This document shows, in pieces, positions 1 through 64,000 of a stretch of DNA of 64,000 nt. The position numbers and the translations under genes were made by a program. The stretch comes from Longimicrobiales bacterium (GTDB lineage: Bacteria; Gemmatimonadota; Gemmatimonadetes; Longimicrobiales; Gaopeijiaceae): contig OZ242008.1 of the NCBI GenBank assembly GCA_965204735.1, positions 1,440,001 through 1,504,000 on the forward strand, read 5' to 3'. The notes beneath the pieces are model-generated. The model saw only the letters and a list, made by a program, of their open reading frames with translations. It had not been told where the DNA came from and did no database searches. The first letter of the stretch is position 1, and the number at the start of each line of letters is the position of its first letter.

Positions 1-117
1 CGTCGCGGACGGAGTTCCCCCGAAGCTGGCCGGGACGGTCTCCGGCCCTGGTCCTCAGTGTCTCACCGAGGATGCGCCATTTCCATGGCTGGATGGGACA
101 GATTTTTTTTCGTCTCT
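1..117 (-). repeat. Dispersed conserved non-coding element, copy A (truncated by window edge)
   Basis: Matches 59391-59506: first 46 nt and last 45 nt identical, short variable middle. Confidence 0.9.
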
Positions 118-157
118 TCCGGGCTGGCCCGGAGGCCCCGTCGAACGGCCTTCCGGG

Positions 158-349
158 TCAGTGCACCGTGCTTCGGCGCCCGGCGTCGGCTCGGAAGTCG
201 CCCCTCGGGTATGGGCGCGGCTTCAGCATCCGCACCGCCACCGCGCGGCTCCCCGCCGGCCCGCTACTTGTCCGGCTCCGGCTCGCGACCACGATCTTGG
301 TCCGCTCCCGGTTCGCGTGTCCCACCACGAAGATCGTCCTCATCTTCAC
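158..349 (-). CDS. Putative small basic protein (63 aa) downstream of lexA
   Basis: ORF 28 nt after the lexA stop, preceded by purine-rich GAAAGAGAGG; no recognisable domain. Confidence 0.3.
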   Translation of the reverse strand: MKMRTIFVVGHANRERTKIVVASRSRTSSGPAGSRAVAVRMLKPRPYPRGDFRADAGRRSTVH

Positions 350-376
350 CCTCTCTTTCTTTTGCCGCCCGCCGGC

Positions 377-979
377 CTAGAACCGGCGGATCAGTCCCAC
401 CACTACCCCCCGAACCCGCACCCGGTTCCCTGGCGCCACGATCGGGTCCATCTCCGCGTTCGCCGGCTGCAGCCGGACCCGGTCGCCGGCCTCCCGGTAG
501 AGCTTCTTGACCGTGGCCGCCTCGTCGTCCACCAGCGCCACCACCGTCTCCCCGTCCCGGGCCGTCTCCTGCGAGGCGACCACGATGTAGTCCCCGTCGC
601 GGATCTGCTCGTCGATCATCGACTGGCCCGACACCCGCAGGACGAAGTGGTCCCGTCCGGGCCGCACCAGCTCGGCCGGCACCGGCAGGCTCTCCTGGTC
701 CTCCACGGCCTCGATCGGCGCGCCGGCCGCCACGGTGCCCAGAAGGGGCAGCGAGACCGCCGCCGGCTCCTGGTCCGGAAACACGATCGAACGGCTTTCC
801 CGGTACGCCTTTCGGATGTACCCCTTCCTCGCCAGATTCGAGACGTGCTCGTGGACGGTGGCGAGGGAGGTGAAGCCGAAGGCGCCGCAGATCTCCTCGT
901 AGCTGGGCGCGTAGCCGTTCTCCTCGACGAACCCCCGGAGGAAGTCCAGGATCTCCTTCTGTCGCTTGGTCAGGGGCAT
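377..979 (-). CDS. lexA: SOS repressor LexA
   Basis: LTKRQKEILDFL...GYAPSYEEI winged HTH; VAAG cleavage site; GQSM catalytic Ser; TVKK catalytic Lys; start at MPLTKRQ. Confidence 0.97.
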   Translation of the reverse strand: MPLTKRQKEILDFLRGFVEENGYAPSYEEICGAFGFTSLATVHEHVSNLARKGYIRKAYRESRSIVFPDQEPAAVSLPLLGTVAAGAPIEAVEDQESLPVPAELVRPGRDHFVLRVSGQSMIDEQIRDGDYIVVASQETARDGETVVALVDDEAATVKKLYREAGDRVRLQPANAEMDPIVAPGNRVRVRGVVVGLIRRF

Positions 980-1052
980 GACGGTTTCCTTGGTTGCAGG
1001 GAGCGCTTTCGTCTGCGCAAGGGCGCGCGGGCTCTCGCCGGGCGGCGTGGAA

Positions 1053-1101
1053 CCGAACATCTTCCGAAGCGTAACCGAATTCAGACCGAAGGTCAAGCGA
1101 A
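1053..1101 (-). promoter_or_regulatory. lexA promoter (TTGACC-N17-TACGCT) overlapped by five 11-bp-phased TTCGG repeats, candidate LexA operator
   Basis: -35 at 1091-1096 and -10 at 1068-1073 on the minus strand; CCGAA at 1053, 1064, 1075, 1086 and GCGAA at 1097. Confidence 0.75.
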
Positions 1102-1104
1102 AGC

Positions 1105-2850
1105 GTGGGAAGCAGGTCGACCGGCGTCTCCAGCGACGCGGGCGTTCTCGATCGGATCGTGGCCACCAAGGAAGCGGAGGTCGCTCGCCTGCGGGCTCGG
1201 CGTCGGGAGCTCGCTCGGGCGGCGGAAGACGCTCCTCCGCCCCGTCCCGTCCTGGGTTCGATCGCCGCCAGCCCGCGCGTCGCCGTCTTCGCCGAGGTCA
1301 AGCGGCGGTCGCCGGGCGCCGGTCCGATCGCCCTCGACCTCGACCCTCCGGCGCTCTCCGCCGAGTACGAGGCGGGAGGCGCTCTGGCGGTGAGCGTGCT
1401 CACCGACGGTCCCTGGTTCGACGGCTCCCTCGAGGACCTGCGCGCCGTCGCCGGAGCCCGGCGGATTCCCGTCCTTCGGAAGGACTTCCTGATGGACGAG
1501 GTCCAGGTTTGGGAGACGCGCGCGGCGGGAGCGGACTTGGCCCTCCTGATCGTCCGGATTCTGGACCCGCTTCTGCTGGCGGACCTGAGGGCCATGGTCC
1601 ACGACCTGGGCATGACCGCCCTGGTGGAGGTCCACGACGAGGACGAAGTCGAGGCGGCGCTGAAGGCAGGCGCGCGCCTGGTGGGAGTCAACAACCGTGA
1701 CTTGGCGGCCTTTCGCACGGACCTCCAGGCGACCGAGCGGCTGGCGCCCCAGGTGCCGGGGGACGTGATGGTGGTCTCCGAGAGCGGGATCCGCGACGCC
1801 GCCGATGTCCAGCGCGCCGCGGCTGCGGGCGCCGACGCCGTGTTGGTGGGCGAAGCGCTGGTGCGGAGCGAGAACCCCCGGGAAGCAGTGGCGCAGATGG
1901 CCGCCGTCCCCAGGCGGACCACAGGAAAGCGGGCGGCGGCTCGGCCGGCGACGGGCAGACCCGTCTCGCCTCGGATGAAGCACGGGCCTGCGAGTCCGAG
2001 GATGCCGGGCGCGACGCCCGGGCCCGTCGTCGCCGAGGAGCGCGCGGGTCGCCGCGTCCGGGCGAAGGTGTGCGGGGTCGCGACCCCCAGCGACGCGGCG
2101 GCCGTGGCCGATGCGGGCGCCGACTACATCGGCGCGGTTCTGTCGCCGGGGCATGCGCGCAGCGTGTCCCCAGAACGGGCGGCGGACGTCTACGGGGCTT
2201 GTCCGGCGCGCCGAGTCGGCGTGTTCGTGGACGCGCCGCCGGACCGGGTCGTCGAGCTCGCGCGCCGTCTCTCTCTGCACGTGGTTCAGCTCCATGGGAG
2301 CGAAACGCCGGAAGTCGCGGCCCTGATCGGCGCCGCCGGACCATGGCAGGTGTGGAAGACCTTCCATGCGGCGGGCCCGGGCGGCCATGCGGCGGGCCCG
2401 GACGACCCCCCGGAAGGCGGGCGTTGCATGAGCGGATCGTCGATCGGCGCCGCCTCGGCGGGCGCTTCTTGGCCCGGTGCGGCCTGGCGAGGCAGGCCCT
2501 TGACCCGCGACGATCTGGCCGCGGCCGTCGCCGCCTATGCGGACGCCGTCGCGGGCGTTCTGGTCGACGCGTGGAGTCCCGGCGTTCCCGGCGGCGCCGG
2601 ACGGTCGTTCGCTTGGCAGGGCATCGGCGCGACGGTGCGCAGGGCCGCCGGCGCCTCCACCTTCGTCGCCGCCGGCGGAATGACGCCCGACAACGCCGCC
2701 GCGGCGGTGGACGCCCTTGCTCCCGACGTGCTGGACGCCAGCTCCGGCCTGGAGTCGGCCCCGGGCGCAAAGGACCCCGCCAAGGTCGGGGCCTTCGTGG
2801 CGGCGGTGCGCCGGGCCCGGCGGCCTTCCGGCACGGGACGACCCTCGTGA
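1105..2850 (+). CDS. trpCF: Fused indole-3-glycerol-phosphate synthase / phosphoribosylanthranilate isomerase
   Basis: [25 protein letters not shown] (TrpC), then [26 protein letters not shown] (TrpF) in one frame; exact start uncertain. Confidence 0.9.
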
Positions 2851-4073
2851 GCCGGACCTCCCGCCGCGCCGCACCGCCCCCCTCGGCGCCGGCCCGCTTC
2901 GGCCCCTACGGAGGACGCTACGTTCCCGAGACCCTGATCCCGGCGCTGAACCAGCTCGCGGCGGCCTACCGCAAGGCCTTGGCGGACCCCGAGTTCCAGG
3001 CCGACCTGCAGCGCCTCTCCGCCGAGTACGTCGGCCGCCCCACCCCCCTCTACCGAGCCCGGCGGGTCGAGGAAGCCGCCGGCGTGGGCCCCGTCTACCT
3101 CAAGCGGGAGGACCTTGCCCACACCGGCGCCCACAAGATCAACAACACGGTGGGGCAGGCGCTGCTGGCCAAGCGCATGAGAAAGCGCCGGATCATCGCC
3201 GAGACCGGCGCCGGACAGCACGGAGTCGCCACCGCCACCGCCTGCGCCCTCTTCGGCCTGGAGTGCGTGGTGTACATGGGCGCCGAGGACATGAGGCGCC
3301 AGTCCCTCAACGTCCACCGCATGGAGCTTCTCGGCGCCCAGGTCCGATCCGTCGGTTCGGGGACCCGGACCCTCAAGGACGCCACCAACGAGGCCCTTCG
3401 GGACTGGGTGGCCAGCGTGGAGGACACCCACTACGTCATCGGGTCGGTGGTCGGGCCGCACCCCTTTCCGGCCCTCGTGAGGGACCTGCAGGCGGTGATC
3501 GGGATCGAGGCGCGCCGCCAGATCGTCGAAGCCGAGAGACGGCTGCCCGGCACAGTGGTCGCCTGCGTGGGCGGCGGCTCCAACGCCATGGGCATCTTTC
3601 ACGCCTTCTTGGACGACGAGGACGTGGCGCTGGTCGGGGTCGAGGCCGCCGGGGCCGGGCTCGGCAGCGGCCGGACGTCGGCTTCTCTGGCCGAAGGGCG
3701 ACCGGGAGTCCTTCACGGCTCGCGGAGCTACCTGCTGCAGAACGCCGACGGCCAGATCGCGCCCGCCCACTCCGTCGCCGCGGGACTGGACTACCCGGGA
3801 GTCGGCCCCGAGCACGCCCACCTGAAGGACTCTGGCCGCGCCCGCTACGTCGCCGTCGACGACGCCTCGGCCGAGGCCGCCTTCCGTCTCCTGCCGCGCC
3901 TGGAGGGAATCATCCCGGCGCTGGAGTCGGCCCACGCTCTGGCGCACCTGCTGGACGCCGGCCCCCGCGACGAGCTGGCGCCGCCCGTCGTGGTTTGCCT
4001 CAGCGGCCGGGGCGACAAGGACGCCGCCCACGTCGCCGCGCCGGACGGGCCGTCGTCCGGCGGCCTCGCCTAG
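2847..4073 (+). CDS. trpB: Tryptophan synthase beta chain
   Basis: [22 protein letters not shown] (PLP Lys), [23 protein letters not shown] overlap with trpCF stop. Confidence 0.97.
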
Positions 4074-4085
4074 CGACACGCGGAC

Positions 4086-4898
4086 GTGTCCACGCCGGCA
4101 CACGCCTCGACGGGACGGATCCGCGCCCGGTTCGCCGCGCTGGCGTCGCAGCGCCGGCCCGGGTTCGTCCCCTACCTGACCGCCGGCTACCCGACGCTGG
4201 CCCACACTCGGGAGCTGCTGGCCGGGCTGGCGGACGCCGGCGCCGACGTGATCGAGCTCGGCGTGCCGTTCAGCGACCCCATGGCCGACGGGCCCACCAT
4301 TCAGCGTTCGTGCCAAGGGGCCCTCGATGCCGGCGCCACCACCGACGGCGTGCTGGAGGTCCTCGCCGACCTCCGTCGCGTCAGCGAAGCGCCCGTCGTC
4401 CTCTTCTCCTACCTCAACCCCTTGATCGCTCGGGGGGTCGACGCCTTCCTCCGGGACGCGCTGGACGCCGGCGCCGACGGGATCCTCGCCACCGACCTGC
4501 CCCTGGGCGCGGACCCGGAGTTGGAGGCGCAGCTGACGGAGAGCCCCCTGGACTTGGTGCGGCTGATCGCTCCCACCACCACGGCGCTCCGGGCTTGCGA
4601 GATCGCTCACGCCAGCCAGGGCTTCGTCTACTACGTGGCGCGCACGGGAGTCACCGGCGTCCGGCCGGCGCTTCCGGAAGAGCTGGCTGCGGCGACGACA
4701 GGGGTCCGGGAGATGTCGCCGTGCCCCGTCGCGGTCGGGTTCGGCGTCTCGACCCCGGAGCAGGCCCGGCAGGTCGGGGCGGTCGCCGACGCCGCCGTGG
4801 TGGGCAGCGCCCTGGTGGACCGCCTGGACGAGGGCGGCGTGGCGGGCGCGCTGGCCCTGGCCCGGGAGCTGCGAAGGGCCCTGGACACGGCCCGGTAG
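4086..4898 (+). CDS. trpA: Tryptophan synthase alpha chain
   Basis: IELGVPFSDPMADGPTIQ, TGVTG, VGFGVS motifs. Confidence 0.97.
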   Translation: MSTPAHASTGRIRARFAALASQRRPGFVPYLTAGYPTLAHTRELLAGLADAGADVIELGVPFSDPMADGPTIQRSCQGALDAGATTDGVLEVLADLRRVSEAPVVLFSYLNPLIARGVDAFLRDALDAGADGILATDLPLGADPELEAQLTESPLDLVRLIAPTTTALRACEIAHASQGFVYYVARTGVTGVRPALPEELAAATTGVREMSPCPVAVGFGVSTPEQARQVGAVADAAVVGSALVDRLDEGGVAGALALARELRRALDTAR

Positions 4899-4959
4899 GG
4901 GCTCCGCCCGCAAGCCGTTTTGCGAGCGCCCAGCGCGACGGCGGGCGATGTGTTCGCTC

Positions 4960-5063
4960 GCTTCACCCCGTCCCGACGCGCAGCCGGCGGAGCGGTTCAT
5001 GCTCCCTCCAGCGTCAGCGACGGCTTCTCTCGCTTGGCTTCACCCCGTCCCGACGCGCAGCCG
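4960..5063. repeat. 27-bp direct repeat duplicating the 3' end of the NFACT gene
   Basis: GCTTCACCCCGTCCCGACGCGCAGCCG at 4960-4986 and 5037-5063. Confidence 0.85.
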
Positions 5064-6938
5064 CTCCTCCAGCGCTGGATCGGGCGACACGAAGACGGTC
5101 TCGACCCGCTCCAGCGCCACCACCCCGGGCGGTGCGCCCCGGGGCTTGCGGACCCACTTGCGGCGAGTCCAGTCCACGGGCACGTGGCGCGCGCCTCGGG
5201 CGCCCGAGTGGTTGGCGGCCAGCGTAGCAGCTTCCTCCAGGTCGGTCGCCGGCGGACGCTCGGCCCGGGTCCAGCGCAGGACGACGTGCGCGCCGGCGGC
5301 GTGGCGAGCGTGCAGCCAGACGTCGTTCGGGCGCGAGTGGCGGAAGGTGAGGTCGTCGTTCCGTCCCGCGCCCCGGCCGACGCGAACCTCCAGGCCGCCC
5401 GAGCTGCGGTAGCGCCGGTAGGGAAGGGCGGGGGCGTCGTGGGCGCGTGGTCCCTTGCGCTTCGGCGACGCGGGCAGCACGGCCTCCAGCTCCTCCCGCG
5501 CGAGCTTGCCCCGGCGGTGGAGGCGCGCGGCCGCTGCGACTTGGTCCAGCGCCGCTTTGGTCCGGCGGATCCGTCGGGCCAGCTTGGCCGCGCCGCGCTC
5601 CATCCGGGCCGCCAAGCGGAAGCGCGCGTCCGCGTTCTCGTGCGGCCGCAGGGCCGGGTCCAGCTCCAGCGTCCGCGCCTTGCCGTCGAAGCCCGTCAAG
5701 ACGACCCGCCCGCTTCCACGCCCGATCTGCCCGAGCGACGCCAGAATCAAGGCCGCCTCCTCGCGGAGCCGGTTCGCTTGGCCAGTCCTGTCCAGCTGGC
5801 CGCGCAGGGCGCCCAGCTTGCGCTCCAGGCGGCGGCTCTCCCGATCCAGCGCGCGCGTCTCGGCGTCCCGCCCGTCGATCGCGCCCAAAGGACTGCCCGA
5901 CTCGGCGTCCGCCGCCGCCAGGACGGCGTCCATCCCGTGCAGCAGGCTCTCCACGGGGGTCGCCCGAAGGGCGCTCCCGGCCTTCGCGCCGGCTTCCCAT
6001 CCGCCGCCCAGGGGCGTGCCGCCCGCCCGCCCGTCGCCCGCCGGAGTCCCCTCCAGCGCCGCGCCCAACGGCCACGGATACGGCTGCAAGCCGGACGGGA
6101 GGCGGAGCAGGCAAGGCGCCGTCTCCGTCCCCTCCGCCAGAAGCCGCCACCGGCGGAACGCCGCCTCCGGCCCGTCCGCCGAGAGCAGCCAGGGGGCGTT
6201 GATCGGCGACACGTAGGCGACCTGCGAGATCCACCGCCGGACGGCCGCCGATTCCATTCCCTCGGCCCCGCGCACCGTCGAGGCGCCCGCTCGGTCTGCG
6301 CGCCCACCTGCTCCGGCCCGTGACCCCATCCATTCGGCCCCGCCCTCCGAGGCGCCGACTGCTTCCGCCGCCTCCGGGCCGGCCGGCCACGCGGCGAGCC
6401 ATTCGTCCATTTCCAGCCGTCCGTCCGCGCCCTTCCGCCGTCTGCCGCCGGGAGGCTCCCAAGGGGTCCCGATCCATGGCGCCGAGGTTGCCGTCCCCCT
6501 GGGGCCTCCCTTCGTTCGCGAGCCCTTGGTCCTTCCCGCGCCCGTCCCCGGCCGCAGCCGCTTCCGGACCACCAGCTGCGCCCCCTCCGCCCAGCACGCG
6601 TTCCATCGGTTCGCGGCGAACTCCAGGATCAAGGACGGATTCGCCTTCTTTCCCCGCACCCGACGGAACCGCAGCACGATGATCCGCTCGTCGGCCACCG
6701 CCCAAGTCGCCGCAAGGGTCGCGGGCAGCCGCTCGGCGTTCGGATCGGGGTCCGACGGGGGCCGCAGCACGACGGCGCCCCGTCCAGGAGCGAGCTCCGC
6801 CGCCAGCGTCGCCTCCCGAAAGTGGACGCGAACCGTCCGCCGCTCTCGCAAGAACTCCACTGCCGTCGTCCGCTTGCCTCCCAGCCTGGCCTGCACCTCC
6901 GCCGCCACGGCCCGGGCCAAGCACGGATCCCAGATCAC
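5040..6938 (-). CDS. rqcH: NFACT-family (RqcH/FbpA-like) ribosome quality-control protein
   Basis: C-terminal VGRGAGRNDDLTF...DVWLHARHAAGAHVVL...VDWTRRKWVRKP NFACT-R domain; coiled coil with LDP..PHENADARF. Confidence 0.8.
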   Translation of the reverse strand: MIWDPCLARAVAAEVQARLGGKRTTAVEFLRERRTVRVHFREATLAAELAPGRGAVVLRPPSDPDPNAERLPATLAATWAVADERIIVLRFRRVRGKKANPSLILEFAANRWNACWAEGAQLVVRKRLRPGTGAGRTKGSRTKGGPRGTATSAPWIGTPWEPPGGRRRKGADGRLEMDEWLAAWPAGPEAAEAVGASEGGAEWMGSRAGAGGRADRAGASTVRGAEGMESAAVRRWISQVAYVSPINAPWLLSADGPEAAFRRWRLLAEGTETAPCLLRLPSGLQPYPWPLGAALEGTPAGDGRAGGTPLGGGWEAGAKAGSALRATPVESLLHGMDAVLAAADAESGSPLGAIDGRDAETRALDRESRRLERKLGALRGQLDRTGQANRLREEAALILASLGQIGRGSGRVVLTGFDGKARTLELDPALRPHENADARFRLAARMERGAAKLARRIRRTKAALDQVAAAARLHRRGKLAREELEAVLPASPKRKGPRAHDAPALPYRRYRSSGGLEVRVGRGAGRNDDLTFRHSRPNDVWLHARHAAGAHVVLRWTRAERPPATDLEEAATLAANHSGARGARHVPVDWTRRKWVRKPRGAPPGVVALERVETVFVSPDPALEERLRVGTG

Positions 6939-7055
6939 CGCGCGTCTCCCGATTCGTTATCTTTGGGCGTCCCGGGGGGCCGACGCGCGCCCGAGGGCCC
7001 GGGAACGCTCGAGTCCCCGCCCGGGACCGTCGAGTCCCCAACACGGCGGTTCGAC

Positions 7056-7523
7056 ATGAAGGGCCTTCCCAGAACAGTGCTGCTGGCGGTGCTGGCGGTC
7101 GGAGTCGTGGTCCTGCTGGGGTCCGCGCTCATGCAGTGGGCGCCGGGAAAGACCTCCAGCCCCGCGGCTGCGCCCGGCGAGGACAGGGTGACCGTGGACG
7201 TGCGCAACGCGGGGGGCGTGTCGGGGATGGCCCGCGCCGCGACGAACCACTTGAGGAGCGCCGGATTCGACGTGGTGAGCATGGGGAATGCGGATCGCAT
7301 GGACAGCGAATCGTCGATCGTGATCGACCGGACCGGAAACTTGCGGGCGGCGGCCGAAGTGGCGGAAGCCCTGGGAATCGGAACCGTCGTCGCCATGCCG
7401 GACTCGAACCTCTTCGTGGACGTGACCGTAGAGCTTGGGTCGGGTTGGCAAGCGGCCAGGGTCGAGGAAGTCGCCCGCCGCTCCTTGCTCGACTGGTTCC
7501 GAGGCTTGGCGGGGTCTCGGTGA
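7056..7523 (+). CDS. LytR C-terminal domain membrane protein
   Basis: N-terminal TM helix; VDVRNAGGVSGMA...AGFDVVSMGNA...DVTVELG. Confidence 0.85.
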   Translation: MKGLPRTVLLAVLAVGVVVLLGSALMQWAPGKTSSPAAAPGEDRVTVDVRNAGGVSGMARAATNHLRSAGFDVVSMGNADRMDSESSIVIDRTGNLRAAAEVAEALGIGTVVAMPDSNLFVDVTVELGSGWQAARVEEVARRSLLDWFRGLAGSR

Positions 7524-7566
7524 GGGTGAACGCGGACCGCAACGACAGGAAGGCAGTGGCGATCGA

Positions 7567-8409
7567 ATGACGAGCAGACGCAGGCCGAAGGCCGGGCGCC
7601 GAGCAGGCTCCCGCGAGAAGTCGAGGGTCCCGGACCGGGCGAGGAAGTCGCCGGCGAACCGAAGCCCGGCCCAGGGGCAGGCGGCGGCGGGAGCGGGGGG
7701 CGGAGGCGTTCTCTCTGGGGCGGCAAGGGTTGTTCGCTGGCTGTGGAGCTTTGAGCTGACTCGGCTGGTCGTGCTGGTCGTGGTGCTGGTGGTCGTCCTT
7801 CGGAGCTTCCTGATCCAGACGTTCGTGATCACGTCTGGTTCCATGGAGAACACCTTGCTGACCGGCGACTTCCTCGTAGTCAACCGAGCCGCCGTCGGCT
7901 CCCGAATCCCGTTCACGAACTTCCGCGTTCCCGGGTACTCGGAAGTGAAGCGGGGCGACATTCTGGTCTTCGACCCCCACCACGAGGAGAACATGACCGT
8001 GGTCAAGCGGCTCGTGGGGGTGCCGGGAGACACCCTCGAGATGAGGAACAAGGTCCTCCACCTGAACGGAGTCGCCCAGGAGGAACCCTACGTGGTCACG
8101 ACCCCGGAAGGCAGCGGGTTCCACGCAGGCATGCTCTGGCAACTGGAGCACCTGGTCGGCGGCCCACGAAGCGACTACAAGCCCACCCGAGACGACTGGG
8201 GGCCGATTGTGGTCCCGGCGCAACGCTACTTCATGCTGGGCGACAACAGGGACACCAGCCTCGACTCCCGCTTCTGGGGGTTCCTGGAGGGGTGGCGGTT
8301 CGAAGGCCGAGCCGTTGCGATCTACTTCTCCTACAACCGGGGCTCCTTCCGGCCCTTTCCCTGGATCAGAGAGATTCGCGCCAGCCGAATCGGGACGCTC
8401 GTGCGGTAG
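7567..8409 (+). CDS. lepB: Signal peptidase I
   Basis: SGSMENTLLTGD (Ser), VKRLVGVPGD (Lys), GDNRDTSLDSRFWG. Confidence 0.96.
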   Translation: MTSRRRPKAGRRAGSREKSRVPDRARKSPANRSPAQGQAAAGAGGGGVLSGAARVVRWLWSFELTRLVVLVVVLVVVLRSFLIQTFVITSGSMENTLLTGDFLVVNRAAVGSRIPFTNFRVPGYSEVKRGDILVFDPHHEENMTVVKRLVGVPGDTLEMRNKVLHLNGVAQEEPYVVTTPEGSGFHAGMLWQLEHLVGGPRSDYKPTRDDWGPIVVPAQRYFMLGDNRDTSLDSRFWGFLEGWRFEGRAVAIYFSYNRGSFRPFPWIREIRASRIGTLVR

Positions 8410-8581
8410 AGCTCGGCGCCGGAGGCCCCAGGGTCCGGTCCGCCGCTTCGGGTGGGCGTGCAGGAGCCTGTCGCCGGGCCGGCGTATATTGGATTGAAAT
8501 GGAAGACGACAACGATTTGGCAATAGGGAGAAAAGTCAAGTGAGGGAACACCTGAAGTTCTCTACTACAATCCTCAAGAAG

Positions 8582-8614
<33 letters not shown>

Positions 8615-8643
8615 TTGACACAAACAGGAAATATTGGTATAGA
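8615..8643 (+). promoter_or_regulatory. Sigma70-type promoter of the giant adhesin gene
   Basis: TTGACA (8615-8620), 17 nt, TATAGA (8638-8643) with extended TG; AT-rich in a GC-rich genome. Confidence 0.85.
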
Positions 8644-8661
8644 TTAGGATTGTCGTCGTAG

Positions 8662-11600
8662 GTGTCGATACTACTTCCCGGTCGTCGCGACCGGTGGGCG
8701 CTCGCTCGAACCCCGGGCCTTGTTGCAGCCCTTGCCGCTCTGCTGGTCGGGCCCGGGGGAGTCGCGGCGCAGGAGTCGTTGCCCACGTTGTCGATTTCGT
8801 CTCCAAGCGTGGCGGAGGGCGCGGCGGACTCGACGGCGGCGCTGACCTTCCAGGTGACGTTGAGCGCGGCGAGCAGCCGGTCGGTGACGGTCGCATACGG
8901 CGACGCCCGAACGGGGACGGCGACGGTGACGCGGGACTACGCCGCGTTCAGCACTGTGATCCTGAGGTTCGCCCCGGGCGACACGGTGAAGAACTTCGAC
9001 GTGACGGTGAAGGGGGACTCGCTGCACGAGCCGAGCGAGACGGTGGTCGCAACGCTGAGCTCGCCGACGAACGCCACGATTGCGACGGGCACGGGCACGG
9101 GAACGATCACGGACGACGACGCCGCGCCGACGGCAACGCTGATCCTGTCGCCTTCCACGGTCCGCGAGGGCGTGCTCTGGGCGACGGTGCGGGCGCAGCT
9201 CGATGGGCGGTCGGCAGCGGCAACGACGATCACGGTGTCGGCGGCGGCGGGTGCGAACGCGGACTCGACCGACTTCGAGTTGAGTTCGAACAGGACGTTG
9301 ACGATTGCGGCGGAACAGATTGCGAGCCGGGGAAACGTGAGGATCACTGCCCTCGACAACGGCGTGGACGAGCCGAACAAGCAGGTGACGGTGTCGGGCA
9401 CGGTGTCGAACAGCATCGGCGGCTTCTCGAACCCTGCGGACGCCACGTTGACGATTCAGGACGACGAGGCGACGCCGAAGGTGAAGCTGGTGCTGTCGCG
9501 TTCGACGATCGACGAGAGCGGCGCAGACAACTCGGCCGTGGTGACGGCGACGATGAGCCCGCCGTCGGTGCAGTCGACGACGATCACGGTGGCTGTGGCG
9601 GCGGGGGGCGGCACAGACTCGACCGACTTCACCGCAAGCGCGAACAAGACGTTGACGATTGCGGCGGGCGACACGACGAGCACGGGCGCGGTGACGGTGA
9701 CGGCGGTGGACAACGACGTGGACGAGCCGAACAAGGTGGTGAGGGTGTCGGCGACGGCGACGAACACGCAGGGAGTCACGAACCCGGACGCCGCGACGCT
9801 GACGATCGCGGACGACGACGCGGCTTCCACGCTGTCGATCTCGTCGCCCAGCGTGGCGGAAGGCGCGGCGGACTCGACGGCGACGCTGACGTTCCAGGTG
9901 AAGTTGAGCGCGCCGAGCGAGCACCGGGTGACGGTGAAGATCAGCGACGCCCGGACGGGCACGGCGACCCTGGCCCAGGACTACGAAGTGTTCTCCGACC
10001 GGATATTGACGTTCGCCGCGGGCGACACGCTTGCGAGCTTCGGCGTGACGGTGCGCGGCGACACGCTGGACGAGCCGAACGAGACGGTGGTGGCGCAGCT
10101 GAGCCAGGCGACGAACGCGACGATTGCGACGGGCACGGGGACGGGGACGATCACGGACGACGACGCGGCGCCGACGGTGACGTTGACGGTGGGGCGCGGG
10201 TCGATCTGGGAGGGCGCGCCGGGGATCACGTGGACGACGGTGCGGGCCGCGTTGAGCGCGGCGTCGAGCGCTGCGACGACGGTGACGGTGAGTGCGGCGG
10301 CGGGCATGAACGCGGACTCGACGGACTTCGCGTTGAGCGCAAACAAGACGCTGACGATCGCGGCGGGCCAGACGCGCAGCACGGAAGACGTGCGGATCAA
10401 CGCGGTGGACAACGCGGTGGACGATCCGAACCGGCAGGTGACGTTGTCGGGGACGGTGTCGAACAGCATCGGGGGCTACTCGAACCCGGCTGACGTGACG
10501 GTGACGATCCAGGACGACGAGGCGACGCCGAAGGTGAAGCTGGTGTTGTCGCGTTCGACGGTCGCCGAGAGCGGCGCGAGCAACTCGACGACGGTGACGG
10601 CGACGATGAGCCCGGCGTCGGTGCAGGAGACGACGATCACGGTGGCCGTGGCGGCGGGCGCGGACGCGGACTCGACCGACTTCACGGTGAGCGCAAACAA
10701 GACGTTGACGATTGCGGCGGGCGACACGGTGAGCACGGGCGTGGTGAGCGTGACGGCGGTGGACAACGACCTGAACGAGCCGAACAAGAGCTTGACGGTG
10801 ACGGCGACGGCAACGAACACGCAGGGCGCAACGAACCCGGACGCCGTGGCCTTGACGATTGCGGACGACGACGGCCAGCCGTCGCTGTCGATCTCGTCGC
10901 CCAGCGTGGCGGAAGGCGCGGCGGGCACGACGGTGGCGTTGACGTTCCAGGTGAAGTTGAGCGCACCGAGCGGCCAGCGTGTGACGGTGAAGGTCGCCGA
11001 CGCGCGGACGGGGACGGCGACGCACTCGGCCGACTACTCGATCTTCTCGGACGCGGTGTTGAGCTTCGCTGCGGGCGACACGCTGAAGAGCTTCGACGTG
11101 ACGGTGGTGGGGGACGATCTGGACGAGCCGAACGAGACGGTGGTGGCGCAGTTGAGTCAGGCGACGAACGCGACGATTGCGACGGGCACGGGGACGGGGA
11201 CGATCACGGACGACGACGCGGCGCCGATGGTGACGTTGACGGTGGGGCGCGGGTCGATCTGGGAGGGCGCGCCGGGGATCACGTGGACGACGGTGCGGGC
11301 CGCGTTGAGCGCGGCGACGAGCGTTGCGACGACGGTGACGGTGAGTGCGGCGGCGGGCATGAACGCGGACTCGACGGACTTCGCGTTGAGCGCGAACAAG
11401 ACGCTGACGATCGCGGCGGGCCAGACGGCGAGCACGGAGGACGTGCGGATCAACGCGGTGGACAACGCGGTGGACGATCCGAACCGGCAGGTGACGTTGT
11501 CGGGCACGGTGTCGAACAGCATCGGGGGCTACTCGAACCCGGCGGACGTGACGGTGACGATCCAGGACGACGAGGCGACGCCGAAGGTGAAGCTGGTGTT

Positions 11601-14600
11601 GTCGCGTTCGACGATCGACGAGAGCGGCGCGAACAACTCGACGACGGTGACGGCGACGATGAGCCCGCCGTCGGTGCAGTCGACGACGGTGACGGTGTCT
11701 GTGGCTGCGGGCGCGGACGCGGACTCGACCGACTTCACGGTGAGCGCGAACAAGACGCTGACGATTGCGGCGGGCGACACGACGAGCACGGGCGCGGTGA
11801 CGGTGACGGCTGTCGACAACGACCTGAACGAGCCGAACAAGGCCTTGACGGTGTCGGCGACGGCGGCGAACACGCAGGGCGCAACGAACCCGGACGCCGT
11901 GGCCTTGACGATCGCGGACGACGACGGCCAGCCGTCGCTGTCGATCTCGTCGCCCAGCGTGGCGGAGGGCGCGGCGGACTCGACGGCGACGCTGACGTTC
12001 CAGGTGAGGCTGAGCGCGCCGAGCGGGCAGCGTGTGACGGTGAAGATCGCCGACGCGCAGACGGGGACGGCGACGCGTGCGGCGGACTACTCGATCTTCT
12101 CGGACGCGGTGTTGAGGTTCGTTGCGGGGGACACGCTGAAGAGCTTCGACGTGACGGTGCGCGGGGACGATCTGGACGAGCCGAACGAGACGGTGGTGGC
12201 GCAGTTGAGCCAGGCGACGAACGCGACGATTGCGACGGGTACGGGGACGGGTACGATCACGGACGACGACGCGGCGCCGACGGTGACGTTGACGTTGGGC
12301 CGCGGGTCGATTTGGGAGGGCGCGCCGGGGATCACGTGGACGACGGTGCGGGCCGCGTTGAGCGCGGCGTCGAGCGCTGCGACGACGGTGACGGTGAGTG
12401 CGGCGGCGGGCATGAACGCGGACTCGACGGACTTCGCGTTGAGCGCGAACAAGACGCTGACGATCGCGGCGGGCCAGACGGCGAGCACGGAGGACGTGCG
12501 GATCAACGCGGTGGACAACGCGGTGGACGATCCGAACCGGCAGGTGACGTTGTCGGGCACGGTGTCGAACAGCATCGGGGGCTACTCGAACCCGGCGGAC
12601 GTGACGGTGACGATCCAGGACGACGAGGCGACGCCGAAGGTGAAGCTGGTGTTGTCGCGCTCGACGGTCGCCGAGAGCGGCGCGACCAACTCGACGACGG
12701 TGACGGCGACGATGAGCCCGGCGTCGGTGCAGTCGACGACGATCACGGTCGCCGTGGCGGCGGGCGCGGACACGGACTCGAGCGACTTCACGGTGAGCGC
12801 GAACAAGACGCTGACGATTGCGGCGGGCGACACGACGAGCACGGGCGTGGTGAGCGTGACGGCGGTGGACAACGACCTGAACGAGCCGAACAAGGCCTTG
12901 ACGGTGTCGGCGACGGCGACGAACACGCAGGGCGCGACGAACCCGGACGCCTTGACGCTGACGATTGCGGACGACGACGGCCAGCCGTCGCTGTCGATCT
13001 CGTCGCCCAGCGTGGCGGAGGGCGCGGCGGACTCGACGGCGACGCTGACGTTCCAGGTGAGGTTGAGCGCGCCGAGCGGCCAGCGTGTGACGGTGAAGGT
13101 CGCCGACGCGCGGACGGGGACGGCGACGCACTCGGCCGACTACTCGATCTTCTCGGACGCGGTGTTGAGGTTCGTTGCGGGCGACACGCTGAAGAGCTTC
13201 GACGTGACGGTGCGCGGCGACGATCTGGACGAGCCGAACGAGACGGTGGTGGCGCAGTTGAGCCAAGCGACGAACGCGACGATTGCGACGGGCACGGGTA
13301 CGGGTACGATCACGGACGACGATGCGGCGCCGACGGTGACGTTGACGGTGGGGCGCGGGTCGATCTGGGAGGGCGCGCCGGGGATCACGTGGACGACGGT
13401 GCGGGCCGGGTTGAGCGCTGCGACGAGCGCTGCGACGACGGTGACGGTGAGCGCGGCGGCGGGCATGAACGCGGACTCGACGGACTTCGCGTTGAGCGCA
13501 AACAAGACGCTGACGATCGCGGCTGGCCAGACGCGCAGCACCGAAGACGTGCGGATCAACGCGGTGGACAACGCGGTGGACGATCCGAACCGGCAGGTGA
13601 CGTTGTCGGGCACGGTGTCGAACAGCATCGGGGGGTACTCGAACCCGGCGGACGTGACGGTGACGATCCAGGACGACGAGGCGACGCCGAAGGTGAAGCT
13701 GGTGTTGTCGCGTTCGACGATCGACGAGAGCGGCGCGACCAACTCAGCAACGGTGACGGCGACGATGAGTCCGCCGTCGGTGCAGTCGACGACGATCACG
13801 GTGGCCGTGGCGGCAGGCGCGGACGCGGACTCGAGCGACTTCACGGTGAGCGCGAACAAGACGCTGACGATTGCGGCGGGCGACACGACGAGCACGGGCG
13901 TGGTGAGCGTGACGGCGGTGGACAACGACCTGAACGAGCCGAACAAGAGCTTGACGGTGACGGCGACGGCGACGAACACGCAGGGAGTCACGAACCCCGA
14001 CAACCTGACGCTCACCATCGCGGACGACGACAGCCAGCCGTCGCTGTCGATCTCGTCGCCCAGCGTGGCGGAGGGCGCGGCGGACTCGACGGCGACGCTG
14101 ACGTTCCGGGTAAGGCTGAGCGCGCCGAGCGGCCAGCGCGTGACGGTGAAGGTCGCCGACGCGCGGACGGGGACGGCGACGCACTCGGCCGACTACTCGA
14201 TCTTCTCGGACGCGGTGTTGAGCTTCGCTGCGGGCGACACGCTGAAGAGCTTCGACGTGACGGTGGTGGGCGACGATCTGGACGAGCCGAACGAGACGGT
14301 GGTGGCGCAGTTGAGCCAGGCGACGAACGCGACGATCGCGACCGCAACAGGGACGGGGACGATCACGGACGACGACGCGGCGCCGACGGTGACGTTGACG
14401 GTGGGGCGCGGGTCGATCTGGGAGGGCGCGCCGGGGATCACGTGGACGACGGTGCGGGCCGGGTTGAGCGCGGTGTCGAGCGCTGCGACGACGGTGACGG
14501 TGAGCGCGGCGGCGGGCATGAACGCGGACTCGACCGACTTCGCGTTGAGCGCGAACAAGACGCTGACGATTGCGGCGGGCCAGACGGCGAGCACGGAGGA

Positions 14601-17600
14601 TGTGCGGATCAACGCGGTGGACAACGCGGTGGACGATCCGAACCGGCAGGTGACGTTGTCGGGCACGGTGTCGAACAGCATCGGGGGCTACTCGAACCCG
14701 GCGGACGTGACGGTGACGATCCAGGACGACGAGGCGACGCCGAAGGTGAAGCTGGTGCTGTCGCGTTCGACGGTCGCCGAGAGCGGCGCGACCAACTCGG
14801 CAACCGTGACGGCGACGATGAGTCCGCCGTCGGTGCAGTCGACGACGGTGACGGTGGCCGTGGCGGCGGGCGCGGACACGGACTCGAGCGACTTCACGGT
14901 GAGCGCGAACAAGACGCTGACGATTGCGGCGGGCGACACGACGAGCACGGGCGTGGTGAGCGTGACGGCGGTGGACAACGACCTGAACGAGCCGAACAAG
15001 GCCTTGACGGTATCGGCGACGGCAACGAACACGCAGGGAGTCACGAACCCCGACAACCTGACGCTCACCATCGCGGACGACGACGGCCAGCCGTCGCTGT
15101 CGATCTCGTCGCCCAGCGTGGCGGAAGGCGCGGCGGACTCGACGGCGACGCTGACGTTCCAGGTGAGGCTGAGTGCGCCGAGCGGGCAGCGTGTGACGGT
15201 GAAGATCGCCGACGCGCAGACGGGGACGGCGACGCGTGCGGCGGACTACTCGATCTTCTCGGACGCGGTGTTGAGGTTCGCTGCGGGCGACACGCTGAAG
15301 AGCTTCGACGTGACGGTGCGCGGGGACGACCTGGACGAGCCGAACGAGACGGTAGTGGCGCAGTTGAGCCAGGCGACGAACGCGACGATTGCGACGGGCA
15401 CGGGGACGGGGACGATCACGGACGACGACGCGGCGCCGACGGTGACGTTGACGGTGGGGCGCGGGTCGATCTGGGAGGGGGCGCCGGGGATCACGTGGAC
15501 GACGGTGCGGGCCGCGTTGAGCGCGGTGTCGAGCGCTGCGACGACGGTGACGGTGAGCGCCGCGGCGGGAACGAACGCGGACTCGACGGACTTCGCGTTG
15601 AGCGCGAACAAGACGCTGACGATTGCGGCGGGCCAGACGGCGAGCACCGAAGACGTGCGGATCAACGCGGTGGACAACGCGGTGGACGATCCGAACCGGC
15701 AGGTGACGTTGTCGGGGACGGTGTCGAACAGCATCGGGGGCTACTCGAACCCGGCAGACGTGACGGTGACGATTCAGGACGACGAGGCGACGCCGAAGGT
15801 GAAGCTGGTGCTGTCGCGTTCGACGATCGACGAGAGCGGTGCAAACAACTCGACGACGGTGACGGCGACGATGAGCCCGCCGTCGGTGCAGTCGACGACG
15901 ATCACGGTGGCCGTGGCGGCGGGCGCGGACGCGGACTCGGCCGACTTCACGGTGAGCGCGAACAAGACGTTGACGATTGCGGCGGGCGACACGACGAGCA
16001 CGGGCGTGGTGAGCGTGACGGCGGTGGACAACGACCTGAACGAGCCGAACAAGGCCTTGACGGTATCGGCGACGGCAACGAACACGCAGGGAGTCACGAA
16101 CCCCGACAACCTGACGCTCACCATCGCGGACGACGACGGCCAGCCGTCGCTGTCGATCTCGTCGCCCAGCGTGGCGGAGGGCGCGGCGGACTCGACGGCG
16201 ACGCTGACGTTCCAGGTGAGGCTGAGCGCGCCGAGCGGCCAGCGCGTGACGGTGAAGATCGCCGACGCGCGGACGGGGACGGCGACGCACTCGGCCGACT
16301 ACTCGATCTTCTCGGACGCGGTGTTGAGGTTCGTTGCGGGCGACACGCTGAAGAGCTTTGACGTGACGGTGCGCGGGGACGATCTGGACGAGCCGAACGA
16401 GACGGTGGTGGCGCAGCTGAGCCAGGCGACGAACGCGACGATCGCGACCGCAACAGGGACGGGGACGATCACGGACGACGACGCGGCGCCGACGGTGACG
16501 TTGACGGTGGGCCGCTCAACGATCCGGGAGGGCGGGACCGGCTTTACGTACACGACCGTGCGGGCCGACCTGAGCGAGAGGTCGGGCGCTGCGACGACGG
16601 TGACGGTGAGCGCAGCCCCCGGCACGAACGCCGACTCGACCGACTTCACGGTGAGCGCGAACAAGACGCTGACGATCGCGGCGGGGGACACGGCGAGCAC
16701 GGGCACGGTGGAACTGCGGGCCGTAAATGACGCGGTGGACGGTCCGGACAAGCAGGTGACGGTGTCGGGCACGGTGTCGAACAGCATCGGGGGGTACTCG
16801 AACCCGGCGGACGTGACGGTGACGATCCAGGACGACGAGGCGACGCCGAAGGTGCAGCTGGTGTTGTCGCGCACAAGCATCGGCGAGAGCGGCGCGAGCA
16901 ACTCGGCCGTGGTGACGGCGACGATGAGCCCGCCGTCGGTGCAGTCGACGACGATCACGGTCGCCGTGGCGGCCGGGGCGGGCGCCGACTCGGCCGACTT
17001 CACACTGAGCGCGAACAAGACGCTGACGATTGCGGCGGGCGACACGACGAGCACGGGCGTGGTGAGCGTGACGGCGGTGGACAACGACCTGGACGAGCCG
17101 AACAAGGCCTTGACGGTGTCGGCGACGGCAACGAACACGCAGGGCGCGACGAACCCCGACGCCGTGACGCTGACCATTGCGGACGACGACGGCCAGCCGT
17201 CGCTGTTGATCTCGTCGCCCAGCGTGGCGGAGGGCGCGGCGGACTCGACGGCGACGCTGACGTTCCGGGTGAGGCTGAGCGCGCCGAGCGGCCAGCGCGT
17301 GACGGTGAGGATCGCCGATGCGCGGACTGGGACGGCGACCTTCTCCACGGACTACGCGACCTTCAGCGATGCGACCCTGAGCTTCGCGGCGGGCGACACG
17401 GTGACGACCTTTGACGTGACGGTGAACGGGGACGATCTGGACGAGCCGAACGAGACGGTGGTGGCGCAGTTGAGCCAGGCGACGAACGCGACGATCGCAA
17501 CGGGCACGGGGACGGGCACGATCACGGACGACGATGCGGCTCCCACGGTGATGCTGTCGTTGGGACGCTCGACGATCCGGGAGGGCGGGATCGGCTTTAC

Positions 17601-20600
17601 GTACACGACCGTGCGGGCCGACCTGAGCGAGAGGTCGGGCGCGGCGACGACGGTGACCGTGAGCGCAGCCCCCGGCACAAACGCGGACTCGACCGACTTC
17701 ACGCTGAGCGCGAACAAGACGCTGACGATCGCTGCGGGCCAGACGGCGAGCACAGAGGACGTGCGGATCAACGCGGTGGACAATGCGTTGGACGGTCCGA
17801 ACAAGCAGGTGACGGTTTCGGGTGCGGTGTCGAACAGCATCGGGGGCTACTCGAACCCGGCGGACGTGACGGTGACGATCCAGGACGACGAGGCGACGCC
17901 GAAGGTGAAGCTGGTGTTGTCGCGCACAAGCATCGCCGAGAGCGGCGCGAGCAACTCGGCCGTGGTGACGGCAACGATGAGCCCGCCGTCGGTGCAGGAG
18001 ACGACGATCACGGTCGCCGTGGCGGCCGGCGCGGACGCCGACTCGGCCGACTTCACGGTGAGCGCGAACAAGACGCTGACGATCGCGGCGGGCGACACGA
18101 CGAGCACGGGTGCGGTGACGGTGACGGCGGTGGACAACAACCTGGACGAGCCGAACAAGGCCTTGACTGTGTCGGCGACGGCAACGAACACGCAGGGCGT
18201 CACGAACCCTGACAACCTGACGCTCACCATCGTAGACGACGACGGAACCAGCTCGTCGACGCTCATCGCCCGCTCCACCAGAGTGGCCGAGGGCGGGTCG
18301 GGTGCCACGGCCGTCCTGCGCTTCATGGTACGGCTTGTCCCGGCCTCGACCGCCCGCGTTACCGTGAACTACGCCGATGCGGGCTCGGGCACGGCCACGC
18401 CCGGCGCCGACTACGAGGCCCTTGCGGGCGGCACGTTGACGTTCGAGGCGGGCGACACGCTCGCGACCATCAACGTGACGGTCGTCGGCGACGAAGTGCA
18501 GGAAGGAGACGAGACGGTCGTGCTGACCCTGAGCGGCGCGACCAACGCGCAGCTGGCCGCTCCCACGATCACGGGCACGATCGTGGACGACGACGCGCTC
18601 CCGCCGCCGTCGCTGCATGTCGACTCGCCCAAGATGCAGGAGGGCGACGACGGGTTCGCGACGATGCCGTACACGGTCACGCTTCTTCCGGCGAGCGCGG
18701 AAGAGGTGAGGGTGGACTACGCCGACGCCCGCGCAGGCACGGCGACCTCTGGCACCGACTACACATTGCAGCCCGGCACGCTGGTCTTCCAACCGGGCGA
18801 CACGGTCCGCACGATCCCAGTGCAGGTCGCCGGCGACAACGCGAAGGAGCCCGACGAGACCGTCGTGGTCGTCTTGAGCAACGCCCGCGGAGCGCTCCTC
18901 ACGACGGTCGAGGCGACCGGCACGATCCTGGACGACGAAGTCACGTTCATCGCCGTGGACGCGCCCTCGGCGGAAGAGGGGGACGCGCGCCACGGAAGCA
19001 ACGACGACGCACCCGCCACCCTCGTGTTCACGGTCTCGCTGGCGCCGGCCGGCTATCAAGAGGTCTCGGTCGCCTACGCCGATGCAGGCACGGGCACCGC
19101 CACCCCGGGCGTCGACTACGAGGCGCCCAGCCCGGACACGCTGTCATTCGCCCCCGGGGAAACGCGCAAGACGGTGGAAGTGACGTTGATCGGCGACGAC
19201 CTCGACGAGTCCGACGAGACCGTGGTGCTGCAGCTGAGCCGGCCCACGAACGCCGAGATCGAAGGGAACGGCAGAGGCACGGGAACGATTGTGGACGACG
19301 ACGGTGCGCCGACCCTCTCCATCGACTCGCCCACGGTCGAGGAAGGCGGACCGGGCGAGACGGCCGCCCTGCGGTTCGCCGTGCGCCTGAACGCACCCAC
19401 GACCAAGCAGGTCGCGGTGGACTACGCCGACGCGGGCACGGGCACGGCCACGCCCGACGCCGACTACCAAGCGGTGGCGCCCGGCACGCTGGTCTTCGCC
19501 CCCGGGGACACCGTCAAGGCCGTGGAAGCGACCGTTCACGGCGACGCCCTGGACGAGCCCGCCGAAACGATCCTGCTGGCGCTGACCAACCCCGTCCACG
19601 CCGAACTCGCCGAGGACGGCGCCACCGGCGTCGCCACGATCGCGGACGACGACGCCGCCCCCTTCCTCTCCATCGACTCGCCCACGGTCCAGGAAGGCGG
19701 TCCCGGCGAGTCGGCCGTCGTCTCGTTCACCGTCTCGCTCGGCGCGCCCTCGGCCAAGCGCGTCAAGGTGGACTACGCCGACGCGGGCACGGGCACGGCC
19801 ACGCCCGACGCCGACTACCAAGCGGTGGCGCCCGGCACGCTGGTCTTCGCCCCCGGGGACACCGTCAAGGCCGTGGGAGCGACCGTTCACGGCGACGCCC
19901 TGGACGAGCCCGCCGAAACGATCGTGCTGGCGCTGACCAACCCCGTCCACGCCGAACTCGCCGAGGACGGCGCTACCGGCGTCGCCACGATCGCGGACGA
20001 CGACGATGCCCCGTCCCTCTCCGTCGACTCGCCCACGGTCGTGGAGGGGGACGACGGCCGCCGGCCCCTGACCTTTTCCTTCACGCTGGACCGCCCCAGC
20101 GGCCGGCGCGTGGTCATGGAGTACGCCGACGCGGGCACGGGCACCGCGACGCCGGGCGCAGACTACGAGGAAGTCCCGCCGGGCGCCCTCTCCTTCGAGC
20201 CGGGCGAGACCCTGAAGACCATCGATGTGATGGTGCTCGGAGACGCGCGCCACGAACCCGACGAGACGGTGGTTCTTCGGCTCTCCACGCCCGACCCGGC
20301 GGTTGCGAACCTGACGACGGAGGAGGGCGTCGGCGCCATCGGGAACGACGACGCGAACCTGATCCCCACCTTCGGCGACGCCCTGGTCCCGCCCCAGCGC
20401 TGGATGGAGGGCCGCGGGATCGATCCCCTGCGGCTGCCGCCGGCCCAAGGGGGCGACGGACCCCTGTCGTACGCCCTGGCCCCCGCCTTGCCTCCGGGGC
20501 TGGTCTTCGATCCCGAGAGCCGCACCGTCGCCGGCACGCCCGGCGCAGGGCAGCCCGTCACCGCCTACCGCTACGCCGCCACCGACCAAGACGGCGACTC

Positions 20601-21933
20601 GGCGACGCTGTCGTTCACGATCGAGGTCGTGGCGGCCGAGCAGACCGCGCGCAGGCTGGACGAGGTCAACCGCGCCGTCCTGCCCGAGGTCGCGCGCACT
20701 TGGGCCGACGTGGCGTCGAACGCGGTGGCCGGCCGCGTCGCCCAGGCGGGCCATGCCGGAACCGGGGCAGGCGCCTGGGGACACGGCGAGCGCCGGGAGC
20801 TCTCGGGCGCGCGCGGCCAAGGCAGCCCCGTCGATTGGTCGGGCGAGGTCGCCGTCTTCGGGGCGGGCGCGGACGTGGGCTTGGGCGCCGCCGTCACCCT
20901 GGGCGTGGCCGTCACCCGGCTCGAAAGCGTCTTCGACTACGCCCACCACGACGAAGGGCGCACCGTCGGCGGTCGCCACGAAACCAGCCTCGCCGGCGTT
21001 CACCCCTACTTGGGCTGGTCGGGCGCCGGGGGCTCCCATGCGTGGACCACGGCCGGCTGGGCCACGAGCGACGTGGTCGTTCGCGACGACGAGGTCGGGC
21101 CGCAGACGGCCGCCGGGCGCGCCCAGATGCTGGCCGCTGGGGCCAGCGTGCGCCTCTTCGCCGGCTCGGGCGGCGGGACCGTGAACGCGAAAGGCGACGG
21201 GCATGTCGCCCGGTTCCAGCTCGACGGCGACGGCGACCGGCTCTCGGCCCTGGAGGTCGGCGTCCACCGCCTGCGCTTCGCCTTCGAGGCCGGCCGCTCG
21301 TTCCGGCTCGGCGGCAACGGCACGCTCAAGCCCTCGGTGGCCCTCGGCGTCCGCCAAGACGGCGGCGACGGCCGCATCGGCGCCGGGCTGGAGGCCGGAG
21401 GCGGCCTGACCCTCTCCGCCTGGAACTCGCGACTGCAAGTGGAGGCCGCCGGGCGAACGCTGCTCGCCCACGGCGGCGGGTTGGCCGAGTGGGGAGCCGG
21501 CGGTTCGCTCCGCGTCGCGCCCGGCGCCGACGGCCGCGGCCTCTCCCTCTCGGTGGCGCCGGAATGGGGCGTCCCGGCGAGCGGGATTGGGCAGCTCTGG
21601 CAGCAGGGCGTGGCGCAGCGCCCCGTCTTCGGCCATCCGCAACCACCCGGCCCGACCCCAGCTGGAAAACCGGGCCCGGCCCAGCCGCAGCACGCCGTCC
21701 CCGGCTCCCGGCTCCGCACCGAGATGGCTTACGGCCTCGGGGCGACGGTCGCCGGCACGGAGGCCTGGTTGGTGACGCCCTTCGCCGCCCTCGGCCCCGA
21801 CCTGGGCGGCGGGGGAACGGCTTGGCGCTTCGGCGCGCGCCTGCGGACGCCCACGGCCGTGGGGCTGGCCGTCGGCCTGGAAGCCGCCTACCCCGGATCC
21901 GGTCTCCGCCTGGACCTGGAACTCAATCGGTAG
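8662..21933 (+). CDS. Giant Calx-beta repeat surface adhesin with Ig-like domain and autotransporter-type beta-barrel (4423 aa)
   Basis: Signal peptide (..GVAA/QES); about 33 Calx-beta-like domains (GDDLDEPNETV..TGTITDDD); LPPGLVFD..VAGTP He_PIG-like domain; C-terminal amphipathic strands with GVRQDGGD. Confidence 0.92.
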   Translation: MSILLPGRRDRWALARTPGLVAALAALLVGPGGVAAQESLPTLSISSPSVAEGAADSTAALTFQVTLSAASSRSVTVAYGDARTGTATVTRDYAAFSTVILRFAPGDTVKNFDVTVKGDSLHEPSETVVATLSSPTNATIATGTGTGTITDDDAAPTATLILSPSTVREGVLWATVRAQLDGRSAAATTITVSAAAGANADSTDFELSSNRTLTIAAEQIASRGNVRITALDNGVDEPNKQVTVSGTVSNSIGGFSNPADATLTIQDDEATPKVKLVLSRSTIDESGADNSAVVTATMSPPSVQSTTITVAVAAGGGTDSTDFTASANKTLTIAAGDTTSTGAVTVTAVDNDVDEPNKVVRVSATATNTQGVTNPDAATLTIADDDAASTLSISSPSVAEGAADSTATLTFQVKLSAPSEHRVTVKISDARTGTATLAQDYEVFSDRILTFAAGDTLASFGVTVRGDTLDEPNETVVAQLSQATNATIATGTGTGTITDDDAAPTVTLTVGRGSIWEGAPGITWTTVRAALSAASSAATTVTVSAAAGMNADSTDFALSANKTLTIAAGQTRSTEDVRINAVDNAVDDPNRQVTLSGTVSNSIGGYSNPADVTVTIQDDEATPKVKLVLSRSTVAESGASNSTTVTATMSPASVQETTITVAVAAGADADSTDFTVSANKTLTIAAGDTVSTGVVSVTAVDNDLNEPNKSLTVTATATNTQGATNPDAVALTIADDDGQPSLSISSPSVAEGAAGTTVALTFQVKLSAPSGQRVTVKVADARTGTATHSADYSIFSDAVLSFAAGDTLKSFDVTVVGDDLDEPNETVVAQLSQATNATIATGTGTGTITDDDAAPMVTLTVGRGSIWEGAPGITWTTVRAALSAATSVATTVTVSAAAGMNADSTDFALSANKTLTIAAGQTASTEDVRINAVDNAVDDPNRQVTLSGTVSNSIGGYSNPADVTVTIQDDEATPKVKLVLSRSTIDESGANNSTTVTATMSPPSVQSTTVTVSVAAGADADSTDFTVSANKTLTIAAGDTTSTGAVTVTAVDNDLNEPNKALTVSATAANTQGATNPDAVALTIADDDGQPSLSISSPSVAEGAADSTATLTFQVRLSAPSGQRVTVKIADAQTGTATRAADYSIFSDAVLRFVAGDTLKSFDVTVRGDDLDEPNETVVAQLSQATNATIATGTGTGTITDDDAAPTVTLTLGRGSIWEGAPGITWTTVRAALSAASSAATTVTVSAAAGMNADSTDFALSANKTLTIAAGQTASTEDVRINAVDNAVDDPNRQVTLSGTVSNSIGGYSNPADVTVTIQDDEATPKVKLVLSRSTVAESGATNSTTVTATMSPASVQSTTITVAVAAGADTDSSDFTVSANKTLTIAAGDTTSTGVVSVTAVDNDLNEPNKALTVSATATNTQGATNPDALTLTIADDDGQPSLSISSPSVAEGAADSTATLTFQVRLSAPSGQRVTVKVADARTGTATHSADYSIFSDAVLRFVAGDTLKSFDVTVRGDDLDEPNETVVAQLSQATNATIATGTGTGTITDDDAAPTVTLTVGRGSIWEGAPGITWTTVRAGLSAATSAATTVTVSAAAGMNADSTDFALSANKTLTIAAGQTRSTEDVRINAVDNAVDDPNRQVTLSGTVSNSIGGYSNPADVTVTIQDDEATPKVKLVLSRSTIDESGATNSATVTATMSPPSVQSTTITVAVAAGADADSSDFTVSANKTLTIAAGDTTSTGVVSVTAVDNDLNEPNKSLTVTATATNTQGVTNPDNLTLTIADDDSQPSLSISSPSVAEGAADSTATLTFRVRLSAPSGQRVTVKVADARTGTATHSADYSIFSDAVLSFAAGDTLKSFDVTVVGDDLDEPNETVVAQLSQATNATIATATGTGTITDDDAAPTVTLTVGRGSIWEGAPGITWTTVRAGLSAVSSAATTVTVSAAAGMNADSTDFALSANKTLTIAAGQTASTEDVRINAVDNAVDDPNRQVTLSGTVSNSIGGYSNPADVTVTIQDDEATPKVKLVLSRSTVAESGATNSATVTATMSPPSVQSTTVTVAVAAGADTDSSDFTVSANKTLTIAAGDTTSTGVVSVTAVDNDLNEPNKALTVSATATNTQGVTNPDNLTLTIADDDGQPSLSISSPSVAEGAADSTATLTFQVRLSAPSGQRVTVKIADAQTGTATRAADYSIFSDAVLRFAAGDTLKSFDVTVRGDDLDEPNETVVAQLSQATNATIATGTGTGTITDDDAAPTVTLTVGRGSIWEGAPGITWTTVRAALSAVSSAATTVTVSAAAGTNADSTDFALSANKTLTIAAGQTASTEDVRINAVDNAVDDPNRQVTLSGTVSNSIGGYSNPADVTVTIQDDEATPKVKLVLSRSTIDESGANNSTTVTATMSPPSVQSTTITVAVAAGADADSADFTVSANKTLTIAAGDTTSTGVVSVTAVDNDLNEPNKALTVSATATNTQGVTNPDNLTLTIADDDGQPSLSISSPSVAEGAADSTATLTFQVRLSAPSGQRVTVKIADARTGTATHSADYSIFSDAVLRFVAGDTLKSFDVTVRGDDLDEPNETVVAQLSQATNATIATATGTGTITDDDAAPTVTLTVGRSTIREGGTGFTYTTVRADLSERSGAATTVTVSAAPGTNADSTDFTVSANKTLTIAAGDTASTGTVELRAVNDAVDGPDKQVTVSGTVSNSIGGYSNPADVTVTIQDDEATPKVQLVLSRTSIGESGASNSAVVTATMSPPSVQSTTITVAVAAGAGADSADFTLSANKTLTIAAGDTTSTGVVSVTAVDNDLDEPNKALTVSATATNTQGATNPDAVTLTIADDDGQPSLLISSPSVAEGAADSTATLTFRVRLSAPSGQRVTVRIADARTGTATFSTDYATFSDATLSFAAGDTVTTFDVTVNGDDLDEPNETVVAQLSQATNATIATGTGTGTITDDDAAPTVMLSLGRSTIREGGIGFTYTTVRADLSERSGAATTVTVSAAPGTNADSTDFTLSANKTLTIAAGQTASTEDVRINAVDNALDGPNKQVTVSGAVSNSIGGYSNPADVTVTIQDDEATPKVKLVLSRTSIAESGASNSAVVTATMSPPSVQETTITVAVAAGADADSADFTVSANKTLTIAAGDTTSTGAVTVTAVDNNLDEPNKALTVSATATNTQGVTNPDNLTLTIVDDDGTSSSTLIARSTRVAEGGSGATAVLRFMVRLVPASTARVTVNYADAGSGTATPGADYEALAGGTLTFEAGDTLATINVTVVGDEVQEGDETVVLTLSGATNAQLAAPTITGTIVDDDALPPPSLHVDSPKMQEGDDGFATMPYTVTLLPASAEEVRVDYADARAGTATSGTDYTLQPGTLVFQPGDTVRTIPVQVAGDNAKEPDETVVVVLSNARGALLTTVEATGTILDDEVTFIAVDAPSAEEGDARHGSNDDAPATLVFTVSLAPAGYQEVSVAYADAGTGTATPGVDYEAPSPDTLSFAPGETRKTVEVTLIGDDLDESDETVVLQLSRPTNAEIEGNGRGTGTIVDDDGAPTLSIDSPTVEEGGPGETAALRFAVRLNAPTTKQVAVDYADAGTGTATPDADYQAVAPGTLVFAPGDTVKAVEATVHGDALDEPAETILLALTNPVHAELAEDGATGVATIADDDAAPFLSIDSPTVQEGGPGESAVVSFTVSLGAPSAKRVKVDYADAGTGTATPDADYQAVAPGTLVFAPGDTVKAVGATVHGDALDEPAETIVLALTNPVHAELAEDGATGVATIADDDDAPSLSVDSPTVVEGDDGRRPLTFSFTLDRPSGRRVVMEYADAGTGTATPGADYEEVPPGALSFEPGETLKTIDVMVLGDARHEPDETVVLRLSTPDPAVANLTTEEGVGAIGNDDANLIPTFGDALVPPQRWMEGRGIDPLRLPPAQGGDGPLSYALAPALPPGLVFDPESRTVAGTPGAGQPVTAYRYAATDQDGDSATLSFTIEVVAAEQTARRLDEVNRAVLPEVARTWADVASNAVAGRVAQAGHAGTGAGAWGHGERRELSGARGQGSPVDWSGEVAVFGAGADVGLGAAVTLGVAVTRLESVFDYAHHDEGRTVGGRHETSLAGVHPYLGWSGAGGSHAWTTAGWATSDVVVRDDEVGPQTAAGRAQMLAAGASVRLFAGSGGGTVNAKGDGHVARFQLDGDGDRLSALEVGVHRLRFAFEAGRSFRLGGNGTLKPSVALGVRQDGGDGRIGAGLEAGGGLTLSAWNSRLQVEAAGRTLLAHGGGLAEWGAGGSLRVAPGADGRGLSLSVAPEWGVPASGIGQLWQQGVAQRPVFGHPQPPGPTPAGKPGPAQPQHAVPGSRLRTEMAYGLGATVAGTEAWLVTPFAALGPDLGGGGTAWRFGARLRTPTAVGLAVGLEAAYPGSGLRLDLELNR
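8791..18245 (+). repeat. Nine tandem ~1053-bp (351-aa, three-domain) intragenic units
   Basis: Unit starts near 8791, 9835, 10888, 11941, 12994, 14047, 15100, 16153, 17206. Confidence 0.9.
19315..20035 (+). repeat. 351-bp tandem duplication of a single Calx-beta domain
   Basis: DYADAGTGTATPDADYQAVAPGTLVFAPGDTVKAV...LAEDGATGVATIADDD occurs twice, nearly identical at DNA level. Confidence 0.85.
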
Positions 21934-21985
21934 GCGGGTCGTCCAACGCCAGTGCCGAACCCGGCGCGTGCGAGCCGTCAGCGAC

Positions 21986-22129
21986 GTGCTCCTGACGACG
22001 AACGAACGCCATGTTGCCGAAGACCGCCCGGATTGCTATTGGTTGTACGCTGTGACCGACCGCCCTACCGAGCCGAAGTTGCAGGAGCCCCGACGCAGGA
22101 GCCGACGGATGACGATGGAGTTGACGTAG
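21986..22129 (+). pseudogene. Remnant of a DUF3883-type C-terminus of an SNF2 helicase
   Basis: Manual translation VLLTTNERHVAEDRPDCYWLYAVTDRPTEPKLQEP resembles DUF3883 (LTxNE...YWLYVV); rest of the gene absent. Confidence 0.6.
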
Positions 22130-22174
22130 TAAGTGACCGGCGACGCCAAGGACGGCCCGGCCCGGACGAGCAAC

Positions 22175-23314
22175 ATGCGCTTCCGACGCCTTCGCCTGAA
22201 GAACTGGAAGAACTTTCGCGAAGTGGACATCGCAGTACACGACCGGATGTTCTTGGTGGGCGCCAACGGCTCGGGGAAGTCGAACCTTCTCGACGCCTTC
22301 CGGTTTCTCCGGGACCTGGCTCTGCCCGGGGGCCTGAATGCCGCGGTTGCCCGCCGCAAGGGCGTGGATGCGATCCGCTGTCTGGCTGCCCCCAAGGATG
22401 CGGAGGTCGGCATCGAGGTCGAGGCAGAAACCGAGGGCGGTGGATCGCGATGGCGTTACGCGCTTTCGTTTGGCCAAGATGTCCAAAGTCGGCCCTGCGT
22501 ACACGCCGAGCACGTATCGCGGGACGGTCGCGCCGTCCTCGATCGACCGGACTCCGACGACCGCAGCAATCCCGCATTCGCGCAGCAGACTCACCTTGAA
22601 CAAGTCAGCAGGAGCGCAGCGTTTCACTGTTTGCAGGAGTTGTTCGCGTCCATTCGGCACGCCGACCTGGTGCCGCAAGTCGTTCGCGAGCCCGACGGCG
22701 CCGTGGGCAACTTCCATCACCGTTACGGTGGCCGCTTTGTGCAAGATATTGCTCGCACGCCGGCGGACGAGCGCGACTTCATCTTGAATCGGATCGAAAA
22801 GGCCCTGCGCATTGCAATACCCTACTTCGGGTCACTGGGATTGGTTGCCGACAGCACGGGAGTGCCTCACCTTGTTGCGAGAAGCGCTCACTGGCGGGAG
22901 GCCGACGCCTTGCAAGCGGAAGATCAGTTTTCCGACGGTACGTTGCGGCTGATTGGACTGTTATGGGCCGCGATGAAATCTTCTGGACCTTTGCTTGTGG
23001 AGGAACCGGAACTGTTTCTTCATCCTGACGTTGTTCGCATGCTTGCCCAGGCCATGGACAGTGCCCAACGTGGATCAAGAAGACAGATCTTCATGAGCAC
23101 GCACTCGCCCAACTTGATGTGGGACGAGGAGATCAGCCTTGAGGAAACGTTGCTGCTGCTGACGGACGGCGGGGTTGTCCAGGCCGTTGCGGCCGACTCG
23201 GTGGAACAGGTTTGTCTGCTGGTTGAAGGCGGTTCTTCCGTTGCAGAGGCGGCCATCCCGCGCACCCAGCCCCTTGGAACTTGGCGCTTGGCCCTGTTCG
23301 CAGATGGCGACTAG
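22175..23314 (+). CDS. ABC/SMC-like ATPase (AAA_21/AAA_15 type)
   Basis: LKNWKNF, Walker A GANGSGKS, signature FSDGT, Walker B LLVEEPE, H-loop STHSP. Confidence 0.9.
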   Translation: MRFRRLRLKNWKNFREVDIAVHDRMFLVGANGSGKSNLLDAFRFLRDLALPGGLNAAVARRKGVDAIRCLAAPKDAEVGIEVEAETEGGGSRWRYALSFGQDVQSRPCVHAEHVSRDGRAVLDRPDSDDRSNPAFAQQTHLEQVSRSAAFHCLQELFASIRHADLVPQVVREPDGAVGNFHHRYGGRFVQDIARTPADERDFILNRIEKALRIAIPYFGSLGLVADSTGVPHLVARSAHWREADALQAEDQFSDGTLRLIGLLWAAMKSSGPLLVEEPELFLHPDVVRMLAQAMDSAQRGSRRQIFMSTHSPNLMWDEEISLEETLLLLTDGGVVQAVAADSVEQVCLLVEGGSSVAEAAIPRTQPLGTWRLALFADGD

Positions 23315-23939
23315 TCCGGCATTCCGTCCCGTCGTCACGGCGGCGGTGGAGGGATTGACCGACGAGGCGGTCGCCGAACGTCTGATCAATCACGCCGGCG
23401 GGAAGCTGGGCAACGTGCATGGAAGAAGGGGAAAGGGATTTCTACGACGCCAGATCGACGGCTACGGGCAAGCGGCCCGCCGGTCCCCATGGCTGGTGCT
23501 GGTTGATCTCGACATGGACGCAGAATGCCCGGTCGGGCTGGTTCGCATTTGGCTAGAGAAGCCCGGCAACACCTTTCTGTGCTTTCGAGTCGCAGTGCGA
23601 GAGGTGGAGTCTTGGTTGCTGGCCGACAGGGAGACGCTGGCCGCCTATCTGCGTGTACGGTCGGGACGGATACCCAGCAACCCGGAGCGTCTGGAGGATC
23701 CCAAGAGAGTCATGATCGACGTGGCGTCCCGCTCGACCAGTCGGGCCATTCGCGAGGACATGGGTCGAGGTCGAGAAAAGGGCCGCCGGAGGGGGAACCG
23801 CTCGTATGCCCGTCGACTGGCCCAGTACGTCCACCTTGCTTGGCGGCCGGACGTCGCGGCGCAACACTCGGAGAGCTTGGCCAGGACTGTCGGTTGCCTC
23901 CAGCGGGTGGTGAGGGAGTATGCCGAGGCTGTGTCGTGA
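23304..23939 (+). CDS. TOPRIM-like protein (DUF4276-like), partner of the ATPase
   Basis: AVEGLTD, VDLD, REVESWLLAD motifs; overlaps the ATPase stop. Confidence 0.75.
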   Translation: MATSPAFRPVVTAAVEGLTDEAVAERLINHAGGKLGNVHGRRGKGFLRRQIDGYGQAARRSPWLVLVDLDMDAECPVGLVRIWLEKPGNTFLCFRVAVREVESWLLADRETLAAYLRVRSGRIPSNPERLEDPKRVMIDVASRSTSRAIREDMGRGREKGRRRGNRSYARRLAQYVHLAWRPDVAAQHSESLARTVGCLQRVVREYAEAVS

Positions 23940-23996
23940 TTCCCCGACACGCTTCCCTCCCAGATATTCCATATTGGTGGACATGGGCGAGCAGTA

Positions 23997-24586
23997 TCAC
24001 CCAACCCATGGACTGATCCTTTCCCAGAATCGCCCCTTCGACATGGCGCCTACCACGTCGATCCCCTTGGATCGGAGCGCGAGGATCGTCGCCATGATCG
24101 TGCGGAAGAGGTAGTGGCGGCTCATTGAGATCGCCGTCTCGCGGCCGTCCCGGTAGACGTGAACGACCCGGGCGTCGGGAAACGCCCGCAACAGCTGGAC
24201 GCCGTAGAGCAGCGACGCCCCGGAGCGCTCCACCCACACGTCGCGCTCCATCCGACCGCAAAGCCACTCGAAGAGGTCGCGGAAGTGGGCCGCCGGCGAC
24301 TGGCGGGGCTTGGATCGAACGACTGGACCCAGCTCGTCGAAGAGCGCGTCGGGATCGGCGGTCAGGTGCGGAAGGGCACCGCACAGGATCGGCGGCAGAT
24401 CGCCGCGGCCGAAGCGAGCGCCCGGGGCGCCCAGCGGACAAACCATCTCCGGGTAGTCCTCCCGCAGCATGAGGCGTGTTCGCTTCCGCTGGTGCGCGTA
24501 CCACCCCCACATATGCTCGCCGGTCGCCCAGCGGCGGCGCAGCGCCCCCGTCCCCACGTTGCTGAAGAACTCCGACAAGCTCAGGC
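23997..24586 (-). pseudogene. Sulfotransferase fragment
   Basis: WVERSG...FPDARVVHVYRDGRETAISMSRH (3'-PAPS-binding region); N-terminal GRxGST loop and start absent. Confidence 0.65.
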
Positions 24587-24589
24587 TGC

Positions 24590-25489
24590 TTGAACGCCGT
24601 CCGCTCCCCCGAATCGGAGATGCCGGCGACCAAGGGAGGGCCTGGACCAGCCGGTTGGCGATCACCGCCGACTCGTGGTTGGGCGCGGGTTCGCACGCGA
24701 CGGCGACGTCGCGGAAGCGGATCGTGGCATCCTCGTCGCCTTTTGAAGAGGAGCTCGTCCGGCGTGCCCACCAGCCACGAGGCGTAGCGCCAGATCTGCA
24801 TGAAGGCGACCCGGGCCTCCAGGTCCAGCTTGGCGCCGAGGCGTCGGGCCTCCTGGAGCATCGACGCCGAGAAGTTGGCCGACGAAAGGCCCAGGTGCGC
24901 CGCGCTCAACGGCGTGCCGAAGACCGTCGCGTCCCACTCCCCGTAGCGACGCAGGAGCCGTCGCACTTGCGCGTGCACCAGACGGATGCGCACGGACAGC
25001 TTCCAGCCGTCGTTGTCGCGTCCCAGCGCGCCGGGCAGCATGATCTCGATGAAGTGGCGCGTGTTCTGCCGAATCCGCCGCAGGCCGTGCTCGGTCCTGA
25101 CTCGCCCGGTCGCGTAGAACGCCTTGCTGATCATCGTGGCCGCGTTGCGCAGCGTGACCAGGAAGAACGAGGGGATGAACAAGTCCGAGTCGCATGGAAT
25201 GCACGGCACCCGGCGTGAACCGACTCGGGGTCCCACCAGGCCGGAGGCGTCTCTACTATCCGCTCGAAGAACTCCCGCAGCCCCGCCGGCGCGTCGGCGA
25301 ACGCCTTCTCGTCCCGGTCCATGCCCGCTTGGATCAGCCGATGGGACGACTTGACGCCGATCAGGGACGCCCCGCCGCGTCGGCGAGCGGATCGCCCACG
25401 GACACGTGCCTGGCGTACTCGTCGGCCAGCTCGGGCGCCCACTGCCGGGCCTTGGCGCAACCCTCCTCGTAGGCGGACGGAACGTTCAT
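24590..25489 (-). pseudogene. Frameshifted MpaB/rubber-oxygenase-like (DUF2236) gene
   Basis: Pieces in different frames: MNVPSAY..GDPLADAA; ..PPAWWDP..GCRAFH; GWKLSVRIRLVHAQVRR..GTPLS..IWRYASWLVG. Confidence 0.7.
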
Positions 25490-25693
25490 TCTGGATGGTC
25501 GCTCCAGCGGTCGCCGCACGTCAAGGGCGCGCAACCGGCCCGAGGAAGGGTTGTCGGGGCGACAGCGCCGCCTCAAGTTCACATGGACGCGGGAGGCGTC
25601 GAAGAGCTTGTGTGGTCCCGCCGGCCGTTCCCGCGTCCACGCCGCATCGGGCCAACGTCGGGAACCGGTCGCCAAGCCAAAAGGGGGGACACA

Positions 25694-26692
25694 GTGACCG
25701 AATTCAGAAGATGGGAAAACGAACCCGAGTCGGATTGGGGCATCGACGATCTCGACACCGAGGAGATTGTTCGCACTGTCGAGAAGGCGATCGACCTCGG
25801 TCGATTGGAAGACCCGGACACGCGAGACCCGCTCGTGTTGCTACGCGGCCTCGGCCTAACAAAGGAGGACGCACTGTTGCGTGCAGCAGTCGTGCTGTTC
25901 GGCAAGAAGGATCGCCTGTCGGCAGAGTATACGCAGTGCACCGTCAGGGCGGCCAGGTTCGCAGGGACGGAGAAGTCGGATTTCCTGGACAACCGGCAGT
26001 TTCATGGCAATGCATTTGAGCTGCTGGTCAGCAGTCAGCGTTTTGTTCGGGAACACCTCCGCATCGCTGGTCGGTTCGAGCCGGACAACTTCTTGCGAAT
26101 CGACGAGCCGTCGTATCCGCCGCTTGCTGTGCGCGAAGCGCTGGCGAATGCAATCTGTCACCGGGACTACTCGGCCGGCGGCGGTGCCATACACGTCGCG
26201 ATGTACGACGATCGCTTGGAGATATCGTCTCCCGGCGCTCTGCCGATTGGAATCACGCCGGCATCGTTGTTTGCGCCTCATGACTCGACACCGTGGAACC
26301 CTCTCATCGCGCACGTCTTTTTTCGTCGCGGCGTGATGGAGAAGTTGGGGCAGGGTACGCTGAAGATGCTCCAGCTCGCGACCGACGCGGGGCTGCCCAA
26401 GCCCCAGATCGAAAACGAACATGGGTCCGTGACCGTCCGCTTTCGACGGAGCGGTCATATTCCTCGCTACGTTCACGTCACGCTGTCCAGGCGACACCGA
26501 GCCATTCTGGTGCTGCTTTCTGCACAAGGACCGCTGGCCCTCGGGGAGATTGCGGAGATGATGCCCGATGACGCAAGGAAGACACAGAAGAAGCAGAGGC
26601 TGCAAAAGGAGTTGCAGGAGCTGCGGACGTTTCGCTTGATCGAGTGCTGGGGGCATGGGCTTGGCGCGCGCTGGGAGCGCACGTACTACTAA
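25694..26692 (+). CDS. ATP-binding protein, RecG-C/HATPase_c_4 plus C-terminal HTH, lacking the usual N-terminal AlbA_2 domain
   Basis: YPPLAVREALANAICHRDY, DRLEISSPGAL, PWNPLIA, EKLGQG; AAGGGGG RBS before GTG. Confidence 0.8.
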   Translation: MTEFRRWENEPESDWGIDDLDTEEIVRTVEKAIDLGRLEDPDTRDPLVLLRGLGLTKEDALLRAAVVLFGKKDRLSAEYTQCTVRAARFAGTEKSDFLDNRQFHGNAFELLVSSQRFVREHLRIAGRFEPDNFLRIDEPSYPPLAVREALANAICHRDYSAGGGAIHVAMYDDRLEISSPGALPIGITPASLFAPHDSTPWNPLIAHVFFRRGVMEKLGQGTLKMLQLATDAGLPKPQIENEHGSVTVRFRRSGHIPRYVHVTLSRRHRAILVLLSAQGPLALGEIAEMMPDDARKTQKKQRLQKELQELRTFRLIECWGHGLGARWERTYY

Positions 26693-27385
26693 AGTGGCCG
26701 GCGCCGCCAAGGATGGCCCGGCCCGGACGAGCAAGATGCGGAGGTCGGCATCGAGGTCGAGGTAGAAGCCGAGGACGGCGGATCGCGATGGCGTTACGCG
26801 CTTTCGGTTGGCCAAGATGCCCAAAGTCGGCCCTGCGTACGCGCCGAGCACGTATCGCGGGACGGTCGCGCCGTCCTCGATCGACCGGACTCCGACGACC
26901 GCAGCAATCCCGCATTCGCGCAGCAGACCCACCTTGAACAAGTCAGCAGGAGCGCAGCGTTTCACTGTTGCAGGAGCTGTTCGCGTCCATTCGGCACGCC
27001 GACCTGGTGCCGCAAGTCGTTCGCGAGCCCGACGGCACCGTGGGCAGCTCTACCACCGTTACGGTGGCCGCTTTGTGCAAGATATTGCTCGCACGCCGGC
27101 GGACGAACGCGACTTCATCTTGAATCGGATCGAAAAAGCCCTGCGCATCGCAGTACCCTACTTCGAGTCGCTGGGATTGGTCGCATGCTTGCCCAGGCCA
27201 TGGACAGTGCCCAACGTGGATCAAGAAGACAGCTCTTCATGAGCACGCACTCGCCCAACTTGATGTGGGACGAGGAGATCAGCCTTGAGGAAACGCTGCT
27301 GCTGCTGACGGACGGCAAGGCCGTTGCGGCCGATTCGGTGGAGCAGGTTTGTTTGCTGGTTGAAGGCGGTTCTTCGATTACATAG
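26691..27385 (+). pseudogene. Degenerate second copy of the ABC ATPase gene
   Basis: Colinear with 22131-23238 but with two large internal deletions and frameshifts. Confidence 0.9.
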
Positions 27386-27450
27386 TCGATATGGGCGAGC
27401 AATATCGACTGAAGCCTCAATGGTAGCCCGAGTTCGGCGCCCCGGCCCCG

Positions 27451-29700
27451 TCAGCCCCGAGCAACGCCGGGAATCCCATCTGCGCCCGGCGACTCGATCA
27501 AGCTCCCGATCGGCTCCGCGTCGCTTCGTCCGATGCGCTCCTTCATCTCCGTTGCCGCTGCAGACGCCATCTCGGCGACGCGGCCCGCCAACTCCTCCAC
27601 GATGCCGGCCTCACCGACCTTCTTCGCGAGGACCGTGACGGTCATTCCCGCGAGAATGCTCGCCACCAACGCCACGGAAGCGGGGCCGCCTGCCGCCACC
27701 ACCACGGGCACGACGGCCATCGGCACGCCGGCCGTCACCGTGCCCTCCGCCAACGTCTTGACGCACTCCTTGTAGCTCCCGGTCTCGCGAGCCTCCATGA
27801 ACGCCTTGGCCATCGCGGCCAGGGTCACCACCGCGAGGATCGGGTTGCGCTTGACGACTGCGGAGACGCCGGAGCTGGCGACGATGCGGGCAAAGTCCTT
27901 CGCCTCGCCCTCGTTCCAGCGGAAGACGAGGTTCGCACTGCCCAGCAGGCCGGAGATTACGTCGGTCGCGTCGTAGGTCACCAGGTCCGCAAAGACCCTC
28001 TTTGGGATCCCGAAAGTCTCCTTGAGGTAGTTGGCGACCCTGTGGTAGGTGTCCGGGTCCCAGGTGAAGAACGGCAGGCCGGCGGGCGTGGTCACGTCTC
28101 GGAAGAGGCCCAGCAGCATTCCCATGGCCCGAGCCATGATGCCGTCGTCGGTCGGAGCGTCCCTCGCGGCCTTGAACGCGCCCCAGATCGTGTGTCCTCC
28201 GTCGAAGATGCGGTGGAGGCCGCCGCCGATGCCGGTCTTGATGTACTCGGCGTCCATCGCCTTGTCGTAGGCTGTCGGCGCACCCTTGACCAGCTGGGCC
28301 AGCATGCCGTTGATGTCGCGCGTCAGCGCCGTGGCCAAGACTCCTTGGCCCGTTTCGTGGATGAAGCCGATCACCGTCGAAGCGGCCTTGGCTGCTCCGC
28401 GACCCAGGGGCGCAGCCCTGCCGTAAGCCCATGCCCCCGCGTCGCGGATCTCCTCGAACACGTCCGTCGCGACTCCGGCCGCCTTGCCCGCGGCCGACGC
28501 GACGCCCCCCGCGGCCGCGGCCACGCCCCCGGCGGCCGCGCTCCCGGCGTCGGCCGCCTTCTGGACCGCAAGCCGCGCGCTCCCGCCCACCGCGCCCAGC
28601 GCCTGGCCAAGCGCGTTGCCCCTCGCCGGCGGGACGTACAGCCTGGCATCCTCGGCCCGGCGGCGCACCAAGCCGAACGCCATGTCCAGCGTCGGCGTGT
28701 CCACGCCCACCATCAGCGCCATCTCCTGCACCGCCGTGCCCACGGCGTCGATCTGCAGCGGCCGCCCCGCCAGCAGGTCCCCGAGCATCGGCGCCCGACC
28801 GTCGCCCACCGCGGCCGTCAGCTTCTTGAACTGCTTCTCCAAGCTCGCGCCGAAGCGAACGCCCAGCGCCTTGCCGACCTGCTGCGCTTCGGCCATCAAG
28901 GCCTCGGCGATAGCGCGGACGCTGGGGTCGTCGGCAATCTTGGCGGCCGTGCCCGAGGTCAAGACGCTGACGGGGTCGAGCCCGATGCCGCCCCAGAGCC
29001 TCAGCCAGATCTCGTCGCGGATCGAGGGCGCGACCGACGCCTTGAGGTCGGCCTCGGTCAAGATCCGGCTCAGCGTCTCCACCCGCTTCGTCTCTTCCCC
29101 CGACGGCTCGCCCAAGACGAAGTGATTGCCGGACCGGTGGCGGATCACACCCGGCTTCTCGATCTCCACGGTCATGTGGACGACGCACCCGACCGACCGC
29201 TCGGGGCCGATCTCCCGCCACTGCTTGCCGTCGGGATCGACGCTCTCGAGCCGGCGGCCGTCGAACCCTCCGCCCAAGCGGTAGAAGTACCACCAGGGGA
29301 CGCCGTCGTAGGCCGTGACGACGATCGTGCCCGGGCCCATCAGCGGCTGCATCGCTTCGGCCGCCTGGGCCGCTTGGTGCGGGCGCACCGTCACGATCAC
29401 GTAGTCGTGGGGTCCCGCCTCGGCCGGGTCGTCGGTGCAGAACGGGCGCGCGTGCAGCTCCCGCTTCTTGGTGCGGACGGTCACGCCGTTCTTCCGCATG
29501 GCGGCCAAGTGCGGTCCCCGGGCGATCAGCGTCGTCTGCACGCCGGAGCGCGCCAAGTGCACGCCGAGGCAGCCGCCCACCGCGCCGGCGCCGAAGACGG
29601 CCACCTTCACGGCGGTCGGCCACGGGCCGCCCTGGGCAAGTCGCCCCGATCGGTCCCCTGCGGCCTCGTGGTGGCCTGTTCCCTTGGCAACGTCGTTCAT
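27451..29700 (-). CDS. Ketopantoate reductase (PanE/ApbA-like) fused to an uncharacterised C-terminal domain
   Basis: KVAVFGAGAVGG Rossmann motif, GVPWWYFY, LGEPSG; then ~390 aa with HRIFDGGHT and DVTTPAGLP; start uncertain. Confidence 0.8.
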   Translation of the reverse strand: MNDVAKGTGHHEAAGDRSGRLAQGGPWPTAVKVAVFGAGAVGGCLGVHLARSGVQTTLIARGPHLAAMRKNGVTVRTKKRELHARPFCTDDPAEAGPHDYVIVTVRPHQAAQAAEAMQPLMGPGTIVVTAYDGVPWWYFYRLGGGFDGRRLESVDPDGKQWREIGPERSVGCVVHMTVEIEKPGVIRHRSGNHFVLGEPSGEETKRVETLSRILTEADLKASVAPSIRDEIWLRLWGGIGLDPVSVLTSGTAAKIADDPSVRAIAEALMAEAQQVGKALGVRFGASLEKQFKKLTAAVGDGRAPMLGDLLAGRPLQIDAVGTAVQEMALMVGVDTPTLDMAFGLVRRRAEDARLYVPPARGNALGQALGAVGGSARLAVQKAADAGSAAAGGVAAAAGGVASAAGKAAGVATDVFEEIRDAGAWAYGRAAPLGRGAAKAASTVIGFIHETGQGVLATALTRDINGMLAQLVKGAPTAYDKAMDAEYIKTGIGGGLHRIFDGGHTIWGAFKAARDAPTDDGIMARAMGMLLGLFRDVTTPAGLPFFTWDPDTYHRVANYLKETFGIPKRVFADLVTYDATDVISGLLGSANLVFRWNEGEAKDFARIVASSGVSAVVKRNPILAVVTLAAMAKAFMEARETGSYKECVKTLAEGTVTAGVPMAVVPVVVAAGGPASVALVASILAGMTVTVLAKKVGEAGIVEELAGRVAEMASAAATEMKERIGRSDAEPIGSLIESPGADGIPGVARG

Positions 29701-29876
29701 GGCTGCAACGTGGCGCGGCTTTGTCGGCGGTGCAATCCCGCCCGCGTCGTGCGGCTTGTACTCGTGCACCGAGTTCCGGCTGAACTGCACCCGGAGTACG
29801 ATCGTCTCGCCAGCTCGTAGTAGGGAGAAGGCTCCGTCCCTCGTTTTCCGCGAGCTGGCGCCACCCGCCAGCGCTG

Positions 29877-30953
29877 CTAGCCCGGCGCCCCGGCCCTCTC
29901 GCCGGCGCTGCCCTCCCGGCTGGCCCGCAGCTGCCCGCAGGCCGCGTCGATCTCGCGTCCCCGGGGGCGCCTGACCGCCACTGCCACCCCCGCCGCCTCC
30001 AACCGGGTCCCGAACTCGTGGAGTCGGCGCTTCCGACTGGGCCGCCAATCCACGTAGGGGATCGGGTTGAACGGAATCAGGTTCACGAAGGCGCCGACTC
30101 GGCGCGCCAGCTCGGCTAGCGGGGGCAGCAGCTCCAGCCCGTCGTTCACGTCGCGGATCATCGTGTACTCGAAGGTGATCCGGCGACCGCCCCGTCGGGC
30201 GAACGCCTCCACGGCGTCGATCACCTCCGCCAGCGGGTAGCGCTTCTCCAATGGGACCAGCTCGGCCCGCAGCTCCGACACGGGCGCGTGCAGCGAGAGC
30301 GCCAGGCGGAACTGCTCCTCCCGCTCGGCCAAGGCCAGGATCCCCGGCACGACGCCCACGGTCGACACGGTGATCCGGCGGGCTCCGAGGCCGTAGCCGC
30401 CGTTCAGCGAGGACAGGGCGGGGAAGAGTCGGCGGCGGTTGGCCAGCGGCTCGCCCATCCCCATGAAGACGACGTTGGTGACGGGACCCCGCTTCCGCTC
30501 CCGAGCCCAGCGCGCCGACGCTCGGTACTGGCCGACGATCTCGCCCGCGGTCAGCTGCCGCCGGAAGCCGGACCATCCGGTGGCGCAGAACGTGCACGCC
30601 AGCGCGCAGCCGGCCTGGGAGGAGACGCAGAGGGTGAGCCGTCCCCCCGACGGGATGAGGACGCTCTCGACGACTTCGCCGTCGGACATGCGCCAGAGGT
30701 GCTTCGCGGTCCCGTCCGACGACTCGGAGACCGCGACGGTCTCCGGCTCCTCCAGGCGAAAGCGCTCGGCGAGGCCAGCCCGCTCGCGCGCCGGCAAGTC
30801 GGTCATCGCCCCGAAGTCGTCGACTTGGCCTGCGAACAGCCACGCCTCTACTTGCCGGGCCCTGTAGGCCGGCTGGCCCCGCTCCCGGAAGTGGGCGGAG
30901 AGTGCTCGGCGAAGATCGGCCGGAGGCAAGTCCAGCAAGTCGGGTCGAGTCAC
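29877..30953 (-). CDS. rlmN: Dual-specificity 23S rRNA/tRNA methyltransferase RlmN
   Basis: CALACTFC radical-SAM motif, MGMGEPL, DAACGQL; GGAGG RBS. Confidence 0.96.
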   Translation of the reverse strand: MTRPDLLDLPPADLRRALSAHFRERGQPAYRARQVEAWLFAGQVDDFGAMTDLPARERAGLAERFRLEEPETVAVSESSDGTAKHLWRMSDGEVVESVLIPSGGRLTLCVSSQAGCALACTFCATGWSGFRRQLTAGEIVGQYRASARWARERKRGPVTNVVFMGMGEPLANRRRLFPALSSLNGGYGLGARRITVSTVGVVPGILALAEREEQFRLALSLHAPVSELRAELVPLEKRYPLAEVIDAVEAFARRGGRRITFEYTMIRDVNDGLELLPPLAELARRVGAFVNLIPFNPIPYVDWRPSRKRRLHEFGTRLEAAGVAVAVRRPRGREIDAACGQLRASREGSAGERAGAPG

Positions 30954-30969
30954 GCGCGGGCCTCCGGGC

Positions 30970-31207
30970 GTTCGGGCCGCTGGTTCGGTGTTCGGGCCGG
31001 TGTTCACGGTTCGGGCCAAGTGTTCACGGTTCGGGCCAACGTTCACGGTTCGGGCCGGTGTTCATCGTGGAAGGCCGGTGTTCACTCTTCGGGCCAAGGT
31101 TCACTCTTCGGCCCATGGTGCACGAGCGGCCAGTCCGCCTCGTCCACGCCGGTGTTCACTCTTCGGGCCAACGTTCACTCTTCGGGCTAAATTGCACTCT
31201 GGAGCCC
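30970..31207. repeat. Intergenic array of about 11 imperfect 19-20-bp repeats
   Basis: Consensus GTTCAC(GG/TC)TTCGGGCC(AA/GG)N between divergent rlmN and aspS. Confidence 0.9.
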
Positions 31208-31324
31208 TGCTTGCGCTCCGGGCGTCCCACGTGCTGCTCCGGGCGCCCTCGACAATGGTTGCTCCGGCGCGCCTTCCCCCGCGGCTCCGGCGCGCCCCCA
31301 CATTGGCCATGCCGGAGGCGGCCG

Positions 31325-33271
31325 GTGACAACATCCCAGCTCGTGGCGAACACGGACAATACCGACAAGAGCGCGACGGCGTTGCGCTCCATGGGCGCCG
31401 GGCTGGTCGGTCCGGAGCAGGTGGGCCGAGAGGTTCGGGTCGCAGGCTGGGTCCACCGTCGGAGGAACCTGGGCGGCCTGGTCTTCCTCGACCTGCGGGA
31501 CCGATGGGGCGTTCTCCAGGCGTCGGTGGGGCCGGAGTGGTCTTCGCCCCAGGCCGTCGAGGCCGCCCGGGGGCTGGGCGCAGAAGACGTGGTGGTGCTC
31601 CGGGGCGTGGTCGCCCTTCGGCCCCCGGAAGCCCGTAACCCGGAGATGGCCACCGGCGCAGTGGAGCTTCAGGTCGCCGACCTGCGCGTCGTGAACCGGG
31701 CGGAGACGCCCGCGATCCCCGTCTACCGGTCGCCGGAAGAGGAGCTGCCGTCCGAAGAGCTTCGGCTGCGCCACCGGGTGCTCGACCTGCGTCGGGCGGA
31801 GATGCGCGAACGGCTCGAGCTTCGGCACCGCCTCGTGCTGGCTGTCCGCAACTACTTCGACGCCCAGGGCTTCGTCGAGATCGAGACCCCCGTGCTCACG
31901 CGCCCCACCCCCGAAGGTGCCCGGGACTTCCTGGTGCCCAGCCGGGTCCACCCCGGCGAGTTCTTCGCCCTCCCCCAGAGCCCCCAGATATACAAGCAGG
32001 TGCTCATGGCGGCGGGCTTCGACCGCTACTTCCAGATCGCCCGTTGCTTCCGGGACGAGGACCTGCGGGCTGACCGGCAGCCCGAGTTCACCCAGATCGA
32101 CGTGGAGGCGTCCTTCGTCGAGCCGGTGGACGTCTACCGATGGTGCGAAGGGATGGCGGTCGAAGTCGCCCGGGCCTCCGCCGCCTCCGCCGAGCCGCCG
32201 TTCCCCCGGCTGGAGTGGAGCGAGGCGATGGAGCGCTTCGGCAGCGACCGCCCCGACCTGCGGTGGGGGTTGGAGATCGAGGACATGACGGCGACGCTGG
32301 GAGCCCTGGAGTTCCGGGTCCTGCGGAGCGCCGTCGAAGCCGGAGGACGGGTCCGGGGGATTCGGTTGCCGGGCGGCGCGCGCCTTTCGCGCAGGCAGAT
32401 CGCCGCCGTCGAGGACGCCGCCAAGGCCGCGGGGGCGCCCGGCCTTCTTTGGGCGAAGGTCCAGGACGGCGGCGCGGCGTCGGGTCCCCTGGGGCGCTTC
32501 TTCCAGGACGGCACTTCCGAGCGGCTGGCCCTGGCGCCCGGCGACCTCCTTCTGACCGCGGCCGGCAACGACGCGACGACCTCGCCGGCCCTCTCGGCGG
32601 CACGCTCCGCCTCGATCGCGGCGCTGGACCCGCCCCGGCGCACGGACCACGCTTGGCTCTGGGTGTCGGACTTCCCCCTCTTCGAGACGCGAACCTCCGG
32701 CCAGCCCGAAACCGAGGCCCAGCCCGAAACCGAGGCTCAGCCCGAGGCCAGCGGCCAGCCCCGAACCTCCGCCCAGCCCGGAACCGGCGGCGAAGCCGTC
32801 GGGCCGACCGGCGCCGCCCTCGCCGCCAGCCACCACCCCTTCGTCCAGCCCAACCCCGAGGACGTCCACCTCTTGGACTCGGAGCCGCTGGCCGTCCGGG
32901 GCCTTGCCTACGACCTGGTCTACAACGGGACCGAACTGGGCTCGGGCAGCATCCGCATCCACGACGCCGACCTCCAGCGCCGCGTCCTGACGCTGCTGGG
33001 ACTCGCCCCGTCCGAGATCGAGGCCAAGTTCGGCTTCCTGCTGGAGGCGCTCCGCTCCGGCGCGCCGCCCCACGGCGGGATCGCCCTGGGCGTCGACCGG
33101 ATCGCGGCCCGCCTCTCGGGGGCGGCCAGCTTGCGGGACGTGGTCGCCTTCCCCAAGACCACCGCGGCCCGGGCTCTCTTCGAAGGCGCTCCGGCCCCGG
33201 CGCCCGCCGACGAGGTGGCCGCCCTGGGCATTGCGCTCTCCCGCGAAGCCGCCGGCGGGGGCGCCCCTTGA
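31325..33271 (+). CDS. aspS: Aspartate--tRNA ligase
   Basis: GWVHRRRNLGG, PEGARDF, LPQSPQ, FRDEDLRADRQPEFTQID, PPHGGIALG. Confidence 0.97.
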   Translation: MTTSQLVANTDNTDKSATALRSMGAGLVGPEQVGREVRVAGWVHRRRNLGGLVFLDLRDRWGVLQASVGPEWSSPQAVEAARGLGAEDVVVLRGVVALRPPEARNPEMATGAVELQVADLRVVNRAETPAIPVYRSPEEELPSEELRLRHRVLDLRRAEMRERLELRHRLVLAVRNYFDAQGFVEIETPVLTRPTPEGARDFLVPSRVHPGEFFALPQSPQIYKQVLMAAGFDRYFQIARCFRDEDLRADRQPEFTQIDVEASFVEPVDVYRWCEGMAVEVARASAASAEPPFPRLEWSEAMERFGSDRPDLRWGLEIEDMTATLGALEFRVLRSAVEAGGRVRGIRLPGGARLSRRQIAAVEDAAKAAGAPGLLWAKVQDGGAASGPLGRFFQDGTSERLALAPGDLLLTAAGNDATTSPALSAARSASIAALDPPRRTDHAWLWVSDFPLFETRTSGQPETEAQPETEAQPEASGQPRTSAQPGTGGEAVGPTGAALAASHHPFVQPNPEDVHLLDSEPLAVRGLAYDLVYNGTELGSGSIRIHDADLQRRVLTLLGLAPSEIEAKFGFLLEALRSGAPPHGGIALGVDRIAARLSGAASLRDVVAFPKTTAARALFEGAPAPAPADEVAALGIALSREAAGGGAP

Positions 33272-34362
33272 CCAGCGCCGCGGCCGTTCGTCGCCTCGTG
33301 AACGCCGAAGGGGCCGATCCGCTGATCCTGGCGGGCGTGGGCGACGCCAACCTGCGCGAGCTGGAGTCCCTCTTCCGCGTTCGGGTCGTTCTGCGGCAGG
33401 ACCATGTGGACCTTGCCGGGTCGCCGGAATCGGTGGCGGAGGCGGCTCGGGTCGCCGGCCACATGGTCGACTTGGCGCGCCTGGGCAAGTCGTTTCCCGC
33501 CGCCGACGTGACCCGCTTCGCCACTGGCCTGGAGGGACGCGGAGCGCCGCCGGCGGCCGACGAGGACGACCCTCTGCGCCTGGCGCTGCCGGGGGGCCGC
33601 CGCGTGAGCCCCCGCTCCGAGGGCCAGCGAGCCTACTTGCAGGCCATGGAGGACTCGGACGTGGTGGTGGGGATCGGGCCGGCCGGCACGGGGAAGACGT
33701 ACTTGGCAGTGGCCCGAGCCGTGGGCGAGCTCTTCCGCAAGCGGGTCCGGCGGATCGTGCTGGCGCGCCCGGCGGTGGAGGCGGGCGAGAGCCTGGGGTT
33801 CCTGCCCGGCGATCTGCAAGAGAAGGTGGACCCCTACCTGCGCCCGCTCTACGACGCGCTGGAGGACATGATCCCGCCGGCGCGGGTGCGGCGGGGGATC
33901 GGAGACCGCACGATCGAGATCGCGCCCCTGGCGTACATGCGCGGAAGAACGCTCTCCGACGCCTTCGTGATCCTGGACGAAGCCCAGAACGCCACGGCCG
34001 CCCAGATGAAGATGTTCCTGACCCGGATCGGCGTGAACTCCCGGGTGGTGATCACCGGGGACAAGACGCAGATCGACCTGCCGCGCTCCGAGCCGTCGGG
34101 CCTCCTGGAGATCGAAGCGGTCCTGCGGCGCGTGGACGGGATCGAGTTCGTGTACCTGGACGCCTCGGACGTCACGCGGCACCGCTTGGTCGAGAAGATC
34201 ATCCGGGCCTACGAGGCGGTGGACGGTCGGCGGGCCGAAGCGGGCGACGGCCGGCCCGAGACCGCCGGGCGGACCGAAGCCGACGGCCGCCAGACCGAGA
34301 CCGGCGGGCGGCGCCAAGCGGACGGCCCGCGAGCCAGCGCCGACGGCAATGAGCGAGGCTAG
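33268..34362 (+). CDS. phoH: PhoH-like ATPase
   Basis: GPAGTGKT, RPAVEAGESLGFLPGD, YMRGRTL, LDEAQN. Confidence 0.95.
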   Translation: MTSAAAVRRLVNAEGADPLILAGVGDANLRELESLFRVRVVLRQDHVDLAGSPESVAEAARVAGHMVDLARLGKSFPAADVTRFATGLEGRGAPPAADEDDPLRLALPGGRRVSPRSEGQRAYLQAMEDSDVVVGIGPAGTGKTYLAVARAVGELFRKRVRRIVLARPAVEAGESLGFLPGDLQEKVDPYLRPLYDALEDMIPPARVRRGIGDRTIEIAPLAYMRGRTLSDAFVILDEAQNATAAQMKMFLTRIGVNSRVVITGDKTQIDLPRSEPSGLLEIEAVLRRVDGIEFVYLDASDVTRHRLVEKIIRAYEAVDGRRAEAGDGRPETAGRTEADGRQTETGGRRQADGPRASADGNERG

Positions 34363-36736
34363 GCGGGCGCGGCGCGTCCTCAGCGGCGCGCCGGAGCGGC
34401 TGTGGCCCGACGCGGTCCTCCACCACGGCGCACGCGGGCTGGTGGTGCTGGTGCTGGGCGTCGGAATCGCGGCGCTCTTTCCGGCGGAGCCCGGGGTCTC
34501 GATCGGGCGCTGGCGGGCGGACACGGTGGCCGAGCGGGACGTCCTGGCCGAGATCGCCTTCGACGTGCCCAGAAGCGCCGTCGACCTGGCTCGGGAGCGC
34601 CGGGAAGCCCGGGACTCGACGATCCCCACGTTCGTCCACCGCCCCGACGCCCAGGACTCGGTGCTGGCGGCTCTGGCGGCTTTCTTCGACCGGCTGGGCA
34701 CGGCGGCAGCCTCCGGCGGCACCGCCGGGGTGGCGGCGGTTCTCGACGACTCCGGGATCGACGCCGGCGAGGAGGAGGTGCAGCTTGCGGCGGACGCCGG
34801 CGAGCGGGACCGGCTCCACGACCAGGCGGCGGCGGCAGTCCGGTCCCACTTCCCCGGCGGCGTCATGGCCGGGGCCGCGGCGTCGGAGGTGGAAACCGAC
34901 TCGATCCGGGTCGCTCGGGACGGACGGACGGCGCTGGCCGCCCGCAGTGCCGTCCTGTCGGAACGCGAGTTCTACGAGCGGGCGCTGGCCGGGGCGGCCC
35001 CGGGCCCCTGGAGCGAGCTCCTGCGCAACGTTCTGGCCCGCTTCCTGTCTCCCAGCTTGACGCTGGACTTGGCCCGAACCGAGCGGGACCGGCAGACCGC
35101 GGCGAGCGCAGTTCCCGTGATCGCCACTCGCGTCCTTCAGGGCGAGGCGATCGTGCGGGCGAACCAGCAGGTGGGCGACGACGAGCTTCGCAAGCTGGGT
35201 GCCTACCGGGCCGCGCTCCGCTCCCAAGGCCGCAACGTGGACGCTTCCAACCTTGGAGGACTCTTCGGCGGAGTCCTTCTCAACACGCTGCTGCTGGGCG
35301 GCTTCGGCGTGGTGATCCTCTTCCATCGCCGGGACCTGTACCGGGCGTTCCGCTCGGTCCTGACCGTGGCCGGAATCTTCGCGTTCTACTTCCTGGCCGC
35401 GTTCCTGGTGGCGCGCCTGGAGCTCCCGGCCGCGTCCGCTCCCGTCGCCTTCGTCGCCATCGCGCTGGCGGTTCTGTGGGACGGGCGCCTGGCGTTCGCC
35501 GCGGCGTGCGTCCTCGCCGCCCTCACCGCCGCGCAGGAGCCGTTCTCCACGGTCCACGCCTTCTTGGCCGCGCTTGCGGGCGGCGGCGCCGCGGCCCTCT
35601 CGGTGCGGGCGTTCCGCAGGCTCTCCCAGACCTGGGTCTTCATCGCCGTCGTCGCCGCGGCCTACGCCCTGGCCCTCTCGGCCCTCCAGCTGCGCGGCGC
35701 CGACTTCCCGTTCCTGGCCTCGCTGGGCGCGGCGCTGGCCAGCACCGTGCTGGGCGCCATCCTGGCGATCGGCTTCGTCCCCGTCTTCGAGTGGCTCACC
35801 GGCCTCACCACCGCCCAGACCCTCGTCGGATGGGCCGACCTGGACCGGCCCCTCCTGCGCCGGCTGGCGGTGGAGGCGCCCGGCACCTACGCCCACACGA
35901 TGCAGGTGGCGGCCTTGGCGGAAGCGGGTGCCGGGGCGGTCGGCGCCGACCCGCTCCTCTGTCGGGCGGGCGTCTACTACCACGACGTGGGCAAGCTCGC
36001 CAAGCCGGGCCACTTCATCGAGAACCAGCGCGGCGACAACCCCCACGACGAGATGGACCCGGAGGTCTCGGCGGCCGTCGTCCGCGAGCACGTCACCGAG
36101 GGGATCAAGCTGGCTCGACGGGAGAAGTTGCCGAAGGTGGTGGCCGCGTTCATCCCCGAGCACCACGGCGACCACACCATCGGCTACTTCTTGGCGAAGG
36201 CCCGGGAGCGCTCCGCCGAGGAAGGAGCGGACCCGCCGGACCCGGCGCTCTTCCGCTATCCGGGACCCCGGCCCCAGAGCCGCGAGACGGGGATCGCCAT
36301 GTTGGCCGACGCAGTGGAGTCGTCGGTCCGCGCGATGAAGAACCCCACCAAGGCCCGGATCGCCGAGCTGATCGAGGAGATCGTCTCCCAGCGCGCCGCC
36401 GGCGGCCAGCTGGACGACACTTCCCTCACCTTCGGCGACCTGGTCGTCCTCAAGGCTCGGTTCGCCGAAGTGCTGGCGGGAATGCACCACCAGCGGATCG
36501 ACTACCCGGAGACGCGGCGCTTGACCGCGGCCGCCGAGCCCGAGCCCGCTGCGGCCGATCCCGAACCCGCGGCGCCCGAGCCCGCGGCCGCCGAGCCTGA
36601 CCCCGCTGCGGCCGAGTCGCCGCCCAGGCCCGAGCCGCCCGCTTCGCCCGCCGCCGCCGAGCCCGAGCCCCCGTCCGAGCCTGCGGCCGACGACGACCCC
36701 AAGCCTTCGCCCCCGCCCGCCGGAGAAGACCGCTGA
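34349..36736 (+). CDS. 7TM-HD (HDIG) phosphohydrolase, PgpH-like
   Basis: Extracellular domain, multiple TM helices, APGTYAH, YYHDVGK, EHHG, MLADAVE. Confidence 0.92.
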   Translation: MSEARRARRVLSGAPERLWPDAVLHHGARGLVVLVLGVGIAALFPAEPGVSIGRWRADTVAERDVLAEIAFDVPRSAVDLARERREARDSTIPTFVHRPDAQDSVLAALAAFFDRLGTAAASGGTAGVAAVLDDSGIDAGEEEVQLAADAGERDRLHDQAAAAVRSHFPGGVMAGAAASEVETDSIRVARDGRTALAARSAVLSEREFYERALAGAAPGPWSELLRNVLARFLSPSLTLDLARTERDRQTAASAVPVIATRVLQGEAIVRANQQVGDDELRKLGAYRAALRSQGRNVDASNLGGLFGGVLLNTLLLGGFGVVILFHRRDLYRAFRSVLTVAGIFAFYFLAAFLVARLELPAASAPVAFVAIALAVLWDGRLAFAAACVLAALTAAQEPFSTVHAFLAALAGGGAAALSVRAFRRLSQTWVFIAVVAAAYALALSALQLRGADFPFLASLGAALASTVLGAILAIGFVPVFEWLTGLTTAQTLVGWADLDRPLLRRLAVEAPGTYAHTMQVAALAEAGAGAVGADPLLCRAGVYYHDVGKLAKPGHFIENQRGDNPHDEMDPEVSAAVVREHVTEGIKLARREKLPKVVAAFIPEHHGDHTIGYFLAKARERSAEEGADPPDPALFRYPGPRPQSRETGIAMLADAVESSVRAMKNPTKARIAELIEEIVSQRAAGGQLDDTSLTFGDLVVLKARFAEVLAGMHHQRIDYPETRRLTAAAEPEPAAADPEPAAPEPAAAEPDPAAAESPPRPEPPASPAAAEPEPPSEPAADDDPKPSPPPAGEDR

Positions 36737-36747
36737 TCGCCGTCCAC

Positions 36748-37182
36748 GTGGCCGCCGACCGACGCTCCCACGTCCCCGTCGGGCTGGTGGAGCGGGCCGT
36801 CCGCGAGACCCTGCGCCGCGAGCAGGTCCTTCGCGCCGAGCTTTCGGTCGCCTACCTGGGAGACGAGGAGATCGCCGCGCTCCACGAGCGCCACCTGGGC
36901 CGCGCCGGCCCCACCGACGTGCTCTCCTTCGCTCTCCACGACGCCGACGGCGACCCTCTGGGCGACGTCTATGTGGGCCGCGACCAAGCCCTGCGCCAGG
37001 CGGCGGAGGTCGGCGTCCCGCCCGACGAGGAGATGGTTCGCCTGGCCGTCCATGGGACGCTTCACGTGCTGGGCCACGACCATCCAGCAGGAGCCGGCCG
37101 CGTCCGCTGCGCGATGTTCCGCTTGCAGGAGGAGATCGTCCGCTGGGCTCGGCGAGCCGCCTCGGACGGAAGCGCGGCGTGA
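36748..37182 (+). CDS. ybeY: rRNA maturation endoribonuclease YbeY
   Basis: PTDVLSF, HGTLHVLGHDH. Confidence 0.95.
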   Translation: MAADRRSHVPVGLVERAVRETLRREQVLRAELSVAYLGDEEIAALHERHLGRAGPTDVLSFALHDADGDPLGDVYVGRDQALRQAAEVGVPPDEEMVRLAVHGTLHVLGHDHPAGAGRVRCAMFRLQEEIVRWARRAASDGSAA

Positions 37183-38642
37183 ACCGGGACCGCGGCTTCG
37201 TCGAGGAGCCCAGGGCGAAGGGCAGGGACGAGGTCGAAGAGAGCGACTCGGCAAAGGTCGGGGACGTGGCAGCGGACGATCGCCCGGTTCTCGGCGAGCG
37301 GACGGCTCGCCTTGCCGAACTGGCCCGCCTGGCCGAGGCCGGCGACTTCTCGCGCCTCTCCGAGTTCGCCGGCGAGATGCATCCCTCCGACGTAGCCGAC
37401 TTGGTCGCCTCCGTGTCCGTGGAGGCGGTGCGGCTGCGCATCCTGGAGGCGCTCCCCACCGAAGTGGCCTCCGAGACCCTTGCCGAGATGGAGGAGGACG
37501 AGGCCCGAGCCGAGCTCTTGGGCGCCCTGGGCTCGACTCGGGGCGCGGCGCTTCTGAAGGAGCTGCCCGACGACGACGCCGCGGACCTGGTGGGCGAGCT
37601 CGAGCCCGAGGACAGGGATCGGATGCTGGCGGCCCTGCCCAGCGAGGAGGCGCGCGAGATCAGGGACCTCCTCCGCTACGGCGAGGAGACGGCGGGCGGC
37701 CTCATGACCACGTCCCTGGTGTCGGTGGCGGCCGACGCCAGCGCCGGACGCGCCATCGCCGAGATCCGCCGGCAGGGCCGGGAAGTGGAGGACTTCTACA
37801 CCGTCTTCGTGGTGGACGGACGAGGCCGGTTGCGGGGAACCGTCCCCCTGGACGACCTGATCGTGGCCGACCCGGCGGACCCCATCGAGTCGCTGGTGGA
37901 GCCCTCGACGGCCACCGTCCTTCCCGACACGGACCAGGAGGAGGCGGGGCGGATCATCGGCCGCTACAACTTGGCCAGCCTCCCCGTCGTCAACCGCGAA
38001 GGCGCCCTGCTGGGCCGGATCACCTTCGACGACGTGATCGACGTGATCGAGGCCGAGACCACCGAGGACATCCTGAAGCTGGCCGGCGTCTCCGACGACG
38101 AGGAGCTCCGGGCAGGCTGGCTGGAGGCGGTGCGCTCCCGGTTGCCCTGGCTGGTGCTCAACCTGGTCACCGCCGGGGTCGCGGCTTCCGTCATCCTCAA
38201 CTTCGAGCACGTAGTCGGCGAAGCGACGTTCCTCGCCTTCCTGATGCCGGTGATCGCGGCCCTGGGCGGGAACACGGGCACCCAGGCGCTGGCGGTCACG
38301 ATCCGACGCATCGCCGTCGGCGAGGGCCTCTTGGCGGACAACTTCCGCGTGGTGGGCAAGGAAGTGTTGGTGGGTCTCGTGAACGGACTGGTCCTGGGCG
38401 CGTGCTTCGCGGCGTTCGCGTACTTCTACGACGGCCAGCCGCGGATGGGCGTGGTGGTGCTCCTGGCCATGTGGGCCAACATCGTGGTCGCCGGCTTCGC
38501 CGGGGCGATGGTGCCCACCGTCCTGAACCGCGTGGGCGTGGACCCGGCCGTCGCCTCGTCCGTCTTCGTCCACACCCTGACGGACCTGGTGGGCTTCTCC
38601 ATGGTCCTGATCCTGGCGACGACCCTTCTGGGCCTGGGCTGA
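37179..38642 (+). CDS. mgtE: Magnesium transporter MgtE
   Basis: MgtE_N, CBS pair (TAGGLMT), GGNTGTQ, DPAVASS..TLTDLVG. Confidence 0.95.
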   Translation: MNRDRGFVEEPRAKGRDEVEESDSAKVGDVAADDRPVLGERTARLAELARLAEAGDFSRLSEFAGEMHPSDVADLVASVSVEAVRLRILEALPTEVASETLAEMEEDEARAELLGALGSTRGAALLKELPDDDAADLVGELEPEDRDRMLAALPSEEAREIRDLLRYGEETAGGLMTTSLVSVAADASAGRAIAEIRRQGREVEDFYTVFVVDGRGRLRGTVPLDDLIVADPADPIESLVEPSTATVLPDTDQEEAGRIIGRYNLASLPVVNREGALLGRITFDDVIDVIEAETTEDILKLAGVSDDEELRAGWLEAVRSRLPWLVLNLVTAGVAASVILNFEHVVGEATFLAFLMPVIAALGGNTGTQALAVTIRRIAVGEGLLADNFRVVGKEVLVGLVNGLVLGACFAAFAYFYDGQPRMGVVVLLAMWANIVVAGFAGAMVPTVLNRVGVDPAVASSVFVHTLTDLVGFSMVLILATTLLGLG

Positions 38643-38646
38643 GGCC

Positions 38647-39930
38647 GTGACCGACCTCCGTCTCCGCCGGCTGGCGAGGGAGTTTCGGGAGGGGAAGCGT
38701 CCGGCGCTGGCCAGGGCCGTGTCGATGGTGGAGAGCCGGCGTCCAGGCGCGGAAGCCCTTCTCGAAGCCCTTCTCCAGGTCAGGCCCCGAGCGCGGCGGA
38801 TGGGGATCACGGGACCGCCAGGCGCCGGCAAGTCCACCTTGGCCGCGGGGCTGGCCGCCCTGCTGCGGGAGCGGGGCGAAGAAGTGGCGATCGTGGCCGT
38901 GGACCCCACTTCGCCCTTCTCCGGCGGCGCGCTCTTGGGGGACCGCATCCGGATGAACGACCTGGCCACCGACCGGGGCGTCTTCATCCGCTCCATGGCG
39001 ACCCGCGGCTCGCTGGGCGGGCTGGCGGCGGCGACTCGCGAAGTCGTGGACCTGCTGGACGCCTTCGGCTTCCCCAACGTGCTGGTGGAGACGGTGGGCG
39101 TCGGCCAGACCGAGCTGGAGATCGCGTCGGCGGTGGACTCGGTGGCCGTCGTCCTGGTTCCCGAGTCCGGCGACGGCATCCAAGCGCTGAAGGCCGGCCT
39201 CATGGAGATCGCCGACGTCTTCGTCGTGAACAAGTCGGACCGCCCGGGCGCCGACCGCCTGGTCCGCGACCTCCGCCTGGCCATGCACCTGAAGGCGGGT
39301 CGGGCGACCCGCGATGTGCCCGCCCATCACGGAGCAGACCTCTCGCGGGCGGCCCCCGATCCCCAGCCCCCGGCCCCCGCCCGTCGGCCCGCCGCCGAGC
39401 CGACCGTCGGGCGCGTCCTCGACGACTCGGCCGAAGAACACCCGGCCCCCGCCCGTCCGCCCGCCGCCGAGCCGACCCCGAGCGCGGCGCCGCCCCGTGG
39501 CCCGGAGTCGCCTCCCGCCCCGGACGCCAAGCCGGCGCCCCGCTGGACAGCAGGCCAGAGCGACCTCCTTCCCCGAGGGAGCGCCCCGGAACCGCCCGAG
39601 TGGGAGGCGCCCGTCCTGAAGACCTCGGCCGGTCGCGGCGAAGGGATCGACGTTCTCCTGGACGCGATCCTCGCGCACCACCGCCACCTCCGTGAATCGT
39701 CGGAGCTGGCGCGTCGCCGCCATCGACGCGCGCGCCAACGGATCGCCGATGTCGTCGAGGGCCGACTGCATCGCCGCGCGGCGCGCGCGCTGGCCGCCGA
39801 CCCGCGCTTGCCCGAGTGGGCCGGCGACGTGGCCGCCGGAAGGGTCACGGCCTACGAAGTGGCGGCCAAGGCGATTCCCGAGATCGTTTCCGACCTGTTG
39901 AAGGGCATGGACGTGCCCAGGACAAATTGA
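38647..39930 (+). CDS. meaB: Methylmalonyl-CoA mutase-associated GTPase MeaB
   Basis: GPPGAGKST, AVDPTSPFSGGALLGDRIRM, ETVGVGQ, NKSD; Pro-rich insertion. Confidence 0.95.
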   Translation: MTDLRLRRLAREFREGKRPALARAVSMVESRRPGAEALLEALLQVRPRARRMGITGPPGAGKSTLAAGLAALLRERGEEVAIVAVDPTSPFSGGALLGDRIRMNDLATDRGVFIRSMATRGSLGGLAAATREVVDLLDAFGFPNVLVETVGVGQTELEIASAVDSVAVVLVPESGDGIQALKAGLMEIADVFVVNKSDRPGADRLVRDLRLAMHLKAGRATRDVPAHHGADLSRAAPDPQPPAPARRPAAEPTVGRVLDDSAEEHPAPARPPAAEPTPSAAPPRGPESPPAPDAKPAPRWTAGQSDLLPRGSAPEPPEWEAPVLKTSAGRGEGIDVLLDAILAHHRHLRESSELARRRHRRARQRIADVVEGRLHRRAARALAADPRLPEWAGDVAAGRVTAYEVAAKAIPEIVSDLLKGMDVPRTN

Positions 39931-40052
39931 ACTCGAGGTCTCCGGCCCCCTCGGGCGTCTGCGGGAGCCTTGTCTTCGGGAGCGTCGTCTGCCGTCGCGC
40001 GCAAGGCCGTCGCGCGCTTGCGAACGCTTGCGGCGCCGTCCAGTATTGTCGA

Positions 40053-42638
40053 ATGAAGCTTTCGGTCGTGTCCGTCATGGCCCGCGTACTTGCTTTGTCG
40101 GCGCTGCTCGTTGCCGCTTGCGGGCCCGACGAGCAAGTGACCGCGCCCGCGCCGCCACCGCCCAGCCCCGATGCCGCAGGGGCCGCGGACCACGCCCCGG
40201 CAGCCTCCGTCCGCGTGTCGCCCGTGGGCTACGTCGCCTTCACCCGCTCCGGCGCCACGGCCAACTCCTTCGCCTTCTCCGCCCGCCTCGTGGACAGCGC
40301 GGGCGCCTCCCTGTCGATCCCGGCCGCCGGCCTCGACTGGTCGCTCAGGCCCGGCCGCGCGTTCCGCGTGGAAGGCGACAGCGTGACCGGCGACCGCCGG
40401 ACGGCCCAGCTGGTCGTGCGGGCGTCGGCCGGAGGGCGCGACGCGGTGGTGGCCGGCCACGGCGCCGCCGCCGACACGGCGTTCGCCGAGAACTGGGAGT
40501 GGATGACGCCCGACTTCCAGTGGGAAGGCGACCCGTGGACTCCCGCCGGCGAGTCGCGATGCGCCCGGGTCTCGCAAGCCACCGGCGCCTCGGAGATCGC
40601 CTTGGCGGACTTCGATCTGTACGTCGCGTCCTTCGACCCGGCCGCCGTCCAAGTGGACTCGGCCTCGCTGGCGTCGGGCGGTCGAGCCGTGCGCGTCTGC
40701 TTCACCGCGCGCGGGTCCGGCGCCACCGGCTTGGCCATGACCGGACGGGACGCGGCCAACCACCGCTTCTGGGGATGGCACCGCGATCACGTCGTCCTGA
40801 CCCCTCCGCTCTCCCTGGGCTTCGAGCACGGCGAGCAGTACGAAATCGGCGTCGGGCAGCGTACCGACTTGAACGCGCGCCTCCAAGGCGGCCACGGCGC
40901 TTCGGTTGTCTTGGACGGCGAAGCAAGCGCCGTCTCCTGGACCAGCGGCGACGCGGCGGTGGCGACCGTGAACGCCACTGGCGCGGTCGTCGGCGTCGCC
41001 TCCGGGACGGCGGCAGTGTCCGCGGCGTACCGGAACGTGACCGGCCGCGCCGTCGTCGACGTGTACGAAATCACGGGCGGGCGAGTCGGCGAAGAGATCG
41101 TCTGCATCTCGACGCGACGGGGCGCCGTGAGGTGCTGGGGCCACAGCGAGGAGGAGATGCTGGGCTACGCCGTCGGCTACGCCGAGATCGTCGTGCGACC
41201 GACGCAGGTGGCCAACGTGGACATGGGCGCCAGGGTCCGAGCCGTCTTCAATGCGAGCGTGCGCGCCGCGTGCGCCATCACGGCCTCGGCGGAGCTTCGT
41301 TGCTGGGGGCACCCGAACTGGGGCTCGCTGGGGTATGGGAACGAGCGGGACTTCGGCAAGCACTCGGTCCCGCGAACCGCAGGTCCCGTCCCGCTGGGAG
41401 GCGCCCCGGCCTACGTGGGCGGAGGCCCGGCCGACCACTTCTGCACGGTGCTGGTTTCCGGCGGCCTGCGCTGCGTGGGCAGCAACTTGGCGGGGCAGGT
41501 GGGCTACGGCGTGTCTTACGCGGCCAACCGGGTCGTGGGCGACAACGAGACGCCGGCCCGGATGGGCGACGTGCCCTTGGGCGGCAGGGCGGTTCACGTG
41601 GCCACGGGAGGAAGGGCGGGGATGACGTGCGCCGCGCTGGAGAACGGGCGCGGACGGTGCTGGGGGATCAACGCCAACGACTGGGTTCCCGCGACGGCCA
41701 CCGTGGAGGAGCCGACGTACGGCCTGGGGTACGGACGCGCACAGGGGTACGACTCCCCGATCGGCGACGACGAGACCCCGGCGGACGTGGGGGACCTGCC
41801 CGTGGAAGGCCGCATCGTCCAGTTCGCGGTGGGCGGCTTCCACATCTGCGCCCTGCTGGAAGGCGGCTCGGTTCGGTGCTGGGGAAGCAACTACAACGGC
41901 AACTTGGGCGCGGGACGGGGCGCCCGCGAGCACGTTGCGGACGCCGCCGAGTCGGTGGAGCTGGTCTTCCCGCATCCCGTGGTGCAGATCCAGGCCGGTT
42001 GGTCCCACACGTGCGTGCTCATGGAGAACGGGGCCGTTCGCTGCTGGGGCGCCAACTACTACGGCGCCCTGGGACTGGGGGACACGCGAGGGCGGGGGAT
42101 CACCGAGTCCGTCGAGTCCGTCGAAGATGTGCGGCTCGGGGGTCCGGCCGTCCGGCTTCTGGGCTCGGGCCAGTACGAGAACTGCGTCGTCATGCGGGCG
42201 GGCGGGCTGCGCTGCTGGGGCGCCAACTGGAACGGCCACTTCGGCTACCCCTTCAAGGAGGACGTGGGCGACAACGAGCATCCGGCGGACGTGGGCGACA
42301 TCTTGGTGTTCCCAGGGCCGGTTCCGGCACGGCGCCTGGGGACGACGAACTTGCCCGGCCGGGCGTTCGGAGCGCCGCCGCCCGCCGCTGCCGCGTCGCC
42401 GTCGGTTGCGCTTCCGGCGCCCACCTCGGCCCCGCCTCCCCCGGTCCTGGTGATCGACTGGCAGGAGCTGAGCGAGTCCGCCGCCGCAGCGCGCCTCGAC
42501 AACGCCGACGAGTCGCAAACCCGGCCCACCCAAGGCCCGCTCCGACCGTGGGTCGGCCCCCTGGTCGGCGCCGGCGGTTGGATCGCGCCCTCGGCGGTGC
42601 CGGCGTCCACGGCGTGGATCAAGGTCGCAAGGCGATGA
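40053..42638 (+). CDS. Lipoprotein with Ig-like (Big_2) domain and RCC1-like repeats
   Basis: Lipobox LVAAC; WTSGDAAVATV; repeated HxCxL..GxVRCWGxNxxGxLG. Confidence 0.85.
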   Translation: MKLSVVSVMARVLALSALLVAACGPDEQVTAPAPPPPSPDAAGAADHAPAASVRVSPVGYVAFTRSGATANSFAFSARLVDSAGASLSIPAAGLDWSLRPGRAFRVEGDSVTGDRRTAQLVVRASAGGRDAVVAGHGAAADTAFAENWEWMTPDFQWEGDPWTPAGESRCARVSQATGASEIALADFDLYVASFDPAAVQVDSASLASGGRAVRVCFTARGSGATGLAMTGRDAANHRFWGWHRDHVVLTPPLSLGFEHGEQYEIGVGQRTDLNARLQGGHGASVVLDGEASAVSWTSGDAAVATVNATGAVVGVASGTAAVSAAYRNVTGRAVVDVYEITGGRVGEEIVCISTRRGAVRCWGHSEEEMLGYAVGYAEIVVRPTQVANVDMGARVRAVFNASVRAACAITASAELRCWGHPNWGSLGYGNERDFGKHSVPRTAGPVPLGGAPAYVGGGPADHFCTVLVSGGLRCVGSNLAGQVGYGVSYAANRVVGDNETPARMGDVPLGGRAVHVATGGRAGMTCAALENGRGRCWGINANDWVPATATVEEPTYGLGYGRAQGYDSPIGDDETPADVGDLPVEGRIVQFAVGGFHICALLEGGSVRCWGSNYNGNLGAGRGAREHVADAAESVELVFPHPVVQIQAGWSHTCVLMENGAVRCWGANYYGALGLGDTRGRGITESVESVEDVRLGGPAVRLLGSGQYENCVVMRAGGLRCWGANWNGHFGYPFKEDVGDNEHPADVGDILVFPGPVPARRLGTTNLPGRAFGAPPPAAAASPSVALPAPTSAPPPPVLVIDWQELSESAAAARLDNADESQTRPTQGPLRPWVGPLVGAGGWIAPSAVPASTAWIKVARR

Positions 42639-45027
42639 ATCCGCCGCCGCGCCGCCGCCGTCCGGCTCGGGTCCTCCTCGCGGCGCCCCTGGCGTGGCTG
42701 GTCGCCTGCGGCGGAGACGACGGCGGCTCGACGGTGACGCCTCCGCCGCCCGTCGCCGTGGCGTCCCTCGACCTGACCGCGACGACCACGGAGCCTGCCG
42801 CCGGGACCCCCGTTCCCGTGACCGCCCACGCCAGGGACGCCTCGGGTTCGCCCGCGGCCGGCGTTCAGATCGAGTTCGCGGTCGGCGCCTCCTCGGGAAG
42901 CGTGTCGCCCGCGTCCGCGACGACCGACGCCTCCGGGGCCGCTTCCGCCACCTGGTTGGTGGCCACCGTTCCGGGGCAGCAGACGCTCACGGCGCGGTCG
43001 GCCGGCGTCTCCAAGGACTTGACGGTGACCGCCGTGCCCGGCCCCCCGGCCTGGGTCGTCGCCGACGGCCAGACGGAGATCGTTGCCAGTGCCGGCGCCG
43101 TCCTGGCGGACGCGGTGGCGGTCGTCGCCCGCGACCGGTTCGGCAACCCGACGCCGGACGTGGAGGTCGCCTTCCAGGTCGTGGCCGGCGACGGCGCCGC
43201 CAACCCCGCCGTCGAGCGAACCGACGCCGCGGGCCGGGCGGCGACGACCTGGACGCTGGGAGCGGCCCCGGGCCGGAACGTCTTGGACGCCAGCGTGGGT
43301 GACCTGCAGGCCGTGACGTTCGTCGCCCACGCCTTCGGAGACGCGCTGGCGATCCTGCGATCCAGGCAGGAGCGCTGGCCCGAAAGCGACGAGATCGCCC
43401 TGGAGGGGTGGCGGATGGAGCGGATCTCCGACGCGGTGGTGACGGTGGACGGCGCTCCGCCGGCCGAGATCGTGGTCCTGGACTCGGCCCGCGCCGTGAT
43501 CCGCCAGGCGCCCCTTCCCGCAGCCAGGGCCGCCGGCTGCGCCCTGGAGCGCCCAGGCGAGCTGGCGGTCGTCGCCCCGAGCACGGCGTTCAACGCCAGA
43601 GTCAGGCGCCTCCACGGCCCGGTCGTCGCGCTTCGGGCCGGCGAGGAGCGCCGCTTCGAGGGCAACGAGACCTGCCTCCGCGTCGCGGGCGGCCGCTACG
43701 TGCTGGCCGCAGTGGACCGCGCCTACATCGACGACGCGCGCCACGTCTCCGAGGAGTGGCACTACCGAGGCGGCGCTCGCTTCCACATGCTGCTGGCCGA
43801 CAGCACGTCCGGGGCCGGGGCGCCCCATCGAGTCCGCGCGCGGTCGGCGGTGCCCACGCCCGATCCGACGGCCCGCCGCCCGGATCACGTGCGCGTCCAC
43901 CAGCCCGGGGCGTTCGCCGTTCAGGGAGACGTGTACCAGCGCGCCACGCCCTACGTGGTGGGCGAAGAGTTCCACTGGTACACCGGAGACGGGCGCGAAG
44001 GCACGTTCCGCGTCATGGCGCTCTACCCGCCGAACGTGGTCCTCGCCGTCTTCAAGGACGACCTGTCGTCCCTGTGGACCGACGCTCGCGCCCTGGCCAT
44101 GGACTCGCTCTTCATGTCCCTGGGGTCGCCCGAGGTCCAGGCGATCTACGAGGCCTCCTTCGGCGAGGGTCCCGCCGAGACCAGCGCCGAGACCGGCCAG
44201 ATGCTGGTCATGTTCCACGACGGCGACCCCTCGGACGCCACGGGCCTGACCTACTCGGCGTCGAACTACCGCCAGTCCACGGTGCACTTCCGCCGCAACC
44301 CCTACTGGGACGACAACTCCTGGTACTACAGCCTGGTGGCCCACGAACTCGGCCACGCCTGGCAGTTCAAGGCGGTCGGGCGCGTGAGCGCGGTGTGGAG
44401 CGGCGAAGGAATCGCCAACTGGATCGCCCAAGAGAGGCTCCGGCACGCGGTGGGCCTGGAGCTGGACGCCAACCACAGCGCGCACGTGGAGCTGCAGGGC
44501 TGGCCCCTTCGGCTTCCCGAGACTGGGGACTTCGTGGCCGGATACCGCGAGAGCCATCCCTTCCTTGCGTTCCTGGTGACGCGGCTCGTGCTCGACCACG
44601 GTCAGTCGTACGCCGACGCTGCCCGCCGGGTCGTGGTGGGAGCGTCCGAAGGCTGGCACGGGCGCTACTTCACGGCCTACGACGCGATCGAATACGACCC
44701 TGCCGGAGGGCTGACCAACCGCATGCGCCAGGTCGTGGACGAGTGGGACGCGGTCGAGGCCCGCCTGGACTGGATGGTCTCCTTCGCCTTGGACGACCGA
44801 AGCAGCCTGGGTCGCTACCGCATTCCCTTCGTGCGAGGCGCGTCGCAGCACTACAGACCGTACCACAGCTTCCGCATGGGAGGCGGCGCCAGCGTCTCCG
44901 AGAACTTCGCCGGCGGCGGCAACTACTACTTCGAGCTCGTGGGCGACGGCGCCTTGCACGTCGTGGCGAACGACGGCGCGACGCCTGCGGGAGGGCCCCG
45001 GATGGCCTGGAAGCTGGTGAGGTGGCG

Positions 45028-45031
<4 letters not shown>
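42635..45031 (+). CDS. Lipoprotein with Big_1 Ig-like domains and HExxH zinc-metallopeptidase domain
   Basis: Lipobox LVAC; TDASGAA/TDAAGRA..WTLG; AHELGH followed by EGIA (gluzincin-like). Confidence 0.8.
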
Positions 45032-46797
<1,766 letters not shown>

Positions 46798-46814
46798 ATG
46801 GCGATGCACGCAAC

Positions 46815-47483
46815 ATGGACTCGCTTAGGTTGATGGAGTGGCTTACGCTCATAGTGGCCATAGTATCTGCCGCCTATAGTGCATATGCGTCCTGGAAGAC
46901 TGGGAAACGCAAGGAGAAGATTAAGGACGAGATTAGGAAACACAACAGCGAGATTAGGAAACACAATGACAAGATTAGGAAACACAATGACAAGATTAGA
47001 AAATACCTCAAGACGAAAGGATCTGGTGCCATGAAAGATGAATACGACGAGCGCTTGAAAAAACTGCGTGCGCATATCAACGAAGCGCAGTCGTCGTTCT
47101 ATAACTTGCACCGATACATATACCGCAAAGAAAACAAAGTCCTTAGAAAGAATCTGCGGAAAGACAAGGAACAGATGGACGACCTCAAATACCAGGCCAG
47201 TGTCTTGTACGATCTCATAGCAAAAATCTGCGTGGGAGAACAGGACACCGACAGTGCCGAAGTGGAACATGCCGACAAGGACAACCCGCCGAAACTTGAG
47301 GACGATAGCGAGGTGCAGGACGAGCCGGAGCACGGTGCAGTGGGGGAAGGCGAACGGGGCGAATTTGCACTGGACAAAGACCCTCCAGCTACTGAAGGAC
47401 CTGGACAAGAAGAGCCGAAGCCAAGCACGGAACCGGACCCAGCCGGGACTTCCGCTGAAGGGGAGGACGCTGCGGAACCATGA
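46815..47483 (+). CDS. Low-GC orphan membrane-anchored coiled-coil protein
   Basis: N-terminal TM, heptad IRKHN(S/D)(E/K) repeats, acidic tail; AT-rich relative to flanks. Confidence 0.65.
   Translation: MDSLRLMEWLTLIVAIVSAAYSAYASWKTGKRKEKIKDEIRKHNSEIRKHNDKIRKHNDKIRKYLKTKGSGAMKDEYDERLKKLRAHINEAQSSFYNLHRYIYRKENKVLRKNLRKDKEQMDDLKYQASVLYDLIAKICVGEQDTDSAEVEHADKDNPPKLEDDSEVQDEPEHGAVGEGERGEFALDKDPPATEGPGQEEPKPSTEPDPAGTSAEGEDAAEP
46929..47006 (+). repeat. 21-bp tandem repeat (about 4 copies)
   Basis: AGATTAGGAAACACAA at 46930, 46951, 46972, degenerate at 46993. Confidence 0.85.
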
Positions 47484-47674
47484 CCCATGATTGCCTTCCA
47501 TCCGTTCCCGGCGCTCGTCGATTCCCCACAGCCGAAAGAACGCACCGGACGCCCAGGGGAAGCCGCACCCGGGATTGACACCCCGCCCCGGCTGGGCGAG
47601 CTTTCGGCCCTGCGAGCCGCCTGGGAGTCGGGCGCCGCATCAGGGGAAAGACGCGAAAGGGAGCCGGGCAGCCG

Positions 47675-49357
47675 ATGCTGAAAACGTTCCGTGGACGGGC
47701 GATCGTCATCTTGGCGGCCCTCGGCCTCTCCGCCTTCTACCTCTTGACCCGAGGCCTCAAGCAGGGGCTCGACCTTCAGGGCGGGATGCACCTCGTCCTG
47801 GAGATCGACGACCCGGAGGGCTCGCTCACCGAGGAGGAGCGGACCGACGCCATCGACCGGGCGGAGCGGATCATCCGCGCCCGGATCGACGAGTTCGGGG
47901 TCGAGGAGCCCCTCATCCAGAAGATCGGCGCCGACCGGCTCATCGTGGAGCTGGCAGGGCTGGACGACGAGTCCCGGGCCAAGGAGATCATCAACCAGCA
48001 GGCGTACCTGGAGTGGAAGCTGGTCCTGCCCACCACCGAAGTGGACAACGCCCTCGAGCGGCTGGACCGGGCGGTGGTGGTCGCCGTCGGCGAGGAGGGG
48101 CTGCGGGAGATGGGCCGTGCGGTGGAAGCCGCCCAGGCGCCGGACATTCAGGACCTTCTCTTCAGCGCCCCCGACACGGGCGACGAAGCGGGGGACGCCG
48201 CGGACGGCGAAGAGCTTCCCGCCGACGCCGAGCCCGCCGACGAAGGCCCCCCGGACGCGACGGACGACGAGGCGGACCCGGAGGACGAGGGCGAGGAAGA
48301 GCTGAACCTTCGTCCCTTCACCAGCCTGCTCGGCAGGAGCGACGCGGCGGGCGTCTACTTGGTGGACATGGACGACGTGGAGGTCGCCCAGCGCTTCATG
48401 GCCCTGCCCGAGTTCCAGCGGGCGCTTCCCCGCGACGTCAGCCTCCAGTGGGGATGGGACTCGCTGCCGCGAGGCGCCGTCTTCTACCGGGAGCTGTACG
48501 TCCTGGAGGAGGACCCCTTCCTGACGGGCGACCAGCTGGAAGACGCCACGGCCAACCGGGACCCCCAGTTCAACCAAGCCCAGGTCCTCTTCCAGCTGAA
48601 CCGTCGGGGCGGGCGGGACTTCCAGCGCCTCACCGGCGCCCACATCGGCGACCGCATCGCCATCGTGCTGGACGGCGAGGTCGTCAGCGCTCCCGTGGTT
48701 CGCGACCGGATCGGCGCCAGCGGCTCCATCGACCTGGGCTCGTCGGACATGTCCGAGGCCAGCGACCTGGCGCTGGTGCTGCGGGCCGGCGCCCTTCCCG
48801 CGCCCCTCCGGATCATGGAGGAACGGACCGTCGGACCCTCGCTGGGACAGGACTCCGTCGACCAGGGCAGGACCGCCGGGCTCGTCGGGGTCGCAGCCGT
48901 GCTGGTCGTCATGCTCCTCTACTACAAGGTCGCCGGGCTGCTGGCGATCCTCGCCCTCGGCGTCTACCTGGCCCTGGTCATGGGCGGACTCGCGGCGCTC
49001 AACGCCACGCTGACCCTTCCAGGGATCGCCGGCCTGATCCTTTCGGTGGGGATGGCGGTGGACGCCAACGTCCTCATCTTCGAGCGCATCCGCGAGGAGC
49101 TGGCCCGAAGGCGCGCGCCCAAGACCGCCGTGGACGAAGGCTTCGGCGCCGCCATGTCGGCGATCGTCGACGCCAACATCACCACCCTCATCACGGGGCT
49201 GATCCTCTTTCAGTTCGGAACCGGACCCGTGCGTGGATTCGCCGTCACCCTCTGCATCGGGATCGTGGCCTCGTTCTTCTCGGCCCTCTACGTGACCCGC
49301 GCCTTCTTCCTGGTCTACCTCTCCGGCAAGAGGGGCTCGGACCCGATCAGCATCTAG
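47675..49357 (+). CDS. secD: Protein translocase subunit SecD
   Basis: GLDLQGG, GVEEP, LRAGALPAP, GMAVDANVLIFERIREE. Confidence 0.97.
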   Translation: MLKTFRGRAIVILAALGLSAFYLLTRGLKQGLDLQGGMHLVLEIDDPEGSLTEEERTDAIDRAERIIRARIDEFGVEEPLIQKIGADRLIVELAGLDDESRAKEIINQQAYLEWKLVLPTTEVDNALERLDRAVVVAVGEEGLREMGRAVEAAQAPDIQDLLFSAPDTGDEAGDAADGEELPADAEPADEGPPDATDDEADPEDEGEEELNLRPFTSLLGRSDAAGVYLVDMDDVEVAQRFMALPEFQRALPRDVSLQWGWDSLPRGAVFYRELYVLEEDPFLTGDQLEDATANRDPQFNQAQVLFQLNRRGGRDFQRLTGAHIGDRIAIVLDGEVVSAPVVRDRIGASGSIDLGSSDMSEASDLALVLRAGALPAPLRIMEERTVGPSLGQDSVDQGRTAGLVGVAAVLVVMLLYYKVAGLLAILALGVYLALVMGGLAALNATLTLPGIAGLILSVGMAVDANVLIFERIREELARRRAPKTAVDEGFGAAMSAIVDANITTLITGLILFQFGTGPVRGFAVTLCIGIVASFFSALYVTRAFFLVYLSGKRGSDPISI

Positions 49358-49435
49358 CCCCCGCCCGCACCGGCACGCCCCTCCCCGGCTCCCCGAGCAC
49401 GCCCCCCTCCAGGAACCCCAAGGACTCGCTCCCTC

Positions 49436-50401
49436 ATGTGGCTCTTTCGCGAAGCCAAGTACGCGTTCATCGACATGCGCCGGAAGGCCTACGTGGTGTC
49501 GGCCGCGCTGCTCGCCCTCGGAGTGGGCGCGATGGTCGTGAACCACTTGGCCATAGGGAACTGGCAGAACTACGGCGTGGACTTCACCGGCGGCTCGCTG
49601 GTGCAGGTGCGCTTCGACGTGCCCACCGACGACAACGAGCTCCGCCAAGCGCTGGGCGGCGACGACGCGCCCCCCATCACCCGCTTCGGCGCCGACAACG
49701 AGTTCGTGGTCCGCGCCCCGCTGGCGGACACGGTGGGGATCGACGAGATCGCAGCCGACGTGGGCGCCAAGGTCGCGGCCAGCTACGGCGACGACGCGTT
49801 CGAGATCGTCCGGCAGGAGCTTGTGGGTCCCAAGATCGGCGCCGAGCTCCAGCAGAAGGCCGCGCTGGCGATCCTCTTCTCCCTCGTGCTCACCCTGGTC
49901 TACATCGCCGTGCGCTTCGAGTTCCGGTTCGGAGTGGCCTCGGTGATCGCCACCGCCCACGACGTCCTTGTCACATTGGGGTTCCTGGCCCTCTTCCGGG
50001 TCGAGATATCGCTGCCCACGGTGGCGGCGATCCTGACCATCCTGGGCTACTCCCTGAACGACACGATCGTCGTCTTCGACCGCATCCGGGAGAACCTGAA
50101 CGCGCGCGGGGGAAGGCGCGAGGACCCGTACAAGCTGGTGAACCGCTCCATCAACGAGACGCTGCCCCGAACGGTGCTGACCTCGGGCACGACGCTGGCG
50201 GTGCTGTTCTCGCTGCTGACGCTGGGCGGAGCGGTCATCCGCGACTTCACCATGGTGCTGATCCTGGGCGTGCTGATCGGGACCTACTCGTCGATCTTCA
50301 TCGCGTCGCCGGCCCTCCTGGAGATCCAGAGGCGGTACGGCGCCGGCGACGACAAGGAGAAGCGGAAGAAGCAAGGGACGCGGGCGGCCGCAGCGGTGTG
50401 A
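49436..50401 (+). CDS. secF: Protein translocase subunit SecF
   Basis: GVDFTGG, HDV, GYSLNDTIVVFDRIRE. Confidence 0.97.
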   Translation: MWLFREAKYAFIDMRRKAYVVSAALLALGVGAMVVNHLAIGNWQNYGVDFTGGSLVQVRFDVPTDDNELRQALGGDDAPPITRFGADNEFVVRAPLADTVGIDEIAADVGAKVAASYGDDAFEIVRQELVGPKIGAELQQKAALAILFSLVLTLVYIAVRFEFRFGVASVIATAHDVLVTLGFLALFRVEISLPTVAAILTILGYSLNDTIVVFDRIRENLNARGGRREDPYKLVNRSINETLPRTVLTSGTTLAVLFSLLTLGGAVIRDFTMVLILGVLIGTYSSIFIASPALLEIQRRYGAGDDKEKRKKQGTRAAAAV

Positions 50402-51186
50402 GGCTGACCGACTCGCACTGCCACCTCTCCGACGGCGCGTTCGACGGCGACCGGCGGGCGGCGCTGGACCGCGCAAGAGCCGCCGGGGCGACGCGGATCG
50501 TTTCGGTGGCGTCCGATCCCGACGACGGCTTGGCCGCCCTGGATCTGGCCCGTGCCCACGACGCCGTTCGGTGCACGACGGGCGTCCACCCCCACGCCGT
50601 GTCCGAGTCGGGCGCGGGCGTTGCCGACGCCGGGCAAGCCGCCGCCGTCCTCGACGCGATCCGCGAAGCCGCCGCCGATCCCCTTTGCGTGGCGATCGGC
50701 GAGACGGGCCTCGACTACCACTACGACAACGCGCCCCGGGACACCCAGCGCCGGAGCTTCCGTCGCCACGCCCGGATCGCGGAGGAGACGGAGCTGCCCC
50801 TGGTCGTCCACTCCCGCGACGCGGAAGAGGACACCGCCGCCGCCGTCCGCGAGTGCGCCGGGACGGTCGCCGGCGTGCTCCACTGCTTCACCGGACCGCC
50901 CGCCCTCCTGGAGACCGCGCTGGAGGCGGGCTGGCTGGTCTCCTTCACCGGAACCGTCACCTTCGGCTGGTTCGACGCCGGCCTGGTGCGGGCCGTCCCG
51001 GCGGGCCGCTACATGATCGAGACCGATTCGCCCTACCTGGCGCCGGTTCCGCGACGGGGCAGGCGGAACGAGCCCGCCTTCGTGCTCCACGTGGCCCGGG
51101 CCGTGGCCCGGATCAGGGACGAATCCCTCGAAACGGTGGCGAAGGACACCTGGGACGCGGCGTCCCGATTCTTCGGACCGTGGTGA
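50398..51186 (+). CDS. tatD: TatD-family hydrolase
   Basis: DSHCH, GVHPH, IGETGLDY, HSR, HCF, ETDSPYL. Confidence 0.95.
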   Translation: MRLTDSHCHLSDGAFDGDRRAALDRARAAGATRIVSVASDPDDGLAALDLARAHDAVRCTTGVHPHAVSESGAGVADAGQAAAVLDAIREAAADPLCVAIGETGLDYHYDNAPRDTQRRSFRRHARIAEETELPLVVHSRDAEEDTAAAVRECAGTVAGVLHCFTGPPALLETALEAGWLVSFTGTVTFGWFDAGLVRAVPAGRYMIETDSPYLAPVPRRGRRNEPAFVLHVARAVARIRDESLETVAKDTWDAASRFFGPW

Positions 51187-53000
51187 AGCGCGCGACCCCT
51201 TCCGGCCCCGACGGCCCTCGCCGTCCCCCGGGCGCCCGGCCCCGCATCAAGGTCCTGCCGGACCACGTGGCGAACCAGATCGCCGCCGGCGAGGTGGTCG
51301 AGCGACCGGCGTCGGTGGTGAAGGAGCTCGTGGAGAACGCCCTGGACGCCGGGGCCCGGACGATCCGGGTGTCGGTGGAGCAGGGGGGCAAGGGCCGCAT
51401 CCGGGTCGCCGACGACGGGTGCGGAATGGTGCGGCAAGACGTGCTCGCCTGCCTGGACCGCCACGCCACCAGCAAGATCCGCGACGCCAAGGACCTCGTG
51501 GAGATCCGCACCCTGGGCTTCCGGGGCGAAGCGCTGCCGTCGATCGCCGCCGTGTCGAGGCTGGTGGTCGAGACCGCCGTCGAGGGAGACGACCCGGGAA
51601 CCCGGGTGCGCGCGCTGGCGGGACAGATCCAGAGCGTGGAAGACGCGGCCCGCCGCCGGGGGACGACGGTGGACGTGCGGAACCTCTTCCTCAACACGCC
51701 CGTCCGGGCCCGCTTCCTCCGCAACGTGGGACTGGAGACCCGCGCCGTCGCCGAGACGCTTCACGCGCTGTCCCTGGCCAACCTGGGCGTGCGCTTCGTC
51801 TTCGAGACCAACGGGCGGCCCCAGCTGGACTTGCCGGCGGACCGGCCCCTGGAGGAGCGCATCGCCGAGATATGGGAGGACGCGGGGCTCGTCCCCCTGT
51901 CGGCGCGGAGGGGCGGACTCGGGCTGGACGGCGCCGTGCAGCGGCCCGACAGGGCGCGCTCCGGCTTCCGCCGAACCCAGCTCTTCGTGAACGGCCGCCC
52001 CTTCCGCGACGGACGGGTCGTGGCCGCGGCGGACCGGGGCTACCGCACCACCGTGGCCGAGGGGGTCCGGGCTTGGCTCTTCGTCTTCCTGACCGCGCCC
52101 CCGGACCAAGTGGACGTGAACGTGCACCCCGGCAAGGAGGAAGTGCGCTTCCAGGACTCGGCCGCGGTCGAGGAGTTCGTGGAGGCGTCGGTGCGGAAGG
52201 CGCTGGAGGGCGTCGACTCCGCCGCCGCGTGGGGCAGGCCGCCGCCGGTCCAGCTGGTTCGCGAAGGTCCGCCCGGCGGTCGCGGCACGGGCTGGGACGG
52301 CGCCGCCCGCGGGCGCCAGATTCGGCTCTTCCGCGACACGGACGCCCCGGACGAGCCGGACGCCCCGGACGACTCTCGCCAGGAACTCCCCGAGGTCCCC
52401 GCGACGGGCGGCGTCGCTCCCCAGGCGCCCAAGCCCGCCCTCCTCCAGGTCCACAACAGCTTCATCCTGGCCGAGACCCGCGACGGCGTGATCATCATCG
52501 ACCAGCACGCCGCCCACGAGAGGATCCTCTACGAGCGCATCATGGCGCGTTTCGAAGCCGGCGCCGAGGGCCAGCGGCTCCTCTTCCCCTTCACGGTGCG
52601 CCTCTCCAGGGCCGAGCTCGACGTGGTCCGCTCCGCGTCGCGGCTCCTGGCCAAGACCGGCTTCCAGGTGGAGCCCTTCGGCGCCCACGCCGTCCTCGTC
52701 CATGCCGTCCCCAGTCCCCACCCTCACTTCGACGCCGAGCGGTGCATCCGCGAGATGCTCCACGAGCTGGCGGAAGGCTCCGACCTGATGCGGGCTGCCC
52801 GGAACCAGAACGAGCGCGTCGCCATGAGCTTCGCGTGCAAGGGCGCCATCAAGGCGGGACAGAAGCTCACGGCCGAGGAGATGCAGGACCTCTTCGACCA
52901 GCTCTTCGCCACCGAGCTGCCCTACCACGACGTGCACGGCCGTCCCACCGTGGTGCGCCTGGGGCTGGACGAGCTCCGTCGGAAGTTCGGGCGGTCGTGA
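51183..53000 (+). CDS. mutL: DNA mismatch repair endonuclease MutL
   Basis: IAAGEVVERPASVVKELVENALDAG, GFRGEAL, DQHAAHERILYE. Confidence 0.97.
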   Translation: MKRATPSGPDGPRRPPGARPRIKVLPDHVANQIAAGEVVERPASVVKELVENALDAGARTIRVSVEQGGKGRIRVADDGCGMVRQDVLACLDRHATSKIRDAKDLVEIRTLGFRGEALPSIAAVSRLVVETAVEGDDPGTRVRALAGQIQSVEDAARRRGTTVDVRNLFLNTPVRARFLRNVGLETRAVAETLHALSLANLGVRFVFETNGRPQLDLPADRPLEERIAEIWEDAGLVPLSARRGGLGLDGAVQRPDRARSGFRRTQLFVNGRPFRDGRVVAAADRGYRTTVAEGVRAWLFVFLTAPPDQVDVNVHPGKEEVRFQDSAAVEEFVEASVRKALEGVDSAAAWGRPPPVQLVREGPPGGRGTGWDGAARGRQIRLFRDTDAPDEPDAPDDSRQELPEVPATGGVAPQAPKPALLQVHNSFILAETRDGVIIIDQHAAHERILYERIMARFEAGAEGQRLLFPFTVRLSRAELDVVRSASRLLAKTGFQVEPFGAHAVLVHAVPSPHPHFDAERCIREMLHELAEGSDLMRAARNQNERVAMSFACKGAIKAGQKLTAEEMQDLFDQLFATELPYHDVHGRPTVVRLGLDELRRKFGRS

Positions 53001-54106
53001 CGGCCGAGCCCGACTTCCTGGCCCTGGTCGGCCCCACGGCCACGGGCAAGACGCGCCTCTCCCTTCGGGTCGCCCGCGTCCTGGGCGGCGAGATCGTCTC
53101 CATGGACTCTCGCCAGGTGTACAGGGGAATGGACGTGGGCACCGCCAAGGCAACGCCGCTGGAACGGGCCGCGGTCCCCCATCACGGCCTGGACCTCTGC
53201 GACCCCGGCCAGCGCTACGCCGCCGGCGACTTCGCCAGGGACGCCCGCCGTTGGATCGCCGAGATCGTCGGCCGGGGCCGAGTGCCGATCTTGGTGGGAG
53301 GCACCGGGTTCTACCTCAAGGTCTTGACCGACCCGCTCTTCGAGGAGCCGCCGCTCGAGCCGGCCCGACGCCGCGCGCTGGAAGACGTCCTGGCTCCGAT
53401 GCCCCGGGCCGAGCTGGCCCGGTGGGTGCGCGCCCTGGACCCGGCCCGGGCCGAGACCGCCGTCGCGGGCGGCCGGCAGCGGATGCTGCGGACGGCGACG
53501 ATGGCCCTCCTGACCGGGCGTCCCCTCTCCTGGTGGCACGAGCGGGCCCGGTCCGTCGAGCGGCCCCTCCGGGCCGTCGCGTGCGTGCTCGACCTGCCGG
53601 CGCCGACCCTGGCCCGGCGGATCGACCGTCGTGTGGCGGCGATGGTCGCCGACGGGCTGGTGGAGGAGACGGCCGGCCTGCTGGCGGCAGGCTGCGCCCC
53701 GGACGCCCCCGGCCTCGACGCCCTGGGCTACCGGGAGGTGGTGGACCACCTGCAAGGGCGGACGACTCTGGAAGAGGCCGCAGAGCGCACCCGGGCCGCG
53801 ACCCGCCGCTACGCGCGCCGGCAGCGCACCTGGTTCCGCAACCAGCTGGGACCCGCCGCCGTGCGCGTGGACGCCGGGGCCCCGCTGGACGCTTGCGCGC
53901 GCATCGTGGTCGACGCGTGGCGCAGCGCCGCCGGCGCCCGTCCTCTCAAGGCGTCCGGCGCCTCCGCGTCCGTCCCCGACCTGCCCGGCGCGTCCGCGTC
54001 CGTTTCCGATCTGCCCGGCGCGTCCGCGTCCGTCCCCGATCTGCCCGGCGCGTCCGCGTCCGTTTCCGATCTGCCCGGCGCGTCCGCGTCCGTTTCCCTC
54101 CCATGA
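52997..54106 (+). CDS. miaA: tRNA dimethylallyltransferase
   Basis: GPTATGKT, DSRQVY, GTAK, GGTGFY, YARRQRTWF. Confidence 0.96.
   Translation: MTAEPDFLALVGPTATGKTRLSLRVARVLGGEIVSMDSRQVYRGMDVGTAKATPLERAAVPHHGLDLCDPGQRYAAGDFARDARRWIAEIVGRGRVPILVGGTGFYLKVLTDPLFEEPPLEPARRRALEDVLAPMPRAELARWVRALDPARAETAVAGGRQRMLRTATMALLTGRPLSWWHERARSVERPLRAVACVLDLPAPTLARRIDRRVAAMVADGLVEETAGLLAAGCAPDAPGLDALGYREVVDHLQGRTTLEEAAERTRAATRRYARRQRTWFRNQLGPAAVRVDAGAPLDACARIVVDAWRSAAGARPLKASGASASVPDLPGASASVSDLPGASASVPDLPGASASVSDLPGASASVSLP
53956..54100 (+). repeat. 30-bp tandem repeat (about 5 copies) in the miaA tail
   Basis: Encodes GASASV(P/S)DLP repeats. Confidence 0.9.
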
Positions 54107-55428
54107 AGATCGGGATCACCTGCTATCCCACCTATGGCGGCTCCGGGGCCGTCGCCACGGCCCTGGGGATCGGCTTGGCCGAGCGCGGCCACGAGGTCCA
54201 CTTCGTGTCGTACGCCCAGCCCTTTCGCCTCTCGGGCTTCCGGGAGCGCGTCTACTTGCACGAGGTGAAGATCGACCGCTACCCCCTCTTCGAGCACCCG
54301 CCCTACACGCTGGCGCTCGCGGCGACGATCCACGACACCGCCGTCCGCGAGGAGCTGGACGTGATGCACGTCCACTACGCCATCCCCCACGCCACCTCGG
54401 CCTGGATCGCCCAGGAGATGCTCGACGGCGTCGGAGCGCCGCCCCTCGTCACCACCCTCCACGGAACCGACGTGACGCTGGTCGGCCTTCACCCGTCCTT
54501 TCGGCCCATCACCCGTTTCTCGATCATGCGCTCCCAGGGCGTGACCGCCGTCTCCACCTTCCTGAAGGAGGCCACGGTCCGCGACTTCCAGGTGCCTGCG
54601 GAGCGCATTCGGGTCGTGCCCAACTTCGTGGACACCGCGCTCTTCCGCCGGGGAGGCGTTCCCTGCCACCGCCAAGTCCTGGCGCCGGGCGGCGAGAAGA
54701 TCGTCATGCACGTCTCCAACTTCCGGCCCGTCAAGCGCGTGCCCGAAGTGATCCGCATCTTCGCCGGCATCCGCAAGAACGTGCCCGCCCGGCTGGTGCT
54801 GGTGGGAGACGGTCCGGAGCGCTCCCAGGCCGCCGACGCCGCCTGCGAGCTGGGAATCGAGGACGACGTGCTCTTTCTGGGCAAGCACGCCGCGGTCCAC
54901 GAGCTCCTGGCCTGCGCCGACCTCTTCCTGATGGCCAGCCAGAGCGAGTCCTTCGGCTTGGCGGCGCTGGAGGCAATGGCGTGCGGCGCGCCGGTGGTCG
55001 GCTACGCGGCAGGGGGGCTGCCGGAAGTGGTTTCCCACGGCGAAGGGGGTTGGCTGGTCCCGCCCGGCGCGGTGGAGGACGCCACCGAAGCGGCGACGGA
55101 ACTGCTGAAGGACTCGGCGCGCTGGCGTCGCTTCGCCAAGGCCGCCCGGCGATCGGCGGTGGAGCGCTTCGAGGCGAAGCGCGTGGTGCCGCTGTACGAG
55201 GCGTGCTACGAGAGCGTCTGCGGCGCAGGGGACGCTTCAGCCGCCGGCCTTGCCACGGAGTCCGCCGGCCACAACGCCACGGAGTCTGCCGCCCGCTCTA
55301 CCGAGTCCGCCGCCCACGCCACGGAGTCCGCCGCCCACGCCGCCACCGAGTCCGCCGCCCACGCCGAGTCCGCCCACTCCACGGAGCCCGCCGGCCTTGC
55401 GGACGCCGGAAGCGAGCCGAGGCCGTGA
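54103..55428 (+). CDS. bshA: N-acetyl-alpha-D-glucosaminyl L-malate synthase
   Basis: MKIGITCYPTYGGSG, HVHYAIPHA, TTLHGTD, SNFRPVKR, ESFGLAALEAM. Confidence 0.93.
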   Translation: MKIGITCYPTYGGSGAVATALGIGLAERGHEVHFVSYAQPFRLSGFRERVYLHEVKIDRYPLFEHPPYTLALAATIHDTAVREELDVMHVHYAIPHATSAWIAQEMLDGVGAPPLVTTLHGTDVTLVGLHPSFRPITRFSIMRSQGVTAVSTFLKEATVRDFQVPAERIRVVPNFVDTALFRRGGVPCHRQVLAPGGEKIVMHVSNFRPVKRVPEVIRIFAGIRKNVPARLVLVGDGPERSQAADAACELGIEDDVLFLGKHAAVHELLACADLFLMASQSESFGLAALEAMACGAPVVGYAAGGLPEVVSHGEGGWLVPPGAVEDATEAATELLKDSARWRRFAKAARRSAVERFEAKRVVPLYEACYESVCGAGDASAAGLATESAGHNATESAARSTESAAHATESAAHAATESAAHAESAHSTEPAGLADAGSEPRP

Positions 55429-56234
55429 ACTGGCACGAAGGCGCGTTTCTGGGCTTCCTCCAGGGAGCGACCGAGTTCCTGCCCGTCTCCAGCTCCGGCC
55501 ACTTGGTCATGGGACAGGCCTTTCTGGACATTCGGCTCCCCGGCGTGGGCTTCGAGGTGGCCCTCCACGTGGCCACCCTGGCTTCGGTGGCGCTCGTGTA
55601 CTGGGAAAGGATCGCGACGGTGGCCGCCGGCGTGGCCCGGCGCGACCCGGAGCAGCTGCGGTACGCCGGACTCCTGCTCTTGGCCTCGGCGCCGGCGGGC
55701 GTCGCAGGGGTCGGCTTCGGCGGGTTCTTCGAGTCGCTCTTCGAGTCGCCGACCGTGGTGGGCGCGGCACTGATCGCGACGGGGTTCCTGCTCTGGTCCT
55801 CGAGACGGGCGCTGGACCGCTCGCCGTCCGCCTCGCCGGGGGTCGGCGCGGCCGTGGCGATGGGGTTCGCCCAAGCGCTTGCCATCGTGCCGGGCGTGTC
55901 CCGCTCGGGGGCCACCGTCGTCACGGCGCTTTGGAAGGGCGTGGAGCCGTCGGAGGCGGCTGCCTTCTCCTTCCTCATGTCGGTTCCGGCGGTTGCCGGC
56001 GCGGCGCTGCTCAAGTTCCCCGAAGCGGCGTCGGCCGGCGCAGGCGCCGGCTTGGCGGCGGGGCTCGGCGTGTCCGTCCCCACCCTCGCCGTGGCGGCGG
56101 TCGTCGCCTGCCTCGTGGGAGCGCTCGCCATCCGCGTCTTCCGCGCCATGCTCGCCAGCCGCTCGTTCCACCGCTTCGCGCCCTACCTGTGGGCGGCAGG
56201 GGCCGCTCTGCTCTGGCTCGGAGGCCGGTCGTGA
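55425..56234 (+). CDS. uppP: Undecaprenyl-diphosphate phosphatase
   Basis: QGATEFLPVSSSGH, PGVSRSGAT. Confidence 0.95.
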   Translation: MNWHEGAFLGFLQGATEFLPVSSSGHLVMGQAFLDIRLPGVGFEVALHVATLASVALVYWERIATVAAGVARRDPEQLRYAGLLLLASAPAGVAGVGFGGFFESLFESPTVVGAALIATGFLLWSSRRALDRSPSASPGVGAAVAMGFAQALAIVPGVSRSGATVVTALWKGVEPSEAAAFSFLMSVPAVAGAALLKFPEAASAGAGAGLAAGLGVSVPTLAVAAVVACLVGALAIRVFRAMLASRSFHRFAPYLWAAGAALLWLGGRS

Positions 56235-57283
56235 GACGGATCGCGGCACGGCCCCGGCCCCCGACGCGCCCGCCCCGGCCCCCGACGGACGCACCCGCGC
56301 GCCCGACGAACCCACCCCGGCCCCCGACGCGCCCGCCCCGGTCCCCGACGAACCCGCCCGCGCGCCCGACGAACCCACCCCGGCCCCCGACGCGCCCGCC
56401 CCGGTCCCCGACGAACCCGCCCGCGCGCCTGCCCAGCCGGCCATCCGGCTCCACCGACCGTCCCAACTCCCTCCTCTCCCGGTGGGAGGACCGCGACGCC
56501 CGGGAGTGGGCCCGACGCCTCGGGGCCGCGACGGCCGAGTTCCACGGGCGGATCGCGTCCACCAGCGACCGTGCCCGGGAGCTGGTGCGCGCACGCCGGC
56601 CGCTTCCCGCCCTCGTCGTCGCCGACCGCCAGACCGCCGGCCGGGGCCGCCAAGGCCGGCGCTGGGAATCGGACGCGCCCACGGGAGTGTGGCTCACCGT
56701 CGCCTTGGCCGTCGCCCCGTCCGCGCCCGCGTCCGTCCTGCCCCTGCGGATCAGCCTGGCGACGGCCCGTGCGCTGGAGTCGGTCGCCCCCGGCTTCCGC
56801 GCCCAGGTGAAGTGGCCCAACGACCTGACCACGCCCGGCGGCAAGCTGGGCGGCGTCCTTTGCGAGCGCGTCGGCGACGCCCTGCTGGCGGGGATCGGCG
56901 TCAACCTCAACCACTCCCGCGCCGACCTCCCCCAGGGCCTGGCCGCGCCGCCCACCTCGCTCTTCCTGGAGACGGGCCGAACGGTCCCCCGAGGCAGGGC
57001 CCTTTCGGCGGTGTGGACCGCCGTCGTCGCCGCGTGCGTCCGGCCCGGCGACGCCCTCCCGCCCGACGAAGTGGCCGCCCTGGACCGCCGCTCGCCCCTG
57101 CGCGGGCGCCGGGTCGTGGTCGACGGCGTGTTGCTGCGCCCCGGGGAAGGCGTCCGAACGGTCCGCTCCCTGAACGCCGTGGCCGGCGGCGTATGCCCCG
57201 ACGGGTCCCTCCTCGTCCAAGACGACAGCGGCGCCCGGGCGCGCTTGGTGGCCGGCTCCGTCGCGTCCTGGCGGCGCCCATGA
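56231..57283 (+). CDS. birA: Biotin--protein ligase
   Basis: STS, QTAGRGRQGRRW, KWPNDL, KLGGVL, GIGVN; N-terminus is Pro/Arg repeats instead of an HTH; start uncertain. Confidence 0.88.
   Translation: MRRIAARPRPPTRPPRPPTDAPARPTNPPRPPTRPPRSPTNPPARPTNPPRPPTRPPRSPTNPPARLPSRPSGSTDRPNSLLSRWEDRDAREWARRLGAATAEFHGRIASTSDRARELVRARRPLPALVVADRQTAGRGRQGRRWESDAPTGVWLTVALAVAPSAPASVLPLRISLATARALESVAPGFRAQVKWPNDLTTPGGKLGGVLCERVGDALLAGIGVNLNHSRADLPQGLAAPPTSLFLETGRTVPRGRALSAVWTAVVAACVRPGDALPPDEVAALDRRSPLRGRRVVVDGVLLRPGEGVRTVRSLNAVAGGVCPDGSLLVQDDSGARARLVAGSVASWRRP
56251..56430 (+). repeat. Nested ~18/57-bp tandem repeats at the uppP/birA junction
   Basis: CCCGACGAACCC(A/G)CCC and CCCCGACGCGCCCGCCCCGG reiterated. 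Confidence 0.8.
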
Positions 57284-57383
57284 GACCATGACCCGTCCCG
57301 GTCCCCTCGACGCGAACGCGCAGAGGTCGCCGTCCCGGTTGCGGCGGCGCCCATGAGACCATGACCCGTCCCGGCCCCCTCGA
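57270..57383 (+). repeat. 41-bp near-perfect direct repeat duplicating the birA-stop/coaX-start junction
   Basis: GGCGGCGCCCATGAGACCATGACCCGTCCCGG(T/C)CCCCTCGA at 57270 and 57343. Confidence 0.88.
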
Positions 57384-58245
57384 TCCTGCGCGCGCCCAGC
57401 CGGCGCCCGCGGAACCCGGAGCCCCGCGCCCAGATCCGCCCACCCCCCGCCAGGCGCCCACGGCCTGCCAGCTGGTCGCCGACGTGGGCAACACCGACAT
57501 CGTCTTCGGCCTCCTGGACCTTTCCGGCGACAACGTGCTGAACCACTGGCGAGCGAGTGCCCGCGTTCCCCGGACCGAGGCCGAGTGCCGGGTGCTCCTC
57601 TCGGCCCTGCTGGTGCCGACCCTGGCGAAGGACGTCGTCGTCCAGCGGGGGGTCGTGGGCTCCGTCGTGCCCTCCGTCACCCGAACCGTCGCGACGGCCA
57701 TGTCGTCGGTGGTGGACGGCCCCGTCGTAGTGGCGACCGCCCACTCGGACCTGCCGATCGTCCTCGACGTGGAGGAGCCCCTGACCGTGGGCGCCGACCG
57801 GATCGTCAACACCTTGGCCGCCAAGGTTCGCTTCGCCCGAGACACCATCGCCGTGGACCTGGGAACCGCCACCACCTTCGACTGCATCACGGCCCAGGGC
57901 GTCTTCCGGGGAGGCGTCATCGCTCCAGGGATCGGCGCCGGGCTGGACTGGCTCGCCACACGAACCGCCCAGCTCCCCAGGGTGGACCTGACGCCCCCCC
58001 GAGCCGTTGTTGGCCGCCGCACGGCCGAGTGCATCCGGAGCGGCGTCTTCCATTCGGCGGTCGCCGGCGTGGACGGGATCGTGGCGAAGCTCAAGGAGGA
58101 GTGGACCAGCGCCGACCCGCTGGTGGTCGCGACGGGGGGCTTTGCGTCGCTGATCGGCCCCCACGCCTCGGCGGTGGACCGGATCGAACCCTTCCTGACC
58201 CTCCACGGCCTAGGGATCGCCGGCGCCCACCTGGACCCACGCTAG
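57361..58245 (+). CDS. coaX: Type III pantothenate kinase
   Basis: DVGNT, GADR, VDLGTATTFD, GGVIAPG, ATGG. Confidence 0.95.
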   Translation: MTRPGPLDPARAQPAPAEPGAPRPDPPTPRQAPTACQLVADVGNTDIVFGLLDLSGDNVLNHWRASARVPRTEAECRVLLSALLVPTLAKDVVVQRGVVGSVVPSVTRTVATAMSSVVDGPVVVATAHSDLPIVLDVEEPLTVGADRIVNTLAAKVRFARDTIAVDLGTATTFDCITAQGVFRGGVIAPGIGAGLDWLATRTAQLPRVDLTPPRAVVGRRTAECIRSGVFHSAVAGVDGIVAKLKEEWTSADPLVVATGGFASLIGPHASAVDRIEPFLTLHGLGIAGAHLDPR

Positions 58246-58252
58246 TCCGTCA

Positions 58253-58555
58253 CTACCGCCCCTCCGCGTCGCCGTCGCCGGCCACGGCCAGGAACTCGTC
58301 GGCAGTGTCGCACTCCACGACCGCGTCCCCGACCCGCGCCAGCTGCTCGGCGCTCATGGAGCGCACCCGCGCCTCCAGCCGTCGCGCCGTCTGGGCCCCG
58401 AACCGCCGCGAAGCCTGACGCAGCAAGACCGCTCGGCCTTCCGCGCGACCCCGCTCGAGGCCCTGCTCACGTCCCCGTTCGAGCCCCTGCTGAAGCCCCT
58501 GCTCCAGGCCCCGCTGCCGGTGGCCCTCCGCCCACTCCGCATAGGTCTGGCCCAT
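58253..58555 (-). CDS. Predicted internally initiated small Rpn C-terminal protein (100 aa)
   Basis: In-frame ATG preceded by AAGGAGGAG-CAAGAG, just before the GLEQG repeats. Confidence 0.6.
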   Translation of the reverse strand: MGQTYAEWAEGHRQRGLEQGLQQGLERGREQGLERGRAEGRAVLLRQASRRFGAQTARRLEARVRSMSAEQLARVGDAVVECDTADEFLAVAGDGDAEGR

Positions 58556-59347
58556 CTCTTGCTCCTCCTTCGGTTGGATGATCTGCTCCACGATGTCCTC
58601 ACGTGCCTCTTCCGGCGCGCCCACCTTACGCAGCCGCTCGTCCGTCCAGTCTGCGAACGCCTGCCGCTCTGCAAGATAGTCCGGGCCGGCCCACTGCTCC
58701 GCCATGCTCTGGTGCACCGCCGGAAAGTTCGTCCACGGGTCCTCCTCCAGAGCCGCGACCCAGCCCAGCACGCTCCCCCTGGGAAGCAACCCTTGCGCCA
58801 GCGCCGACCGCAAGTCAAGCAGCCCGTAGCCGTGAGTGGTCGCCAGGTCGGCCACCGCCCGCGCCACCACCGGCGACGGCTCCTCCCGGCTGGCCAGCCC
58901 GGCCAACGTCGTCTCGGCCGTCCATGGCCTCGTGCCGGTGTAGACGACGAACGAGAGCACGAGGGGCATGGTGCCGTCGGGGTTGCGCTGCCGCTCGTGC
59001 GTGTGCAGCACCGTGTGGGCGGCCTCGCTGTAGCGCAGTGTCCTGAGGACCATGCCCGGATCGACGGAGGACTGGAACTCGAAGAGGAAGACGGCGGATC
59101 GACCGTCCTTGAACCGGACGCGCCAAGCGCAGTCGCAGAGCCGGCGCTGCAGGTCGGGGCCCACGGTCTCGGTGGGGAAGGGATCGACGGCCAGCAGGTC
59201 GAGCTGGTCGGCCCAGCGCTTGGCCGCCAAGTCGCGGATGAGGGCCACGACGGCAGCCACGGTGTTGAAGAGGCGCTTGTAGCTCTGGTCGTGGCGGCGG
59301 CGTTCCGACTTGGTGAGAGAGGGCGGTTCGCTGGTGGAAGGGTCCAT
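58253..59347 (-). CDS. Rpn/YhgA-like PD-(D/E)XK nuclease (putative transposase family) with DUF4351-like C-terminus
   Basis: [39 protein letters not shown] repeats, RQASRRFG. Confidence 0.88.
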
Positions 59348-59380
59348 TGCGGCGGCTCCGTTGCGTCCGAGACGAGAGGC

Positions 59381-59506
59381 GCTTCGGAGGCGTCGCGGAC
59401 GGAGTTCCCCCGAAGCTGGCCGGGACGGTCTCCGGCTCTGGCCCAAGGATCTCACCGTGCGTGCGCCATTTCCATGGCTGGATGGGACAGATTTTTTTTC
59501 GTCTCT
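59381..59506 (-). repeat. Dispersed conserved non-coding element, copy B, upstream of the Rpn gene; potentially structured
   Basis: Homologous to 1-117; GCCAT-GGAA-ATGGC hairpin and a GCTTCGG(G/A)GG stem. Confidence 0.85.
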
Positions 59507-59571
59507 CGCGGGCCGGGACGGAGACCCTTGCGTCCAACGAACCAGGCGTGCTGAAGCTCCTCCGGCGCCTA

Positions 59572-59632
59572 GGCTGGCCCTTCCCCCTTGCCCCAGGCTG
59601 GCCCCTCCCCCTTGCCCCTGGCTGGCCCCTCG
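59572..59632. repeat. 24-bp tandem repeat (about 2.5 copies)
   Basis: GGCTGGCCC(T/C)TCCCCCTTGCCCC reiterated. Confidence 0.75.
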
Positions 59633-59667
59633 ACGCCCAGCCCAAGCAAGCCAGCACGCGGACCCCC

Positions 59668-59724
59668 TTGACGTCGCCCCTCGAAGCGTCCACCTTGTTA
59701 GCACTCACTCGCATCGAGTGCTAG
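59668..59724 (+). promoter_or_regulatory. groESL promoter and CIRCE (HrcA operator)
   Basis: TTGACG-N17-CACCTT, then TTAGCACTC-N9-GAGTGCTAG at 59698-59724 (one mismatch to consensus); extra GAGTGCTGG half-site near 59746. Confidence 0.92.
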
Positions 59725-59828
59725 CAACCCGCTGGGCAACCCGATCGAGTGCTGGCAGACCCGGGAGAGGGCGGATCGGCCGTCCCCCCGGAGGCACACC
59801 AAATCCCATCCCCAAGCAAGGAGAAGCG

Positions 59829-60131
59829 ATGTCCGCCGCAGACCGGATCAAGCCCCTCGCCGACCGCGTCGTCGTCAAGGCCCTGGAAGAGGCCGAGCAG
59901 ATGCGGGGAGGGCTGTACATCCCCGACACGGCCAAGGAGAAGCCCCAGGAGGGCGAAGTCGTGGCCGTGGGTCCGGGCAAGCTGTCCGACGACGGCAACC
60001 GGATCCCCATGGAAGTCTCCGCTGGCGACCGGGTCCTGTACGGAAAGTACAGCGGCACCGAGGTCACCGTGGACGGAGACCAGTACCTCATCCTGCGCGA
60101 GAGCGACATCCTCGCCGTCGTCAACGCCTAA
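59829..60131 (+). CDS. groES: Co-chaperonin GroES
   Basis: [30 protein letters not shown]. Confidence 0.98.
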
Positions 60132-60150
60132 CCAAGAGGAGACAAGAGAC

Positions 60151-61785
<1,635 letters not shown>

Positions 61786-61805
61786 TCCCAGCCGCAAGCG
61801 GTAGC

Positions 61806-61847
61806 CGGCCTCCTCGCCTGCCTGGAGCTTGGGCGGCGAGGAGGCCG
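61806..61847 (+). terminator. GC-rich hairpin after groEL
   Basis: CGGCCTCCTCGCC / GGCGAGGAGGCCG perfect 13-bp stem; no strong U tract. Confidence 0.6.
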
Positions 61848-61903
61848 AGCGGTCTTGCCGAAGGTACGCAAGGCATGCAGCCGGTCTGGAGGCTTGCCGG
61901 AGC

Positions 61904-61932
61904 TTGACACTGATCCAAGATGGTCATACGAT
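61904..61932 (+). promoter_or_regulatory. Sigma70-type promoter of the low-GC cassette
   Basis: TTGACA-N17-TACGAT. Confidence 0.75.
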
Positions 61933-61975
61933 GTCGTGGGCGAGGAACCAACCCATGAAGTCGGGAGGACCAATC

Positions 61976-62533
61976 ATGAAGCAGAGCCAGTCGCCCAAGT
62001 GTCACTGTGCTTTTTCCTCCCGGCCCGTGTGGGCACTGGCCTTGACGCTCTCCTTTGGGTCCTGCGTCCAGTCCAGTCAGAGGGCCACGGAAGTGGACGT
62101 GACCGACGAAGCCTCCATGGTCAGGCTGGTTGAGGCAGCATTTCGGCACGTAATCAGCGACATCTCTGGGTCGTCTCAGTTGCCACCGGGCCAGGACAGC
62201 CTCAAGGTGTTCATTGAGAACCCGCCTAGTCACGTCCGACTGAGCCCCATGGCACTGAAGGCACTCGCAACGGTGGCATCCGAGTTGCGAACTCCGTCCG
62301 CAAAGGGTCCGACATGCCACGGGATTCTGAACTGCACCATGGAGAGGGGGACGGTATCCATAGCTCTGACAAGGGTCGCCATCCTTGACAACAACTTGGC
62401 CGAAGTAGGCGTCGCAACCTCTCGACGATCGCCTAGCAAGTCGCGGATCTTCATGACTGCTTCGCGAATGTTGTTTGAATGGAATGGCGTCGCATGGACC
62501 TGGATCAAGAACACGTCGTTTCTGATAACGTGA
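61976..62533 (+). CDS. Hypothetical exported protein, probable lipoprotein
   Basis: GGAGG RBS; hydrophobic stretch ending in FGSC; lower GC. Confidence 0.65.
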   Translation: MKQSQSPKCHCAFSSRPVWALALTLSFGSCVQSSQRATEVDVTDEASMVRLVEAAFRHVISDISGSSQLPPGQDSLKVFIENPPSHVRLSPMALKALATVASELRTPSAKGPTCHGILNCTMERGTVSIALTRVAILDNNLAEVGVATSRRSPSKSRIFMTASRMLFEWNGVAWTWIKNTSFLIT

Positions 62534-62626
62534 GGTGATTTTGCAATGACTACAAGATGCATGTTGGTCGAGGAGTCCAATCGATAGGCGGAGGCACGCA
62601 GCCTCCGCCCACACAGAGGAGGAGCA

Positions 62627-63118
62627 ATGAAGACGAAGTACAAGCTGGGCCTGATCGGGGCGTCGGCTGTTTTCACATTTACATTGATTACTGAACGAAA
62701 TGCCTCATCTCAAGCGTTTACGTGTCCCAATAACAGTTATTGGAGTTGTAGCACTATGACATCAACTTACGAACGTGAGTACAAGCGGATGTTGGCCAAC
62801 GTGCCGTGGTCTGATAATCAAGATCCCCGATGCATACATGCGCGCGATGGATCAGAGAGCATTATCGATAGTGCTAGATTTGCGTGGTTCAATTCATCAC
62901 ATGCTGCTGGCTACTCTCACCTTCCGACCCAAACGATAGGGCTAAACGAACGCTATCGATCCCAGTTTGGTTCGTTTCGAGGAGGAGACCTGAATGGACT
63001 GAGTGCGCTGGAAGTTCTAGTTCATGAAGCGGCGCACTGGGGACTTGGCCATGTTGGGCGGAACGAAGCATTCGAGAGTGCCGCCGACTACGTGACCGAT
63101 CAATGTATCACGTGGTAG
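62627..63118 (+). CDS. Small secreted protein with HExxH motif (putative minimal zinc metalloprotease)
   Basis: GAGGAGGAG RBS, signal peptide, VLVHEAAHWGLGH, several Cys. Confidence 0.7.
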   Translation: MKTKYKLGLIGASAVFTFTLITERNASSQAFTCPNNSYWSCSTMTSTYEREYKRMLANVPWSDNQDPRCIHARDGSESIIDSARFAWFNSSHAAGYSHLPTQTIGLNERYRSQFGSFRGGDLNGLSALEVLVHEAAHWGLGHVGRNEAFESAADYVTDQCITW

Positions 63119-63192
63119 CGAAATGAGCGTCGACATCTCATTGATAACGTGAGATGCTGCCGGACCCGCGTCGCGCGGTAGAGGATGGATCC

Positions 63193-63365
63193 GTGCCCGG
63201 CGGGCGGCGTGGTGCTGCTCCAGGGTCAGAACGCTTTCGACGACATGGAGACGGCGGACGCCGACGAGCGGATCCGGGCGACATCCTGCGACGCGCCCCT
63301 GGAGTCGCCGATCCGGCAGACCGCGGGCGGCACCGTGGGCTGAGTCGTGGTTGCCAAGGGGGGTC
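63193..63365 (+). pseudogene. Degenerate duplicate fragment of the groEL 3' region
   Basis: Colinear with groEL 61384-~61560 (VPGGGVALL...ETAD.DERI...LESPIRQ...VVAK) with indels. Confidence 0.85.
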
Positions 63366-63498
63366 GAGTGGCGCATGGACCGGTGGCCAGCGGGGTTGCG
63401 ACGGGTCTGGCGTTCCCGGCAGCCGGCGTCAACCGGGGTCCGGGGCGCGTCGAGATCAGTGCTCCGGGCCCCGGTCCGCGTACGCTGATCCGGCCCCC

Positions 63499-63556
63499 TT
63501 GACACCCTCCGACGAGTTCCCAACATTTCTGTTGCCAACGATTCTGTTGCCAACAA
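63499..63556 (+). promoter_or_regulatory. Promoter with three 15-bp-spaced GTT(G/C)CCAAC boxes
   Basis: TTGACA at 63499; boxes at 63516, 63531, 63546; TGTTG-C-CAACA is palindromic. Confidence 0.65.
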
Positions 63557-63576
63557 TCTTGCTGGGAGGAGCGACC

Positions 63577-64000
63577 ATGGGACTGGAGAAGACGCTGGGA
63601 AGCCCGGTGGAGGGGAAGAAGTTCTTCGACCGGGAGCACGAGATCGAGGCGCTGACGGAACGGATCCGCGAGGGCAACCACACATTGCTCGTGGCCCAGC
63701 GACGGATGGGAAAGACGAGCATCGTTCGCGAGCTCTTGCGCCGTCTCCAGCTGACCGACGAGTTCGCGACTGTGTTCGTGGACTTCGAGGACGCCCAAAG
63801 CCCGGCGGAAACAGTGGTGGAGCTGGCAATGGCCTCGAGGCGGATTCGCGGCCTGTGGGATCGGGCCAAGGGCGCGTTCGCCAACGTCGCTACGGCAGCT
63901 GTCGGGCGGATCGACGAGGTGGGATTGTCCAAGCTCCGCGTGAAGCTTCGAAACGACATCGATTCGGGCAACTGGCGGCCCAAGGGCGACGCGGTGCTGG
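63577..64000 (+). CDS. Archaeal-type/STAND-like AAA ATPase (partial, runs off window)
   Basis: Manual translation MGLEKTLGSPVEGKKFFDREHEIEAL...LLVAQRRMGKTS; GGAGGAG RBS. Confidence 0.85.
   Translation, partial: MGLEKTLGSPVEGKKFFDREHEIEALTERIREGNHTLLVAQRRMGKTSIVRELLRRLQLTDEFATVFVDFEDAQSPAETVVELAMASRRIRGLWDRAKGAFANVATAAVGRIDEVGLSKLRVKLRNDIDSGNWRPKGDAVL

Follow-up and report, generated by a model that had tools for sequence, protein, structure and literature searches.

The known Rpn/YhgA systems are the closest described relatives of the genes considered here. In the passages of PMC5350276 and PMC10400941 used for comparison, they share with these genes the PF04754 domain, the catalytic residues, an internal translation start, variable four-residue repeats and variable ends. 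The function of Rpn proteins, the time at which they are made and the way in which their genes spread without transposing are presented in these papers as open questions. According to section 5 of PMC10400941, rpn genes have variable ends and do not transpose autonomously. No regulatory leader of an Rpn gene is described in the passages used, and the words competence, Sxy and CRP do not occur in the main texts of the two papers. Rpn is also absent from the passages used of a 2025 review on competence and mobile elements (PMC12378983).

The CRP-S/Sxy (TfoX) regulon of gamma-proteobacteria, whose motif was established by footprinting, contains the same set of genes as the regulon reported below, namely pilin and pilus genes, comEA, comM, ssb, radC and dprA; ppdD and yrfD/hofM depend on Sxy and CRP (PMC1635313). 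The late-competence regulon of ComX (SigX) in S. pneumoniae also includes comEA, ssbB, recA, radC and dprA, together with bacteriocins, and two Rpn-like pseudogenes are listed among the ComX-induced genes (PMC6560143, Table 3). Two further systems resemble the present one in their promoters. PafBC promoters of actinobacteria likewise have an activator element about 10 bp before a TAnnnT -10 and no canonical -35 (PMC8635444), and in the DdaA regulon of Moraxellaceae a host activator likewise co-regulates DNA-handling and defence genes through one promoter motif (PMC12392091).

Here we describe a repeated leader of Rpn genes in a Longimicrobiales bacterium. On the sequence evidence presented below, it is likely an activator-dependent promoter of a natural-competence regulon in two Gemmatimonadota families, carried by Rpn toxin-antitoxin genes as their leader.

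Results

The DNA examined, referred to as the window, is a stretch of 64,000 nt (GCA_965204735.1, contig OZ242008.1, positions 1,440,001-1,504,000, forward strand) from the genome denoted G000. In the ComM tree, G000 lies in a clade with a record named Gemmatimonadota, that record and G021 having support of 99/96. An earlier note on the window had drawn attention to an element occurring twice in it, once as the leader of an Rpn gene. The two copies are indeed identical at positions 1-46 and 59391-59436 and at positions 73-117 and 59462-59506, with mismatches at the adjoining bases. Their orientation is equal, and copy B ends 44 nt before the Rpn ATG at 59347. Homology extends past these blocks, with 89% identity over 199 nt, and reaches into the Rpn gene. 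The second Rpn gene predicted to lie left of the window is present at G000:1438875-1439957 on the minus strand and encodes 360 aa. A BLASTN search of the whole genome, which is a single contig, with copy B returned 11 copies at E<=3e-37, the next match having E=1e-3. All 11 are situated upstream of a paralog of the window Rpn, and leader and gene form a dispersed unit in each case, as had been supposed.

The gene behind copy B (58253..59347, minus strand) encodes RpnL, a 364-aa Rpn/YhgA-like PD-(D/E)XK nuclease that matches PF04754 with 54.6 bits against a cut-off of 21. Its residues D72, E90, Q92 and R102 align with D63, E82, Q84 and R94 of RpnA (residues as given in the part of PMC5350276 used here), and by eye the counterpart of RpnA D11 lies in an RHD motif. 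A Transposase_31 domain above the cut-off and the PD-(D/E)XK residues thus place the protein among the Rpn nucleases. An internal ATG with a GGAGGA ribosome site opens a 100-aa frame (58253..58555, minus strand) containing five four-residue repeats. Such an internal ribosome site and ATG can be read in all 11 paralogs, followed by 1-14 repeats per paralog (8 different values among 11). By analogy to PMC10400941, the short product is a putative RpnS antitoxin. Over the first 230 residues, where they were compared, the window-type paralogs share 88-97% protein identity. G000 contains 27 PF04754 matches, and a related-locus search with the window Rpn gave no confirmed relative. At one locus (L025, G000:3182566-3183412), an internal deletion has fused the leader with the central part of the nuclease domain; the first catalytic residues are lost, while the promoter and the RpnS start are intact.

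The conserved core of the leader has the consensus GKCCC-N7-CAT-N6-GYCC-N12-xAnnnT. The blocks GKCCC, CAT and GYCC are spaced by about one helical turn in a fixed geometry and are followed by a -10-like xAnnnT. The motif was built from comM and recA upstream regions of genera other than that of the window, with G(T/G)CCC at positions 0-4, CAT at 12-14, G(C/T/G)CC at 21-24, A at 38 (26 of 29 training sites) and T at 42 (29 of 29). The last two positions would be compatible with a -10 hexamer whose first base is weak. A canonical -35 is absent from these promoters, and the genus of the window typically adds an A-tract upstream of the box, which also precedes ssb and pilin. In several genomes the comM start codon lies only 11-12 nt past the hexamer, so the box precedes the transcript and there is no space for an RNA element. 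Similarly, being upstream of its own -10 hexamer, the box would be outside the mRNA. We infer that it is an activator-dependent housekeeping promoter.

In copy A, the box (GTCCC..CAT..GGCGC; 73..99, minus strand) spans about -49 to -23 relative to the presumed start and is the proposed activator site. It is the same in all 11 copies (0 differences in 45 pairs) and scores 21.4 bits with the comM/recA matrix of other genera. Directly upstream lies an A8 tract (103..110, minus strand), which may act like an UP element. The -10-like hexamer GACACT (57..62, minus strand) is found 37 nt past the box start, with its A and T fixed. From the presumed start, the predicted 5' UTR (1..50, minus strand) extends leftward to the Rpn ATG at G000:1439957 and contains two possible hairpins. 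Copy B has the same arrangement on the minus strand: an A8 tract in the sequence at 59492..59499, a box at 59462..59488 (23.7 bits) and, at the motif position, the -10-like hexamer GATCCT at 59446..59451. Its predicted 5' UTR (59348..59439) includes a hairpin H1 (59419-59436) and a stem H2 (59381-59416), which are restricted to one Rpn subclade. Among the G000 paralogs the box is invariant, whereas the neighbouring spacer differs by 17%, four-fold sites by 7% and the UTR part by 2.8%. Erosion of the left flank among the copies never goes beyond the A-tract.

Several variants of this arrangement were observed. Two loci (L011 and L023) carry a tandem duplication of 21-22 nt immediately before the A-tract, and at three other Rpn loci the box itself is doubled with a 21-nt period. 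In G012, the first half of the box alone occurs three times (L003, L007, L010) within a 10-bp inverted repeat, and two of these copies precede what by eye appear to be DUF222/HNH genes.

An iterated matrix scan of G000 yielded 32 sites of at least 33 bits (19 of the 32 being training seeds), and the reversed and complemented G000 controls gave no match above 10 bits. Nineteen sites precede Rpn genes or fragments and cover at least four Rpn subfamilies. The other 13 precede ssb, recA, comM, pilin-pilM-pilN, comEA-pilT-pilC, pilB, secA-radC, a C39 peptidase cluster (L032) and unknown genes. The downstream products identified are SSB, RecA, ComM/YifB, pilin with PilM/PilN, ComEA-PilT-T2SSF, PilB/GspE and SecA-RadC. 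A competence-type gene set behind the box recurs in other genera, and a search of relatives with the leader picked up short matches in front of ssb, a pilin gene and Rpn genes. The combination of pilus genes, comEA, comM, ssb, recA and radC corresponds to the gene content of competence regulons (PMC1635313; PMC6560143, Table 3, in the parts used). The conserved core is therefore not specific to Rpn but is probably the promoter of a competence-type regulon. This leaves the part of the earlier note that took the conserved stretch for an RNA or an element end without support, as the invariant block is a DNA promoter box common to single-copy competence and recombination genes.

The membership has irregular edges. 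In G000, comEC has no box, and that of the dprA operon is weak (1.1 bits by the genus matrix, 18.2 bits for the core alone). An ECF sigma gene (G000:3651833) has a partial box with the -10 absent. Since the box is also found upstream of recQ, yraN, the C39 peptidase cluster and unknown genes, the regulon could represent a wider stress state. Across family f1, the second, proximal promoter of recA contains a TTCG-N7-TTCG repeat, which we take to be a LexA site from its likeness to a familiar motif and from the repeats before lexA. Upstream of lexA in the window (1050-1092) there are four CCGAA repeats with an 11-nt period, the complement of the recA repeat and presumably the LexA box of this lineage, given the same resemblance.

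The distribution of the box was examined with comM and recA upstream regions. In families f1 and f3, 36 of 41 regions score at least 10.8 bits (the top 29 being the training set), against a null maximum of 9.1, while in family f2 none of 11 reaches this value. All five out-of-sample f1 comM promoters score at least 11.7 bits, compared with 0 of 35 from other orders and classes. Only 1 of 76 named comM loci passes, a Gemmatimonadota record grouping inside f1. With a strict pattern, matches occur in 34 of 37 f1 genomes and all four f3 genomes, mostly 5-33 each; other families have 0-3, like the backwards control. Family f2 and other orders possess ComEC yet are without the box. The box thus appears to be confined to two Gemmatimonadota families. 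Literature searches found no description of the box or of competence regulation in Gemmatimonadota, and within the literature searched this competence-type promoter is previously undescribed.

In relatives, the box also stands before multicopy or mobile genes, including those for CCDC90-like coiled-coil proteins, a phage-integrase-family protein, an IS91-like transposase and 23S-IVP four-helix proteins, as well as before HicB-containing loci and a gene for a metallo-beta-lactamase-fold/lamin-tail protein (L300, L309, L322, L277, L274, L278, L287, L294, L279 and L332).

The box disappears along with ComEC and ComEA. No strict match occurs in three near-complete f1 genomes (G008, G260, G302), and a single one occurs in two others (G088, G095). 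The first four of these five lack ComEC (absent in 4 of 13 f1 genomes tested) and ComEA (absent in 4 of 14), and both proteins are present in every other f1 genome tested. The exception is G095, which has both in spite of its single strict match. In G008, comM is missing as well, and recA retains its proximal promoter with the box lost. The genomes compared (20-22) were hand-picked with the low-count ones included, and G260 and G302 are congeners, so the losses correspond to about three independent events.

In genera g6 and g71, Rpn is found in 18 of 20 box-bearing genomes and is absent from two of three box-free ones. G302 has five Rpn copies that are 90-97% identical, of a distant type (~29% identity) with another leader, in a genome without box and ComEC. 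Rpn is thus able to multiply without the box, and a strict need of competence for Rpn multiplication is contradicted. The five G302 genes (L333-L337) share their own 260-nt leader, four of them also a 150-nt trailer, and constitute a clean case for studying box-independent spread.

The link between Rpn and the box was quantified with a matrix free of Rpn sequence, trained only on comM/recA promoters of other genera. It reaches 9 bits or more in front of 105 of 124 Rpn matches from 9 genomes (a subset of the matches listed); the corresponding figures are 1 of 124 for the reverse strand and, as background, 90 of 2776 for G000 genes. The matches missed include tandem fragments, a variant with a spacer one base shorter and one box beyond the 600-nt window searched. 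The Rpn proteins form 13 clusters at 45% identity, and the box-positive ones are spread across clusters sharing less than 45%, so the link is either old or was made many times.

Comparable links were found outside Gemmatimonadota. In E. coli K-12, a CRP-S-like element is situated 146-149 nt upstream of all five rpn genes (L426-L430). With a matrix built on seven competence promoters, rpnA, B, D and E obtain scores of 13.5-23.8 and rpnC one of 3.9-4.1, against a background of 43 regions in which one reaches 17.7 and the next 8.5. The reciprocal matrix, from the five rpn leaders, scores nine of nine competence promoters at 7.4-16.0 in the same registers, above all 43 background regions (maximum 7.0); these sets are small, the rpn register was chosen with the competence-trained matrix, and reverse-strand scores are also high. 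A 2009 E. coli Sxy microarray study by Sinha may list yhgA-like genes as induced, in which case the E. coli link could already have been published in the form of a gene table. The two pneumococcal Rpn-like genes are broken and were dismissed in the part of PMC6560143 used here, whereas at least 20 are intact in G000. ComX is an alternative sigma factor, in contrast to the housekeeping-like -10 that follows the Gemmatimonadota box (PMC6560143). The best reading of these comparisons is that Rpn toxin-antitoxin genes would belong to competence regulons in three phyla.

Discussion

An alternative to a competence promoter is that the box is a LexA-independent DNA-damage promoter, controlled by a PafB/PafC-like WYL pair or another ssDNA-sensing activator, with competence and Rpn genes merely part of the response. 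Adjacent PafB- and PafC-like proteins exist in G000 (E 1.8e-17 and 1.9e-14 to solved structures), recA, ssb, recQ and radC are members of the regulon, and some 10 bp separate the end of the last box block from the -10, as in the tGTCgg(N10)tA(N3)T promoter in the part of PMC8635444 used here. The presence of two recA promoters also agrees with the PafBC comparison. The spacing is similar; relative to the GTC element at -28 to -23 before TAnnnT, however, the box triplet is shifted by one base and is often GCC, and the box has two extra upstream blocks. PafB was found in only 16 of 36 f1 genomes, and no WYL domain was found in the box-bearing genomes G012, G021, G017 and G015. The persistence of the box in genomes where PafB or WYL was not found refutes PafBC as the sole regulator. 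Moreover, uvr, recN, ruv and lexA are all absent from the genes identified behind the 32 strong sites, and the box disappears where ComEC and ComEA are missing, but recA is retained there. We consider a damage promoter unlikely on these grounds. DdaA, a WYL damage regulator, took the place of SOS (PMC12392091, in the part used), whereas G000 keeps LexA and its regulon is centred on DNA uptake. The adjacent PafB-/PafC-like WYL genes (L073, G000:3223984-3226201) are an observation in their own right, being located outside Actinobacteria; within the order, 27 of 61 genomes gave a PafB match.

Several other candidates for the activator of the proposed competence promoter were rejected. The CRP-S motif TGCGA-N6-TCGCA is unrelated to the box, and neither TfoX_N nor a CRP-type HTH was found in G000; in the wider searches, TfoX_N was found in none of five genomes and HTH_Crp_2 in neither G000 nor G003. 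A LytTR (ComE-type) regulator was considered as well, and PF04397 was not found in G000 or G021. LytTR direct-repeat promoters have a 21-bp repeat period. None of the three RpoD-like sigma factors, with orthology assigned by position and identity, tracks the box: two are universal, and the third is absent from box-bearing G108/G138 although box-free G260/G302 retain it.

The earlier note had regarded the element as a structured cis-regulatory RNA of Rpn genes. The features on which this was based are all present in the sequence, namely the A8 run, the GCCAU-GGAA-AUGGC hairpin (59465-59478, enclosed by the box of copy B), the stem and the long-range complement, and the MFE fold includes these helices. 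Nevertheless, the fold is hardly different from shuffled sequences (z -1.14 for the whole, z -0.06 for the predicted transcribed part alone), and an Rfam scan of the window gave 0 matches. In an alignment of 23 leaders from the Rpn subclade of the window, the GNRA hairpin is broken in 13 at one pair and in 10 at another with no compensatory change, contrary to the covariation that such a structure should show, and the long-range helix is paired in 61-67%. Stem H2 (GCUUCGG/CCGAAGC) is the best case, with 93% of cells paired, five pairs that are invariant or vary on one side only, and one U-A to C-G change, but that change is confined to two near-identical sequences. H1 and H2 are also missing from most box-bearing Rpn leaders, including the G002 Rpn at the same locus, and the invariant block precedes its own -10 and occurs before non-Rpn genes. 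A regulatory RNA is thus a quite improbable explanation of the element, and stem H2 may form a minor hairpin in the 5' UTR of a single Rpn subclade.

A further reading is that the element marks the terminus, or a site of recombination, of an autonomous Rpn insertion sequence. The Rpn units are clearly dispersed. The copies lie in 11 differing neighbourhoods, and the comparison of relatives proposed in the earlier note revealed empty sites. In G003, coaX adjoins the groES promoter with no Rpn between them; in the window, coaX (type III pantothenate kinase by Pfam; 57361..58245, plus strand) is the convergent host gene at the right end of the copy B cassette. The site at lexA (Pfam; 377..979, minus strand), the host gene upstream of copy A with a trpD-like gene (by eye) on the far side, is empty in G003 and G122 and filled with Rpn in G002. 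Read depth over Rpn and leader is several-fold above that of the flanks in four runs, and no contig skips the cassette of copy B among the 15 joints listed (105 more exist). Six of the 27 Rpn sites of G002 are common to G000, two of them holding another subfamily (host-gene flanks only; matches to Rpn fragments dropped). These patterns fit hot spots, replacement and old insertion with gene conversion alike and do not distinguish them.

The ends of the cassettes argue against such an insertion sequence. Shared flanks stop at different places in every copy (left ends at -11 to -118, right ends at +7 to +146), so the expected shared terminus did not appear. The shortest shared unit still spans the A-tract to the stop codon. 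The 11 copies have no common terminus, no inverted repeat between ends and no consistent target duplication, and their ragged ends match the variable ends of rpn genes in section 5 of PMC10400941, where these genes also lack autonomous transposition. With the same core standing before single-copy host genes, we regard an autonomous insertion sequence as very unlikely. The tetranucleotide CTAG was rejected as a target duplication, being near several right ends but not forming a pair across the two ends.

Some further features of these sites and of the window may be recorded. CTAG occurs at or near the right ends G000:1498253, 1641646, 1438875, 2638491 and 2618130, in runs at two sites, and is about nine-fold under-represented in G000 (1273 against ~11,670 expected); the right-end cases are partly TAG stops of convergent genes. 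In the interval between the Rpn cassette and the groES promoter, three imperfect C-rich tandem repeats of 20-22 nt (window 59570-59630) are absent from the empty site of G003. An inverted repeat before groES-groEL (59698-59724), also present in G003, is presumably CIRCE-like. A 4423-aa ORF (8662-21933, plus strand), opposite which numerous short ORFs recur on the minus strand, probably encodes a giant repeat protein.

Finally, the similarity of the copies as a neutral by-product of recent Rpn duplication or gene conversion, with a functionless leader, has hardly any probability left: some leader identity is expected from paralogs that are 88-97% identical, and the UTR differs by less than the four-fold sites, which may make this account hold for the UTR hairpins, but for the box it is refuted by retention before Rpn clusters at 30-37% identity, in five genera, and before unrelated host genes, and by left-flank erosion that stops at the A-tract.

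We propose, then, that the element is a competence promoter, at which an activator would bind at -49 to -23 in place of a canonical -35 and recruit the housekeeping RNA polymerase. When competence is switched on, pili, ComEA, ComM, Ssb, RecA and RadC would be made, and full-length RpnL would also be made from about 20 loci, each RpnL being kept in check by an RpnS antitoxin translated from the internal start of its own gene. The numerous identical copies would be the promoters of recently multiplied or homogenised Rpn paralogs. This arrangement suggests that Rpn nucleases are made when the cell takes up DNA.

A more general proposal is that Rpn genes are competence-timed modules across bacteria, with three unrelated systems, the box, CRP-S/Sxy and ComX, each standing before Rpn; in its bold form, the locus could punish its own loss or promote its own uptake. 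We put this forward tentatively, as an idea with somewhat less than an even chance. RpnL would be made at just the time when an rpn locus is at risk of deletion or replacement by transformation, and with antitoxin specificity tied to the repeat number, the locus could punish its loss. Alternatively, RpnL might cut DNA and thereby favour its own uptake and integration. A version with benefit to the host has the same timing, Rpn guarding against phage or foreign DNA while the pili and the uptake channel are open. If true, the bold form would explain the transposase-free spread, the ragged ends and the swapped subfamilies at shared sites.

Conclusions

For a phylum that is mostly uncultured, the finding delineates a competence regulon together with its promoter, and other multicopy or mobile genes also ride on the same host promoter. 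The loss series of G008, G260, G302 and G088, compared with their congeners, offers a route to a new activator other than Sxy/CRP, PafBC or LytTR. For the Rpn family, a competence promoter before the gene names a condition under which the function of Rpn can be tested.
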